From contig OY970343.1 in the NCBI GenBank assembly GCA_963717525.1, positions 416,001-480,000 of the forward strand: DNA of 64,000 nt, in the 5' to 3' direction. A model generated the notes under the pieces. The model was not told the DNA's origin and did not search any database. It saw only the letters and a program-made list of their open reading frames with translations. This document shows, in pieces, positions 1-64,000 of this stretch. A program made the position numbers and the translations under genes. Numbering within the stretch: the stretch's first letter is position 1; each line of letters opens with the position of its first letter. This DNA comes from an uncultured Methanoregulaceae archaeon (GTDB lineage: Archaea; Halobacteriota; Methanomicrobia; Methanomicrobiales; Methanospirillaceae).

Positions 1-1717
1 TGTTCTTTTCCGAGAGTTTCCTTGCGTAGAGTTCCATCTCGGTCATCGCACGGACAGCGAGCTTGAACGCTGCCTTGGACTCGTGGGTCTGCTTGCCCGT
101 ATGGTGCTGGACCATCTCGTTGACCCCCACCACGCCGATGGTGTACACGAGGCCTTCAAGATCGACCGCTATCGCCCCGCGTTCGCCGGTATTGGGATCT
201 TTCGGGCGTTGCATCGCAAACGGCATCCTGCCGCTCGCCCGGATATTGTCCATCCACCGGCGCTTGATCCTGAAGAGTTCGACCGACACGTCCATGAGCG
301 AACGGAGTTCGGCAAAGAGCCGCTCGTCGCTTCCCTGCGCCTTGTAGGCCGCACGCGGGCAGTTGACCGAGACCACCTGCCACGAGCCCATCGAGAAGTG
401 CAGGCCCTCGTCAAAGACCAGTTTTTTACCGAAATCCGAATCCTTGTCAGCGACCGCCGAGAACTGGTAGGCGCAGCACTGGTAGCAGGAGATCCCCTTT
501 CCCGCACCCCGGTATGCCGGGAGCTGGTTGTCGTAGTACGGCGTCCCGAACTTGGACGCGAGCTCGAAGGTCATGAGGTACAGGTCACGGAAGGTGGGAA
601 GATCCGGGTGAGCCCGGTTGAACTCCTCGCGCTCGCTCATGAAATCCGGCTCGATGCTGATCTCGGGTTTGGGGAAGTTGAATGGCTTGCCCCAGTAATC
701 GCCTTCGATCATCACTTCCATGAGCCCCTTGAAGAGCAGCCGGACTTCCCGCTCGAACTCGCCGTACGTGCGTCGCGGCGCCTGCTTCCCGTCCCAGACC
801 TTCCCTTTGTAGACACAGGGCTTGTCCTGCCAGAGTGCCGGGACACCGGGCGAGAGCTGGACCGACGAGAAGACGAGCTGGCCGCCCCGTGCGACCATCA
901 TCTGTGTCATCTCGTAGACAAACATCTGCATGTTCTGTTTGATCTCCTCGTAGGACATACCCTCCATGTACGGCGCAAGGAAGGTGAGGAAATTATAGTA
1001 GCCCTGCCCGCCGGCAAAATTCGTCTGGGCGCTCCCGAGTGCTTTTACCGCATGGAGGATGGCAACCTCCGCCCGTTTTGCCGGGCCGGCGACCGATGCC
1101 TTTGTCCCGTTCCCGTCCGGCATGAGTCCGTAGTAGAAGAAGTACCGCAGGTCCCAGTCCTGGCAGAACGGGCGCGTCCCGAAATATTCGAGGTCGTGGA
1201 TGTGCATCTCGCCGGAGAGGTGGTGATCGGCAAGATCCGGGGGAAGCTGGAGCAGGTACTGCTCCTTTGAGATCTTGTCCGCTTTTTTCTTGTGGCTTGT
1301 CTCGGCGTTCTCCTGGAGGTTTGCGTTGTCGTGCGCCTCAAAGCCCTTGCCCACGTCGATCTGGTGCGCATCGTAGACCGGTGTCCCGACCCGGGTGCAG
1401 ACGTTCCTGTACTGCAGCATCCCCTTTTCAAGGAGCGTGATATTCATGATCTCCCGGATGAGCGGGCCCGAGAGGGACTTTATGCCAAGGGAAAGAATAC
1501 GCTGTTCGACCAGCCGTGCGATATCCTGTGCGGTTGCCTCGTCTGCGCCTTCGTACCCGTAGAACGCCTCGACGAGCTTTGTCTCTTTTTTGATCTGTTC
1601 GGCGATCCGGTTCCGGTCCCACTCGATAATGTGGCCGTCGGTTGTCCGGACGAAAGGCAGGGCCGGGGAAAAACTGCCGTCAAGGGTCTGCTGCAGGGTT
1701 TCCCGTCGCGTCATCAT
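1..1717 (-). CDS. nrdD: Anaerobic (class III) ribonucleoside-triphosphate reductase with N-terminal ATP cone, partial (3' end beyond window start)
   Basis: Not in the ORF track because it runs off the edge. Manual translation from ATG at 1717: MMTRRETLQQ...VRTTDGHIIEWDRNRI (ATP cone)...GEMHIHDLEYFGTRPFCQDWDLR...QTNFAGGQG...YTIGVVGVNEMV; the segments at 1717 and at position 2 are in the same frame. Confidence 0.93.
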   Translation of the reverse strand, partial: MMTRRETLQQTLDGSFSPALPFVRTTDGHIIEWDRNRIAEQIKKETKLVEAFYGYEGADEATAQDIARLVEQRILSLGIKSLSGPLIREIMNITLLEKGMLQYRNVCTRVGTPVYDAHQIDVGKGFEAHDNANLQENAETSHKKKADKISKEQYLLQLPPDLADHHLSGEMHIHDLEYFGTRPFCQDWDLRYFFYYGLMPDGNGTKASVAGPAKRAEVAILHAVKALGSAQTNFAGGQGYYNFLTFLAPYMEGMSYEEIKQNMQMFVYEMTQMMVARGGQLVFSSVQLSPGVPALWQDKPCVYKGKVWDGKQAPRRTYGEFEREVRLLFKGLMEVMIEGDYWGKPFNFPKPEISIEPDFMSEREEFNRAHPDLPTFRDLYLMTFELASKFGTPYYDNQLPAYRGAGKGISCYQCCAYQFSAVADKDSDFGKKLVFDEGLHFSMGSWQVVSVNCPRAAYKAQGSDERLFAELRSLMDVSVELFRIKRRWMDNIRASGRMPFAMQRPKDPNTGERGAIAVDLEGLVYTIGVVGVNEMVQHHTGKQTHESKAAFKLAVRAMTEMELYARKLSEKN

Positions 1718-1983
1718 GCACCCGAGAGTATCACGCCGAGTTTGTTCTCGTCCAGCGTCCCGCCCGGGAAAAGGTCGCTTGTTGTGTAGAAATCGTCGCC
1801 CCTCTGGAGGACGGGCGCCTCGTTGACAAAGACACTGTTCACCCGGAGCTCGGTGAGGGCCTCGGCAGTTGACAGGTCGCGCTCGGAAAATGCATATCCG
1901 CCTTTTTTTAAGGCATTCTTGAGCATCACGCAGTGCGGACAGGTTTCCAGGGTATACACAATCAACGGCACGGTGTTCGGCAT
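1714..1983 (-). CDS. NrdH/glutaredoxin-like redoxin
   Basis: YTLETCPHC (CxxC), APVL cis-Pro motif, about 90 aa; its stop overlaps the nrdD start (ATGA). Confidence 0.85.
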   Translation of the reverse strand: MPNTVPLIVYTLETCPHCVMLKNALKKGGYAFSERDLSTAEALTELRVNSVFVNEAPVLQRGDDFYTTSDLFPGGTLDENKLGVILSGA

Positions 1984-2107
1984 AAAAAGCACCCTCTGTT
2001 ATCTAGCACTACGCATTTTGGGGATAAAAAAATCGTGGTTTAGTACCTTCTGCACGGTCCCTGTACCGGGCCTTTTTTAGCGATTACCATTTGTAGGTGA
2101 ATGGACA

Positions 2108-2659
2108 ATGAGTACTTTAATGGTCAGGGCGTTTTTGGCATTCGAACTGTCCCCTGAAATGAGACAGCAGCTGGCAGGTACGCAGGCCGTATTGCACGGG
2201 TGCCATGCCCGGCTCACGTTTGTCGATCCTGCCATAATCCACATCACGGTGAAGTTTCTTGGCGAGGTGGACGAAAAGAAGATGCCGCAGCTGATTGCAG
2301 CGATCAGGACCGTGAAGTCCGCGCCGTTCCCGGTGGCCGGCCGCCGTATTGAGGTCAACAACCCCAAAAACCCGCATACGGTCTGGTGTGCCATTGAGGA
2401 TGGCGGGAAGGGGTGGGAGGTCTTTTCTGCAGTGGAAGCCGCACTTGCACCGCTCGGGTTTCCCCGCGAGACCCGGAGCTTTACTCCGCACGCGACGATT
2501 GCCCGGGTCAGGGAATCCGATCCCTTGCTTTTCCGGTGTCTTGACGAGCTGAAAAACGTGCCCTGCGGCAGCTGCACGATAGCCGGGCTGAAACTCAAGA
2601 AAAGCACGCTCACGGCCCGGGGCCCGGTGTACGAGGATCTCTGTGAGGTGGCATGGTGA
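2108..2659 (+). CDS. thpR: RNA 2',3'-cyclic phosphodiesterase (2H phosphoesterase)
   Basis: RAFLA start and two HxT motifs (HITVKFLGE, PHATIAR); next to cca. Confidence 0.92.
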   Translation: MSTLMVRAFLAFELSPEMRQQLAGTQAVLHGCHARLTFVDPAIIHITVKFLGEVDEKKMPQLIAAIRTVKSAPFPVAGRRIEVNNPKNPHTVWCAIEDGGKGWEVFSAVEAALAPLGFPRETRSFTPHATIARVRESDPLLFRCLDELKNVPCGSCTIAGLKLKKSTLTARGPVYEDLCEVAW

Positions 2660-4056
2660 GCGGGCCGGGCACAGAAACCGGCAGGCTCCCGCTTGAGGAG
2701 AAGATCCTCATGGAGCAGCTCCGGCCGTCCGCTGAGGAGCGGGATTATATTGCCGGTGTCGCACACCGGCTGCTTGCGGCGATTGCCAAAAGCGGGAAGG
2801 CGGAGGGGATGGTGGTCGGCTCCATTGCCCGGAATACGTGGGTGAAAGGCGACCGGGACCTCGATGTCTTCCTGCTCTTTCCTCCGGATATGCCCCGCGA
2901 GACGCTTGAAGCCGAGGGCCTGGCACTTGCCCGGAGCATTGCGCGGAAATTTACGACGAACTTCTGTGAGAAGTATGCCGAGCACCCGTACATCAACGCG
3001 ACGATCGATTCCATCGATGTCGACATCGTACCCTGCTACAATGTGGCGAGCGCGGCAAAGATCCAGAGCGCGGTCGACCGGACCCCGTTCCATACCCGGT
3101 ACATTACGGATAAGATTAACGGCCTGACCGATGACGTGCTCCTGTTGAAGCAGTTTGCAAAGGCCGGGGGGATCTACGGCTCCGACCAGATGACCGAAGG
3201 GTTCTCGGGGTATCTCTGCGAGCTTTTAATCCTCCACTACGGCGGGTTTGGCCCCCTTCTTGCCGCAGCGTCCGAGTGGGGCCCGCACCTTAAAATCGAT
3301 ATCGGGCATCACGCGGCAAAGGAATTTAACGAGCCGCTGATCGTGATCGACCCGGTCGATCCCCGGCGGAACGTGGCGGCTGCACTTTCCATCGACCGGA
3401 TGGCGGAGTTCGTGGAACTTGCCCGGGGCTACCGGGAGGCGCCATCGGCAGCGTTCTTTGCGCTGCCCAGAGAACGTCCCTGCTGCCCGAAGGACCTTTC
3501 TGCACTGCTTGCATCGCGGGGCACGTCGCTGTACGCGGTGACATTTGCGACCCCGCCCTTCATCGAGGAGATCGTGGTTCCCCAGCTGAAACGGAGCACG
3601 GGTGCGATCTGCGACCTGCTTGCCCGGAGCGGGTTCGTGGTGCATCATGCCCATTACCGGATGGGAACTGGGCGGTGTATGCTCCTCTTCGAGTTACTGG
3701 TCGATGAGCTCCCGCCCATCCGGCGTCACGAAGGTCCCCCGGTCTGGAACCAGGTTAACGCAGAAAAGTTCCGGGAGAAGTACCGGGACGCTTCCCTTCC
3801 CGGGCCGTTTATCGAGAACGGGCGGTACATCATGGAAGTGCCCCGGGAATTTGTGCGTGTATCCGATCTTCTCACATCCCCGGCGCTATTAAACGTGGGT
3901 GTCGGCCGGCACGTCCGGGCATCCCTCGCAAAAGACTGGTGCGTGTTTGAAGGCGCGGACTGCTGGCAGGAGGAGTTTGCGGCCTTCATTGCCGGGTTCT
4001 TTGCCCGGAGATCGCCGCTGGTGAGGATCGAGCGGGACAGGGTGGACCAGAGATAA
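2653..4056 (+). CDS. cca: Archaeal class I CCA-adding tRNA nucleotidyltransferase
   Basis: GSIARNTWVKGDRDLDVF, YAEHPY, SAVDRTPFHT, GFSGYLCELL, DPVDPRRNVAAA. Confidence 0.95.
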   Translation: MVSGPGTETGRLPLEEKILMEQLRPSAEERDYIAGVAHRLLAAIAKSGKAEGMVVGSIARNTWVKGDRDLDVFLLFPPDMPRETLEAEGLALARSIARKFTTNFCEKYAEHPYINATIDSIDVDIVPCYNVASAAKIQSAVDRTPFHTRYITDKINGLTDDVLLLKQFAKAGGIYGSDQMTEGFSGYLCELLILHYGGFGPLLAAASEWGPHLKIDIGHHAAKEFNEPLIVIDPVDPRRNVAAALSIDRMAEFVELARGYREAPSAAFFALPRERPCCPKDLSALLASRGTSLYAVTFATPPFIEEIVVPQLKRSTGAICDLLARSGFVVHHAHYRMGTGRCMLLFELLVDELPPIRRHEGPPVWNQVNAEKFREKYRDASLPGPFIENGRYIMEVPREFVRVSDLLTSPALLNVGVGRHVRASLAKDWCVFEGADCWQEEFAAFIAGFFARRSPLVRIERDRVDQR

Positions 4057-4558
4057 ACCGGGTTGTAAAAGGGGTGGTATCCGGACCCGGGTTTATCCAC
4101 CTTTCACCCGGGAGAATGTGTCAAAGGGGATCTTCGCAATAGCGGCTCTCCGGCCCTTTGCCCCCTACAATTACCCGTCCGGAAATAAGGTCCCCGTACA
4201 GGCCCGCTATTGTGCAGGTTTGAGTGGCCTTATTTTTGACCTGTTTTGAAAAATATGAGCATATCACCGTTTTTTCCGTGGGCGTGGACAGCATTTCCCG
4301 TGGAACCGGAAATCGGGATCCCCGGATCGGCAATCCGGGCCCGAATTAGGCTTATTTTACCTACGCTTTTCCGGGTGGGCTGCCGGTGGTGGGAAGCTAA
4401 AAGAAGGGGATGTTTTGGGGGGATTATCGGGAAATGAAACGGCAGGGGAAACGGTTTATCCCCTGCAAAAGAAAATCCGGTCCGTAATCGTGTGGAGCAT
4501 AGTGTCGGGCCCGACCCGGCTGAAGAGGAAAAAGAGATGTATGGATCCATGGACCGTT

Positions 4559-4897
4559 TTAGATCCCCTTGGATCCCCGTTCCCCGGTCCTGACCCGGAT
4601 CGAGTCCTCGACCGGGAGCACGAAGATCTGGCCGTCGCCAACCTTGCCGGTGTATGCCGCTTTCCTGATGATCTCGATTACCTTTTCCGCTGCATCGTCA
4701 GCAATGACAATCTCCAGCTCGCGCTTGGGAATCAGGTCGACGACATACTCGGCACCCCGGTACTGCTGCTTGATCCCCTTCTGGACACCCCGCCCCTCGA
4801 CATCGAAGATCGTCATCGCCCCAAATCCTGCGTTATCCAGTCCTGCCTTGACGTCCTCAAATTTCTCGGGCCGTATCATTGCCTTGATCATCTTCAT
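4559..4897 (-). CDS. glnK: P-II family nitrogen regulator
   Basis: MKMIKAMIRPEK, GRGVQKG, T-loop YRGAEY, TGKVGDGQIFV, RVRTGERG. Confidence 0.93.
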   Translation of the reverse strand: MKMIKAMIRPEKFEDVKAGLDNAGFGAMTIFDVEGRGVQKGIKQQYRGAEYVVDLIPKRELEIVIADDAAEKVIEIIRKAAYTGKVGDGQIFVLPVEDSIRVRTGERGSKGI

Positions 4898-5166
4898 GGT
4901 ATTCACCTGCCGGGAAACGGGGCGGCTCTCGCTGTCCCTGCTCCCGGTTTTCCGGTAGTATAGAATGAGGAAGGCTTCCTTTAAAAGAATTCGCGAATTT
5001 GGGGAGGAAACGATGTGCCAGGGTGGGATACGATGGGAAGGTTGGATTTTTCAGGTCATAAATAACCAAAAGGGAATTCGCATCCCGGATACCTGAGGCC
5101 TCCTCTCCTGGACAAATGCAAGGTACCGGTGATGATCATCGCGGAAAAAAGAGTAAAGAGAGCCGA

Positions 5167-5775
5167 TTACGCTTTTTTCAGGATATCAGGATAATATTTT
5201 GTCAGCGCCTGCAGTGCCCTTTCCTTATGGACGTATGCCGGGTACCAGACGGTGAAAACGATAGCGAGGACCATGAACACCCATTTCAGGTTATCCCAGA
5301 AAACAAGACTTGGGGAAGGATATGCCAGCAGGACAGCATCCACGCCAAAGCCCAGGGTGAAGGCGAGTGCCCACACCGCCGTTATGATATAATTGACCCG
5401 CATGAATGAGGGGCTGTTCGCCCGCTCGGGTTCTACCCCTTCTCTTGAATACTGGAGGGTGAAGGGAAAACGGAACAGGATGGTAGCCCAGCAGACAATC
5501 GCAAGGATCAGCATCGAGAGTGCCGCAAGGTAATATGCGATATAATACTGCTGTAGTCCCACGATAAGGATAAAGAAGACTATGAAGAATAGCATGGTAA
5601 CCACGGACAGGATATACCCTTTGATCAGTTGCCGGTAACTCGTCAAAACGGTAAGCACGATACCGATAATAAATGCGAGGAGCAGGCTTACCAGGGGATT
5701 GCCCAGCGGGGCTTCGGCAACAAGGGCAAAAGCGATCCATGGCACGAATGCCAGAAAGAGCGATATCAGGTTCAT
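5167..5775 (-). CDS. Multi-pass membrane protein of unknown function
   Basis: About six hydrophobic segments; PFTLQYSRE and F.RVN.IIT.VW motifs. Confidence 0.75.
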   Translation of the reverse strand: MNLISLFLAFVPWIAFALVAEAPLGNPLVSLLLAFIIGIVLTVLTSYRQLIKGYILSVVTMLFFIVFFILIVGLQQYYIAYYLAALSMLILAIVCWATILFRFPFTLQYSREGVEPERANSPSFMRVNYIITAVWALAFTLGFGVDAVLLAYPSPSLVFWDNLKWVFMVLAIVFTVWYPAYVHKERALQALTKYYPDILKKA

Positions 5776-6044
5776 TATACCCTGAAAGTATGGTTTTTTG
5801 AAAGATAACTTTATTGAAATATTAATTGCCCCCGATCACATCTCAAACCATCGCGAGTGTCTGGTGGGGGCAGCCGGGATTCAGTGAGGGACCTGTACGC
5901 CAGTGACTGTTCCCGCAGACCGTCCGGCGCTGTTACCTTTGGGGCTGGCGGCGGATTTTTACGATCGGAAGAATGTGCAATTCAGCTGCACCAATGTATG
6001 GGATCAATCATTCACCGGGTATGGTTTAAAAAAATAAAAAAAAA

Positions 6045-7076
6045 TTATTTTTTCGCGTTCTTTTTGATCTTGGCCGCGGCGAGCTTCTCGATCGCTGCGG
6101 TATCAACACCCGGCCCGCTCACCAGTCTCTTGTTCCGCATGGCGCTCTCTACAAATCCCTTCCCGGTGTCATTCCGGATGACAAGCGTCGTATATCCTGC
6201 CTGGCTGCCGACTGCCCCGGCCGAGAGGTCAGCGGAGAGCGACGAGAAATCCGTGCAGATCCGGCAGCCCGGCCGGATCGTGTCCTCAAGATCAGCAAGC
6301 GGGACGGAGAGATGGGAATCGTCCTGCTTTAAGATATCGAGCTTGCCCTTCACGTCCAGTTTTTTTATCTCGTGCGGGGCGATCTTGTACTTCTTTTCGA
6401 GTTTCCCGTGCACGAGCCCTGCATAGTCAAAGGTCTCCGTGCAGAAGAGGCCAATCACCAGCCGGATCGCTTTTGCGTACGGGCGGAGGAGATCGTTGTC
6501 GCTCGCCCGGATCCGGGCGGCCGCCTGGACTGCGCAGGGAACGCCGATCACCGCAATCTTCGTGTACTTACGGGTGACCGCAGCCTCCTTGAGTGCCGCA
6601 AGGAGCGGCACCCACCAGCTGTACCGGCTGCCGGCCTCATGGATGAGGACATCGGACTTCGTGATGACTGCAGACGACGGTTTGAGGGTCCAGGGATCCT
6701 CGGTCACCGTGACGACGGCATCGATCAGGCCCAGGTCCAGGGCGTTTGCAAGGATTGCCGTCACCGCACCACCGCTCTGCCGGTGCGGGATCTCAAAGGC
6801 CGCTTTTGCAGAGAGCAGTTCGAGGTAGGTACCGAGCGTTCCGGCCGGCTGGTCGCCGGTCCGGGGGCAGACCGCGTAACACGCCCCGCAGGGGACACTG
6901 TCGGTCGCCTGCTTGCAGTAGCCGTTGCTTCTCGGGCTTACCACCATCTCCCCTTCCGCAAAGGAGAGGGCATCGGCCGGGCAGACGGCGACGCAGGCAC
7001 CGCAGCCCGAGCATTTCTTCTCATCCCAGACCTCGCTTTTCAAATCGAGATAACTCTTTTCTGCCATCGCCATCAC
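6045..7076 (-). CDS. FrhB-family F420-binding subunit with N-terminal ferredoxin; last gene of the glutamate synthase operon
   Basis: CSGCGACVAVCP, CGACYAVCP, QSGGAVTAIL, GSRY, GVPC, IGLFCTETF, GCRICTDF..ADLSAGAVGS. Confidence 0.88.
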   Translation of the reverse strand: MMAMAEKSYLDLKSEVWDEKKCSGCGACVAVCPADALSFAEGEMVVSPRSNGYCKQATDSVPCGACYAVCPRTGDQPAGTLGTYLELLSAKAAFEIPHRQSGGAVTAILANALDLGLIDAVVTVTEDPWTLKPSSAVITKSDVLIHEAGSRYSWWVPLLAALKEAAVTRKYTKIAVIGVPCAVQAAARIRASDNDLLRPYAKAIRLVIGLFCTETFDYAGLVHGKLEKKYKIAPHEIKKLDVKGKLDILKQDDSHLSVPLADLEDTIRPGCRICTDFSSLSADLSAGAVGSQAGYTTLVIRNDTGKGFVESAMRNKRLVSGPGVDTAAIEKLAAAKIKKNAKK

Positions 7077-7816
7077 TCCGGTGTATATTTGTTTCCAAAC
7101 GGCCGTGCGCTCGAAGCGGCGATCCGGGAGTACGATGCTGAGACAAGCGGCTCTGCATCGATCCCGAACGTCTTTGCAAAATCCTCGATGATGGGCCGTA
7201 TCATCGCCACCTGCTCAGCAGTTGCCGGCAGCTGCCGCGCGCCAACCCCGAGGTTCTTATCCTCGACCGTTCCGCGCACAAAGATCTCGCCGCCGTGGAT
7301 GCCGCTCCCGACGCCGCGTTCTGCGACCGGTGCCTGACCGTTTAAGCCAAGGACTATCAGGAGTCCCCCTGCCATATATTCGCCGAGAAACGCACGGGCG
7401 GAACCGCCGACCACCAGGATCGGGCGCTTCTCCATATACTGCTTCATATGAATGCCGCCCCGGTACCCGATGCTGTCCCGGACATATACCCGGCCGCCCC
7501 GCATGCTGTGGGCGGTCGCATCACCGGCACTCCCGTGGATGATCACCTTGCCTTGGTTCATCGTGTTGCCCGGCGCATGATCGGCGTTCCCGTGGACGAC
7601 GACGGTCGGGCCGCTCATGAACATCGCAAGGTCGCCGCCCGGGACACCATTCACCGTGATCGTCACGCCGTCCCCCCTGAGCCCGTCAGCGATAAAGCGC
7701 TGGCCGAGCACGTTATCGATTACGATCTCCTTTACGCCATCGCAGATTGCTTTCCGGACCTGCTGGTTGAGCGGAGTGTAGTGCAGCTCCTTTGCGTCGA
7801 TATGGACTGCTGCCAT
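7073..7816 (-). CDS. Glutamate synthase subunit 3 (GXGXG beta-helix, GltB C-terminal domain)
   Basis: Start reassigned to MAAVHIDAK (7816); repeated Gly-rich GXGXG-type motifs (GNTMNQGKVIIHGSAGD, FLGEYMAGG). Confidence 0.88.
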   Translation of the reverse strand: MAAVHIDAKELHYTPLNQQVRKAICDGVKEIVIDNVLGQRFIADGLRGDGVTITVNGVPGGDLAMFMSGPTVVVHGNADHAPGNTMNQGKVIIHGSAGDATAHSMRGGRVYVRDSIGYRGGIHMKQYMEKRPILVVGGSARAFLGEYMAGGLLIVLGLNGQAPVAERGVGSGIHGGEIFVRGTVEDKNLGVGARQLPATAEQVAMIRPIIEDFAKTFGIDAEPLVSASYSRIAASSARPFGNKYTPE

Positions 7817-7821
7817 CGCTC

Positions 7822-9333
7822 CTACGCCCCCACGGACTTTACATCCAGCACCCTGAGCAGCCCCTCGTCCAGCATATAGCCTCGGAGCCGGTCGCGGTTG
7901 CCCCGCAGGCTCTCGATGCTGTTGATGCCGGCGGCACCCATCAGTTCTGCGATCTCTTCGGTCCACGCGTGGATCAGGTTTGCCACCTGCACCGCGTTTG
8001 TCTCGGGGTCCAGCCTCTTCGTGAGCTCCGGTTTCTGGGTCGCGATCCCCCACGCGCAGGTGCCCCGGTTGCAGGTACCGCAGACCCGGCAGCCCATCGC
8101 AACGAGCGCTGATGTGCCGATGTAGACGGCGTCAGCGCCAAGGCAGATGATCTTCGCGATATCGGCACTCTCCCGGATCCCGCCGCTTGCGATGATCGAG
8201 ACCTCGTTTCTGATTCCCTGCGAGCGCAGCTTTGCGTCCGTGCTTGCAACAGCGGCCTCGACCGGGATGCCCACGTGGTCGCGGAAGACACGGGGTGCTG
8301 CACCCGTGCCGCCCCGGAACCCGTCGATTACTACGGCATCGGCACCAGAGCGTGCGATCCCGGCCGCGATCGCCGCCGAGTTGTGGACCGCGGCGATCTT
8401 CACAAAGACGGGTTTCTTCCACTCGGTCGCTTCCTTGAGGCTGTGCACGAGCTGTTTTAAGTCCTCGATACTGTAGATATCGTGGTGTGGCGCCGGGCTG
8501 ATCGCGTCGCTCCCCTCGGGGATCATCCGCGTACTGGAGACTTCGGCATTCACTTTTTCTCCGGGCAGGTGTCCACCGATCCCCGGCTTTGCGCCCTGGC
8601 CGATCTTGATCTCGATCGCGGCCCCGCGTTCAAGGTAGTTGATGTCGACGCCGAACCGCCCTGATGCAACCTGCACGATGATATGGCTCTGGTACGGGTA
8701 GAGCGACTCGTGGAGCCCGCCTTCTCCGGTCCCCATGAATGTCCCCATTTTGGTTACTGCCTTTGCAAGAGCGGTCTGGGCATTCAGGCTGATCGCACCG
8801 TAACTCATGTGGCCTATCATGATGGGTGTCTCGAGCTTGAGATTCGGGGCGAGTCTTGTGAGGAGGTCCGTATCGCCGTTGGGGTATTCCTTTACGGAAA
8901 GTGCCGCAGGCTTTTTGCCGATATAGGTCCGCAGCTCCATGGGCTCGCGGAGCGGGTCGATCGAGGGGTTGGTAACCTGGCATGCATCAAGAACGAGCCG
9001 GTCGAAGATCATCGGGTAGGGAAGGACGTTTCCCATCCCGGCTATGATGATCTTCCCGGTCTTCGCCTGGTTGAATACAGCCTCGCGGATCTCGCGGGTC
9101 CAGACCGGGTGGCTCCGGTAATCGGTGGGCTTCTCGTAGATACTGATCGCATCGCGCGGGCAGAAGGCAAGGCAGCGGTGGCAGGCCACGCAGTTCCGGG
9201 AGTTGACATCGATTTTGGTGTCCTCTTTACGGAACACGCCGTACGAGCAGTTCTCGACACAGCGACCGCAGTTCATGCAACGCTCGGTGTCAAGCTCGAC
9301 CTTGAAGCGGAGCGGGATGCTGCCGATGCTCAT
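7822..9333 (-). CDS. Glutamate synthase FMN-binding subunit with 2[4Fe-4S] ferredoxin domain
   Basis: Two CxxCxxCxxxC motifs, MSYGAIS, TGEGG, QVASGRFGV, EIKIGQGAKPGIGGHLPGEKV, ISPAPHHDIYSIEDL, CRVCGTCNRGTC. Confidence 0.95.
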   Translation of the reverse strand: MSIGSIPLRFKVELDTERCMNCGRCVENCSYGVFRKEDTKIDVNSRNCVACHRCLAFCPRDAISIYEKPTDYRSHPVWTREIREAVFNQAKTGKIIIAGMGNVLPYPMIFDRLVLDACQVTNPSIDPLREPMELRTYIGKKPAALSVKEYPNGDTDLLTRLAPNLKLETPIMIGHMSYGAISLNAQTALAKAVTKMGTFMGTGEGGLHESLYPYQSHIIVQVASGRFGVDINYLERGAAIEIKIGQGAKPGIGGHLPGEKVNAEVSSTRMIPEGSDAISPAPHHDIYSIEDLKQLVHSLKEATEWKKPVFVKIAAVHNSAAIAAGIARSGADAVVIDGFRGGTGAAPRVFRDHVGIPVEAAVASTDAKLRSQGIRNEVSIIASGGIRESADIAKIICLGADAVYIGTSALVAMGCRVCGTCNRGTCAWGIATQKPELTKRLDPETNAVQVANLIHAWTEEIAELMGAAGINSIESLRGNRDRLRGYMLDEGLLRVLDVKSVGA

Positions 9334-10379
9334 GCGACGACCCTCCCGATCACCGGCTCGCCGGCTTTCGGCATACTGACCTCACCGATCTCCGGTACTA
9401 TCCTCCGGATCGCTGCTTCTTCGCTGGAGATGTAGAGCCGGTCTTCATGTTCCCCGGCAACCAGCGGCCTCAGCTTGATCCGGTCGGTGAACCCGAGCAG
9501 TGTATCAGATGTTGCAACGCAGATCGCAAACGGGCCATTCATGAGCGCAGGGCCGTAGGTAAGCCGGAGCGCCCGGTTGAGCTCCTGCTCTTTTGCGGGC
9601 ATCGCATCGATCTCATCCCAGAATGGCGGGGCAAGGGCACGCATTGCTAGTTTCTCGGAGAGACCGTGCTTTCGCACCAGCAGGTCGATCAGGTACGCCA
9701 CGACTTCGGTGTCGGTGAACATCGTGCACTCGTACCCGTAACTCTCGATATAGCGCTGGTTGGTCCCGTACGAGGTGATCTCCCCGTTGTGGACAACGCT
9801 CCAGTCAAGGAGGTTGAAGGGGTGCGCCCCGCCCCACCAGCCGGCGGTGTTTGTCGGGTACCGGTTGTGGGCGAGCCAGAGGTATCCTTCGTAGTCCTGG
9901 ATCCGGTAGAGATTGGCGACCTGCTCAGGCCATCCTGAAGCCTTGAACACACCCATGTTCTTTCCCGACGAAAAGATCAGGCTGCCTTTGTGTGCGGTAT
10001 TGACCCGCATGACCAGACGCATGACAATATCGTCCGCGGTGGTATGAGGTTCCTGGGCACGGCTGATATCGGGCTTGAAAAAAAAACGCCACGGTGTATG
10101 AACTTTTTTTATCCCTGCCTCGTAGATTGGTATTGGCTCGTCATGGACGATCCGCCCCCATTCCTCGAGTTCCTTGACAAGAGCCGGCTTGTTCTCCCTT
10201 ACGTTGTCAAAGAAGACATGGAGGGCGTAGGCGTCCTTATACTCCGGGTAAATGCCGTAGGCTGCATAGCCGGCCCCTTCGCCGTTTCCCCGCTCATTCA
10301 TCAGCGCGAGCGATTCTCGTATCTTACTGCCGTCCATGCACTGGCGGCGTTTATCGATGACACCGATAATTCCACACAT
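9330..10379 (-). CDS. Glutamate synthase glutamine amidotransferase (Ntn) subunit
   Basis: N-terminal MCGI nucleophile, HNRYPTNT, AHPF, VHNGEI, TDTEV, DRIKLRP. Confidence 0.93.
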   Translation of the reverse strand: MCGIIGVIDKRRQCMDGSKIRESLALMNERGNGEGAGYAAYGIYPEYKDAYALHVFFDNVRENKPALVKELEEWGRIVHDEPIPIYEAGIKKVHTPWRFFFKPDISRAQEPHTTADDIVMRLVMRVNTAHKGSLIFSSGKNMGVFKASGWPEQVANLYRIQDYEGYLWLAHNRYPTNTAGWWGGAHPFNLLDWSVVHNGEITSYGTNQRYIESYGYECTMFTDTEVVAYLIDLLVRKHGLSEKLAMRALAPPFWDEIDAMPAKEQELNRALRLTYGPALMNGPFAICVATSDTLLGFTDRIKLRPLVAGEHEDRLYISSEEAAIRRIVPEIGEVSMPKAGEPVIGRVVA

Positions 10380-10512
10380 TTTCTATCACAGTCGGGATGT
10401 CTGGTTACCTAATGAATGCCCGGCCGGCAGACCGCCTTCCGGGAAATTGAAACGTATAGTATTGGTACGTTCCCTGAATTGAATGTAAGCATTCTCCTCA
10501 TGAAGTTAGTTA

Positions 10513-10549
10513 AGAAAATATAAATGTAATTGGTTGGAAAATTAATTCC
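10513..10549 (+). promoter_or_regulatory. glnA promoter (BRE/TATA) with NrpR-type operator
   Basis: AGAAAATATAAAT at 10513-10525, then GGAA-AATTAA-TTCC at 10536-10549, 3 nt before the ATG. Confidence 0.8.
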
Positions 10550-10552
10550 ATT

Positions 10553-11878
10553 ATGTCTGCGGACGTATCCAAATTGCTCAAAAAGATCGAGGCGGATGAT
10601 GTAAAATTTATCCGGCTCCAGTTCACCGATGTGCTGGGGATGCCCAAGAACGCGGCCATCCCGGCTGCCCAGGCCGAGAAATCGTTAACTGAAGGTACCT
10701 GGTTTGACGGGTCATCGATCGAAGGATTTACGAGGATTGAAGAGTCGGATATGCTCCTCAAGGCAGACCCGGCATCGTATGCAACTATCCCATGGAGACC
10801 GCAGGAAGGCAAGGTCGCCCGGTTCATGTGCGACGTGTACACCTACGGGAACAAGCCCTTCGAAGGCGACCCCCGGTACGTGCTCAAGAAAGTCATGGCC
10901 GATGCGGCAAAGATGGGATATGTCTTTAACACCGGCCCCGAGCTTGAGTTCTTCCTCTTTAACCTCGTCGACGGCAAGCCGACCACGCAATTCGTCGATC
11001 AGGGGTGCTATTTCGATCTAGCTCCCCAGGACAAGGCGGAAGACGTGCGCCGCGACATCGTCCTTGCGCTCAACAGTATGGGCTTTGAGATCGAGATGTC
11101 CCATCATGAGGTTGCCGCAAGCCAGCACGAGATCGATTTCAAGTACGCAGATGCGGTTACGACTGCAGACCGGGTTATGACGTTCAAGTTTGCGACCAAG
11201 GCCATTGCGCTCAAGTACGGCCTGCATGCTTCGTTCATGGCAAAGCCGCTCGCCGGTATCAACGGGAGTGGCATGCATACCCACGGATCGCTTGCAAAGA
11301 ACGGGAAGAATGCATTTTACGATGCAAACGCTCCCGATGGAATTTCCGATATCGCCCTCTATTATATCGGCGGTCTCTTAAAGCATGCTAAGGCGATCAC
11401 CCGGGTGGCAAACCCGACGATCAACTCATACAAGCGCCTTGTCCCCGGTTACGAGGCCCCCTGTTACATCTCATGGAGCACCACCAACCGGTCTGCCCTT
11501 ATCCGGGTGCCGGCCGCCCGTGGCAACAGCACCCGTGCCGAGTTCCGCAGCCCGGACCCGATGTGCAACCCGTATCTTACCTTCGCATGCATGCTCGCTG
11601 CCGGTCTAGATGGTGTCAAAAACAAGATCATGCCGCCTGATGCGACCAACACCAACATCTACCACCTGAGCGCAAAAGAGCGCAAGAAGATGAAGATCGA
11701 TATGCTGCCCGGCAGCCTCGCCGAATCTCACCAGTACCTGATGAAGGACCAGGTGCTCTGTGACGCGCTCGGCCCGCACATCCTTGAAACCCTGACTACA
11801 ATTGCAGAAGCAGAGACCGATGCCTTCCGTCTTGCGGTTCACCCGTGGGAACTGGACCGGTACCTCGCAACCTACTAA
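10553..11878 (+). CDS. glnA: Glutamine synthetase type I
   Basis: FDGSSIEGF, GPELEFFLF, HHEVAASQHEI, NGSGMHTH, NSYKRLVPGYEAP, NRSALIRVP, EFRSPDP. Confidence 0.97.
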   Translation: MSADVSKLLKKIEADDVKFIRLQFTDVLGMPKNAAIPAAQAEKSLTEGTWFDGSSIEGFTRIEESDMLLKADPASYATIPWRPQEGKVARFMCDVYTYGNKPFEGDPRYVLKKVMADAAKMGYVFNTGPELEFFLFNLVDGKPTTQFVDQGCYFDLAPQDKAEDVRRDIVLALNSMGFEIEMSHHEVAASQHEIDFKYADAVTTADRVMTFKFATKAIALKYGLHASFMAKPLAGINGSGMHTHGSLAKNGKNAFYDANAPDGISDIALYYIGGLLKHAKAITRVANPTINSYKRLVPGYEAPCYISWSTTNRSALIRVPAARGNSTRAEFRSPDPMCNPYLTFACMLAAGLDGVKNKIMPPDATNTNIYHLSAKERKKMKIDMLPGSLAESHQYLMKDQVLCDALGPHILETLTTIAEAETDAFRLAVHPWELDRYLATY

Positions 11879-12128
11879 TCTGAAAATATTAATCTAAAAA
11901 TTTTTCCCGCATGTCGGGACAGGCTGGACTTTTTATCCGGTAACTGCCCGTCGCCCGTCTGGATCCTGGGAAAAGATAAAGGTAGGAAACGGCAGGATCT
12001 ACTGCCGCATGCCATACAGGTTCACCCCATCGCACGCCGGGGTGTGCATGCTGTATCCGGGGTGCTTCCTGCCTTGTTCCATCGTTGGATCCTGATGGGC
12101 CCTCACACAAGTTACAGGAGAAAAAAAT

Positions 12129-13325
12129 ATGGCTCTGGATACCGGTGTTACAACCTGGCTCATGGTCTCGGCGCTGCTTGTCATGCTGATGACCCCGGGT
12201 GTCGGGTTCTTTTATGGCGGACTTGTTCGAAAGAAGAATTTTATCTCGATGATCGCCCTCTCCTTTCTGGTACTGGCGCTCACGAGTATCCAGTGGATCC
12301 TGGTCGGGTACTCGCTTGCGTTTGGATCTGATATAGGTGGAGTCATCGGCAGTCTCCAGTACCTGGGGCTTTCCGGTGTGAGTGCCAGTGCAGGCACAGC
12401 TGCCTACCCGCCGCTGGTCTACATGGTCTTCCAGCTCTTCTTTGCCTCAGTTACACTGACCATCGTGACCTCTGCAGTCGCAGAGAGGGTCAAACTGACG
12501 TCATTTATCGTATTTGCACTCATCTGGCTGACCGTTGTGTACTGCCCGCTTGCACATTGGGCATGGGGTGGCGGCTGGGCGCAGCAGATGGGGCTGATCG
12601 ACTTTGCGGGCGGGACGGTTGTAGAGATCTGCTCGGGATTTGCCGCACTTGCGTTGGCCCTTGTGATAGGGAAAAGGGCCGGCTTTGGCGAGTACTCTAT
12701 GGAACCTCATAACATCCCGATTGCACTCCTGGGTGCGGCCCTGCTCTGGTTCGGCTGGTTCGGTTTTAATGCCGGCAGCGCCCTTGCGGTGAACGGGAGT
12801 ACGGTCACTGCCTTTGTGAACACGAACACCGCCGCAGCCGCCGGTGCGCTCGCGTGGATGTTTACCAGCTGGTATCTCGGCAAACCCAGTTCGCTGGGAA
12901 TGGTGAGTGGTGCGATCGCCGGAATGGTGGCGATCACGCCGGCCGCCGGTTTTGTTACACCCATGGTGGCTATCCTGATCGGAGCAGTCGCCGGCGTGCT
13001 CTGCTTTGGTATGATGCTTCTCCGGATCAGCAAACAGCTTGATGAGAGCCTGGACGCGTGGGCGATCCACGGCATGGGCGGGGTCTGGGGGACGCTTGCA
13101 ACCGGCCTCTTTGCGGCAGCAGCGGTAGCCGGATTTTCCGGGTTCTTCGAGGGTAATACCCACCAGTTGGTGGCAAACACGGTGGGTGCCATTGCGGCTG
13201 TGATCTATGCCTTTGTCATGACCTACCTCCTCGCGGTCATTATCGATCGCATCATGGGTCTGCGGGTTACGCCCGACGAAGAGTACGTCGGGCTCGACAT
13301 CTGCCATCATGGGGAACGGGCATAA
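12129..13325 (+). CDS. amtB: Ammonium transporter (copy 1)
   Basis: [53 protein letters not shown]. Confidence 0.95.
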   Translation: MALDTGVTTWLMVSALLVMLMTPGVGFFYGGLVRKKNFISMIALSFLVLALTSIQWILVGYSLAFGSDIGGVIGSLQYLGLSGVSASAGTAAYPPLVYMVFQLFFASVTLTIVTSAVAERVKLTSFIVFALIWLTVVYCPLAHWAWGGGWAQQMGLIDFAGGTVVEICSGFAALALALVIGKRAGFGEYSMEPHNIPIALLGAALLWFGWFGFNAGSALAVNGSTVTAFVNTNTAAAAGALAWMFTSWYLGKPSSLGMVSGAIAGMVAITPAAGFVTPMVAILIGAVAGVLCFGMMLLRISKQLDESLDAWAIHGMGGVWGTLATGLFAAAAVAGFSGFFEGNTHQLVANTVGAIAAVIYAFVMTYLLAVIIDRIMGLRVTPDEEYVGLDICHHGERA

Positions 13326-13373
13326 CGATCATACTTTTTTTGTATAGTTGACAGGACAACGATAGTACAATCA

Positions 13374-13446
13374 GGAATCCTGATTCCGGATCGCGTCCCG
13401 TTACATTAAAAATAACAATATTTATAAGCACAGGAATAGAACTTCC
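13374..13446 (+). promoter_or_regulatory. Promoter of amtB2-glnK flanked by two NrpR-type operators
   Basis: GGAA-TCCTGA-TTCC at 13374-13387, TTTATAAG at 13421-13428, GGAA-TAGAAC-TTCC at 13433-13446. Confidence 0.8.
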
Positions 13447-13666
13447 TTCCTACAATCTTAGTGAGTATTTCAGCATGGAGAGGATCCCTTTGATACAGGA
13501 CAGCCAGATCGCATACGTGATGCCGGACTTTCTTCCCGGACTCTGTCACCGGTGTTCTGCTGAGCCCCTGTGCCCGGGAGATGATCCGTTGCAGCCCCGT
13601 AACCACTGCGTTACATGGTTCGCGGCATGCATAGTCTGTTTCATTACAGGTAAACAGGTGAATTAA

Positions 13667-14881
13667 ATGGTTATGGATTCTGGAGCAATTGCATGGGTGC
13701 TCGCCTCGACGGCGCTGGTCATGATCATGACGCCGGGAGTTGGGTTCTTCTATGGTGGTCTTGTACGGAAGAAAAACTTCATCGATATGATCACGCTCTC
13801 ATTTGTGGCCTTTGCCCTCGTGAGCATCCAGTGGGTGCTGATCGGGTACAGTTTGGCATTCGGACCGGATGTCGGCGGGTTTATCGGCAACCTCAGTAAC
13901 GTTGGCCTGAACGGTGTAAGTATGAACAGTGCCGGCCCGTACAGCGCAATTATACCGGGAATGTTGTACATGGTGTTCCAGCTCGTGTTTGCCACCGTTA
14001 CGATGGCGATTGTCACGTCTGGTTTTGCTGAGCGTATAAAGTTCAGTTCATACCTGGTCTTTGCACTGCTCTGGACCACGATCGTTTACGACCCGCTTGC
14101 CCACTGGGTGTGGGGCGGTGGCTGGACATCACAGTTCGGCTCGATCGATTTCGCCGGCGGAACTGTCGTACATATCAGTTCAGGGTTTGCCGCGCTGGCG
14201 CTGGCGCTCGTGATCGGTAAACGGGTCGGGTACGGCAAGTACGCGATGGAACCGGCCAACATCCCGTGGTCGATCCTTGGTGCCGTACTCCTCTGGTTCG
14301 GCTGGTTCGGGTTTAACGCAGGAAGCGCTGTCGCCGCAAACGGTCTTGCAGTCAACGCCTTTGTCACTACGAACACCGCAACAGCCATGGCGGCAATGGC
14401 ATGGCTTCTTGTCTCATGGGCACACGGGGGCAAGCCGAGCTCGCTTGGGTTCATCAGTGGTGCAGTGGCCGGACTTGTCGCCATCACGCCGGCAGCCGGG
14501 TACGTAACCCCAATGTCTGCGATTGTAATTGGTGCAGTAGCCGGTGTAATGTGCTACTTTATCATGCTCTGGCGGCAGGGCAGGGGTATCGATGAGAGCC
14601 TCGATGCATGGGCGGTCCACGGCATGGGCGGCCTGTGGGGTGCACTCGCAACCGGTATCTTTGCATCTGCAGCCGTCAACGGCGCCTCGGGACTGATCGA
14701 GGGTAACGTCCACCAGTTCATTGCCCAGATCGTCGGAGCCGGGTCAGCAGTCATCTACGCGTTCGTAGTCACGTACATTCTTGCAGTCATCGTGGACAAA
14801 ACGATTGGGCTGCGCGTGACCGAGGAAGAAGAATATGTAGGGCTTGACATCTCCCAGCATGGAGAGCGGGCTCAAGGATAA
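13667..14881 (+). CDS. amtB: Ammonium transporter (copy 2)
   Basis: [30 protein letters not shown]; paralog of 12129-13325. Confidence 0.95.
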
Positions 14882-14895
14882 TCCGGGTGATTACC

Positions 14896-15225
14896 ATGAA
14901 AATGATAATTGCAATCATCAAACCTGAACGATTCGAGTTCGTAAAAAAGGCGCTTGAAGACAAAGGGTATATCAGCATGACGATCACCGAGGTCAAAGGC
15001 CGGGGCGCACAGAAGGGAATCACCCTTGAATACCGCGGCGGCAAGATGATTGTCGACCTCCTGCCAAAAGTCAAACTCGAGATCGTTATTCACGACAAGG
15101 ATGTTGATGATCTGATCGCGACCCTGACAGGGGCGGCCCGGACGGGAAAGATCGGCGACGGAAAGATCTTCGTTGTGCCGGTCGAGAAATCCATACGGAT
15201 CAGGACCGGTGATATGGAGTCTTAA
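14896..15225 (+). CDS. glnK: P-II family nitrogen regulator
   Basis: MKMIIAIIKPE, GRGAQKG, TGKIGDGKIFV, RIRTG; follows amtB. Confidence 0.93.
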   Translation: MKMIIAIIKPERFEFVKKALEDKGYISMTITEVKGRGAQKGITLEYRGGKMIVDLLPKVKLEIVIHDKDVDDLIATLTGAARTGKIGDGKIFVVPVEKSIRIRTGDMES

Positions 15226-15345
15226 AAAGGAGAATACGTGCCGAAATATCATCCAGCCACAACGTACAGTAATATCTGATCAGAAGAGCAGGGATTTTTT
15301 TCCCCTGCCTTCTTTTTAAAAAAATGGTACCGTCAGCCACCTGTT

Positions 15346-15732
15346 TCAGGCTTGACGGACCGGGATTTTTTCATTCTCATCCAGGAGCACACGCAGTTTC
15401 TTTTCGATGTGGGGCGAGATATGGAAATGACCCGGCAGGGTAAAGGCCCCGGTGTCGTACTTCTGCGCTTCTTCCATATCCTCGTCAGATATGCCGTACT
15501 TCCCGTGGTCGACAATCTCGTGGAAAAAGATTTTTCCGCTCCCGGGAATGATCCTGCACAGGCAGAGTTGTTCGGAATCTCCTGCATGGATATAAAAAAA
15601 CGATCTCCCAATCATCGACTTGCGGTAGTTCTGGATCTGTTCAAGAATCGCCTCATATTCCGGTGCGGATCCATCTGCCATGGCATACCTCGGCAGCGGC
15701 TCTTCTATGGTCATCATCCTCTGGTCGGTCAT
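15346..15732 (-). CDS. Hypothetical protein
   Basis: 128-aa ORF with GGAGG ribosome-binding site and upstream TATA-like sequence; no family recognised. Confidence 0.6.
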   Translation of the reverse strand: MTDQRMMTIEEPLPRYAMADGSAPEYEAILEQIQNYRKSMIGRSFFYIHAGDSEQLCLCRIIPGSGKIFFHEIVDHGKYGISDEDMEEAQKYDTGAFTLPGHFHISPHIEKKLRVLLDENEKIPVRQA

Positions 15733-15906
15733 CGATTTTTATCCCCTCCCCTCGCTCACCCTCCGGCTATCGCTTACCGGAAGATAGGTGGAAATATATT
15801 GCTTTCATATATATACTTATGCCAACCCCGGTCTGGCTTGGTTTAATCGGCCGGACTTTTGCAGATTGTTATTTAGCCTGCCGGTGAAAAACTAAGGTAA
15901 TCTATC

Positions 15907-17055
15907 ATGATCCCGTGGCTGAACTCGAATTTTAAAAATTTTAAACCCACGGCAGCCATTGCGCTCAACGCCACACGGCACATGAACACAATCGAGCGCA
16001 AAAAACTGTTCTCTCCCGATATCGAGCCCATGCGGACTGCCGAAGGGCGCTGGTTTGAGGCGATCGTGTACGAGATGTTCCTGGAGATCTCGCAGAAATC
16101 TCCCCTCATCAGGTACCTCGCGCGCAAGGGCGCCGATGCGCCGCATGCCGGCGCCCAGGCATACCTTGGCCAGAACGGCATTTTTTACTCCAAGTACGGG
16201 GACATCACCTTCCGGGGAAACGGGCAGGATCTTGCGGAGTTCGACCTCATTCTCGTGGATGCCAAGGACCGTGTCGCATTTGGCGAAGTGGTGACTTCTC
16301 CGGCCGACCTCAAAGAGTTCGAGGTTGAGATCGCGTTTAAGAAACGACTGCTTGGGTACCTCTACGGTCAGGAGCATGTCTCATTCCTGCTGATCTCTTC
16401 CTTTGACATCTCAAACTATTCGGTAGTAAAACGTCTTGCAAAAGATCCGGACAACGCGATCATCCACACGAGTTCCTGCGAGCAGATCAAGGCGCTCGTC
16501 AAACACTACCGCCCACGGATCCTGTACACAAAACCCGCTAACCATCCCAAACTGATCCGGGCCACCGATATCCCCATTCGGCATCCGATCGATTACCGGA
16601 ACTGCCACGACGAGTTCCGGAACCGGATTTTCTCTGACCTCACACGGGGTAGGGGGAAAAAGGATCTCGTACCGTCCACTGAGTCGGAGGCGCTCGTCAA
16701 GAAAATCCTTTACGGTGCCCTGTATCCCCACGCAATCAAGGCGATCTGCGAACAGTACGGCCTTGTGGTCAGGGGCCGGCGCGTGGAATACGGTGAGTTT
16801 TTCAAATACTTTTCAAAGGCGATTATCGCGACCGATCTCCCCGGTTTTGAGCTGATTATCTACCTCCGGTCACGGGAGAAGAAGGAGTACCTTAAGATGG
16901 TGCAGACAAAGGAAGGCCACTTCCGGTTCGAACGTCCGACACCGTCCCGGGTGGGCTTTTTCCTCTGGATAGAGTCGCTCCAGCCCACGCTTGGGACCAA
17001 GATCTCCCTTGAGATCCTCAAAACATTCAGTGTACGGGAGCCGGTAAAAAAGTAG
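15907..17055 (+). CDS. Hypothetical protein with a possible PD-(D/E)XK nuclease-like N-terminal domain
   Basis: 382-aa ORF; GRWFEAIVYE...AEFDLILVD...AFGEVVTS pattern. Confidence 0.65.
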   Translation: MIPWLNSNFKNFKPTAAIALNATRHMNTIERKKLFSPDIEPMRTAEGRWFEAIVYEMFLEISQKSPLIRYLARKGADAPHAGAQAYLGQNGIFYSKYGDITFRGNGQDLAEFDLILVDAKDRVAFGEVVTSPADLKEFEVEIAFKKRLLGYLYGQEHVSFLLISSFDISNYSVVKRLAKDPDNAIIHTSSCEQIKALVKHYRPRILYTKPANHPKLIRATDIPIRHPIDYRNCHDEFRNRIFSDLTRGRGKKDLVPSTESEALVKKILYGALYPHAIKAICEQYGLVVRGRRVEYGEFFKYFSKAIIATDLPGFELIIYLRSREKKEYLKMVQTKEGHFRFERPTPSRVGFFLWIESLQPTLGTKISLEILKTFSVREPVKK

Positions 17056-17101
17056 ATTCGGGCTGTAGAAATCCTGAAATGAGATTTGTAAGGACGCTCT
17101 T

Positions 17102-17253
17102 GGGGGCTAAAGACCCCGCTGCTTTGGCATCCCCCGGTTGCGATAGTGCTGTCATACCTGCAACACAAAGAGGGAAAGATGGATGCTTCTGGTGCAGGTA
17201 ATACAAAGGCATCGCTTACGCCCCCGCCCCTTTGGGGGCGGGGCTGGCGTAAG
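17102..17253. repeat. GC-rich multi-hairpin intergenic element between convergent genes
   Basis: Inverted repeats TACCTGCA/TGCAGGTA (17155-17200), GCGAT/ATCGC, and CTTACGCC-CCCGCCCC/GGGGCGGG-GGCGTAAG (17215-17253). Confidence 0.55.
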
Positions 17254-17340
17254 GGGGGCTGTATCTCTTAAAAAAAAGGTTTTCTACAGAGCAGATTTTC
17301 CCGCTCTTACTGGCGATGTAACGTACCTGTACCTGCCGGT

Positions 17341-18932
17341 TTAGTCCAGCAGCGTGGCCATGGCTTCGTCGTACCGTGCTTCCATGACGTACGGGATGCC
17401 CGAGATTTCGGAAGATTCGGTGGTCAGCGCCATCAGGTCGCCACGGGAGATAGTGGAGAGCCGGAAGTTGCGGCTGCCTGCCATGAGCTGCTGGAGACCG
17501 GTCCTGAATTTCTGCGCGTATGTATAGATCCCTACGGCGCCCATCGGGATCTCCTTGACCCGTGAGCCATATTTTTCTTTCAGTTCCTCGTAGCAGACAA
17601 AGATCTCGTCGACAGGTACCGCCGTACTTGGAGACCGACTTTGGCAGATCCCCGGCCTGCAGCCATTTTTCGATATTTTTCCCGACCATGCCGGGGATCA
17701 TCAGGCCCCTGCCCATGCAGACTGCCTTAAAGTACGGGCTGCCCATCGCAAGTGCCTTGAATACGCCGGGTTCATCCGAGAATCCGCCGGCCATGGCGAG
17801 GTCCGGGACCCTCATACCCTTCTTCTCCAGCTCTCTGCAGAAACGGTACGCAAGCGACTGAAGGTAGAACGTCGGGATACCCCACTCGTTCATCATCGGC
17901 CACGGGCTCATGCCGGTCCCGCCGGGAGCGCCATCGATGGTTAAAAGATCGATCTTCGCCTCGGAAGAGTAGCGCAGCGCCATCGCAAGCTCGACCATGG
18001 AGTACGCCCCCGTCTTTAAGGTGACACGCTTGAACCCGATGTCCCGCAGCCGGTCGATCTCGTCAAGGAACCCCTCCCTGGTGACAAAGCCGAGACGGGA
18101 ATGGCGTTCGAACTCCTTGAGGGCACCGGCCCGAAACGCGGCCTGGTTCTCTTTTGCGGTCGGGTCGGGAAGCACGATGTAGCCCCGGTTTTTGAGTTCG
18201 ATAGCCCGTTCAAGGGACGTGACCTTGATTTCTCCCCCGATGCATTTTGCACCCTGTCCCCACTTGAGCTCGATGGTGTCCAGGTTGTGCTTGCTTGCGA
18301 CGTACTCCGCGGTCCCGAGCCGGGTGTCTTCGACATTCATCTGGACAAGGATCTCCCCGTAGCCTTCGCTGAATTTCCTATAGGTGGTAATCCGCCGGTC
18401 CATCTCCGGGGATTCGCTCACCTTTCCTTTCGCATCAAGTTTGAGCGCAGGGTCGACACCACAGACATTCTCCCCGCAGACGAGCGTGATACCAGCAATG
18501 GCGGCACCGACTGCAAAGTGTTCCCAGTTGACCCGTGCAATTTCCGTGGACCCGAGAGCCCCGGTAAAGATCGGGAGGCGCATCTTTACTTTCCTGTCCC
18601 AGCCATATTCGGTGCCGGTATCCACGGTAGAGAAGACCGCTGTATCCGGGCCGACGTTACTGCCTTCGGGCAGGCCTTTCGCGCCCACGGCGTATCCCTG
18701 GATATTGAGGTGGGAGTAATCGACCGGATAGTTCTTGTCGGCTCCTGCCGTGACTCCGCCAAACGGGCCGGGATACAGGACCTCCCTGCCCCGGAATGAC
18801 GAAAGCCAAATCTCGCAGACTGCCTTTACATCCGTCTATGCACCGGGTACAGATGCCGGAACACGGAACGACGCTCCGCGAGCGGTTGACGGTACCTGTT
18901 GCTTCATTTGCATTGGGTTGTCTCAGATTCAT
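17341..18932 (-). CDS. Stand-alone FMN-binding glutamate-synthase-related protein (about 530 aa; two apparent frameshifts near 18820 and 17615)
   Basis: Joining three frames gives ...CSGICTRCIDGCKGSCEIW...ELKWGQGAKCIGGE...DGAPGGTGMSP...AGGF...MGRG...GLQQLMAG. Confidence 0.82.
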
Positions 18933-19217
18933 GAATTCACTCCTTATGTTTGAGAGTGGAATGGTGTGGTGCGGATCTCATGCGCTTTTGGCACAGGACC
19001 GGCAACCCGGAAATGGTTTGAGCGCGATCGCCTCAACCTAGTGGACGTTTCCTATAAGGGGGTAATAAACACTTGGATCTATTCTCAATTTTTGCAATTT
19101 TTATCCAAAAAACCTGATTTTTTGTTAGGTTATACTGACATTTTTCAGAAAATCGATCAATTTTATTCAAAATGAGGTGGAAATCTGCGATTTCGTGATC
19201 CTGACTTCCGGCCCCGG

Positions 19218-19958
19218 TCACAGGATCGGTGCACCCGTCACAAAATACAACACAAGTAAGATCACCGGCTGGTGAATGAGATAGATCAGAAGCGAGTGCC
19301 TGCCCAGGAAGGTTACCGGGGCAATCGCCTGCTCGGGGAGTTTCGGGAGCGCCCACCGTCGCACTCCCCCGGGATAGGCAAACTCCCCGAAGGCAAGCCC
19401 GATCAGCACGAGGCCCATCCACGGGAAGATGGGCGTATAATCAACGCTCTGGAACGTCAGCGGGTGGATGCCAAAGACCAGGAGCCCCATCGGGCCGGGG
19501 ATAGTTGCGAGGATCCACCCGAGAGCGATAAAGATGATCCCGATCACCGCGTTCCAGGTACGGAACCGGAAGAAGAGCGGCGAGAGCATGACCGCGACCC
19601 CGATCAGGTGGAGGATACCGAAGATGACGTACCCTTGCTGCAGGTACCACCAGGTGGCAACGGTGACAAGGAGACCGCAGCAGAAGATCCCGCCGCCCCG
19701 GAGGAGGAACTTCTGCACGAGCGCCCGGCCTTGGAGCCGGTTCGCAGCACGGGCATGGCTGATCGAGAGCGATACCCCGACAATAAGCAGGAAGAGCGAG
19801 GCAGTGGCATAGGCAAAGTACCTCCAGAAGCCATCCATGACATCGAACGGTACGATCCGGAAAAACGTGAGATCAAATATGGTGTGAAAAAGGATCATCA
19901 TCAGGATGGCGATTCCCCGGAGGAGATCGATCTCGGGGTATCGTGCCGGGCCGCTCAT
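19218..19958 (-). CDS. DUF1624 / heparan-alpha-glucosaminide N-acetyltransferase-like membrane protein
   Basis: RYPEIDLLRGIAILMMILFH, FGILHLIG, DYTPIFPW, GRHSLLIYLIHQP. Confidence 0.85.
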   Translation of the reverse strand: MSGPARYPEIDLLRGIAILMMILFHTIFDLTFFRIVPFDVMDGFWRYFAYATASLFLLIVGVSLSISHARAANRLQGRALVQKFLLRGGGIFCCGLLVTVATWWYLQQGYVIFGILHLIGVAVMLSPLFFRFRTWNAVIGIIFIALGWILATIPGPMGLLVFGIHPLTFQSVDYTPIFPWMGLVLIGLAFGEFAYPGGVRRWALPKLPEQAIAPVTFLGRHSLLIYLIHQPVILLVLYFVTGAPIL

Positions 19959-20131
19959 GAGTACCTGGTACAATCGATGCCGGGTTCTGATATGTGTTTG
20001 GAAAGATTTGCTGCCGGGGTTGGTATACCCGTTTTTATACCGCTGAACACATGAGATTCAGTCGGAGAGAGATTCTTAAAACGTATGAGGGAAATTTCAA
20101 TTGAAGAAGAGATTTGACCCTGAAGGGGAAA

Positions 20132-20216
20132 TGCGAGGGATGGGATTCGAACCCAAGAACTCCTGCGAGACCAGGCCCTGAACCTGGCGCCGTTGACCTG
20201 GCTTGGCTACCCTCGC
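20132..20216 (-). tRNA. tRNA-Leu (anticodon CAG)
   Basis: GCGAGGGTAGCCAAGCCAGGTCAACGGCG-CCAGG-TTCAGGG-CCTGG, long variable arm, GGTTCGAATCC, CCCTCGCA; no encoded CCA. Confidence 0.95.
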
Positions 20217-20274
20217 GCCTGTATAGATTATGTTCCCGGTTTAATAAAGGTAAGGGGAAATTGTAAGGGTGAAC

Positions 20275-22162
20275 TTATGCCTTCTTCCCGTTGTTGGTCT
20301 CACTCTGGTACTTCTTCATTTCGCGTTCACGCAGTTCGTTTCTCCGGATCTTACCGGAAATGTTCTTGGGCAGCGAGTCCACAAACTCAATGGCACGCGG
20401 GATATTTGTACGGTGCGGTGACCTTCTTTACATGGTTCTGGATCTCCCGTCCGAGCGCTTCCGACGGGGTAAAACCCGGTTTCAGGATGATAAAGGCCTT
20501 GACAATAAGCCCGCGAATCTCGTCGGGTGAACCGACCACAGCCGCTTCCTGGACTGAGGGATGTTCGATGAGTGCACTCTCCACCTCGAAAGGCCCGATC
20601 CGGTACCGGAGGCCTTTATCACGTCGTCGTCACGACCGATGAACCAGAGGTAGCCGTCCTCGTCGCGGTATGCCTTGTCGCCGGTATAGTACCAGTCGCC
20701 GATAAATGACTTCCTGTTGTCCTCGGGGTTGTTCAGGTATTCCCGGAACATGCCCACCGGTCGCGGGTTGACCCTGATCGCGATCTTTCCTTCCTGATGG
20801 ACACCGACTTCTATCCCGTTGTCATCATGCAGCTCGATGTGCCACCCGGGGGAGGGTTTCCCCATGGACCCGAACTTGGGGGTCATGCCGGGGAACGTGC
20901 CCACGCAGAGCACCGTCTCTGTCTGGCCGTACCCCTCGTAGATGGTCAGGCCGGTTGCGTCTTTCCAGGCCTTGATCACTTCGGGATTGAGTGGTTCTCC
21001 CGCACTAACGCAGTGCCGGAGTTCGGTAAAGTCGAACTTATCGAGGTCGGCAAGGATCAGCATCCGGTAGATGGTCGGCGGGCAGCAGAAGGTAGAGATG
21101 CCATACTTCTCAATCAGTGGGAGGAGCTCGGTGGCATTGAATTTTCCGCGAATATCATAGACAAAGATCGCGGCCCCCTCGATCCACTGTCCGTAGAACT
21201 TGCCCCAGGCACTCTTGGCCCAGCCGGTGTCGGAGTTCGTGAAGTGAAGGTCGTTTGAATGGACATCGTGCCAGAACCGGACCGTGACGATATGCCCCAG
21301 CGGGTAACTCTGGTCATGGAGCACCATCTTGGGCTCCCCGGTTGTACCGGAAGTAAAGAAGATCACGCAGCGGGTCGGTGCTCCGGGTCTTTTTCGCCCC
21401 CGGTATGTTTACGATCTTTGTAGAGACCGGCGCCGGGTAGTCCATCTCTACCGGGTAACTGATCCAGCCGTCGCGCTTGCCATCGATCAGCATCTTGCAG
21501 GTGAGCGAGGGGCATTCCTTTGCAATTGCATCGATCTTGTCGGCGTGCTCCGAGCTCGTGATCACCATCTTGATATCTGCGAGGTTGATCCGGTATTTCA
21601 GGTCTTTTGGGGTGAGCATGGTGGGGGCCGGGCAGTATACTGCACCACGCTTGATCAGTGCAAGGGTAAACGTCCACCATTCCGGTACCCGCGGAAGCAT
21701 GATCAGGGCCCGCTCTCCCTTGTTGAGCCCGTACTTGATCAGCATGTTCACGATCTGGTTGGACATCAACTTTAATTCCCGGAACGTGAATTTCTTCTCT
21801 TCCCCTTTCTGGTTCACCCAGATCATGGCGAGTTTGTTCCGGTCACGGTCTGCCCATGCATCGATCACATCAAACCCGAAGTTAAAGTATTCCGGGACAT
21901 CGATCCGGAAATTGCGGTAGGTCTCTTCGTAATCGCCGATATTGTGGTGGTCGGGGGGATATACCGGGCTGACGAAAGGGAGAATCGGTGTACCTGCTGA
22001 AGGTGCACCACCGGTACCGGCACCTGACGCCGCACTGGTACCTGCGATCCGGTCTGAACAGGCTTCGCTGATCCAGTCCGAGCGTGAAATCTTTCGTTGT
22101 TCGCATGCCTTGTCGATACGGGTAGACAGGGTATTGTCCATGGATATTGAATACCGCACCAT
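20275..22162 (-). CDS. Acyl-CoA synthetase (ACSM-like AMP-binding enzyme) with N-terminal ribbon-helix-helix domain; apparent frameshifts near 21367, 20605 and 20400
   Basis: N-terminus [87 protein letters not shown]...SGKIRR after rejoining frames. Confidence 0.88.
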
Positions 22163-22521
22163 ACCAGTGCTGTTTGCTGGTGCACTTTATCAGGGTTTTG
22201 CTTTTTTGGTGCACCATTGCCCGTCCTAAAGGGAAAATCCTGTGATTATGAGATATTGATATTTCATGGTGTCTGTACCGTGGTATTTGTGGAACCCCCG
22301 TTGTTGCTTTGTACCAGGTAAAAATTCGGTGTTCCTGAATAACGTGAGGGTAATTCCGGTACGTGCCGGAAAATTCTGGTGCATGTCCCGGCCGGTTTCA
22401 GGTGTACCGGATCATTCTAACCGGTTTTTGCAGCCGGTATTTCCGATGCAATGCCGGATCTCTTCGACCGTCAATGGTTACATCCTAGAAAAAAAATTAT
22501 GCTGGAACGGCTTTCTTTCGC

Positions 22522-24188
22522 TTACCTGAACTCCCGGTACTTCCGCAGCTCCCGCTCGCGGAGCTCTGCCCGCCGGATCTTGCCGGAGTGAGTCTTCGGT
22601 AGTTCGGTGACAAACTCTATGGCCCGGGGTACTTGTACGGCGCTGTCGTACGTTTCACGTAACCCTTGATCTCTTTGATAAGCGTCTCTGATGGCTCGTA
22701 TCCCTTGTTTAAGACAACGAATGCCTTCACAATCAGGCCCCTGATCCGGTCCGGTGCTCCTACGACTGCGGCTTCCTGCACGGCCGGGTGCTCGAGCAAT
22801 GCGCTCTCGACCTCAAATGGCCCGATCCGGTAGCCGGATGACTTGATCACGTCGTCATCCCGGCCGACGAACCAGAAGAACCCCTCTTCGTCCCGGTAGG
22901 CTTTGTCACCCGTGTAGTACCATCCGTTGACAAACGCTTTTTTGTTCTCATCAGGGTTGTCAAGGTACTCCACGAAAAGGCCCGGGGGAGGGGGGTTGCA
23001 GGAGATCGCGATCCTGCCCTCCTCGCGGCCGCCGACCGGCCGCCCCTCGTCATCATGGATCTCCACGTCCCAGCAAGGCGAGGGCTTCCCCATGGAGCCT
23101 GGCCGCACTTCAAGGCATGGGAATTCGGCGACGCAGCAGCAGGTCTCGCTCTGGCCATAGCCTTCCCGGATAGCGAGGCCGGTTCCTTCCTTCCAGACCC
23201 GGATCACCTCGGGGTTGAGCGGCTCGCCAGCACTGGTGCAGTGCCGGAGAGATGAGAGGTCGAATTTGTCAAGGTCCGCGAGGATCAGCATCCGGTAGAC
23301 CGTAGGCGGGCAGCAGAACGTCGTGATCTGGTACCTTTCAAGGAGCGGGAGTATCTCGGTTGCGTTGAACTTTCCGGTAAAGTTGTACACGAAGAGGCAT
23401 GCCCCCTCTATCCACTGCCCGAAGATCTTGCCCCACCCGCATTTTGCCCAGCCGGTATCGGTGACCGTGAAGTGGAGATCGTTGTGCCGGATATCCTGCC
23501 AGAACCGGGCGGTGATGATCTGGCCGAGTGGATGATCGTGGTTGTGGAGCACCATCTTTGGCTCCCCCACGGTGCCGGAGGTGAAGTAGATCAGCATCGG
23601 GTCAGAACTTTTCGTGCGGTGCTCCTCAGGATTAGATACAGAACGGTGCGAGACCGGCGCCGGGTAGAGGAGCTGGTACGGCCAGCTTGCCCAGCCCTTG
23701 AGCTCGCCATCCACCACAAACCGGCAGGCAAGGGTCGGGCACTCGTTGCAGATCTCCTCCACCTTGCCGGCATTTTCGAGATCGGTGATGATCATCCGGA
23801 ATTTGCCCTTGTTGACCCGGTACTTGATATCCCGGGGGGTGAGCATGGTCGGGCAGGGGCAGAAGACAGCGCCCAGCTTGATGAGGGCGACCACGAAGAT
23901 CCACCACTCGGGGATCCGGGGCAGCATGATGAGGACACGATCTCCCTTGTTGATCCCGTACTTCAGAAGGACGTTTGCCGCCTGGTTGGAGAGGTTGGAC
24001 ATATCAAGGAAACTGAACTTTTTCTCTTCGCCGTGCTGGTTTGCCCAGATCATGGCGAGCTTATTCCGGTCCTTCTTTGCCCACGCATCGACCACGTCAA
24101 AGCCGAAATTGAAGTACTCGGGGACCTCAATCTTAAACGTCGCCTTTGCCAGATCGTAATCTTCCATGTTATGCTGGTCTTCGCCCAT
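22522..24188 (-). CDS. Acyl-CoA synthetase (ACSM-like), tandem paralog; apparent frameshift near 22626
   Basis: [42 protein letters not shown]; the C-terminus LPKTHSGKIRR continues in the shifted frame to the stop at 22522. Confidence 0.9.
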
Positions 24189-24376
24189 AAAAATCAGCCT
24201 TGATAATGCCGGAATATTGACGATGTTTCCATTTCAATCTGTCTTTTGGCTCTTCTGAACCAAGCGTAAAGCCCTGCCGGTTTTTTAATCCTGCGTCCGT
24301 CTCCGTCAGAGGTGAGAACAGGGACATAAAGATTCTCCATTAGTATTATGATTGGACAGACTGCATAGTATACAGG

Positions 24377-24931
24377 ATGGCTGACAAACGGTACGATTCA
24401 TTAAAAATTGAGAATGTCGTGGCTTCAGGAGTCATCGCCGAGTCCATAGACCTCAACGAGGTATCCAGCAAGATCAAGAGCTGCGAGCTCAATACCAAAA
24501 GGTTCCCCGGTGCTGTCTATCGCATCGAGAACCCGAAGATCGCATCCCTGATTTTTTCCTCGGGCAAAGTTGTGCTTACTGGTATCCGCGATGACAAAGC
24601 ATTAAAAGACGGCCTTGCCATTATTATCAAGTCCCTCAAGGAAGCGGGCGTCAAGACGCTGGACAAGCCCCGGGTTGCAATCACCAATATCGTCTGCTCT
24701 TATGATATCGGCAAGTACATCAACCTCAACAAGGTCGTTGTCACCCTCAATCTCGAGAACATCGAGTACGAACCCGAGCAGTTCCCGGGCCTTGTGTACC
24801 GGATCAAGGACCCAAAAATTGTCGCACTCCTCTTCTCTTCGGGAAAGATCATCTTAACCGGCGGGAAAAACCTCGAAGATATCAAAAAAGGCCTCGACTT
24901 CCTCGAACAGAAACTTGAAAGCATTATGTAA
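24377..24931 (+). CDS. tbp: TATA-box binding protein
   Basis: Two TBP repeats: IENVVAS...FPGAVYR...LIFSSGKVVLTG and NIVCS...YEPEQFPGLVYR...LFSSGKIILTG. Confidence 0.97.
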   Translation: MADKRYDSLKIENVVASGVIAESIDLNEVSSKIKSCELNTKRFPGAVYRIENPKIASLIFSSGKVVLTGIRDDKALKDGLAIIIKSLKEAGVKTLDKPRVAITNIVCSYDIGKYINLNKVVVTLNLENIEYEPEQFPGLVYRIKDPKIVALLFSSGKIILTGGKNLEDIKKGLDFLEQKLESIM

Positions 24932-25579
24932 ATACCGATGCCCGTACCTGGTACCGCGATCTTTTTTCCTGAAACATTTTTCCCATTTTCAGAAAAATCC
25001 TGCAGCTCCTGCCATGCCCTCAAGTTTCACCGGACCCTGTAACGGCAGTCCCTTGGGACATCCAATCCTCTCTTCATTCCGTCTCCCACCCTCACGTTCT
25101 CTTTATAAAGGGGGTTCAGCCGGACCTGCATTCATCCACGATCAGCTTTCCGACGGAGAGTATTTGGGAGGGATCTGTGCCCGGGAAGTTCCAGTGGAAA
25201 CAGTGCCAACACCCGACATAATTTCTGATAAAAATCAGTATTTTGTTAAACGGGCCGTTTTAATGAGGAAAAAACCGTGCAATTTAGCGGCGTTCTTTTA
25301 ATCACGAAAAAATGAAAAGAGAAAAGGCTATGCGAAGCTCCGGAAGGCTTTAAAATGCATCCATGGCCGAAAAATAACAGGGGTCCTGTAGTCGGAAAGG
25401 GTGGCCCTTTTTTTGGGAAATTGTACGTCATCCGCGACCCAAACCCTATCAGGATTGCAGGAACGGTCATCCGGTTGAAGAGATACACTGTTTTTACCGA
25501 AAATCTCCCACACTGACCGATGGGAATTATCCACGGATACGATCACTGTAGATTTTTCCTCTGTCCCTGACGTGTATCC

Positions 25580-28273
25580 TTACGACCAGTACCGGTGCGT
25601 CTGGATAAAGTTCCGCTCGGCCTTGAGGATCTCGCGGTAAAAGGCATCATCTTCGGCAAGTGTGGCAAGGATCCGTGATGCGTTCTCAGGACCCACGCCC
25701 CGGGCCGAGAGTGCAATCACCGCTTTTTTCCCGCTCGACAGCACAATGTTTGCGTTCCGGAGGAGGCGCTGCTCGACGACTCTCTCCTCCTCGTTTTTCT
25801 TCTTCTTCGAGACGAGTTCGTAAGAGTCTGCCTCGTACGGTTTGAGCGCAGCAATCAGGCGGGCGCCGCACTTCGGGCATTGGGGGAGCTCCGGCACCCG
25901 GGCGACTACTGTGCGGCTCTTCCAGTTCCGGCAGTTCATGCAGGCAAGTACGACCTCGTCCTGTTCGAGCCTTCGTTTCAGGGTCGCAAGCACGGCCTGG
26001 TCAGCGGTTGGCGGCGGGATCTGGTCCCGGGAGGAGAGGATCCCCTCCGCTCCGATGATCGAGTGGGGCCCGATGGCAACCTCGATCTCACCTGCTTTGA
26101 TGAGACTTATTATATGCGCTGCAGCATCAACGTCCATGTATCCCGACAGCAGCTCGCGGTATGCTTCCCGCTGGACAACCGTGTTATCGAAATAGTCGAG
26201 CAGCCGCTGGATGCTTATTTTTTCATAATCGGCATCCGGGTCGATCGCACCAAATTTTTTTGCGATCTGGACCAGTTTCCACTTAAAGAGCGCGGTGCGC
26301 TTGAGGGCAAGCTTGAGGATGCCGGGCATGTGGGCGGGTTCAAGGGACAAAAGGAAGTCGCGGACGTCTGCGGCCCGGACCTCGGAGGGGAGACGCAGCA
26401 GGATCCGGTACGCGTCCAGTTCGATTCCCACCGTCGACCCGTACCGTGCCGAGATCAGGATCGAAAGCACCCGGCCCAGCGCCTCATTTGCCTTGTGGCC
26501 GGCGCAGACGTTGCAGACCACGCCATCGTCGATGTTCTCAAATGTGATGAGCCGGTCGGTCGGAATTTTGCACCGGTTCTTTTCCATCTCGGAGAGGATA
26601 TGGGAAGCAAAAACGATGCTCTCTTTTTCCCTGGTGTACTGCGCCGTAGTGCGCTCGCGCCGGATCGCCCCGGCTTCACGTGCGACCGCAAAGGGGACCG
26701 GGATCTGTTCGCCTTCCCATGAAGGGAGCTCACCTATCGCTTTCTTGGCGGGTTCTACCGTAAGCCTCCCGTCATTTATTTCCAGGACCCTCCAGAGCTG
26801 TCCCTTGGTGATGAACACCGCCCCGGTGTGTACCCAGCCGACCACGAACGATTCATCGAGTGTGCCCACGGTCCGCCGCGAGACCATGTCAAAGACCGGG
26901 ATCTTGCGCTCGTCATGGATCATCGAGAGGTTGCCCGAGAGGTACCGCCGGGCCCGTGCGGTAGTGATAATCCGGCTGCCGTCAATCCGGATGAGCCGGT
27001 GTTCCTCGAGCTGGGTGCAGACATCATCGAGGAGCGTGCCGGAGTTTGTAAAAAGGGAGGTGCGCTCCACGATCGTCCGGATCCGGGACCGCTCGATCTC
27101 GCCGTATTCCACGGCCATGGCCGCAACCTGATTGGCGAGTACGTCCGCCGCGTCTGCATCCGGAACAACCGGCTCGATCTCGTTTGCCTGCGCCCGCCTG
27201 GAGATCACAAGGGACTCCAACAGGTCGTCAAAACCGGTGGCGAGGATTGTGCCCCGGGAGATGGTGTTGAGCTGGTGACCGGCGCGTCCCACCCGCTGCA
27301 CCAGCCGGGCGACCTCGCGGGGGGAGCCGAACTGGATCACGTGGTCGACCCTTCCGATATCAATCCCGAGTTCCATGGAAGAGGTACAGATGAGGGTACG
27401 GATCTCGCCTTTCTTGAACCGGTCCTCGGCGTCGATGCGGATTTCTTTTGAGAGCGAACCGTGGTGGACCTCAACGTCTCCCCGGGCATACAGTGCGTGA
27501 CCGAGGGCCTCGGCGGTCACCCGGGTGTTGACAAAAACAAGCGTCGAACCCTCCCGGTCGAGCGCACGTTCGAGCGCCTGTACCTGGTGTTTGAAGTTGT
27601 CCCCGACAAAACTGACCGAAATATCCAGTTGTTTTGCCACCGGCACCTGCACGATCTCGCAGGGTCTCGCCCCGCAGAGGAAATTTGCGATTGTCTCCGG
27701 GTTCCCGACCGTTGCAGAAAGCCCGATTCGCTGGAATTCGCCGGCATACTCCGCGAGCCGTTCGAGTGCGATGGCGAGCTGCGCTCCTCTCTTGCTCGCA
27801 GCCATCTCGTGGATCTCATCGATTATCACAAAATGTACGTGTTCGAGATGCTTGCGCAGCCTTTTACCCATAAATAATGCCTGGAGCGTCTCCGGAGTGG
27901 TGATGAGGAGATCTGGCGGGGAAAGTGCCTGCTTCCTGCGCTCTCCCAGGGGGGTATCCCCGTGACGGACACCTACGCTCAGGCCCAGCTCCCGGCACCA
28001 CCACTCCATCCTCGCAAGGATATCCCGGTTAAGGGAGCGCAAGGGAGTAACGTAGATCGCCTTGAACCCTCCCCCGGCAGGCATTTTGAGAAGGGCATCA
28101 AAGACCGGGAACATCGCGCTCTCGGTCTTGCCGGTGCCGGTCGGGGCGATCAGGACGAGATTCTTCTTTTGTAAGATAAGGGGGATTGCCTGCTCCTGTG
28201 CAGGGGAGAGCCGGGTGAACCCCCGTTTTCTGATACACGAGCGGACGTGGTCACCGAGCAGTTCAAGTGCCAT
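25580..28273 (-). CDS. Lhr-like SF2 DEAD/DEAH helicase with C-terminal zinc finger
   Basis: APTGTGKT, PLRSLNRD, TTPETL, DEIHE, SAT, HHGSL, ELGIDIG, QRVGRAGH, PSWEGE, CxxC...CPKCG. Confidence 0.92.
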   Translation of the reverse strand: MALELLGDHVRSCIRKRGFTRLSPAQEQAIPLILQKKNLVLIAPTGTGKTESAMFPVFDALLKMPAGGGFKAIYVTPLRSLNRDILARMEWWCRELGLSVGVRHGDTPLGERRKQALSPPDLLITTPETLQALFMGKRLRKHLEHVHFVIIDEIHEMAASKRGAQLAIALERLAEYAGEFQRIGLSATVGNPETIANFLCGARPCEIVQVPVAKQLDISVSFVGDNFKHQVQALERALDREGSTLVFVNTRVTAEALGHALYARGDVEVHHGSLSKEIRIDAEDRFKKGEIRTLICTSSMELGIDIGRVDHVIQFGSPREVARLVQRVGRAGHQLNTISRGTILATGFDDLLESLVISRRAQANEIEPVVPDADAADVLANQVAAMAVEYGEIERSRIRTIVERTSLFTNSGTLLDDVCTQLEEHRLIRIDGSRIITTARARRYLSGNLSMIHDERKIPVFDMVSRRTVGTLDESFVVGWVHTGAVFITKGQLWRVLEINDGRLTVEPAKKAIGELPSWEGEQIPVPFAVAREAGAIRRERTTAQYTREKESIVFASHILSEMEKNRCKIPTDRLITFENIDDGVVCNVCAGHKANEALGRVLSILISARYGSTVGIELDAYRILLRLPSEVRAADVRDFLLSLEPAHMPGILKLALKRTALFKWKLVQIAKKFGAIDPDADYEKISIQRLLDYFDNTVVQREAYRELLSGYMDVDAAAHIISLIKAGEIEVAIGPHSIIGAEGILSSRDQIPPPTADQAVLATLKRRLEQDEVVLACMNCRNWKSRTVVARVPELPQCPKCGARLIAALKPYEADSYELVSKKKKNEEERVVEQRLLRNANIVLSSGKKAVIALSARGVGPENASRILATLAEDDAFYREILKAERNFIQTHRYWS

Positions 28274-29048
28274 GGCGATCCTTCCTCGTTTTCTCATTCA
28301 CATTATCGTCGTCAAGCAGCATCGAGAGAGGCCCGATATATGTCCCGTCGGCAAGAATGACCTCCGCGCCATCCTGCTTCATGCACCGCGAGATAGGTGA
28401 GAACGGGTCACGGGAAATTTTGACAATATCGTACCCGGCAATTTCGTTGAACGCGGGCACGAACAAGACCCTGTCAGGCCCCCCGCCCTCCACTGTTTTG
28501 AGGCCGAGCGCCGGTGCATCGATCGTCGCCCGCAGGTAGGCCGGTGCCACAAGAGAGCAGCCCACATGGTCGCGCAGGCTCACCTGCGGGTGGTGGTGGC
28601 CCATGACAAGGAGATGGCCGCCAAGGTCCGGGGCCGGGTAGGTATGACCGTGGAGGTATGCAATGCCGTCGATAACCGCGCCCTCCTTTGGCTGGAGTTC
28701 CCCTTCCTGAAGGAACCGTTCGATACCGATGTCGTGGTTTCCCGGGAAGACAAGGATCGGGATGCGGCGCCGGATTGAATCAAGGATGCCCGGGATCTCT
28801 GTCCACTCCTGCCGGGTGAGCGAAGGGATGCTGTGCTTGATATCCCCAAGGAGGACAAGCCGGTCCGGCTCCGTCGCATCCAGGGTCTGCATGATCCTTG
28901 AGAGACGCTCCCTGCTATGGCTCCTGAAATGCATGCCATGGGCGGCAAGGTCGGCCTCGATCCCGAAATGGAGATCGGCAATGATGAGCAGGCGCTCGGT
29001 GTTCTCGATCACAAGCGCCGGGCCGTCCCTGACAAACTCCATCCTCAT
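28263..29048 (-). CDS. Metallophosphoesterase (Lhr-associated MPE type)
   Basis: ADLHFG, LGDIKH, GNHD, HGH, GHHHP, PAFN. Confidence 0.88.
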   Translation of the reverse strand: MRMEFVRDGPALVIENTERLLIIADLHFGIEADLAAHGMHFRSHSRERLSRIMQTLDATEPDRLVLLGDIKHSIPSLTRQEWTEIPGILDSIRRRIPILVFPGNHDIGIERFLQEGELQPKEGAVIDGIAYLHGHTYPAPDLGGHLLVMGHHHPQVSLRDHVGCSLVAPAYLRATIDAPALGLKTVEGGGPDRVLFVPAFNEIAGYDIVKISRDPFSPISRCMKQDGAEVILADGTYIGPLSMLLDDDNVNEKTRKDRHGT

Positions 29049-29818
29049 AACGGTTTGACGTATCCTTTCTGGGGCTGGTAACAGTCATCGCTGGTTACCA
29101 GGCTTTCGATTGCGGCAAGCACCGCTGCCTGCGTGTACCCCTGTGAACCTGCCTTCTCGATTACATCCTGTACGGCAACTCCGCGGGGGCCGCTTTCGGC
29201 GCAAATGATCTCCATCACCGCTGCGCTGATATCGGCCTCTGCGGCCGGCGGTGCTTCGGGACTGGTACTTACGCTGGTAAGCGCACCATCGATTATCGTG
29301 ACCATGCCGCGGAGCTGCTCCCGGGTGAGACCGTAGTGCCGGATAACGCGGGTCGCCCGGGCATCGCTGGTATCCCCATCAAGAGCTGCAAGAAGCCGTT
29401 CGATCCGGGCGAGTGTCATGTCCGCTGCCGTTACGATCCACCGGTTGCGGGTGGCCTTGTCAATAACCCGGACGTACTCTGGCCTGACCGAGACTGCCCA
29501 GCTCCCGTTCTTCTTATACAACTGTGCGATCCCTGTCACTGCGACAAAGGATGGCACCGGGATCGCACGGAGCTGTTCAGCCACTGCCCCCCGCCGGCCT
29601 CCCGTGACCAGATCGAACGCACCGGTCGGGTCAGCAAGACGGCAGAACAGGACATCGGTGACTTCAGTGACTTCGGTCAGCGCACCGCAGAGATAGAGCG
29701 ACCGGCACCAGGCCCCGCCCGGGGTCACGACCCACGCCGAGCTTTCGGAACCTTCGTCAGGCACGGCAAAGGTTGCCTCTCGAAAATCTCCGGCAAAAAC
29801 GCGGGCTGCACCTTCCAT
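29045..29818 (-). CDS. RPA-associated OB-fold protein with C-terminal winged helix
   Basis: ARVFAGDF, VVTPGGAWC, GALTEV, ADPTGAF, SVRPE, C-terminal CYQPQKGYVK. Confidence 0.72.
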   Translation of the reverse strand: MEGAARVFAGDFREATFAVPDEGSESSAWVVTPGGAWCRSLYLCGALTEVTEVTDVLFCRLADPTGAFDLVTGGRRGAVAEQLRAIPVPSFVAVTGIAQLYKKNGSWAVSVRPEYVRVIDKATRNRWIVTAADMTLARIERLLAALDGDTSDARATRVIRHYGLTREQLRGMVTIIDGALTSVSTSPEAPPAAEADISAAVMEIICAESGPRGVAVQDVIEKAGSQGYTQAAVLAAIESLVTSDDCYQPQKGYVKPL

Positions 29819-29934
29819 GGTTGTGATAAGTACTTGCAAAAGAGAGGTATTCAAGGTATAGGCATTGATAAACGGCCCGGGAATGCGGGATAGCCGGCGA
29901 AGAGGAGGAAAATAATCCTGAAAAAGGAATTATA

Positions 29935-30466
29935 TCAGGGGTGTTTCAGGGTCGAGTCGAGTGCCGACGCGTTCGCGTACGCTGCATCCGCTTCTGCGCT
30001 TCTTCCCAGCGCATTCAGGGCGTTTGCCTTGTTGTAATATGCGATGGCCCGCAGGGTGGTCAGGTTTCCGGGCGCGTTGATCGCTACATCAGCCGCATCA
30101 ATCGCCTCGTTGTAACGGCCCAATTCGACGAGAATCCCTGCCCGGTTCGACTGGATCAGTGGAGTGAGAGAACTGACGTTCTCTGCAAGTGCAGCATCGG
30201 CATCTGAAAGAGCGTCCTGGTAATTCCCGGCGTTTGCCAGATCGACACTCTTTGAGGTACAATGCCCCTGCCGATGTAAATGGGGAAGTCTCATTTGCTG
30301 ATGTATTTACCGTTGCTTCCGGCCCCCATGGCCCCTGCTTTGTCAGGACAAGACCGGCAATAATCGCGATGCAAATTACAAGGACAATCCCGATCGCGAG
30401 GATATACGCTCTCGGGATCCTTCTTTTGATTTTTTCCTCAGATTGTGCGTTTTTCTTACGGCTCAT
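29935..30466 (-). CDS. Membrane-anchored TPR protein; apparent frameshift near 30257
   Basis: Basic N-terminus with one TM helix (30098-30466 frame) joined to TPR motifs NRAGILVELGRYNEA and YYNKANALNALGR (29935-30294 frame). Confidence 0.72.
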
Positions 30467-30494
30467 AAGCGTACTAAATGGGGGAGAGGGACGA

Positions 30495-31511
30495 TTAATA
30501 CTTCCGTCTCATCGCAACCACACAGGCCGCGATGCCGAGGCTCACGATAGCGAGACCTTCGGGCAGGGGGGTAAAGGTCGTCTTTTTCGGGACGACGGTC
30601 GCGGTCGGTTCTGTGGTTGCCTGTCCTGTCGGGATCGTTGCCGCCGTGGTTATCGTCACCGTACCGGCCTGTGCGGTCAGGGTTGGTATTACTGTCGTCG
30701 GCGTGGGGTACGCAGCTGAAATAAAGGTGACTGTCTTGTCCCCGCTTGTTACCGTGCCGACAGCGGCGATCTGGTCGTAACTGCTGCTCATGCCATTGAG
30801 GTTCTGCGTAACATCAAAAGTGTAGGTACCTGGCGGATACACGCTGCTGCCGTCTGTGCTCTTTGCGTCCCGGTCCCATGCCTGCCCGTTTGTCCAGAAA
30901 TACGGTGAGGATGTGATTATCGGATCGCTGTCAAACGGGATGATCTGGGTTGTCGGGTTGCCTATATTTCCGGTAAGGATCTGGGGTATGTTCATTCCCT
31001 GGGGGGACGTGAGCGTGACTGTAAAAAAGCCGTCTGAAGGGTTATAATAGGGGCGTGAGGTGTAATTGAGCGCCATGTACAGGTTCGTATCGATCCGGTA
31101 CGTGATGTTTGCTGACATCGGCACCGATTGGCCGGTGATATCCGTATTGGTATCCGTGTTCCAGACCAAGAGATTGATCTGGGGCTGGTACACGGTAAAG
31201 ACCGGGATATCCGGTTTTGTGTCGTGCGTATACCAGGTGCCGGTACACCCGGAAAAAATTGCGGGATCTATATAAAACGAGGTTGCATCGCCGGATATCG
31301 TGACGGTCTTCGAAGGGTTCTGGCTCATGTCAGCACCCGCCGGCCACCACGCAATCACGGAATGCCCGTTCAGGCCTGAAGAGATGTCCATGTTGCGCTC
31401 GCCGATAAAGACCGGTGCACCGGCAGCAATCTTTGCCAGGCTTGCCTGGGAGGGTACGAGGATAAAGAACATAAGCAGGAGAAAAACAAGAGAAATTCGG
31501 CTTGATAACAT
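30495..31511 (-). CDS. Secreted surface glycoprotein (DUF3821-like) with Thr-rich linker and C-terminal TM plus basic sorting tail
   Basis: Signal peptide, GAPVFIGE motif, several N-x-S/T sites, TTFTPLP followed by a TM segment and RRKY. Confidence 0.75.
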   Translation of the reverse strand: MLSSRISLVFLLLMFFILVPSQASLAKIAAGAPVFIGERNMDISSGLNGHSVIAWWPAGADMSQNPSKTVTISGDATSFYIDPAIFSGCTGTWYTHDTKPDIPVFTVYQPQINLLVWNTDTNTDITGQSVPMSANITYRIDTNLYMALNYTSRPYYNPSDGFFTVTLTSPQGMNIPQILTGNIGNPTTQIIPFDSDPIITSSPYFWTNGQAWDRDAKSTDGSSVYPPGTYTFDVTQNLNGMSSSYDQIAAVGTVTSGDKTVTFISAAYPTPTTVIPTLTAQAGTVTITTAATIPTGQATTEPTATVVPKKTTFTPLPEGLAIVSLGIAACVVAMRRKY

Positions 31512-31670
31512 GAAAAGTAATTTCAAAACTCTTATGATAAAGATTATGACATTCTAGTAATTGAAAAAAGGACCATTTTCGGATCTGGAGAAAAGTACCC
31601 GGATATACCGGGCTCTTTCTTGCAGGAAAAATCAACTAGTCCAAAGACAATCTAGTCAGTACCAAAATGG

Positions 31671-32649
31671 ATGATGCGCATGGATGAGACCCACACCATC
31701 TGGATAGAGAAATACCGGCCGGCCAGGCTCGCCGATATTGTCGGTCAGGACGATATTGTTGAACGGCTCTCATCCTATGTAAAGTCCGGCAACCTCCCGC
31801 ACCTCCTTTTTACCGGAAGTGCCGGTGTGGGAAAGACAACTGCGGCAGTCACCCTTGCCCGGGAGTTTTTCGGGTCATCGTGGCGGATGAACTTCCGCGA
31901 GCTTAACGCGTCTGACGAGCGCGGTATCGATGTGGTGCGTAACCAGATCAAGGAGTTCGCCAGAACCCGGCCCGCCGGGGAGGAAGCATTCAAGATCCTG
32001 TTCCTCGATGAAGCCGATGCGCTCACGACCGATGCGCAGGCCGCATTGCGCAGGACGATGGAGAGCTATGCAAAGACCTGCCGGTTCATCCTCTCCTGCA
32101 ACTATTCCTCGAAAATTATCGACCCTATCCAGAGCCGGTGTGCGATCTACCGGTTCCGTCCGCTCGCCCCTCAGGCAGTAAAAGAGGAGATCGCCCGAAT
32201 CGCGGCAAAGGAACACCTGACCGTGACGCCCGGTGCGATGGACGCGATGGTCTATATCGCGCAGGGCGACATGCGTAAGGCCATCAACGCCCTGCAGGGT
32301 GCGGCAATCATCAGCACAACGATCGAGGCCCCTATGGTGTACGCGATCACCTCCAACGCCCGGCCGGATGAGATTGAGGAGCTCCTGAATCTCGCGCTTG
32401 CCGGTGATTTTGACGGGGCCGAATCCCTCCTGATGCAGCCTGCTGCGCGAGCGGGGGATCGCCCCGAACGAACTGATCAACCAGTGTTACCGGGCGCTCG
32501 TGAAACGCAGGATGGACCGGGCGCTCAAGGTGGAACTGATCGATGCCCTCGGGGAAACCGACTTCCGGCTCTCTGAGGGGGCAAGCAGCGACATCCAGAT
32601 AGAGGCGTTGATCGCCCGGTTTGTTCTTGCAAGCACCCGGAAGCGGTGA
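31671..32649 (+). CDS. rfcS: Replication factor C small subunit; apparent frameshift near 32440
   Basis: [45 protein letters not shown]; the shifted frame continues ...[19 protein letters not shown]. Confidence 0.93.
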
Positions 32650-32657
32650 GGCGAACC

Positions 32658-34769
32658 ATGGAAAAGGCACCCGAACTGCACCAGGGCGATCGAACCGACG
32701 ACTGGGGCAGGTTTTTAAAAAGCCGGTACAAGAAGGAACTCGGCGAGATCTCGCGTCTCTACCCTCATAAAAGGTCCCTTCTCATCGATTACCGGCAGAT
32801 CGAGCGGTTCGGGAAGGCCGGCATCATCCTTGCCGATGAACTGCTGGAGAACCCCGGCAAGGTGCTTGAGGATGTCTGGGACGCGATCAAAAACAACCAG
32901 CTGATCCGGGCAAAAGACGGTAAAGAGCCAAAGGGCGTCAATATCCGGTTCACGAACCTTCCCCGGAAGACTGCCATCCGTGAGATCCGGTCCGATGATA
33001 TCAACATGTTTGTCTCTGTCGAGGGCATTCTCCGGAAAACTACTGAAGTGCGCCCACGAATCGTGGAAGCGGTCTTCAAGTGCCCGGCCGGCCACTTCAC
33101 AAAAAAGATCCAGAAGTACGGTAAGTTCATCGAGCCGGATGGCTGCGCAACAGATGGCTGCACGTTCAAGAAACTGGATCTGGTACCCAAGCGCTCCACC
33201 TTTGTCGACTCTCAGAAACTCAGGGTCCAGGAATCCCCCGAGGGGCTGCGGGGGGGCGAACAGCCGCAGACGCTTGATATCGATGTGACCGACGATCTCA
33301 CGGGCATGGTCGCGCCGGGAGACCGGGTCGTCATCAACGGCATTCTCCGGTCCATGCAGCGGATCGTGAGAGGCGAAAAAAGCACGGTCTTTGATATTTT
33401 TCTGGAATGCAATTCGATTGAGATCGCAGAAAAGGAGTTCGAAGAGGTTGAGATTGACGAAAAGGCAGAGGATGAGATCAGGAAGCTTTCCTGTGACCCG
33501 ATGATCTACCGGATGTGTACCCACTCGATCGCCCCCACGATTTACGGTAATGAGGATGTCAAGGAAGCGATTACTCTCCAGCTCTTCGGGGGTATTGCCA
33601 AGGAGATGCCGGACGGGACGCATCTTCGGGGCGATATCCACGTGCTCCTGATAGGTGATCCCGGTATCGCAAAAAGCCAGCTGTTGCGCTACGTCGTGAA
33701 GTGCTCGCCGCGCGCGATCTATACGAGCGGACAGTCGTCGACATCAGCTGGCCTCACGGCGACCGCGGTCAAGGACGAGTTTGGGGAAGGACGCTGGACG
33801 CTTGAGGCAGGAGCCCTGGTACTCGCTGACATGGGTGTCGCCGCAGTCGATGAGATGGATAAGATGCAAAAAGAGGACCGGTCCGCCCTTCATGAAGCGA
33901 TGGAGCAGCAGACTATCAGTGTTGCAAAGGCAGGCATAACGGCGACGCTCAAGTCCCGGTGCGCCCTTCTTGGCGCGGCCAACCCGAAGTACGGGCGTTT
34001 CGATATGTATGGCGATATCGCCGACCAGATCAACATGCCCCCGTCGCTCCTCTCCCGTTTCGACCTGATCTTCATCATGACCGACCAGCCGGAGCAGAAA
34101 CGGGACCTGGCAATCGCCGAGCATATCCTCAAGGCGCACGCCATCGGGGAGCTCATCGTCCAGCACAAAAAGACGCCGATCCCCGGGGTCACGCAGGAGT
34201 ATATCGACCAGCAGCTCAAGCCAGTCATGCCGGATATCGAACCCTCGCTTTTCAGGAAGTACGTCGCGTACTCCAAGCGCACCTGTTTTCCGATCCTCTC
34301 GGCTGAGGCAAAGGAGGCGCTTGTCGGTTACTACCTCAAGCTCAGGGGGATTGCTGAGCCCAACAAGCCGGTGCCTGTGACCGCCCGCCAGCTCGAGGCG
34401 CTTGTACGGCTTGCGGAGGCAAGCGCCCGGATCCGGCTTTCGGACAAGATAGAAGCGGGCGACGCGGAGCGTGTGATCCATATCGTGGACGCGTGCCTGC
34501 GCCAGATTGCCTACGATGCAAAGACCGGTAACTTTGATATTGACAAGGTGGCGACCGGCATATCCAAGGAAAAGCGCGACATTGTCCGGGTGATCAAAGA
34601 CGCGATCCGGGACATCGGCGGGGAAGGCCGGCGCGCCGCCATCGAGCAGGTGATCGAGGCGGTCGCCGCCAAAGGTTTTGGGCAGGACAAGGTGCGGGAA
34701 GGGATCGATATGCTCCTGCGGCATGGCGAGGCCATGGAGCCAAAGCAGGGCATTATCCAGCTGATATGA
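32658..34769 (+). CDS. mcm: Replicative helicase MCM
   Basis: GDPGIAKSQLL, SAGLTA, EAGALVLAD, VDEMDKM, AANPKYGRFD, LSRFDL, TARQLE; no intein. Confidence 0.97.
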   Translation: MEKAPELHQGDRTDDWGRFLKSRYKKELGEISRLYPHKRSLLIDYRQIERFGKAGIILADELLENPGKVLEDVWDAIKNNQLIRAKDGKEPKGVNIRFTNLPRKTAIREIRSDDINMFVSVEGILRKTTEVRPRIVEAVFKCPAGHFTKKIQKYGKFIEPDGCATDGCTFKKLDLVPKRSTFVDSQKLRVQESPEGLRGGEQPQTLDIDVTDDLTGMVAPGDRVVINGILRSMQRIVRGEKSTVFDIFLECNSIEIAEKEFEEVEIDEKAEDEIRKLSCDPMIYRMCTHSIAPTIYGNEDVKEAITLQLFGGIAKEMPDGTHLRGDIHVLLIGDPGIAKSQLLRYVVKCSPRAIYTSGQSSTSAGLTATAVKDEFGEGRWTLEAGALVLADMGVAAVDEMDKMQKEDRSALHEAMEQQTISVAKAGITATLKSRCALLGAANPKYGRFDMYGDIADQINMPPSLLSRFDLIFIMTDQPEQKRDLAIAEHILKAHAIGELIVQHKKTPIPGVTQEYIDQQLKPVMPDIEPSLFRKYVAYSKRTCFPILSAEAKEALVGYYLKLRGIAEPNKPVPVTARQLEALVRLAEASARIRLSDKIEAGDAERVIHIVDACLRQIAYDAKTGNFDIDKVATGISKEKRDIVRVIKDAIRDIGGEGRRAAIEQVIEAVAAKGFGQDKVREGIDMLLRHGEAMEPKQGIIQLI

Positions 34770-34806
34770 GGTGAGCGCACGTGAGACCGTCACAGGAATC
34801 CGGGCA

Positions 34807-35158
34807 ATGCAAGTGATCGCGAACGGGCCATCTTCGAGGCCGGGATCAAGCTCGGGGCACTCTACCACCAGTGGGTGGGAACGCCCATTTCACAGGAATC
34901 GGCGGCAAGTGTGGAGTCGGCGATTGAAAAAGCCGTGATCCTCCAGCCCTTTGTCGAGGAAATCACGGTAAAGCTCAACTGCACGCTGATGCAAAAGAAT
35001 GTATTCGGGTACAGCGAACTCTCCGGTTTGATGTTTGATGTGGAGATCGTGACCCGGGTGGGCTTTTGTACTGCCGGGCCGCTCTTGCGCCGGAGAATGG
35101 CTACCCCCTTATGAGAATCCTCGAGTGCCATGAGATCACGACTCTTTCCAATTACTGA
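34807..35158 (+). CDS. mptD: Archaeal dihydroneopterin aldolase (DUF381); apparent indels just after the start and near 35068
   Basis: SDRERAIFEAGIKLGALYHQWVGTPIS...QPFV...FGYSEL...GYPLM. Confidence 0.78.
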
Positions 35159-35957
35159 CGATCATATCCATTTCGACCCGGTGAACGGGCGGGGGATTGA
35201 CGCAGCAAAGGATTTCCTGCACGCGGGAGGGACGCATATCTTCCTTGTCTCAAAACCCTCGTGGTCGCTTGGGATCACACCGGCCTCTGGCACCGATTAT
35301 GCACAGGTCTTTGACGAAACCCTTCGTATTGCCGGGCTGATACGGGAGACGGGCCTTGTGGTGTTCCCTGTCCTTGGGATCCACCCAGCGGAGATCAGCC
35401 GGCTTACGGAACGCATGCCCCTTGCAGATGCCGCCGGCGTTATGAAAGGCGGCCTTGAATGTGCTGCAGGTTATGTCAGGGATGGCCGGGCCGTGGCGCT
35501 CAAGAGCGGGCGGCCGCATTACGAGGTAAGCTCCGAGGTGCTTGCAGCGTCAAACGATGTGCTGTTCCATGCACTCGGGCTTGCTGCTGGATACCGGTGC
35601 GCCCTCCAGATCCACGCGGAGAGCGGGCCGTGTGCCGATATCGTTGATATGGCCAGGGTTGCAGGTATGACGGTTGAACGCGTGGTCAAGCACTACGGCT
35701 CACCAGAGACACCGCTCCACCCCTCGCTTGTAGCCCGTCACGAGGCAGTGCCGGTCCTTGCGCGTGAGCACCGGCCCTTTACCATGGAGAGCGATTTCAT
35801 GGATGAAAACTCGCGGCCCGGCGCTGTGACGGGCCCGAAATCCGTCCCCCGGATCACAAAGAAACTCCTCGAATCGGGCGTGATCAACGAGGAGGACTGC
35901 TGGCGTATCCACGGCGAGACCATAGAGAAAGTCTATGGCGTCCGCATCACGCTGTAG
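35130..35957 (+). CDS. TatD-family amidohydrolase-fold protein
   Basis: DDHIH, GIHP, GRPHY, QIHAE, VKHY, ESDFMD..RPGAV.GP. Confidence 0.85.
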   Translation: MRSRLFPITDDHIHFDPVNGRGIDAAKDFLHAGGTHIFLVSKPSWSLGITPASGTDYAQVFDETLRIAGLIRETGLVVFPVLGIHPAEISRLTERMPLADAAGVMKGGLECAAGYVRDGRAVALKSGRPHYEVSSEVLAASNDVLFHALGLAAGYRCALQIHAESGPCADIVDMARVAGMTVERVVKHYGSPETPLHPSLVARHEAVPVLAREHRPFTMESDFMDENSRPGAVTGPKSVPRITKKLLESGVINEEDCWRIHGETIEKVYGVRITL

Positions 35958-36009
35958 AACGGGGTATCTTCCCATCTTTTATCTGGTGGCTCGGCAAAAC
36001 AACTGATCA

Positions 36010-36303
36010 ATGTATCTCAAAATCCACCGGTTGCCCGGAACGGGTGACGTGGTTGCGGTCTGCGACCGCGAACTGCTCAATATGACCATAACTGACGGCG
36101 ATCTCAAAGTAACCGTATCTGAATATTTCTACGGCACCACTCCCGTGGACGAAGCAGCAGTCATCGAAGCCCTGAGCAGGGGCGACAACGTCAATCTTAT
36201 TGGAGAACGCTCGGTTGGCGTTGCGGTAAAACTGGGACTTATAGCCCGGGCGGACTGTATTATGGTCGGCAGCGTCCCGCATGCCCAGATCTACCAGCTA
36301 TGA
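36010..36303 (+). CDS. DUF424 family protein
   Basis: VVAVCDRELL, FYG, NLIGE..V..A, VPHAQI. Confidence 0.85.
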   Translation: MYLKIHRLPGTGDVVAVCDRELLNMTITDGDLKVTVSEYFYGTTPVDEAAVIEALSRGDNVNLIGERSVGVAVKLGLIARADCIMVGSVPHAQIYQL

Positions 36304-37343
36304 CCACGATCAGGGATCGGTTCTGCCCGAAATGCGGCAGGCCTGCGGAGACGGACGGCCTCTGTATGATATGCCGTGCGGCAGAGACCCCGTGGGCCGC
36401 ATGCGATACGCGGGTTGCACGTACCCACTGCCCCAGCTGCGGTGCGACAAAGCAGGTGAACACCTGGACGGATACGGAACGTGAGCAGGCGGAGATCGCG
36501 CCCGACCTTGCACGGAGTGCGGTGCACTTCCACCCTAATGTGAAGAAACGCTCGATTGCCGTGGAAGTGCGGGATATCAGCCCCAACCGGTCCCGGGCCT
36601 ACCTCACGATCACCGGTACCCTGTACGGGCTTTCCATGGAGAAGACCTGCACGGTCGAACTGGTCTGGCACAAGGAGCAGTGCGACCGGTGCAACCGGAT
36701 CACCGGTAGTTACTACGAGGGGATCGTGCAGGTCCGTGCGGACCAACGCGATTTAAGCCCGTTTGAACTGCAATCGGCAGCAGCCATTGCAACCCAGATC
36801 GAGGAATCCCTTATTGCCGGGGGCGAGCGCCTCTCGTTTATCTCCGATATGACCGAGAGCAGGGATGGCCTTGACATCACCGTCGGCTCACAGCATATCG
36901 GCCTTTTGATCGTTCAGGGTATAACGGCGCAGTTTGGGGGACGGTACACAACGCACCCGAAACTTGTGGGTGAGAAAAACGGGCGACAGCTTTTCCGTAT
37001 CACGTATCTTGTCCGCCTGCCCCGGTACCAGCGGCATGACGTGGTCAGACTCGGCCGGGTCTACGCCGAAGTGGAGCAGGTGGACTCCCGGCATGTGCGG
37101 GTTTTCGACCTGTCTGAGGGAAGGAGCCGTTCAATAAAAGAGGATGAGATCCTCAGGAGGATTGGCAATGCGCGGAATGCGCAGCCGGCGTTTGTCGCGT
37201 ATATTGCTGGCGGGATGATGGGCATCCTCGACCCGGAGACCGGCGTGACAAAGGAATACCCGAAAAAGCCCTGGCAGACGATTGTTGCCGGGGAGAACGT
37301 GCAGGTGCTCCGTGACGGGGACATCCTTGTCGTTATGAGGTAA
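36300..37343 (+). CDS. NMD3-like ribosome biogenesis protein
   Basis: Four CxxC pairs, YYEGIVQVRA, GLDITVGS, KLVGEKNG..FRITYLVRLP. Confidence 0.88.
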   Translation: MTTIRDRFCPKCGRPAETDGLCMICRAAETPWAACDTRVARTHCPSCGATKQVNTWTDTEREQAEIAPDLARSAVHFHPNVKKRSIAVEVRDISPNRSRAYLTITGTLYGLSMEKTCTVELVWHKEQCDRCNRITGSYYEGIVQVRADQRDLSPFELQSAAAIATQIEESLIAGGERLSFISDMTESRDGLDITVGSQHIGLLIVQGITAQFGGRYTTHPKLVGEKNGRQLFRITYLVRLPRYQRHDVVRLGRVYAEVEQVDSRHVRVFDLSEGRSRSIKEDEILRRIGNARNAQPAFVAYIAGGMMGILDPETGVTKEYPKKPWQTIVAGENVQVLRDGDILVVMR

Positions 37344-37357
37344 CATTCCGGGGCATT

Positions 37358-38237
37358 ATGCGAGCACGAGCAGTCCGGACGGATCAGCTTGCGGGGGTCC
37401 GCAATGCTGCATGGGTCGATACGACCCGGCACCCCTACGTGACCGGGGAGATCGCATGGGTGCCGGTCCGGGAGGGTCTCCTGTTCGATTGCGAGATCCC
37501 GGAACGTCACGAATACAGCGGCCGCGGCTATTTTATGCTTGGCGATGCGGCGGTCATCCACGGGAACCGGCCCACCGATCAGGAAGTTGAGGGGATCGTC
37601 CGCTTCCGGCGCCCGCGCGGCGTGCTCTGGATCGAATCGCTCACTGATGTGACCCGGACCCCGGCCACGGAGGTCATGTGGGGCCATGTCGGGGAGGTAT
37701 GTCACCGGGAGGGCGGATATTCCTACTCTCTTGATCCCCGCAAGGTGATGTTCGCACAAGGCAACCGTGGTGAGAAGGTGAGGATGGCCCGGCTCGTCCG
37801 CGAAGGCCATGCGGGTGCGCGGGTGGCGGATATGTTTGCCGGCATCGGCTACTTCACCATCCCGATGGCGGGAAGCGGGGCACAGGTCCATGCAATGGAG
37901 ATCAACCCGGTCGCCTTTGCGTACCTGGAGCAGAATATTGCAAAGAACGGTCTTACCGGGCAGGGTGAATGCATCCTGCGGGGACTGCCGCACCCTGCTC
38001 TCCGGCTTTTATGACCGGGTCGTGATGGGGCATTTCGACGCCGTCAGCATACTGCCTCTAGTCTTCCCTCATGTGGGTGAAGGAAGCGTTATCCACGTGC
38101 ACAGCATCGGCGAGGCGACAGAAGCGATCCGGGACCTGGTTGAAGGCGCAGGTTTTTCTGCCTCCATCCAGGTACATAAGGTAAAGAAATACCGCCCGCA
38201 CACATGGCATGTCGTGCAGGATGTGACCCTCTCGTGA
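37358..38237 (+). CDS. Taw2/Tyw2-like SAM-dependent tRNA-modifying enzyme (Met-10+ family); apparent frameshift near 37960
   Basis: KVMFAQGNRGEK.RM, DMFAGIGYFTIP, EINP, then DRVVMG...KVKKYRP..WHVV.D in the shifted frame. Confidence 0.8.
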
Positions 38238-39403
38238 CCGTACAGACCCTCGCAGGAAAAGAGATCGTGATCGGCGTGACCGGGAGCATCGCCGCTGTCG
38301 AAACCGTGAAACTCATCCATGCGTTGCGCAGGAAAGGAGCAGGGGTCCAGCCGGTCATGAGCGCGGCGGCGCTGGGCATTATTCATCCCGATGCTCTCAC
38401 GTACGCGAGTGGCAGGCAGACGATCACCCGGCTCTCGGGCCTTGTTGAGCATGTGACATACTGTGGCGATGGCGGGACCACCTCGCTTCTTCTTGTTGCG
38501 CCCTGCACGGCAAATACCCTCGGGAAGATCGCGTGCGGTATCGATGATACGCCGGTTACGACGTTTGCCACGACTGCGCTTGGCAGTGGGATGCCGGTGC
38601 TCGTAGTACCTGCGATGCACCATAGCATGTACCGGCACCCGGCGGTGGTGAGGAACATCAAAACCCTCAAATCGTGGGGCGTTGGCTTCGCGGGCCCGAA
38701 GGTCGAAGAGGGGAAGGCAAAGATCGCCGGGATTGATGAGATCGTCCTCCGCTGCGAGCGGGCCGTCCTCGGCAGTCCGCTTGCCGGGAAAAAGGTACTG
38801 GTCACGAGCGGTGCCTGCCGCGAACCGGTGGATGACGTGCGGGTGCTGACCACCCGGTCCAGCGGGCAGATGGGGCAGGAGCTTGCGCTCGAAGCATACC
38901 GGCTCGGTGCCGATGTCACCGTCGTACACAACAGTTTCCTGCCCTGCGTGGAGAACGTGCCAGTGGAGACTGCAGCGGATATGCGCAGGGCTGTAAACAC
39001 GTATCTCAAAAAACGGAGTCCCGACCTCTATATCAGCGCTGCGGCCATCTCGGATTTTGCCCCAAAAAAAGTTGAAGGGAAGATAAAAAGCGGGAAACCG
39101 CTCGCGCTCGCGCTCTCCCCGCTCCCGAAACTGATCGACAGTGTCCTTGAACATGGTGTGAAGCAGGTTGTCGCCTTTAAGATTGGGAGAACGCCCCTGC
39201 CGGAGGCAAAGGCGCTGCTTGACCGCGGCGTTTGGATAGTCGTTACCAATACTCCTAAAAGCATGGGTACGGCCACCGGCTCCTACCGTATCCTGACCGG
39301 GAAGACAAAGACAGGCATGCCGGTCTCCGGAACAAAGGAGGAGATTGCCGCCCGGATCTGGCAGGCAACCCTGTCCGGGATGAAAAAGACCGGTGGTCCA
39401 TGA
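38234..39403 (+). CDS. coaBC: Phosphopantothenoylcysteine decarboxylase/synthetase
   Basis: GVTGSIAA, APCTANTLGK, PAMH..M, EPVDDVR..TTRSSGQMG, AAAISDF. Confidence 0.93.
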   Translation: MTVQTLAGKEIVIGVTGSIAAVETVKLIHALRRKGAGVQPVMSAAALGIIHPDALTYASGRQTITRLSGLVEHVTYCGDGGTTSLLLVAPCTANTLGKIACGIDDTPVTTFATTALGSGMPVLVVPAMHHSMYRHPAVVRNIKTLKSWGVGFAGPKVEEGKAKIAGIDEIVLRCERAVLGSPLAGKKVLVTSGACREPVDDVRVLTTRSSGQMGQELALEAYRLGADVTVVHNSFLPCVENVPVETAADMRRAVNTYLKKRSPDLYISAAAISDFAPKKVEGKIKSGKPLALALSPLPKLIDSVLEHGVKQVVAFKIGRTPLPEAKALLDRGVWIVVTNTPKSMGTATGSYRILTGKTKTGMPVSGTKEEIAARIWQATLSGMKKTGGP

Positions 39404-39485
39404 CCGGGCCTGGGTTGCATACCCCCGTGAACATAACTCCTAAAAGAGCCGACGTCCAACCAGATATCACAGGTACCAGACTGCC

Positions 39486-40350
39486 ATGACACCTGCATCC
39501 GTGACAGCGTTCTGTCCCGGCCACATCTCCGGATACTTCAGGAGGGTTGACGGACATGATCCGGCAACAACGGGGAGCATTGGTGCCGGCATCGTGATAA
39601 ACGAGGGAGTGACCGCCACCGTGAGACTTTCCCCCCACTCATCCGTAGTTGTGCGCGTCCGGTCACCGGAAGGCACGGCCCGGGAAATATCCCGTACATC
39701 CCCTCCCCTTTCTTTTGCGCTTGACCGTCTGGGTGTAACTGTTGCTGTTGAGACCGTCTGCCGGCTCCCTATCGGCGCCGGTTTCGGCCTCTCTGCCGCG
39801 GCGCTCCTCGCCACGCTTTCGGCCACCAACAGGCTTCTGGCCCTCGATCTTGGTGCAGATGCGATCGCAGAACTTGCCCACGAGACCGAGGTAATCTTCC
39901 GTACCGGCCTTGGGGATGTTGCTGCATGCCAGGGAGGCGGGCGCGTCGTGCGGACAGGCCCCGGCATCCACGGCACGATCCTCCGCAGTTTCGATCTTGA
40001 CGCCCCGGTCTGCGCCGTCAGTTTCGGCCCAATCCACACGCCGGATGTGCTTGGCTCTCCCGCACAGATGGCACAAGTGGCTGCGGCATTTCCCCAAAGG
40101 CAGCCAAAGAATTTTATGGAATTTTTTGCCTGCTGCAGGGAATTTTCGGCAGGAAGCGGACTTGAAACACCCGCAGTACAGCGGGTCCTTGCCGAATGCG
40201 ACCGGGCAGGGTATTCCGGCTGCGATGACCATGCTTGGCGACGGGGTATTTGCCTATGGTGAGCGTGCCTGCGATGCGCTTCGTCCCTTCGGCGAGGTAT
40301 ACGGGATGGGTATGGCAGATGCCGGTGTACGGGTGGAGAGTGCCGCATGA
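39486..40350 (+). CDS. Pantoate kinase (GHMP family); apparent frameshift near 40210
   Basis: FCPGHISGYF, GSIGAG, PIGAGFGLSAA, AHETEV..TGLGDV, GPG, MTMLGDGVF. Confidence 0.88.
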
Positions 40351-41078
40351 TCCCCAAAAACCACCCAAGGTACAAATCATTAGTTACCCGGGAGCATCTC
40401 GCAGAGAATGCACGATCGGGCATCGTCTCATGGGAGGGTCTGATCTCCCATGGCCGTGGCGAGGCATTCGATTACCTGATTGGGGAAAAGACCAGTGAGA
40501 GCGCCCGCCGGGCTGCGAGGACAGCGGCGGCCCTGCTCCGCACTGCGCGGCATCCGGTTATCTCGGTGAACGGCAACACTGCTGTCCTCGCAGCACAAAA
40601 GATCGCGCTGCTCCAGAAGGTAAGCGGTGCGCTTGTCGAGGTCAATCTCTTTCACCGTACATCGGAACGAGTGCAGCAGATCGAAACCCTGCTACGGAAC
40701 GCGGGAGTTGATGTTTTTTCCGGGAACGCGGAGCGCCTGCTTCCACTCTCGCACGACCGGGCATTCTGCCGGCGAGAGGGAATGTATGCTGCAGATGTGG
40801 TCCTGGTCCCGCTCGAAGATGGCGACCGGTGCGGCGTCCTGGTCGCAATGGGAAAAAAAGTGATCGCGATCGATCTCAATCCCCTCTCCCGCACCGCAAA
40901 GACCGCTACCCTGACCATCGTGGATGACGTGACCCGGGCCCTGCCGCTTATTGCCGAAGCCTGCGCATCGATCACCGATGAAGAGTGCCGCGATCTGATT
41001 GCGACGCTGGATAATCCTGCTTTCCTCAGGGAAGCGCGGGACGAGATGGCAGCGAGGTTGTGTCATGCTCTGGACTGA
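40347..41078 (+). CDS. Phosphopantothenate synthetase (archaeal)
   Basis: IPKNHPRYKSL, HGRGEAFDYLIGE, SVNGN, EVNLF, VPLEDGDR, IDLNPLSRT. Confidence 0.93.
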   Translation: MIPKNHPRYKSLVTREHLAENARSGIVSWEGLISHGRGEAFDYLIGEKTSESARRAARTAAALLRTARHPVISVNGNTAVLAAQKIALLQKVSGALVEVNLFHRTSERVQQIETLLRNAGVDVFSGNAERLLPLSHDRAFCRREGMYAADVVLVPLEDGDRCGVLVAMGKKVIAIDLNPLSRTAKTATLTIVDDVTRALPLIAEACASITDEECRDLIATLDNPAFLREARDEMAARLCHALD

Positions 41079-42063
41079 ACGCTACCGCCCGGAGCGGCTC
41101 GATGATATTGCGGGGCAGGACCAGGTCATCGGACTCCTGTCGTCCTGCGCGGCCTCGGGTACCATCCCACACCTGATGCTTGCCGGCCCGCACGGGACCG
41201 GCAAAAGCGCAGCGATACGGTGCTTTGCCGAGCAACTGTATGGTGCGAACTGGGAGGGTAATACTTCGATCTTCCAGACGGCAGACCTCTTCTCGCAGGG
41301 AAAGAAACTGCTTGAGGAAGATGAGCGGTATGCCCACCTGTACCAGAAGGGCCAGAGCCTGATTGTGAACTTCAAGTATATCCTGAAATGGTATGCCTCG
41401 ATGCGCCCGCTTGATGCCGATTTCAAGCTGATGGTCTTTGAAGACGCGCATGCTCTCACCCGCGAGGCCCAGCAGGGGCTTCGCCGGATCATGGAACAGT
41501 ACAGCCGTACCTGCCGTTTCGTCTTTTCTACCACCAACCAGAGCGCGATCATCCCTGCGATCAGCTCGCGCTGCCTGCCGCTGTTCTTTGCGCCGCTTCC
41601 TTCCAGGGTGCTTATCGCACGATTTTCTGCGATCCGGAAACGGGAGGAGCAGGGCACGCGGTTCACCTGTACAAACGATGACCTCGAACTGATCGCAGAG
41701 GCAGCGCAGGGAGACATGCGCCGGGGGATCCTGATGCTCCAGGCCGCTTACCAAGCCGGCTCCTGCAACAACCTTGTGAAGATGTCGCAGTCAGAGACCG
41801 GAACAGTTGCCGGCTCGGCAATCAGCCTGATCAAGGAAGGGGACCTTAAAGGGGGCATCCGCCAGCTTGAGTCCCTGATGATCGATTATGGTCTCTCGGG
41901 CCGGGAGGTCCTCTCTGAGATCCGGACGGTTGCCCTGCGGGAGTACAACCACCCTCTGCTTGCAACCGCCCTTGCCGATACAGACGCCCGTCTTGGGCAT
42001 GCAAACAACGAATTTGTCCAGATCGACTCCTTTGCAACAGGAATAAAGGAGATATTTCCATGA
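41065..42063 (+). CDS. Second replication factor C small-subunit homolog
   Basis: LWTERYRP, GPHGTGKS, QQGLRRIME, SRC, GDMRR. Confidence 0.85.
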   Translation: MLWTERYRPERLDDIAGQDQVIGLLSSCAASGTIPHLMLAGPHGTGKSAAIRCFAEQLYGANWEGNTSIFQTADLFSQGKKLLEEDERYAHLYQKGQSLIVNFKYILKWYASMRPLDADFKLMVFEDAHALTREAQQGLRRIMEQYSRTCRFVFSTTNQSAIIPAISSRCLPLFFAPLPSRVLIARFSAIRKREEQGTRFTCTNDDLELIAEAAQGDMRRGILMLQAAYQAGSCNNLVKMSQSETGTVAGSAISLIKEGDLKGGIRQLESLMIDYGLSGREVLSEIRTVALREYNHPLLATALADTDARLGHANNEFVQIDSFATGIKEIFP

Positions 42064-42794
42064 CCCTCGCCAGACGGGAGAAAATTCAGCAGCACTACGA
42101 TGATATTGCGGATGTATACGATCTTCACTACGACCATCCCCGCGGCAGGTCTTACCATACGCGCATCAGCAGCCACGTGATGGAAGCCCTCCCCACGGGT
42201 GGCGTACTTCTTGATATCGGCTGCGGCACCGGCCTCTTTGTCGAAAAGTATCTCCGTCACGGGGGGACGGCTGTTGGTATCGACCTGAGCAGGAATATGA
42301 TCGAGAGGGCACGCGTCCGGTGCGGATGCTCTGATTTTACCCTCGGGACCGGGGAGTCCATCCCGTTTAGCGATAACACGTTTGATGCTATCTCCAGTCT
42401 CCTTGTCTTCAGTTATGTGCGCGATCCGCAGGCCATGCTCAAGGAGGCATATCGGGTGCTGCGCCCGGGCGGTGCGATCTCAATCTGCACGCTCGGGAAG
42501 AAACTGCTGACCAGCGGTATTCCGGTTATCTACAGGGTGAGCGAAAAGATCCGGATCCCGCATGTGGTTATGAAGGATTTTGGCGAGCGTTACTATGACG
42601 AGGGTGAGATGTATCAACTCTTTAGCGAGGCCGGGTTCTGCGATGTGAAGGTTAACTGGTGCTCGTTTGCCCACATCGACATGGTCGATCCGCTCTTCAA
42701 CCTCGCGCAGCGGATGGAGCCTTTTATCGAGCGCCGGGTTCCCCAGCTGGCGTATAACATCTGTGTGGACGCGAGAAAACCCAAATCGGGATAG
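42060..42794 (+). CDS. Class I SAM-dependent methyltransferase
   Basis: LLDIGCGTG, GIDLS..M, PFSDNTFD, RVLRPGG. Confidence 0.88.
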   Translation: MTLARREKIQQHYDDIADVYDLHYDHPRGRSYHTRISSHVMEALPTGGVLLDIGCGTGLFVEKYLRHGGTAVGIDLSRNMIERARVRCGCSDFTLGTGESIPFSDNTFDAISSLLVFSYVRDPQAMLKEAYRVLRPGGAISICTLGKKLLTSGIPVIYRVSEKIRIPHVVMKDFGERYYDEGEMYQLFSEAGFCDVKVNWCSFAHIDMVDPLFNLAQRMEPFIERRVPQLAYNICVDARKPKSG

Positions 42795-42871
42795 CATTTT
42801 CAGAGGAGGGGTACATCTCTCCCCCAACCTTTATCAGCCGCACGGCAGAATTGAATAAGGAGTTTTAGCAT

Positions 42872-43213
42872 ATGGGTAAGACAGGTACAACCCTCTGGTC
42901 ACAGGTTAAAGGTGTCAAGGGCCAGATCCGGCTCGTCCCCAAAAAAGAAGGCGAGCGCAAGAGCCCGGGACCCAACCAGAGATTCAGGTCCAGCGTCAAT
43001 TTAAAGAAGATCGATCAGGCTGCGGCCGAGGAGCAGCGCGGTGGCCGGGGCGGCGCACGGCGTGGTGGACGAGGAGGACGGGGTGGACGGCGCGGTGGCG
43101 ACCGGTCCGGCGGCTCGGGCATGAATGAGTCCACGGCAAGTCCGCTCATCCGCAGGCGCATGCGCCGGGCGAAAGTCTCCATGCTGGGCGCAAAGGCGAA
43201 GGCCGCGCGGTAA
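42872..43213 (+). CDS. Small basic RGG-rich protein (DUF5350-like)
   Basis: MGKTGT.W.QVKGVKGQIRLVP, GPNQRF, RGG repeats; AGGAG ribosome-binding site. Confidence 0.75.
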   Translation: MGKTGTTLWSQVKGVKGQIRLVPKKEGERKSPGPNQRFRSSVNLKKIDQAAAEEQRGGRGGARRGGRGGRGGRRGGDRSGGSGMNESTASPLIRRRMRRAKVSMLGAKAKAAR

Positions 43214-43378
43214 TACCGATACTATCCGCCGCTGTGATCAGCGGAATATGACGGGGGCAGGGTCCTGCTCCGTAATGGCCATTTTTTAACTGTTTCAGGA
43301 AATCAGTGAAGAACTCTGGTTTTTATCGGAAAGCGTTTGAATCATAATTATCATTTATCTCCAGCGACTATGGTGAGT

Positions 43379-43735
43379 ATGGATCTTCCAACCGCAGTGA
43401 AAAGTTACCAGTTTGGAGAACGGGCGAAATCCGAACTGATTGTCGTCTCCCAGCTCTGCTCGGCGCTTACCGGTTTTCCTGACACGCAAAAAAGCGGTGG
43501 CAGAAAAATGCTTCTTCTCCTCATGGAGCAGGTCAGGAGCGAGGTGGCCTTTGCTGCAAAGAGCACAGGTGAGAGAGAGTTCGAAAAGGCGATAAATGCC
43601 TTGAATGAAGCGATCTCTCTTGTCGAGAGCAACCAGCCCGAGCAGGCCGCAGAGAAGCTTGCCGCGGCCATCAGCGCGTCGACCACCCCGGCGCAGAATG
43701 CATGGCAGGTACTCTCCGAACATGGACTCCTCTGA
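43379..43735 (+). CDS. Helical hypothetical protein
   Basis: ORF with GGTGAG ribosome-binding site, overlapping the next gene. Confidence 0.7.
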   Translation: MDLPTAVKSYQFGERAKSELIVVSQLCSALTGFPDTQKSGGRKMLLLLMEQVRSEVAFAAKSTGEREFEKAINALNEAISLVESNQPEQAAEKLAAAISASTTPAQNAWQVLSEHGLL

Positions 43736-44249
43736 TTTTCTGGGGTTCCTTTCGGCCCGGTCTTCGGTGCGGGAATACGAGGAGACCCCGCTTTCCGAAG
43801 ATGAGATTACGTACATCATGTCCTGTGCCGGTACGGTGCCGAGTGCCGGCAACCTTGAGGCATGGGATGTCGTGGTAGTAACTGATGCCGAGCTACGGCT
43901 CGCGCTTGCGGAGGCGGCCTTCGGGCAGGAACATGTTGGAAAAGCCCCCGTGCTCTTCGTGGTCTGCGCCAACTACGTGCGTTCGATGTCTCAGTACGGC
44001 GAACGGGGCATCCTCTATGCGGTACAGGATGCAACCATTGCCTGCACGTACATGATGCTCGCCGCCCATGCACGCGGTCTTGCTACCTGCTGGACCGGGG
44101 CGTTTGACGAGGATGATGTGAGGGAAATCCTCGGGCTGCCCCCGCACGTACGGCCGCTTGTGATCCTTGCGGCAGGGCATGGCAGGCAGCCGATCCGTCG
44201 TGCAGAACGCATGGATATCGGGGAGCACGTCCACCACGATACGTGGTAA
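43722..44249 (+). CDS. Nitroreductase family protein
   Basis: [38 protein letters not shown]. Confidence 0.9.
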
Positions 44250-44281
44250 TGCGAGCAGGAATTTTTCGGGAGGAGAAAACT

Positions 44282-44620
44282 ATGCCGGACTATCTGGTGA
44301 CACTTGAATCAGCGTGGTACATCAAGGATGCAAAGTCACTTGACGATGCGATCGGGATTGCAATCAGCGAGGCGGGAAAACGGCTCAACCCCTCTGCAAA
44401 GTTTGTCGAGGTCGAGGCAGGCATGCTCGCCTGCCCGTTCTGCGACCAGGAACTCTCAAGCGCCATTGTGGTTGCCGATACTGCGCTCGTGGGGCTGGTT
44501 CTTGAGATGAAAGTATTCCGGGCCGAGTCAAAGGAGCACGCCGGCCGGATTGCAAAGTCGGTGATCGGGAAAGCACTCCACGAGATCCCCTTAAAACTGC
44601 TGGATGTGGAAGAACTATGA
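44282..44620 (+). CDS. UPF0212/DUF555 family protein
   Basis: [40 protein letters not shown]. Confidence 0.88.
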
Positions 44621-45514
44621 TCCACGTTGTCGGCCACACCGCGGTCGATCACATCTCAAAGGTTCACCACCTCCCAGAACCGAACCAGTCCACCCATATC
44701 ACCGACCGGCAGGTTTTTTTCGGCGGCGGAGCAGCCAATATCGCGGCAGGGATAGCAACCCTTGGTGAAGCGGTTACACTCCATTCCTGTGTCGGAGACG
44801 ATTTTCCCGGGAGCGACTACGAGAAATGGATGGATACGGCAGGCATCCACCGGCAGTTTTTCGAAGTACCCGGGACCCATACGCCGACCGCGTTCATGTT
44901 CACCGATGAAGCGGGCAGCCAGATGACGTTCTTTGAATGGGGAGCCTCAAGGGCTTTTGCGACTGCGGAAGCCCCGGCGCTGCCTTTCGTTCACATGGCG
45001 ACAGCAGATCCCGAGTTTAACTGCCGGGTGGCGCAGAAGAGCGAATTTGTCTCGTTTGACCCGGGGCAGGATGTCTTCTGGTACACAAAGGAGCAGCTCG
45101 AATCCATTATCGCTAATACCGACATATTGTTTGCCAACCAGCACGAGGTGCAGCAGATGTGTACGACGCTTGGGGTGACAAAAGAGGAACTTATACACCA
45201 GGTCACGATGGCGATCTTCACGATGAGCGGTGACGGGAGTATGCTCTATCGGGGGGGTAAAGAGCATTTCATCCCGGCTGTCACGGTCACGCTCTGCGAC
45301 CCAACCGGCGCAGGGGACTCGGTACCGGGCCGGGTTCCTCTCCGCGTACGTCCGGGGCTATGCGCCCCTGACCTGCTGCAAAGTCGGGACGGTCACCGCG
45401 TCCTATGTTGTAGAGCATGCCGGCTGCCAGACGCACCTGCCCACCTGGACGCAGATGCTTGAACGGTACCGGAAAAACTTCGACACCCTTGAACCGGTGC
45501 CGCCAGTGGGGTAA
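44617..45514 (+). CDS. PfkB/ribokinase-family kinase; apparent frameshift near 45322
   Basis: [28 protein letters not shown] then YRAGFL in the shifted frame. Confidence 0.88.
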
Positions 45515-45571
45515 GATGGTGAGTTGGGCGGGAACCGATCGGTCCGGACTGATATTCGGGGGTTTTGCCTG

Positions 45572-47307
45572 ATGGCGATTGCAGGCGACGTCAAGCTTGG
45601 GCAGCTCACAAAATATCTCTTCACGGCGCCATCATGGCCGGTCTCGCTCCTTATCCTCATTCTCCTCGGCCTTATCATCGATGGCGCGAGCGCCCGTGCC
45701 TGGGTCTACCTCCCGTTCTCGGGTACGCTTGCCTTTACCATCCCGGCTATTGCCGCTTTTCTTTTCACAAAACCGATCATCGAGTATTCCGGCAAGACGA
45801 TGACCTGGAACCGTTCGGCACTCCTTGCCCTTGCCTGCACGGTCTTTGCGGTCATCATCACCTTCGCCTCGCTTGCCGGGGGATCCGGTTCCTCCCGCTC
45901 TTTTACGGGATCTCCCTTGGCTTTGTCTTCGGTCTTCGCCTCTTTGTGCTTGTCGCGATCTCGGATTACCGCCTGCCCCGGATGATCCTGCCGGCCGTTA
46001 CCCAGAGTGGTGTCGGCGTTATTGCCGGGTTCTTTCTCTTCTCGCCGGAATGGGCATTCTTCGCCATCGTCCTCCATATCGTCTTCGGTCTCGGTTTTGC
46101 GATCCTCATCTGGCTGATCGAGCGCCCGCTCTACCGCGCGTTCCACATACGGGGACTCGCGTTTGTCAATGCATTTATCGCCAACATGACGGACGGTTCA
46201 AAGGGCATGGAGAACTTCTTCCGCGAGATCGGGGAGGAGATCTTCGTGCCGCAGGTCTGCCTCTTCTTCCGCCGGCAAAAGAAGACCGCCCTCCTCTTTA
46301 CCGTCCCCAACCTTCACCCCGGCCCGATGGGCGAGATCGGGGGCGGCAACCTGCCCCGGGTCATTCATGACAAGATGGAGGAAGAAACGATGGTCCCCCA
46401 TGGCTGCGCATCGCACGACTTTAATCTGGTCTCCGAGAGCGAGATCCAAAAAGTGATCGGTGCAATTGAGCGTTCCAGAACGGACCGTATCTATGGACAG
46501 GGTGCAACACCGTCCTCCCGGCTCTCCTGCGGCACAGTCCGGATCCTGTACCAGCGGTTTGGCGATTCCATCCTGATGGTTTCGACCCGGTCACCCCAGA
46601 TGACCGAGGACCTCGATTACTCCATCGGAATGGCGATCATGGCCGAGGGTCATCGCTGGTTCCCGCACGTGGCGTTTGTTGATGCGCACAACTGCATGAC
46701 TGATCTTTCCTCCGCGGTGCTCCCGGCAACCCTGACCGCGATGGAGTACCAGCGCGGTGCGATCCAGGTAATGGAGGCCGCCAATAAGGCGGAGCTCCAT
46801 GCATTCTCGGTCGGCTATGCCCGCGAGCACCTTCCCTATTCCCGCGAGCAGGGATTCGGCGATCTCGGCGTGCAGGTGATGGTCGTTGAGACGTGCGGCC
46901 AGAAAACCGGCTACGTGCTCTTCGACGGCAACAACATGGCCTCCGGTGTCCGCGAGGTCCTGCTTGAGAAGATCCTTACCCTTGTCGATGCAGCGGAAGT
47001 GATGACGACCGATTCGCACGTAGTCAATACGATCACCGGTAAAAACCCGGTCGGCATGGAGATACCGGTAGAAACGTTTCTTCCTGCGGTCCTGCGTACC
47101 GTGCAGGCCGCCATCGATGATCTCGGGCCGGCCGAGTGTGCGGCAACCACGGCGCAGTGCGAACACGTGGTTGTCTTTGGATCCAACCGGATCTCGCAGC
47201 TTGCAAGCACCGTAAACGCGATGCTGATCTTCGTGGCACCGCTCTCGCTGGCGATGCTGCTTCTGGCGTTCTTCCTCTCGCTTGCAGCGTATGTGCTGAT
47301 GGTGTGA
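45572..47307 (+). CDS. DUF2070 membrane protein; apparent frameshift near 45878
   Basis: N-terminal TM bundle; HPGPMGEIGGGNLP, PHG.ASHDFN, VDAHN, DGNN, TTDSH. Confidence 0.85.
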
Positions 47308-47914
47308 GGGAGGGGGCGACATCCCCGATTTACCTGATCCGGGCTACGCTCATCCGGGCCCGAATTGAACCCGGATTCACCTTTTCTGGATCCAATCGGA
47401 GCCCGTATGGGGCTCCGTTTCAAAATAAGCCTGAATCAGCCTTATTTTGGCAATCGGGCGAATTAAAAGGTTCACATAAACGCGGTTTTCGGGCCGATCA
47501 CCAGGGAAACGGGCATTTGTTCGATCCCGAAATAAAAGGCTGAAAAACAGCCGCTAAGGCTTGTTTACGGGCATTATACGGTGCTTAATTTGGGCTTATT
47601 TTGGCAAATGGGGCAAAATAATCAGTTAGATTTTCCTCCTATGGAATCGGACGGTTTTACGGGCGTATTTTGGGGAGAATCATGAGAAGGATCACATTAC
47701 GATTCCTCCCCCCTCCTCACAACGCTCGGAGTCGTTTGGGCTTCCTGCCGGACCCTTGCCGGGCAAAGTGTTGTTTTCTCTCATTTGATCCGCCGCGGGG
47801 AGGTGCCCCGCCGGGGGCGGCGGAACTCCTCGCTTGTGGGGGTATGGGGATATCAGCCCCCATCTTACGGATCGGCCAAAGCCAGAAACATGCTGCTTGG
47901 CTCATTGGCTGAGG

Positions 47915-48300
47915 ATTCCGGAAAAAGAGCGGCTCAGGCAGCGGAAGATTTCGAATAATGTTCAGGTCCAGGGCTGAGAATTTCGGAAAAAGTTCGACCC
48001 GGTAACCGGACTTTTTGAAAAAAGTACGGAAACGTTGTTGAACTTTCTCAAAAAAGTCCGGTGAGGTTGCCAGACTTTTTATGAAAAAATAGGTATCCGG
48101 ATGTGCATTGTATCGTCTGAATCACCCGGACGATCTGCCGGATGTTCCGGAAAAATTCCGGTAACATTATCGAGCTTTTGTAAAAAAGTTCGGCAAGGTT
48201 CGTGGATTTTCCGGATAATGTCTGGTAAGGTTATCGAGCTTTTGTAAAAATGACCGGCACGCTTCGTAAATATTTCGGGAAAAGTCCGGCCCGTGGGGTC
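47915..48300. repeat. Degenerate 32-bp-period tandem array of dyad-symmetric units (about 10-11 units)
   Basis: Anchor base after the A-tract at 47960, 47992, 48024, 48056 and 48156, 48188, 48220, 48252, 48284; exact 20-mer TTATCGAGCTTTTGTAAAAA at 48167 and 48231. Confidence 0.75.
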
Positions 48301-48589
48301 CCCCGACCTGTTGACCGGCTCGCGGCCGGATCTATTGGGCAGACAGGAGATCACCGTATCCCATAGAGATCCCTGTCACGACGGAAACTCCACCGAATCC
48401 CCTGAAAATATTCCCCACATACATAATTTAGCATGATTTATCATCTCTTTTTCAAATCCGGGCCATTTGACCACAAGATATAAAAAAAAAGCGTGCATAA
48501 TCACGAATAGAGAAAGGAGGAAAAGGAACCAGAGCAGCACATATCGTGTAATGACAGTTTGTACCGCAGGCGAACTTGGGTAGGGAAAG

Positions 48590-49345
48590 GTGATTGAAGT
48601 TCATTTGACCACATACGCACCTGCCCGCTGGATCGGTGTTGACCTCAACACGACCGGCCACGCGGCTGTCGCCGCTGAACCGGACAGCGGGAAAGTCCTG
48701 AAACTGGGAAAAAACGTACACTATGTCCGCAGCAACTCCATCAAAAACTGCACGAAACTCTACAGGGAAGGAAAACTCTGGAAACTCAAGAAAGTAAAAA
48801 GCCGTGAGCGCAAGGCGTTCAAGGCAGCATTAAACAAAATCTCCCGGCAGATCGTATCCTTCGCGGAATCGCTCGGGTCGGGCATCAAATTTGAAAAACT
48901 CTTCTCCAGCCGTTACTCGCACTCCCACGATGCTGGCGGTTTTACCGAGTTCTCGTTCGGGAACGGATCGTTCTTTTCACTCCAGCGCCTCGTGGAAAAA
49001 ATGGCAGAAAAACGGGGCATTCCCGTCCTCTACGTGAACCCCGCATATACCTCGAAGCGGTGCAGCCGGTGCGGGAGTATCGGGCGGCGGAGCAGGAAAA
49101 GATTTGAATGCCCGCACTGCGGCTTTGTCGCCCATGCGGACGTGAATGCCGCCTTCAACATCGCGGTTACCTCGCGCCGGTCTGCCATCCTGGACCTCTG
49201 CGGGGAAGAGCAGGAGGACCAGATAAGGCTCACCAAGAAACAGGTGCGACGGCGTGCCCGCGAAGAGATCTTTATACTGCATCCCGGTGTCATGGGAGTT
49301 ACGGTTCCGGCCCCCTGCGAAAACCTGCTCGCGGTGCTGGAATAG
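48590..49345 (+). CDS. Miniature TnpB/Cas12f-like protein (RuvC plus zinc ribbon, no N-terminal WED/REC lobe)
   Basis: WIGVDLN (RuvC-I), IKFEKL (RuvC-II), VNPAYTSKRCSRCG...FECPHCG (zinc finger), HADVNAAFNIA (RuvC-III); RuvC-I Asp is residue 18. Confidence 0.85.
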   Translation: MIEVHLTTYAPARWIGVDLNTTGHAAVAAEPDSGKVLKLGKNVHYVRSNSIKNCTKLYREGKLWKLKKVKSRERKAFKAALNKISRQIVSFAESLGSGIKFEKLFSSRYSHSHDAGGFTEFSFGNGSFFSLQRLVEKMAEKRGIPVLYVNPAYTSKRCSRCGSIGRRSRKRFECPHCGFVAHADVNAAFNIAVTSRRSAILDLCGEEQEDQIRLTKKQVRRRAREEIFILHPGVMGVTVPAPCENLLAVLE

Positions 49346-49452
49346 CATCCCCCGGCATCGTCTTTTTTTCCCGTGACTTTAACGACGGCAGGATCCGGAT
49401 AAAACGGGGAAATGGAGAAAAGATTTCCCCATCAAGATGAAAAGATCTCTCT

Positions 49453-49794
49453 ATGACAGAACATAAGGGACTGCTCTACAGTTTTGCGTTATTCAAGCAG
49501 CGGTACACACGAGGAACCTCGTGGACCCAGATCCTTTTGAATTTTGGGATCATCACGGCAAACGCCAAACTTTTCGAGGACTTTTTCTACATTCAATTGG
49601 GCCTCACCCTGCCTATGGTCATTGCCCTCGCAGTGCCGTTTTATATCATCATCTGTTATATCATCGGGCACTATGATGAGAAGATTGGGTTCTGGCAGAT
49701 CGAGAACAACATGAGCTACCGGTTCACCCCCTACTCCGAGGAGATGCTCAATAGTATCCGGGAGATCAAAAAGAAACTGGACAAAGAACCGTAA
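49453..49794 (+). CDS. Small membrane protein of unknown function
   Basis: 113 aa, one or two hydrophobic helices, charged C-terminal helix. Confidence 0.65.
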   Translation: MTEHKGLLYSFALFKQRYTRGTSWTQILLNFGIITANAKLFEDFFYIQLGLTLPMVIALAVPFYIIICYIIGHYDEKIGFWQIENNMSYRFTPYSEEMLNSIREIKKKLDKEP

Positions 49795-50126
49795 CCGGCA
49801 TTCATGCCTTTCGTTGGCCGCACAGAGTACTGCGGTTGGTCAGGCTTGTTTACCTGATATCATCCTTATTTTAAAGGATCCCGCCGGCATAGATCCCCGG
49901 GGATCTTCATCTCAGCAACGATTTCTCATGCCCCGTCATTCCGGGAGAACAGGGAACCGGCCGATTTGCTTATACCCCGGCTCTCTCATACAATTCAGGA
50001 AGACATCTGTAGGGCAGTGCGGGGAGAGCAGAGATGGCAAAACATCCGGGACGTTCTGCCGATCCGGGCCTGATGCCGTTATGACCCCCGGGTGGCAGAA
50101 CCGCACGACTGCCTGCGAGGGATAGG

Positions 50127-51002
50127 ATGCAGCTGACCGATGAATCACTCAGAAAGATTGCCGCGCTCCAGAGAAACGAGATCACTGAACATCTCATCTA
50201 CGAAAGAATCGCACAGGTAACCCCGGACTCCCACAACCGCGAAGTCCTGACCCGGATTGCCGGGGAAGAGGTCCAGCACTACAACATCTGGAAGCAGTAT
50301 ACGGGCCGGGATGTCGCTCCCAATCTTCTCCGGGTCTGGTATTACTATCTCATCGCCCGCCTGCTCGGGATGACCTTTGCGATCAAGCTGATGGAGAGCG
50401 TGGAGCAGGAGGCGCAGATCGGCGATCCGGCGCTCCTTGCCGAGATCCCTGAGCTGCCGTCTATGCTTTCAAACGAAGCAAAGCATGAACAGGAGCTTAT
50501 CAATCTGATCGATGAGGAACGGCTGAAATATGTCGGCTCCGTTGTGCTCGGCCTCAATGATGCACTCGTGGAGTTCACCGGCACCCTTGCCGGCCTGACT
50601 TTTGCGATTCAGGATTCCCGGATCATTGCGGTGGCCGGCCTGATCACCGGTGTTGCCGCATCGCTGTCCATGGCTGCCTCCGAATATCTCTCGCAGCGGT
50701 CTGATGAGACGACCGGCACAAACCCGAAGAAGGCTGCATTCTATACCGGGATGACATATATTGTAACCGTTGCCCTGCTGATCCTTCCCTTCCTTCTCCT
50801 GACAAGTCCGTATGTTGCGCTTGTCTTTACCCTTGTGGGGGCGGTTCTCGTCATCTTTGTTTTCACGTTCTACATCTCTGTGGCAAAGGATCTGCCTTTC
50901 TGGAAACGCTTTGCCGAGATGGCCGCCATCAGCCTTGGGATTGCGGCAATCTCCTTTGTGATTGGCCTTGTGATCAGGGTCCTGCTGAATGTGAACGTAT
51001 AA
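50127..51002 (+). CDS. VIT1/CCC1 transporter with N-terminal ferritin/rubrerythrin-like domain
   Basis: NEITEHLIY, EEVQHY, EAKHE; VLGLNDALVE, AASLSMAASEYLS. Confidence 0.9.
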   Translation: MQLTDESLRKIAALQRNEITEHLIYERIAQVTPDSHNREVLTRIAGEEVQHYNIWKQYTGRDVAPNLLRVWYYYLIARLLGMTFAIKLMESVEQEAQIGDPALLAEIPELPSMLSNEAKHEQELINLIDEERLKYVGSVVLGLNDALVEFTGTLAGLTFAIQDSRIIAVAGLITGVAASLSMAASEYLSQRSDETTGTNPKKAAFYTGMTYIVTVALLILPFLLLTSPYVALVFTLVGAVLVIFVFTFYISVAKDLPFWKRFAEMAAISLGIAAISFVIGLVIRVLLNVNV

Positions 51003-51168
51003 GGGTGCAGACCCCCCGGCACCTGCCCCTTTTTACCACGGTGTTGTGATCCCTCCCTTTCACCGGCCTAGCAATCCCTGACCGGCCGGCAGGAGAAAAA
51101 AGAGATGGGCTTTTTACTGATAACAACATTCATGAACACATACGGCAATCCACGCCGACTGCAGCCCT

Positions 51169-53304
51169 ATGAAATCCTCCGCATCCCCGAGAATCGCGCT
51201 CTCTGTCAGGGCGAAGATCCTGATCCTCTTTTTGGCACTCTCCTTGGTGGCACTCTCCCTCACGGGCTATTTTGCGTTCTCGGCAATTACCAATGTCGGG
51301 TCATACGCCCAGGGGAGCAGCGAGGCACTGGGTAAAGGAGTCGTCAACGACAGCTCTATTGCCCTTCTCTCTCTGGGAGAGGCGTACCTTGTCCGCATAT
51401 CTGCCGACCAGGCAAATTTCACGGATGCACTTTTTAAAGACACTGATGCGGAGATGGAGATCCTTGATGCACAGACCGCCGAGCTCCAGCGCAACTCCCC
51501 GGTCGTCCCCTCAACCCCGGTCTACCCGGCGACTGCCCCCCCCTCCAATCCAAAGGCCGGAGCGGTACTCTTCTTTGCGCCCGGGGCAACGGCGACCCCG
51601 GGATCGGACGAGGCCCGCACCCTTGCAGGACTTGCTGATGAGCTTAAAGCAATATATACTTCCGATGGGGATCTGACCAGTGTTTACGTTGCTACCGATT
51701 CGGGAATGATGCTCTTCTACCCCGGAGAAGGAAACTTCCCTGCAGGATATGATCCGAGGGTCCGCCAGTGGTTCGTGGAGGCGGAAGCAGAAAAGGATAT
51801 CATCTGGTCAGATGTCCCGTATGTCGATGCGGACAACCATGGCCTGGTCATGACCTGTTCAGAGGCTGTTCCCAGTCCTGATTATGGCACATGGGTTATA
51901 GCCACCGATGTTTCAACAACAACCATCAACGAGAATTTCATCGGTAAGTCTCTTGGTGAAAATGCGTATGCCGTGCTCATCAACAAGGATGGGGATGTTA
52001 TCAGCCGTCCCGGTCAGTCCGTCGGGAACCTGACCTGGAACGAGCCGTTTAACAAGGAAAATGCCTTCTCAGGAAATGCCTCCGATCTCCGTGCTGTTGC
52101 CACAAATATGACTGCCGGAATGACCGGCATCGGAACAGTCCTGTTCAACGGCACGGAGATGTATGTTGCCTACGCACCGGTCAGATCGTTGAACTGGAGC
52201 CTTGCAATCTCGCTCCCGGTCAGCCAGATCACGCAGCCGGTTGATGCATTTACCGGCAGGATAGTGGACGCAACCCAGGACACCGGGACGCACATAACGG
52301 CCCAGACAGATTGGCTCGAGGAGGTCTTTGCTCTCCTCTTTGTGGCGATCCTGCTCTTCGTTCTCCTCGTATCAGTAGAACTCAGCAGAGTGATCACCCG
52401 CCCGGTCCAACGTCTCAAAGAAGGGGCGGCAGCCCTTGGGGGCGGTAACCTGAATTTCCGGGTGGAGATCCGGTCAGGGGATGAGTTCGAGGACCTTGCC
52501 CGTTCGTTCAATTCCATGGCCGAAGCGCTCAGGGAGAACATCGAAAATCTCAGAAGGACAACTGCTGAAAAGGAACGCTACTCAAAGGAACTGGAGATTG
52601 CACGGTCCATCCAGACCAGCTTCCTGCCCGAAAAAATGCCGGAGATTCCCGGTTTTGACATCTCTGCTATGATGATCCCGGCCATGGAAGTAGGCGGGGA
52701 CTTTTATGACATTATTCCTGCCGGAGATGGAAAGTGGGCGTTTGTGATTGCCGATGTCTCCGGAAAAGGAGTCAGCGCTGCGCTCTTCATGGCGATGTCC
52801 CGGACACTGCTCCGGGCTGGTCTCGAGGGTACGACTGACCTCTTAAAATCGCTCGGTACTGCAAACCGGATGATCACGCAGAATGCACCGTCAAGCATGT
52901 TTGTCACGGTGTTTACGGCGCTCCTGGATCCCGCACATCTGACCATTACCTGCATCAACGCTGGCCATAACCCGCCACTCATTATCCGGGGAGAAAGCGG
53001 AGAGATCTTATTCTTACGGGAAGGCGGGGTGGCGATGGGTGTCCTTCCCACAATGGAGAATGCGCCGGAGCACGTGTCGCTATTGCCCGGGGATCTTGTG
53101 ATACTGTACACCGATGGCGTGACGGAAGCATTCGACGCCGGGTATGCGGCATTCGGGGAGGATCGGCTGGTTCGAATCGTGCAGGAGTGCCGTAACCTCC
53201 CGGCAGGCAGTGTGAGGGAGAGAATCATATCGGGGATCCGGGCATTTACCGGCCCCGTACCCCCGTCAGATGATATCACCCTTCTGGTGATCCGGGTGTT
53301 GTAA
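51169..53304 (+). CDS. Membrane sensor with Cache, HAMP and SpoIIE/PP2C phosphatase domains
   Basis: TM, YDPRVRQWF (Cache), TM, HAMP (DEFEDLARSFNSM), EVGGDFYD, ADVSGKG, NAGHNPP, LYTDGVTEA, DDITL. Confidence 0.92.
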   Translation: MKSSASPRIALSVRAKILILFLALSLVALSLTGYFAFSAITNVGSYAQGSSEALGKGVVNDSSIALLSLGEAYLVRISADQANFTDALFKDTDAEMEILDAQTAELQRNSPVVPSTPVYPATAPPSNPKAGAVLFFAPGATATPGSDEARTLAGLADELKAIYTSDGDLTSVYVATDSGMMLFYPGEGNFPAGYDPRVRQWFVEAEAEKDIIWSDVPYVDADNHGLVMTCSEAVPSPDYGTWVIATDVSTTTINENFIGKSLGENAYAVLINKDGDVISRPGQSVGNLTWNEPFNKENAFSGNASDLRAVATNMTAGMTGIGTVLFNGTEMYVAYAPVRSLNWSLAISLPVSQITQPVDAFTGRIVDATQDTGTHITAQTDWLEEVFALLFVAILLFVLLVSVELSRVITRPVQRLKEGAAALGGGNLNFRVEIRSGDEFEDLARSFNSMAEALRENIENLRRTTAEKERYSKELEIARSIQTSFLPEKMPEIPGFDISAMMIPAMEVGGDFYDIIPAGDGKWAFVIADVSGKGVSAALFMAMSRTLLRAGLEGTTDLLKSLGTANRMITQNAPSSMFVTVFTALLDPAHLTITCINAGHNPPLIIRGESGEILFLREGGVAMGVLPTMENAPEHVSLLPGDLVILYTDGVTEAFDAGYAAFGEDRLVRIVQECRNLPAGSVRERIISGIRAFTGPVPPSDDITLLVIRVL

Positions 53305-53495
53305 GCACCTTAAATTCCGGAGATTCCCTTTCAGTATGCCCTGCCAGAGGGAATCTGAGTGTACTAGATAATAAGAGAACCCTGCCGTAATGCACATCTG
53401 GTAAAAAATGCTGAACTCCAACCTCTCCGGTACACAAGGGATCGCGGGATCCTTCTCTCATGTCGGCTGCAGACAAAAAGACGGGCCGCCGGTTT

Positions 53496-53783
53496 TTAAG
53501 GAACCGGAGCCTCTTCTTCCTCTTCTGTTGGCGGGGTAGTCCAGACCTTCCAGCAAAAACCAGCGATAGAACCGATAACAAAGATGACAAGCAGGACAGC
53601 GCTGAGGATATTTTCTGCAATATCCGTCCCGACCGGAATATCCATGCCCATCCAGTTATTGAACATGCCGATAAACAGCGCTACAATCAAAAAGAGAATG
53701 AACCCAACGATGATTCCAAGGATGACCGCAGATGCAAGCCGCAGAATGCCGGGAGTGGACGTCGTATTATCCATAAAATTCAT
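53496..53783 (-). CDS. Small two-TM membrane protein
   Basis: Two hydrophobic helices and an acidic tail. Confidence 0.6.
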   Translation of the reverse strand: MNFMDNTTSTPGILRLASAVILGIIVGFILFLIVALFIGMFNNWMGMDIPVGTDIAENILSAVLLVIFVIGSIAGFCWKVWTTPPTEEEEEAPVP

Positions 53784-53912
53784 GGTAAATCAGTCAATAA
53801 GAACCTTTTTACCCTCACAATCAGCCGAAAATGTGGTCGGATCTGCAAATTTTGTGGCGGAAGGCCGATATTTATATCACGGCAGGTGTAAAATGCATAG
53901 AATAGGAACACC

Positions 53913-54374
53913 ATGAAAAAAAACATCTTCTATCTGATGATCGGTGTTGTCGCACTTGTGCTCCTTGTGATCTTCGGGTATTCAGTTGAAAACTTCACCC
54001 CGGTCCTTTTTATGATCGCCTTTGTGATCGGGGTAATTCTTCTTTACCTCGCATATCGCAAGGTGGATGATTTTATTGAAGATGAACGGAGTGCGAGGAT
54101 CACCGAGAAGGCGGCCATGAGAACACTCCAGGTGTTCTGGGTGTGTTTCTGCGCTTTTTCGATCATGGCGGTGATGAACCTTCTTTATATGCCCCGTTTT
54201 TCCCGGGCATTCTGGCTGACTCGCGAGAATGACATTGTACCTCCGGAGTTAATGTCGCTGAAAACGATTGGATATATTCAGTTGGGGCTTCTCTGCCTCA
54301 TGATCTTCCTGTATGTCGGGTTCAGGATCTACTATGCACGAAAGTTTGGGGACTGGGAGACCGATGAAGAATAA
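53913..54374 (+). CDS. DUF2178-like membrane protein
   Basis: EDERSARITEKAAMRTLQV motif between TM helices; overlaps the following HTH gene. Confidence 0.8.
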   Translation: MKKNIFYLMIGVVALVLLVIFGYSVENFTPVLFMIAFVIGVILLYLAYRKVDDFIEDERSARITEKAAMRTLQVFWVCFCAFSIMAVMNLLYMPRFSRAFWLTRENDIVPPELMSLKTIGYIQLGLLCLMIFLYVGFRIYYARKFGDWETDEE

Positions 54375-54582
54375 GATCAAGGTGTACCGTGCGATGCAGG
54401 ATCTCACTCAGGAGGATCTTGCTCAGGCGATTGGGGTAACCCGGCAGACGATCCTTGCCATTGAGAAAGGGAAGTATGTGCCGTCCCTTGATCTTGCCTT
54501 CAGGATTTCACGTTATTTTAAGGTGAACATCGAAGAGGTATTCACCTATGAAGAAGGCATACGGACCGTCGATATCGACTGA
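54364..54582 (+). CDS. XRE-family HTH transcriptional regulator
   Basis: MKNKIKVYRAMQDLTQEDLAQAIGVTRQTILAIEKGKYVPSLDLAF. Confidence 0.92.
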   Translation: MKNKIKVYRAMQDLTQEDLAQAIGVTRQTILAIEKGKYVPSLDLAFRISRYFKVNIEEVFTYEEGIRTVDID

Positions 54583-54932
54583 TATGCCGGAAATCCGCGT
54601 GGTTTTGGATGGTGCCGGAATCCTGATCTCTCCAAGACCAGCCTGAACTTTTTTAAGCCTTCCCTGTCTTTCTCTTTCTTTGACGATGCGAATGCATCTT
54701 TCCGGTTCACTACCATCGCGACGTTTCTCACGTGTTTGATCGAACGCTGACTGATCTCCGGGACAATCCAATCATTCCTGCTATACGGTACTTCCTACCT
54801 TTTCTCTTCAACAGTTGAGAAATAGTCAGATGCCCAGATAATAAAGTATAAGTTACAAAATGTCCAATTTATATTACATTAAGTGGAGCGAAGGGCAATA
54901 CTTCCTCAGACAGGTTTTACAGGGTCCTCACC

Positions 54933-55019
54933 ATGAAAGCACCGGTCATATACTATGCTGCGCTTGTCGTGTTCTGCATTCTGACGTTAGCGGCCGGTAC
55001 GTTGACACATTGGGTATAG
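54933..55019 (+). CDS. Candidate 28-aa single-TM small protein
   Basis: MKAPVIYYAALVVFCILTLAAGTLTHWV*; TTTATATT TATA-like sequence about 60 nt upstream; below the ORF-track length cutoff. Confidence 0.4.
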   Translation: MKAPVIYYAALVVFCILTLAAGTLTHWV

Positions 55020-55286
55020 TCCAAGAATGGTGCGCGCCTGTAAGGGTATTTTTCTGTGTACATGGTATCAGGTATTTTCTTTCGTCGTGGTATGTGGCCA
55101 CTTCATTGCCTCCAGAGAAACTTTTTTATAACCTCCAGTATTAATTAAATTACAATAAGTAAAATATACATTACATAAGGCCGCCCGGGCCAAGCATGGC
55201 ACAGTCTTAAATGTACAAAATGGTATAGTTTTGAGTGTGCTATCCCCGGTCATGTGGGTTCCCTTACAAAGAAAAAATGGAGGATT

Positions 55287-56672
55287 ATGAAGATTCATAC
55301 CGCTCTCATCGGAATACTGATGATTTGTTTGATGGTTGGCGCTGCGAGTGCGGCAGGCAGCACGTCGGGTTCGACAAGTACCGGCAGTACTTCCGGAACA
55401 AGTTCCGTAAGTGCATCAACGACTGTATCGGCAGAACAGGCCCTGTCGCAGGTCTATGTGAGTTCTGTTACGGTTGACCCCCAGGAATTCTATCCCGGGG
55501 ACCAGGGAATAATTACCGTTCAGTTGACAAACACCGGTACCCAGGATGTACCATTTGAACATGCAGACATCCTCAACTCCCAGAATGTTTACATTCCCGA
55601 TGAAACCCTAAATCCCTATCAAGTCCAGACCTATCTCGGGCCCGGAAATACAATGACCTATACTTTCCAGGTTGTTGCAAAACCTCCCGAGGGAATATAC
55701 TACCCTGTCTTTTCCGTGGCTTCCCAGACTTCCGGAAGTATCATCTACCCCATCGAGGTCCAGGTTGCTTCAACACCGATCCAGGAAGTGATTTCCCTGA
55801 GACCGGATAATTTTGCTCTCGACAACACGGACAATGTTAACCTAACCATCACCAACCCCCGGGTCGGTGCCATCAGCAATGTCGAAATAATTCCGTCGGG
55901 CACCGGTTTTGGGATCTCTCCTCTCCAGTCCTTCATTGCCTCGATCCCCGGCGGCACATCGGTGAATGTACCGTTTGCCGTTACGCCGTACCAGGACGGG
56001 TCAAACGTAACCTTCAGCATCCAGTACAGCAACGGGCAGAATATCCAGAACCCGCACACGGATACCGTGGTCTTGCCGCTCGATATCGGTCCGAGCAAAA
56101 CTGCAGCATCAACTGACATAAACGATCTTGCACTCACCGTGTCGGATGGGGCGTACCAGCTGACCGGTGATGTGACCAACACGGGGATTACAGATGCAAA
56201 TGGCATGGTAGTATCTGTCGGGGCACCGGCAACTCCGGTTGAACCTTATTCAACCTATGCGGTAGGGTCCCTTACGTCCAACGACTTTTCCAGTTTCACG
56301 CTCACCTTTACCGCCTCCGACCTCTCGGCCATCCCGATCACAACCACGTGGAAGGATGACAATGGCAACACGTTATCCACGGTCCAGACGGTTGATCTGC
56401 GGTCCCTTGCCAGTTCGTTAGTGACCAGCTCGCGGAGCAGTGGATCCGGTTCAGGTACTACAGGAGCTACTGGTGTGACAGGCGCGACTGCGGGCTCAGC
56501 AGGGGGTTACGCAGGAGCCCGCGGTGGTGGCGGCCTTCTTGGCTTTGGCGGTGGTCGTGGTGGTGGCCTGAGTTCATTCTACCCGGTCATTATCGGTGCT
56601 ATCGTCCTTATCGCTGCAATTGTACTCTACGTCAAGAGGAAATGGATCCTTGCCAAATTCAGGAAGCAGTGA
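55287..56672 (+). CDS. Secreted COG1361/S-layer-domain-like protein with C-terminal TM anchor, accessory to the ABC exporter
   Basis: Signal peptide, Ser/Thr-rich beta domains, Gly-rich linker, TM plus KRK; GGAGG ribosome-binding site. Confidence 0.8.
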   Translation: MKIHTALIGILMICLMVGAASAAGSTSGSTSTGSTSGTSSVSASTTVSAEQALSQVYVSSVTVDPQEFYPGDQGIITVQLTNTGTQDVPFEHADILNSQNVYIPDETLNPYQVQTYLGPGNTMTYTFQVVAKPPEGIYYPVFSVASQTSGSIIYPIEVQVASTPIQEVISLRPDNFALDNTDNVNLTITNPRVGAISNVEIIPSGTGFGISPLQSFIASIPGGTSVNVPFAVTPYQDGSNVTFSIQYSNGQNIQNPHTDTVVLPLDIGPSKTAASTDINDLALTVSDGAYQLTGDVTNTGITDANGMVVSVGAPATPVEPYSTYAVGSLTSNDFSSFTLTFTASDLSAIPITTTWKDDNGNTLSTVQTVDLRSLASSLVTSSRSSGSGSGTTGATGVTGATAGSAGGYAGARGGGGLLGFGGGRGGGLSSFYPVIIGAIVLIAAIVLYVKRKWILAKFRKQ

Positions 56673-56685
56673 CCTGGTGTCGCAT

Positions 56686-57366
56686 ATGAGCGATATGCCA
56701 CTTATCCGGCTTACTGAGGTCACAAAAACGTACCATCTGGAGAGTGGTGACTTTACTGCGCTCGATCACGTATCTATTGATATAGCGGAGGGAGAGTTTG
56801 TGGCGATCATGGGGCCGTCCGGTTCGGGCAAATCAACCATGATGAACCAGCTGGGCATCCTCGATGTCCCGACCTCCGGGGAACTTTATATCGCCGGTGA
56901 AAATGTGGCAAAGATGTCAAGCCTCGAACGGACCCATATGCGCCGGGATATTATAGGGTATGTCTTCCAGAAATTTTACCTCATCCCCCTTCTTTCTGCA
57001 TATGAGAACGTGGAGTACCCGCTCATCCTCAGGTATAAAAAACGGGACACGACAGGACGGGCTGCCGACTATCTCCGTGCGGTGGGCATCGATCCAGATA
57101 TGGGCGCCCACCGGCCCAACCAGCTTTCCGGCGGGCAGCAGCAGCGCGTGGCCATTGCACGGGCACTGGTCAACGATCCAAAGATCCTTCTCTGCGATGA
57201 GCCCACCGGGAACCTTGACAGCAAGACCGGTCTCCAGATCATGCAGATCCTCTGCGACCTGCACCAGAAGGGAAAGACAGTTATCATCGTGACGCATGAC
57301 CCCCATATAGGTGAGTATGCCCAGCGGACGATCCGGCTTGCTGACGGAAGGGTCGTGGCATCATGA
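56686..57366 (+). CDS. ABC transporter ATP-binding protein (LolD/MacB-like)
   Basis: GPSGSGKST, LSGGQQQRVAIARAL, DEPTGNLD, VTHD. Confidence 0.93.
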   Translation: MSDMPLIRLTEVTKTYHLESGDFTALDHVSIDIAEGEFVAIMGPSGSGKSTMMNQLGILDVPTSGELYIAGENVAKMSSLERTHMRRDIIGYVFQKFYLIPLLSAYENVEYPLILRYKKRDTTGRAADYLRAVGIDPDMGAHRPNQLSGGQQQRVAIARALVNDPKILLCDEPTGNLDSKTGLQIMQILCDLHQKGKTVIIVTHDPHIGEYAQRTIRLADGRVVAS

Positions 57367-58553
57367 GGGATATCTTCTTTGATCTCTCTGTCAGGAGTGT
57401 CCGGCTGAATTTTCTGCGCTCTCTTCTTGCCTCCATCGGTATCGTGATCGGTGTTGTCGCCATCTCCTCGATGGGGATGCTCGGGACCAACATGCAACTC
57501 TCGGTAAAAGACCAGCTCTCGGCAGATGTTAATACGGTTATGCTCACCTCTGATGTGGTGAAAATAAATACTGGTCTTGGAGCCGCTCCATCGTCGAGTA
57601 CTATCGATTCAAGCACCCTCAACGATATCAGGGGGTCTGTAGGTGATAATGATGTGGTGCCGATCCACCATACGAGTACGCAGTTTACTGTTGGCGACCA
57701 GAATGGTCGCGGGTCGATCTATGGGCTTGACCCAAGCGATGTTCCCAAGTTTCTTACCATAGCACAAGGGTCGAATATCCGGGGCAGCGATGTGCTCGTG
57801 GGCGCGACCATTGCAAGTAACTTCAACCTTGTCGTCGGGAGCACGATCAAGATCGGGCAGAACTGTGCCACCATCTCGAGGCCGGTGGTCAGGGTTGCCG
57901 GTATTCTCCAGGCCCGGGGTATTGCAGCCGACGGCGTCAACGTGGATAACGGGATCGTAGCTGACGACACCTGGTATACGAACACATTCGGCGGACTGGA
58001 CCAGTACGACCAGGTGAACGTGATTGTAGCGGATGTTTCCACCATTAACCAGACCGAGGCGGCAATCAACGCAAAGGTCAACAGGAACAGTGACGTAGTG
58101 AGGGTATCCGATGCCAGTTCCCGGTTGTCGACCATCTCGAGTACGCTAGGCACGATCACCACCTTCATCATGGCGATTGGCGGGATCTCGCTCGTGGTCG
58201 CTGCAGTAAGCATCTTCAACGTCATGATGATGTCGGTCAAAGAACGAGTGCAGGAGATCGGCATCCTGCTCTCGATCGGGACGGAGAAAGGCGAAGTACG
58301 CAGGATGTTTTTGTACGAGGCACTCATCCTCGGTATCATTGGCGCGGTGGTGGGCGGAATCATGAGCTTTATTATAGGGTACTCGGTGGTGAGCGCCATG
58401 ATCGGCACCACTCAGTACTTCTTCACCCCGGACAGCCTGATCTACATCCCCTATGGTATGATCATCGGTGTGGTTGTCTGCGTGGTATCCGGGATGTATC
58501 CCGCGTGGGCGGCCTCGAACATGGACCCGATCGATGCCCTGAGAGCCGATTAG
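57363..58553 (+). CDS. ABC transporter permease (MacB/FtsX-like)
   Basis: RSLLASIGIVIGV, SVKERVQEIGIL..IG, YPAWAASNMDPIDALR. Confidence 0.92.
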   Translation: MRDIFFDLSVRSVRLNFLRSLLASIGIVIGVVAISSMGMLGTNMQLSVKDQLSADVNTVMLTSDVVKINTGLGAAPSSSTIDSSTLNDIRGSVGDNDVVPIHHTSTQFTVGDQNGRGSIYGLDPSDVPKFLTIAQGSNIRGSDVLVGATIASNFNLVVGSTIKIGQNCATISRPVVRVAGILQARGIAADGVNVDNGIVADDTWYTNTFGGLDQYDQVNVIVADVSTINQTEAAINAKVNRNSDVVRVSDASSRLSTISSTLGTITTFIMAIGGISLVVAAVSIFNVMMMSVKERVQEIGILLSIGTEKGEVRRMFLYEALILGIIGAVVGGIMSFIIGYSVVSAMIGTTQYFFTPDSLIYIPYGMIIGVVVCVVSGMYPAWAASNMDPIDALRAD

Positions 58554-58701
58554 GTTCTCTTATTTTTTTTATTTTCGGTGCGATAGCGCAAAAAAGGGGT
58601 ACTTTTCCATTTTGCCATTGGCTGGTTTCATGCTGACTAGTGCACCTCCCGTGTGCTATGTTAATGAAGCCCTTCGATCAAGCTTTTCCCGTGCATGATT
58701 C

Positions 58702-59569
58702 ATGAACTCAGAAAGAAAAGTTGGATGTATCGGCCTTGGGCACCTGGGCCATACGATCGCACAGCACCTGGCTGAGCAGGGTGTCTCCCTGACTGTATGG
58801 AACCGGACGCCGGCGAAGACAGGCGATCTCGGTGTGCCGGTTGCCCGATCTCCCAAAGATCTGGTTGAGCACGTCGATATTGTTATCATTAATCTTTTCG
58901 ACAGCGATGCCGTGGATGCGGTTATGTCCGGCCCGGACGGGCTTTTCTCTAGTTCCTGTGCAGGAAAGATCATCATCGATACCACGACCAACCATTTCGG
59001 CCGGGTGGGTGAGTTTTATGCACGGGCCCTCGAGCACGGTGCAACCTACCTCGAATGCCCGGGTACTGGGGAGCGTGGTGCCCGCATCCCAAGGAAAACT
59101 TACAATCCTTGTCAGCGGGGATAAGCCAACCTATGAACAGGTAAAACCGCTGCTTTCCCTTATGGGATCAGCCCTTTTCTACCTCGGAGAACCAGCACTT
59201 GCCACAAAGATGAAACTGATCAACAACCTGGTCCTTGGCTCATTCATGGCGGCCTGTGCCGAGGCGGTAGCACTTGGTGAGGCGGCAGGTATCGACCGTG
59301 GCGAGGTTATCGATATCCTTCTTTCGGGTGCCGGCAACTCAATGGTACTTGCGGCAAAAAAGGATAAACTCAAAAACGAGGAGTTTTCGGCGCACTTCTC
59401 TTCCGCGCTCATCTACAAGGATCTCCACTACCTTCAGGATCTCTGCCGCTCGCTCAACAAACCACTCTTTGTGGGGAGCACGGTAAAAGAACTCTTTGCC
59501 ATTACCCGGTCAAAAGGCATCGATGACAAGGATTTCTCCGCAATTTACGAGGTCTTCAAAGAGTACTGA
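58702..59569 (+). CDS. NAD(P)-dependent oxidoreductase (3-hydroxyisobutyrate dehydrogenase family); apparent frameshift near 59062
   Basis: GCIGLGHLG, WNRT, DTTT, (P)VLGS, MKLINN, KDL. Confidence 0.87.
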
Positions 59570-59598
59570 TCGATCACTTCGGTGATCCTTCAGGGAGA

Positions 59599-60396
59599 TT
59601 ACTGGCGCAGGAGATCGAATGCCCACCGACTCACAGAGGGTGCCACGTTCCCGCACCGGCGCCGGGTGAGCACCCGGTACCCTGTTTTTTCAAATTCGTG
59701 TACCAGTATTTCACTCTGCGCCCGGTTTTTGAAGGTATAGAAATGAAGCATCCCTCCCTCCCTGACCCGTGAGGTGATAAGGCCGAGGATCTCGTCCCTG
59801 CCGTACGGTGTCGGGATAATCGCCCGGTCAAACAATTCGGTGGGAAGAACGTTGGGATTGAATGCATCTCCCATGATCACCGTCACCCGGCCTGAAATCC
59901 GGTTTTCTTTTATGTTTTTCTCCATCCAATGGCATGCGTCCGGGTTCTGCTCTATGGCAACCACAGAGGCACCCCTAACCGCTGCAGGGATGACAAACGG
60001 ACCCACGCCACAGAACGGGACAAGCACCCGCTCCCCGGCCTGAACCTGAGTGGTAACTCGCCTGCGCTCGTGGGTAAGACGAGGATTGAAAAAACTCGTG
60101 TTCAGGTCAAGGGCGTAGGAGAAACCGTTTTCCTGGTGCGTTGTCACCGTGCTGGTACCGATTATGATCGTGTACTTTGCGGTGCGGAAATCGCCGGCTA
60201 CGTCCGCACTTTTTTTAACAACAGTCCGGATTGCGAGCCTGTGCTCCAGGATCGCACCCACGATCATTTTCTCGTAGCCTTGGAGGGCTGAAGGAATATT
60301 GACGATTGCTATATCGCCGACCACATCGAACCTGCCGGAAAATCCTCGAAGCTTGTCTGCAGGGATCGTTTCGTTGAGATCGTCTATGAGGGTCAT
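59599..60396 (-). CDS. Trm5/Met-10+-like SAM-dependent tRNA methyltransferase
   Basis: FDVVGDIAIV, HQENG, FFNPRLTHERRR, PFCGVGPF, EQNP. Confidence 0.82.
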   Translation of the reverse strand: MTLIDDLNETIPADKLRGFSGRFDVVGDIAIVNIPSALQGYEKMIVGAILEHRLAIRTVVKKSADVAGDFRTAKYTIIIGTSTVTTHQENGFSYALDLNTSFFNPRLTHERRRVTTQVQAGERVLVPFCGVGPFVIPAAVRGASVVAIEQNPDACHWMEKNIKENRISGRVTVIMGDAFNPNVLPTELFDRAIIPTPYGRDEILGLITSRVREGGMLHFYTFKNRAQSEILVHEFEKTGYRVLTRRRCGNVAPSVSRWAFDLLRQ

Positions 60397-60553
60397 GGAC
60401 AGATCACGGTACACAGCGACCGTGTAAAATCTCTTGTGCGGCGTGCTTCACGATCCTGCCGGGGGGATGAAGTCCCGGGATTAATCGTACAATTCCTTCA
60501 ATACGGATAAGCACCCCGGTATCCTTAATGGGACACCCACAGCGAGGACGTGT

Positions 60554-61168
60554 ATGAGGGAAAGAAAATCCGGCTTTTCACCGTCCGGCATAGTCTGCCG
60601 TGAAGATCTCCGGTTCCACACACGTTCCACACCATACCGGCAGATCCTCGATGTGCCGGAATATCATTTCGATGATATTTTAAAAGAGGATCGTGTCCTC
60701 GATATCGGTGCAAATGTGGGTGCATTCTGTCTCCGTGCTGCCCGCCTCTCCCGGCACGTAACCGCAATCGAACCGGTGACGGCTGATCTCCTCGCAGAGA
60801 ACATTGGCCTCAACCATGCAGATATAAAGGTGATTGCAGGAGCGCTTGGCACCGGGGCACCAGCAGAGATCACATGGGATGAATGCCGGGTGGTATCTCC
60901 TACGTACTCTCTTAAGGAAATTACAGAGATTGCCGGTGGCTGCGATTTCCTGAAATGCGATGCCGAGGGAGCGGAGTGGCTGATCCGGCCCCGGGACCTT
61001 GAAGGGATCCGGAGAATTGAGATGGAACTTCATGTCCCTCCTATCAGCCCGCCGCCGAATCCCGCGCTGCTGGATTACATCGGTGAACGATACACCTTCT
61101 CCATCGACCGCTCACCGGTCTATTCCCTGCTTGGCGTGATGGGTATCCTGCATGCGGTACTGAAATGA
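60554..61168 (+). CDS. FkbM-family methyltransferase
   Basis: VLDIGANVGAF, AIEP, DFLKCDAEGAEW, MELH. Confidence 0.85.
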   Translation: MRERKSGFSPSGIVCREDLRFHTRSTPYRQILDVPEYHFDDILKEDRVLDIGANVGAFCLRAARLSRHVTAIEPVTADLLAENIGLNHADIKVIAGALGTGAPAEITWDECRVVSPTYSLKEITEIAGGCDFLKCDAEGAEWLIRPRDLEGIRRIEMELHVPPISPPPNPALLDYIGERYTFSIDRSPVYSLLGVMGILHAVLK

Positions 61169-61218
61169 ATTGATCTATTCCGCAATTTTTTACAGTCTAA
61201 AAAAAGTTTGGCAGTATC

Positions 61219-61641
61219 CTAGTCTTCTATCTGGATCGTTGTCAGTTTTACCGATTCGACCCCTTTCTGGGACATCAATCGCTCTGCGAGTGCCTTGAGC
61301 TGTGAACCATCGCCATGCACGAGAATCACTTCCAGGCACCGGTTATGCGTGACATGTGAATGGAGTGAAGCCTTGATGATCTCGTGGAACTCGTGCTGGA
61401 CATCGGTGATGGTGGTGAGAAGCCCGCGCTGGTCGTGATCGTAGACCATCGTGATCACCCCTTCACGCTCCCCTTTGACATCGGCCATCCACTTGTAGTA
61501 GGTGATGTACGTGCGGATAGCATCGCGAATGCCTTCCGACCGGGAGGAATATCCACGGGCGTTGATGATTTCGTCAAACCGGTCGAGCAGATTTTTGGGG
61601 AGGGATATCCCGATTCGGGAGAGATCGTTATCAAGGGTCAT
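61219..61641 (-). CDS. nikR: Nickel-responsive regulator NikR
   Basis: RHH RIGISLP...SRSEGIRDAIR; YDH, HSHV...CLEV metal site. Confidence 0.93.
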   Translation of the reverse strand: MTLDNDLSRIGISLPKNLLDRFDEIINARGYSSRSEGIRDAIRTYITYYKWMADVKGEREGVITMVYDHDQRGLLTTITDVQHEFHEIIKASLHSHVTHNRCLEVILVHGDGSQLKALAERLMSQKGVESVKLTTIQIED

Positions 61642-61900
61642 ATAATCAGGTACGTGAATATCATAGCTGCTTCTTTTTTAACTTTTTTAAAAAAATGCGC
61701 GATCGGGTAATACTTCGTAAGACCAAATTATGAATCATAAACCATTCTTCTACCTGAGAATCCCATGGGTGTGTAAGCAGCATCCTGTCAGGCAGTCATA
61801 ATTTTTTTCAAACGTGTTTACTATTTTTAGTTTACAACACCAAAAATAAATTATTTTAACAAAACTTATAATCTTGCAGGAACAATGCAAGTTGATCATT

Positions 61901-62350
61901 ATGGGTGTTGCAACCGATATCATGCAGACGTTTGCCGCAAGGGAGATCCGTTCCCATTTCCGGGAGAGCGAGGGCTGGGAGTGCCGACAGGAGCCGTCAC
62001 CGGTTCCCGGCTCCATGGCCTTTATTCTCTCCCGCGAGGTGCGGGGGAGAAAAGAGGTCATCCCGCTCGCGGTATGTTATGAGGAGACGCCTTCCCTCTT
62101 CCCGCTCGAGTACCTGACCTCGACAATAAACGTGAAAAAGCTGACCGGAAAATACCTGCTCGTCCCAAAAGGGACAGATGTGACCGCACTTCCGGGAGAT
62201 ATCCGGGTGCTTTTTATGGATTCGTTCGGGTTTATTGATGAGCGTCTGGTCTGGCTCACGAAGAAGAAGAACGCAAAGCAGTACCCTCGACCGGAAGCAC
62301 CTGTCACCTCAGGATCTGCCACACCAGCCTCCGAGCCACATACGGCATAG
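61901..62350 (+). CDS. Hypothetical protein
   Basis: 149-aa ORF following an AT-rich promoter region, divergent from nikR. Confidence 0.65.
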   Translation: MGVATDIMQTFAAREIRSHFRESEGWECRQEPSPVPGSMAFILSREVRGRKEVIPLAVCYEETPSLFPLEYLTSTINVKKLTGKYLLVPKGTDVTALPGDIRVLFMDSFGFIDERLVWLTKKKNAKQYPRPEAPVTSGSATPASEPHTA

Positions 62351-63109
62351 GCATGGGGCAGGTCTCACTTTTTTTCTTGTCCTTTTGCGAAAGATATATT
62401 CCAGCGCTGGCGTGATCGTGGCCTGCCGGGGCACTGGTATAGTCTTTTGCCCGGCACGATCCCATCCGGTACTCAGAATATCTGATCACCGGCACTATGT
62501 GGAAAACCCTGGTGGGTTTATGAGCAGCCTGTTGCGAAGATTTCCCGAGAGTTAAAGAAGAACCCCACAAGTATATCCTTGATAATTTAAAAACGAGTGG
62601 CGGTGATCGTGTCCGTACAGCAGATGGTTGAGCACCGGACCGCTATGGAGGATGGTAATCATGAGGTGATCATGATCGTACAGTGCGGTTGATTCCGGTG
62701 TTAAACGTATTTTATCAACAAATCTGCTGATTCGAGCGAGGTTCTGATATTCCTATTGTTCATGTGTCTGTGTGCATGTGTCCTTTGGGTTTGCGTGCTT
62801 TCTCCAAGGGACATCATCTTTATTGATCACCGAAGATTATAATATTTTCCTTTTAACTTTGAATAATATTAAGTACTAATTGTTATCTAATTCCTGAACG
62901 ACACGAATACAGAATGCAATGGCAAAAGAAGGCGGAATGTTTTCAGAATGATATACAAGCGCATATATCTATGTTACAAGACTGAAGATCTTCTCCGTTC
63001 ATGAAGCATCATCTCTTAAAATTATATTTGGTGTTTTTTCAAGAATACCAGATTCAGGATCCGGCCATAACCCCTGTGCAGGGGAATTGCGTAAAAAAAA
63101 GAAGAAAGA

Positions 63110-63319
63110 TTAGTCAACAGCGATCATGACTTCGCTGGACTTAATCACGGCATATGCCTGTTTACCTACCGCCAGGCCAAGATTAGCAACCGATTTCTTG
63201 GTAATAATGGACGTGATCTCCTGGTCTCCGGGAAGCTCAATGACAACTTCGGAGTTGACGCTCCCGGGCGTGATCGCTTTTACGGTGCCTTTCAGGATGT
63301 TTCGCGCACTGATCTTCAT
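63110..63319 (-). CDS. Molybdate/tungstate-binding Mop (TOBE) protein
   Basis: MKISARNILKGTV...ITSIITKKS..LGL..G..AYAVIKSSEV. Confidence 0.9.
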   Translation of the reverse strand: MKISARNILKGTVKAITPGSVNSEVVIELPGDQEITSIITKKSVANLGLAVGKQAYAVIKSSEVMIAVD

Positions 63320-63742
63320 ACGTATCACCACAGGGAACTGGTGTTGTTCTCTATAAGTACTTTATGATGATTCAAACCAGCCCTTCAAGATTTTTCGGAA
63401 ACCCCATAGTTGCTTTAAATTAATTCAGATTACGGCTCCAAAACGAGTAAATCTCGTGTATTGAATTAAAAGATACTTCATGATGCATGTGAATAACCCG
63501 GCTCTCCCCGGCCGGGAAATGATCAGAGGCGATAAAACTGCTGGAAAGTATTTTACATTCTTTCTTATCAATGCACTATTTTCGCTACAATTGTATTAAT
63601 TGATCAAATAGAATAGAAAATACCAATGCTTTTTAACTACTAGGTATCACTATACATCATAATCGTAACAACATCTTGTGATTATTCCCGGATTCTTCCT
63701 GCTTTTAGGGGGGAATACAGGGACTATCGGAATGGAAATCCC

Positions 63743-64000
63743 ATGATACCCGAGTGGATGCAGAAGATCGAAATCGCACCCTGCGCCTGCTGTACCTTCA
63801 GTACCGGCAAAAAGAAGGGTTTTGTCCAGAAGGCAATCTCTGACATCTTTACGTTTTTTGAAGAATGCCTGGTAAATGACAGCATTGCGCAGCGCAAAGG
63901 TCTGCTGCAGAGCCTGGACCCCCGCGTAAAACTGGTTTCGATGGTTGTCCTTATCTTTGCCGTGGCTATGACCCATGACATCCGGCTCCTTGCAATCGTC
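63743..64000 (+). CDS. ECF-type Co/Ni transporter T component (CbiQ/NikQ), partial
   Basis: Manual translation MIPEWMQKIEIAPCACCTF...GLLQSLDPRVKLV followed by a TM segment; runs off the window end. Confidence 0.75.
   Translation, partial: MIPEWMQKIEIAPCACCTFSTGKKKGFVQKAISDIFTFFEECLVNDSIAQRKGLLQSLDPRVKLVSMVVLIFAVAMTHDIRLLAIV

Follow-up and report, generated by a model that had tools for sequence, protein, structure and literature searches.

TnpB is the ancestor of Cas12. The WED and REC domains of TnpB hold the guide–target duplex and read the TAM, and its ωRNA overlaps the 3′ end of the gene and runs to the right end of the element. To our knowledge, every characterised TnpB descendant, whether active or dead, is still dependent on a guide RNA.

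Short, non-mobile members of the family are described in the survey by Altae-Tran et al. (2023; PMC10691335). One is a branch of ∼220-residue, RuvC-only TnpBs in Halobacteria, exemplified by WP_004214924.1 of Natrialba magadii. Another is a GATase-linked TnpB of Sulfolobaceae of ∼280 residues, consisting of WED and RuvC only, which is non-mobile and catalytically intact, leaves no room for a downstream RNA gene, and was suggested to be an RNA-independent nuclease. The main text and one supplement of the survey make no mention of Methanoregula or Methanomicrobiales, and its tables and additional files may list the clade described below. In the literature searched, no functional study of RuvC-only non-mobile TnpBs was found, nor any paper that joins TnpB with Methanoregula or Methanomicrobiales. 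Since RuvC-only non-mobile TnpBs are already present in the survey, the kind is known, and the idea of a stand-alone RuvC nuclease is less new than was assumed in a preliminary description of the present locus, which was made from the DNA letters alone.

The gene investigated here lies in a stretch of 64,000 nucleotides (the window; positions 416,001 to 480,000 of contig OY970343.1, assembly GCA_963717525.1) from an uncultured Methanoregulaceae archaeon. It is an intact ORF of 251 codons with a GTG start and a TAG stop, in which the three RuvC acidic motifs and the complete zinc finger listed in the preliminary description were all located (Table 1). Residues 128–191 of the protein match Pfam PF07282 (Cas12f1-like_TNB; E 2.4e-24), and the NCBIfam guided_TnpB profile NF040570 is matched with 105.9 bits (cutoff 100). 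Residues 11–192 correspond to positions 194–387 of the 389 positions of that profile, and the N-terminal half of the family is thus absent from the protein. The nearest solved structures by sequence are Cas12f and TnpB chains, which match by their C-terminal 110–190 residues only, and a search of the ESM Atlas returned only clusters of the same family. Two features of TnpB, the RuvC-like D-E-D triad and the zinc-ribbon (TNB) insertion, are therefore present, and their residues (D18, E102 and D184; C158, C161, C174 and C177) are invariant in an alignment of 45 sequences with identities down to 30%. A third feature, the N-terminal WED and REC domains, is absent. The preliminary description had put the missing lobe at 150–200 residues; its absence was borne out, but measured against the nearest full-length relatives (347 residues) the missing part is smaller, ∼125–135 residues. 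The frame upstream of the short gene is closed or not conserved in all orthologs.

Table 1. Features of the locus, in window coordinates
Feature	Position	Strand	Basis
Near-palindrome ATGATTTATCAT (ATGATTAATCAT in most orthologs), upstream of the TATA box	48433..48444	+	conserved in upstream alignment
TATA-like box GATATAAAAAAAA starting at 48477, inside conserved block GACCACAAGATATAAA; predicted promoter	48477..48489	+	ortholog upstream alignment
Conserved GGAGG at the predicted 5′ end of the leader	48516..48520	+	upstream alignment
Conserved leader motif GTACCGCAGGCGAAC (GTACMGCRG..GAA), 15–29 nt ahead of the start codon	48561..48575	+	upstream alignment
In-frame TAG, three codons ahead of the start	48581..48583	+	sequence; replaced in other orthologs
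CDS of the 251-residue TnpB-derived protein (RuvC core, zinc ribbon and tail)	48590..49345	+	ORF, Pfam and NCBIfam matches
D18 codon, RuvC-I (WIGVDLNTTGH)	48641..48643	+	invariant in 45/45 aligned sequences and 11/11 orthologs
E102 codon, RuvC-II (GIKFEKL)	48893..48895	+	invariant in the 45-sequence alignment and 11 orthologs
Zinc ribbon (TNB), C158-x2-C161 ... C174-x2-C177	49061..49120	+	PF07282, E 2.4e-24; four cysteines invariant
D184 codon, RuvC-III (HADVNAAFNIA)	49139..49141	+	invariant in the 45-sequence alignment and 11 orthologs
Family-specific C-terminal tail (residues 196–251) with basic helix LTKKQVRRRAR	49175..49342	+	ortholog alignment, model
C-terminal peptide ENLLAVLE	49319..49342	+	conserved at protein level
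Oligo-T run 17 nt past the stop codon; predicted archaeal terminator	49363..49369	+	sequence

An AlphaFold model of the protein was built on the 45-sequence alignment (mean pLDDT 76.4, pTM 0.68), with low-confidence stretches at residues 1–8, 108–123 and 229–245. Its best structural matches in the Foldseek ranking are Cas12f and ISDra2 TnpB, the two proteins with which the preliminary description had suggested a comparison, and in both cases the match covers the C-terminal RuvC/zinc-ribbon half only. Model residues 12–204 superpose on residues 219–419 of AsCas12f (8dzj) with a Z score of 18.2 and an rmsd of 2.6 Å over 174 aligned residues, and model residues 8–201 superpose on residues 181–378 of ISDra2 TnpB (8h1j) with a Z score of 13.6 and an rmsd of 3.4 Å over 167 aligned residues. 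Based on the profile, the alignment and the superpositions, the protein is a RuvC domain with a zinc ribbon and a 55-residue tail, and contains nothing of WED/REC.

The genome that carries the gene is a single contig of 2.29 Mb with exactly one TnpB-family match, whether searched by protein or by profile. A search of this entire genome gave no Y1 transposase, and its two matches to the serine-resolvase family lie ∼0.85 and ∼0.92 Mb from the short gene, in agreement with the preliminary description, according to which neither tnpA nor an IS607 resolvase is nearby. When the closest full-length relative was used as query with its first 140 residues only, this genome gave no match (best E 3.5–3.8), and hence the gene is not split, with an N-terminal TnpB half encoded elsewhere. 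In a first draw of relatives, 24 further genomes from the genus were searched, and 13 had a match. The ten full-length orthologs among them are 60–88% identical and 247–257 residues long, and all start at the same GTG within AGGTGAT, upstream of which there is either a stop or an open stretch without conservation. This GTG, inside AGGTGA, is kept in 45/45 genus loci (at codon −13 from the tryptophan of WIGVD in 43 and at −15 in two), and the codons that neighbour it vary synonymously.

Comparison of 16-kb regions placed the short gene at the same site, downstream of a gene for a DUF2070 membrane protein and its upstream block, and this side of the locus is shared in seven genomes of relatives. 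Downstream of the short gene are genes for a 113-residue two-helix membrane protein, a VIT1-family protein and a Cache-HAMP-SpoIIE protein (seen in five genomes). The spacer between the DUF2070 gene and the short gene is only ∼180–190 nt in several relatives, which leaves no space for a missing 5′ half. The DUF2070 neighbour is retained in the sister genus (termed g12), so that orthologs of the same length at a syntenic position, as envisaged in the preliminary description, are found in both genera. With one copy, no transposase and conserved neighbours, the short gene is immobile, and it does not reside in an IS200/IS605 or IS607 element.

To quantify selection, dN/dS was calculated by the Nei–Gojobori method over 11 orthologs. 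It is far below 1, at 0.09–0.28 in the 52 of 55 pairs that are unsaturated, and nine phylogenetically independent pairs give 0.09–0.26 with bootstrap upper limits of at most 0.39. The constraint differs by region, with values of 0.06–0.14 for residues 1–195 and 0.24–0.49 for the tail. The gene is kept under purifying selection. Together with the intact ORF, the syntenic orthologs of the same length and the single copy, the low dN/dS upholds the view that this is not a decayed IS fragment.

By database names the genus is Methanoregula, and 71 of its 108 species genomes contain a match at E ≤ 1e-30, including 40 of the 50 of high quality, mostly with one copy per genome. A second, non-syntenic paralogous clade in the genus is also short and has a different tail, and the longer frames upstream of its genes show no conservation. 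All six genomes of the sister genus match. Within the order Methanomicrobiales, the sister genus included, 84 of 301 genomes match at E ≤ 1e-25, and three further families have single short genes of 199–283 codons. One named member of the short forms is from Methanovulcanius yangii. The best 120 of 976 database matches are 239–303 residues long, and database annotations of the orthologs read ‘RNA-guided endonuclease TnpB family protein’, ‘zinc ribbon domain-containing protein’ or ‘transposase’. Longer upstream frames in some relatives (up to 356 residues) were considered and set aside as non-conserved, low-complexity read-through with no WED/REC. Among 401 genomes of the phylum, matches outside the order at E ≤ 1e-20 have frames of 328–443 codons, with the single exception of one 242-codon frame, possibly a fragment.

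The short forms were placed in two trees. For the first, 195 sequences were collected, of which 179 cover profile positions 17–188, and the tree has 151 rows, 28 of the 45 genus rows having been omitted as redundant. The genome-derived short forms all group in a single clade (SH-aLRT 99), whose 62 rows are 61 short forms and one metagenomic protein of 290 residues. The second tree has 95 rows (12 from the genus, 30 other short loci, six long loci, and 30 long and 17 short representatives); one long-branched sequence (P0192) was omitted from it and the bootstrap had not fully settled. In this tree, a branch of length 0.41 (UFBoot 100, SH-aLRT 100) separates 54 short rows from the remaining 41, of which 36 are long forms and five are short representatives in scattered positions. 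The root is assumed to lie among the long forms, the long form being the norm of the family. With this rooting, the single short clade points to one old truncation for the short forms of four families of Methanomicrobiales, which would have occurred before the families diverged and been followed by vertical descent. Sub-clades of the short forms follow the taxonomic families. The conserved neighbours differ by family (DUF2070; a HAD hydrolase and a small GTPase; a PAS histidine kinase; cobalamin genes), and no neighbour gene conserved between families of the order was found. A relative with a full-length gene at this site that had simply been cut was looked for and none was found.

We propose, with moderate confidence, that the gene encodes a single-copy, syntenic and selected RuvC/zinc-ribbon descendant of TnpB that is likely a host nuclease and would cut nucleic acid without an ωRNA guide. 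The syntenic orthologs, the dN/dS values and the single short clade favour what the preliminary description had suggested, namely a domesticated stand-alone RuvC nuclease rather than an IS fragment.

The C-terminal tail of ∼55 residues noted in the preliminary description corresponds to residues 196–251 and is indeed specific to the family. It ends in the peptide ENLLAVLE in 33 of the 45 genus loci, and as the codons of this peptide vary synonymously, it is constrained as protein. Similar hydrophobic-acidic ends occur in other families (ENLLFLLE, EHLMCMLE, ENIFAILE, GNIFLLLE and SGLFSLLD), and one family, with proteins of 199–232 residues, has no tail. Among the 7248 ORFs of at least 90 residues in the own genome, no other protein with the same C-terminal peptide was found. 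The low confidence of the tail in the model would fit a peptide that folds on a partner. A more far-reaching and distinctly more tentative proposal is that the protein is a vertically inherited nuclease of the whole order, in which the path from TnpB to Cas12 was reversed, with the shedding of guide RNA, WED and REC, to a bare RuvC domain, and that a short docking peptide of the ENLLAVLE type, instead of RNA, now aims it by recruiting it to a partner in host DNA or RNA metabolism.

The role of RNA was assessed by comparison with the mobile members of the family. The nearest full-length relatives (four loci) are ∼347 residues long and start MILTYK..., and one genome contains four equal-scoring copies of ∼347 residues. 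The mobile relatives share ∼120 nt of near-invariant 3′ sequence, which spans the final codons of the gene, extends for 22 nt after the stop and ends abruptly at ...GTATGTCAG, the sequences diverging beyond. From the established biology of TnpB we infer that this stretch is the ωRNA scaffold abutting the right end of the element. A profile of the putative scaffold found nothing in the own genome (E ≤ 10) or in the 45 genus loci; a guide RNA of another kind, encoded elsewhere, would escape this profile and the other searches made. In two short genes of other families the profile gave weak matches directly after RuvC-III (E 5.7e-6 and 2.7e-4), and we read these as vestiges of the scaffold in short forms that branched early. 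In the genus, the 3′ codons of the short gene vary at synonymous sites, and the ωRNA (reRNA) overlapping the 3′ end of the gene that is typical of TnpB was not found for it. With neither an N-terminal lobe nor a scaffold match, the clade has lost both the guide-holding lobe and the putative scaffold RNA of its mobile relatives.

The region upstream of the short gene is conserved in its own right. The TATA-like box, the in-frame TAG and an ATG at 48551 (13 codons ahead of the GTG start) are all at the positions given in the preliminary description, and the box, the predicted promoter of the short gene, lies in a block conserved among orthologs. The predicted leader is ∼80 nt long. The genus and the sister genus share the promoter-like block, the palindrome, the TATA box, GGAGG and GTACMGCRG..GAA; loci of two other families have part of them, with the leader motif in a similar form. 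Read-through or pyrrolysine insertion at the upstream TAG was considered and rejected: other orthologs have AAG at this position, a TGA close by or a shifted upstream frame, and the residues encoded upstream show no conservation at the protein level. At the other end of the gene, a run of at least five T within 40 nt of the stop is present in 10 of 11 orthologs.

Searches for a structured or recurrent RNA at the locus gave the following results. RNAalifold on 21 leaders predicted five pairs, none of them covarying, and a search of the own genome found no convincing second site for the leader motif or the palindrome, the leader motif being unique. Long-range pairing of GTACCGCAGG in the leader with CTTGCGGTGC at the 3′ end looked possible, with one apparent compensatory change in the window, and was rejected because 33 loci are without covariation and the 3′ codons vary synonymously. 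Rfam at a permissive threshold gave one sub-threshold microRNA match only between 47000 and 50200, and ARAGORN gave no tRNA. A CRISPR repeat-spacer array is absent from 47400–49900, where the only tandem repeat has a period of 64 nt.

The conserved leader motifs (GGAGG and GTACMGCRG) could be part of a functional RNA, and their conservation across families is one of the reasons to ask whether the protein is still RNA-guided, its core binding either a trans-encoded RNA or its own 5′ leader for the selection of targets, possibly with a protein that replaces WED/REC. The long basic RuvC helices, which contact RNA in TnpB and Cas12f, are retained and may still bind RNA, a basic helix is present in the tail, and all characterised relatives are RNA-guided, as is established in the field and in PMC10691335. 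However, WED/REC is absent, no homolog of the scaffold RNA of the relatives was found in the own genome, and that genome has no full-length TnpB that could lend an RNA. Furthermore, the five predicted pairs of the leader are without covariation, its motif has no second near-exact site in the own genome, and no partner gene is conserved between families. We therefore regard continued guidance by RNA as unlikely.

The gene has also been lost or broken in some lineages. Ten of the 50 high-quality genomes of the genus are without a match. One copy is in three pieces, a syntenic copy in another genome is in two, a third is reduced to residues 2–99, and the copies of two further genomes have an internal TGA. 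These losses indicate that the role is dispensable. Patchy loss within the genus, together with an intact active site, would also suit a nuclease that serves as a toxin or in defence, such as the abortive-infection or toxin-antitoxin-like effectors proposed for some exapted active TnpBs, an idea published for RHH/MazE-TnpB in the survey (PMC10691335). This is improbable, however, in view of the vertical, syntenic descent throughout an order, which is unusual among defence genes, and of the surroundings of the gene, where no adjacent small antitoxin-like gene is conserved and the neighbours are housekeeping or signalling genes that depend on the family; PADLOC, moreover, shows only Cas12 homology for the protein. 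Even less credible, in spite of the lost and broken copies and of the precedent of the nuclease-dead, TnpB-derived regulators termed TldR, is the view that the protein binds nucleic acid or regulates without catalysis, or that the gene is a functionless relic in slow decay, given a D-E-D triad invariant in 45/45 sequences, those at 30–40% identity included, a core dN/dS of 0.06–0.14, and an open frame and length kept in four families.

If the protein is an unguided host nuclease, as we propose, it would be produced from its own promoter on a monocistronic transcript terminated by the oligo-T run, and its RuvC active site would be in use. Without the WED/REC lobe and the scaffold RNA, the choice of target would no longer come from a guide. 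Targeting would instead depend on substrate shape, as found in single-stranded or branched DNA or RNA, or on a partner bound at the C-terminal peptide ENLLAVLE. The cellular role would be useful but dispensable.

An active site that is under strong selection (core dN/dS ∼0.1) without lobe or scaffold raises the question of how a bare TnpB RuvC core can serve the cell. Proteins of this kind were given two sentences in the 2023 survey (PMC10691335). The present clade is a well-defined test case, with one origin, dozens of orthologs in four families and a fixed genomic site. Its conserved terminal peptide suggests a partner, and its close mobile relatives, which carry a guide, allow a direct comparison with the short clade. 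The clade may, in addition, indicate how small a stable RuvC/zinc-ribbon module can be, which would be useful to know for engineering.

Cas12f (8dzj) and ISDra2 TnpB (8h1j) share with the 251-residue protein the RuvC fold with an inserted zinc ribbon. Unlike it, they have WED/REC, parts that read the PAM or TAM, and a guide RNA, none of which was found for the short protein. Cas12f further has a CRISPR array and a dimeric assembly, whereas the short gene has no array at its locus and no N-terminal lobe. The mobile Methanomicrobiales TnpB of ∼347 residues is 42–47% identical to the short form over the RuvC/zinc-ribbon core and has the motif G(V/I)D.NTTGH in common with it, but differs in its ∼130 extra N-terminal residues, its multiple copies and its 3′ scaffold, which ends at a sharp element boundary. 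TldR is likewise an exapted and immobile TnpB descendant. It is nuclease-dead and keeps the guide RNA and the N-terminal lobe, while the 251-residue protein is the reverse, with the active site kept and the lobe and scaffold lost. A Holliday-junction resolvase of the RuvC/Hjc type, a homodimer on four-way junctions, is a working analogy only.

Also among the closest counterparts are the non-mobile forms of the survey. The TnpB of Sulfolobaceae shares the small size, the lack of mobility and the intact catalytic site, but keeps a wedge domain and a glutamine amidotransferase neighbour, and the 251-residue protein has neither. The RuvC-only branch of Halobacteria is, like the protein described here, lineage-restricted, non-mobile and reduced to RuvC alone, with an apparently active site, and the 251-residue protein is short, fixed and non-mobile with intact catalytic residues, the features that define this kind. 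Compared with the halobacterial branch by its description, the protein belongs to another host class and carries, in addition, a conserved tail and C-terminal peptide. As no short form was found outside the order (E ≤ 1e-20, 401 genomes of the phylum) other than the possible fragment noted above, its truncation is probably separate from the halobacterial one. Relative to the published kind, what is new here is the single origin, dated under the assumed rooting to before the families diverged, the purifying selection across the order, the loss of the scaffold RNA of the relatives, and the conserved terminal peptide.

Two conserved elements lie 5' of the mini-TnpB gene, which encodes the 251-residue protein with the RuvC core, zinc ribbon and C-terminal tail. 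The first is a near-palindrome that reads ATGATTAATCAT in most orthologs versus ATGATTTATCAT in the window and has few near matches in the remainder of the genome. It looks like a regulator-binding site, and we consider it a candidate for one. The second, GTACCGCAGGCGAAC, is located in the leader between the TATA-like box and the start codon and is still recognisable in two further families of the order Methanomicrobiales. Its variation (ACC/ACA and GCA/GCG/GCT) resembles change at third codon positions, but the motif does not keep one fixed frame with the start codon from locus to locus.

The spacer separating the mini-TnpB gene from the upstream DUF2070 membrane-protein gene is unusually long (1283 nt) and contains about ten degenerate 32-nt units in tandem (TTTTnnAAAAAAGTCCGGnA...), which TRF reports as 2.3 copies of period 64. 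Most spacers at orthologous loci, at 180-900 nt, do not contain this run, which is in part common to one relative (G012); no second site for it was found in the rest of the genome.

Features of the locus and related TnpB-family loci (L, locus; G, genome)
Feature	Window position	Loci (genomes)	Remarks
DUF2070 ORF	45565-47307		TTG start as listed
32-nt-unit run	47976-48290
Near-palindrome ATGATTTATCAT	48433-48444		~35 nt 5' of TATA-like box; conserved genus-wide
Leader motif GTACCGCAGGCGAAC	48561-48575		Kept in genus and sister genus
113-aa ORF	49453-49794		Directly 3' of mini-TnpB gene; two predicted membrane helices
Second short RuvC-only paralogous clade		L055-L063 (G097, G094, G080, G089, G055, G118, G101, G102, G087)	Non-syntenic
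Mobile 347-aa TnpB elements, other Methanomicrobiales		L099 (G145), L101, L102, L103, L012, L014

The listed start of the DUF2070 ORF is 106 codons ahead of the start of the Pfam match, and this N-terminal part aligns poorly with relatives; the real start is probably downstream. On the other side, the 113-residue ORF matched no Pfam family and gave a weak PADLOC match ('2TM effector', E 0.0078); its conservation (79-95% identity) is limited to closer relatives.

At the syntenic site the mini-TnpB gene is decaying in some species. The copy in G014 (L030) is in three pieces with stops, that in G009 (L029, contig 15) is in two pieces, with an intact second copy elsewhere in the same genome, and in the complete genome G041 residues 2-99 are the sole remnant (G041:C1:2373318-2373611).

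Some genomes of the genus contain both short RuvC-only paralogs. Proteins of the second clade start KVIRFH... and end in a tail of the form ...SRKMMRKRARA...LSxW. The mobile 347-residue TnpB elements, of which G145 has four copies with equal scores, have a sharp right end at ...GTATGTCAG, and the ∼120 nt at their 3' end, presumed to be the omega-RNA scaffold, are near-identical across species from different families.
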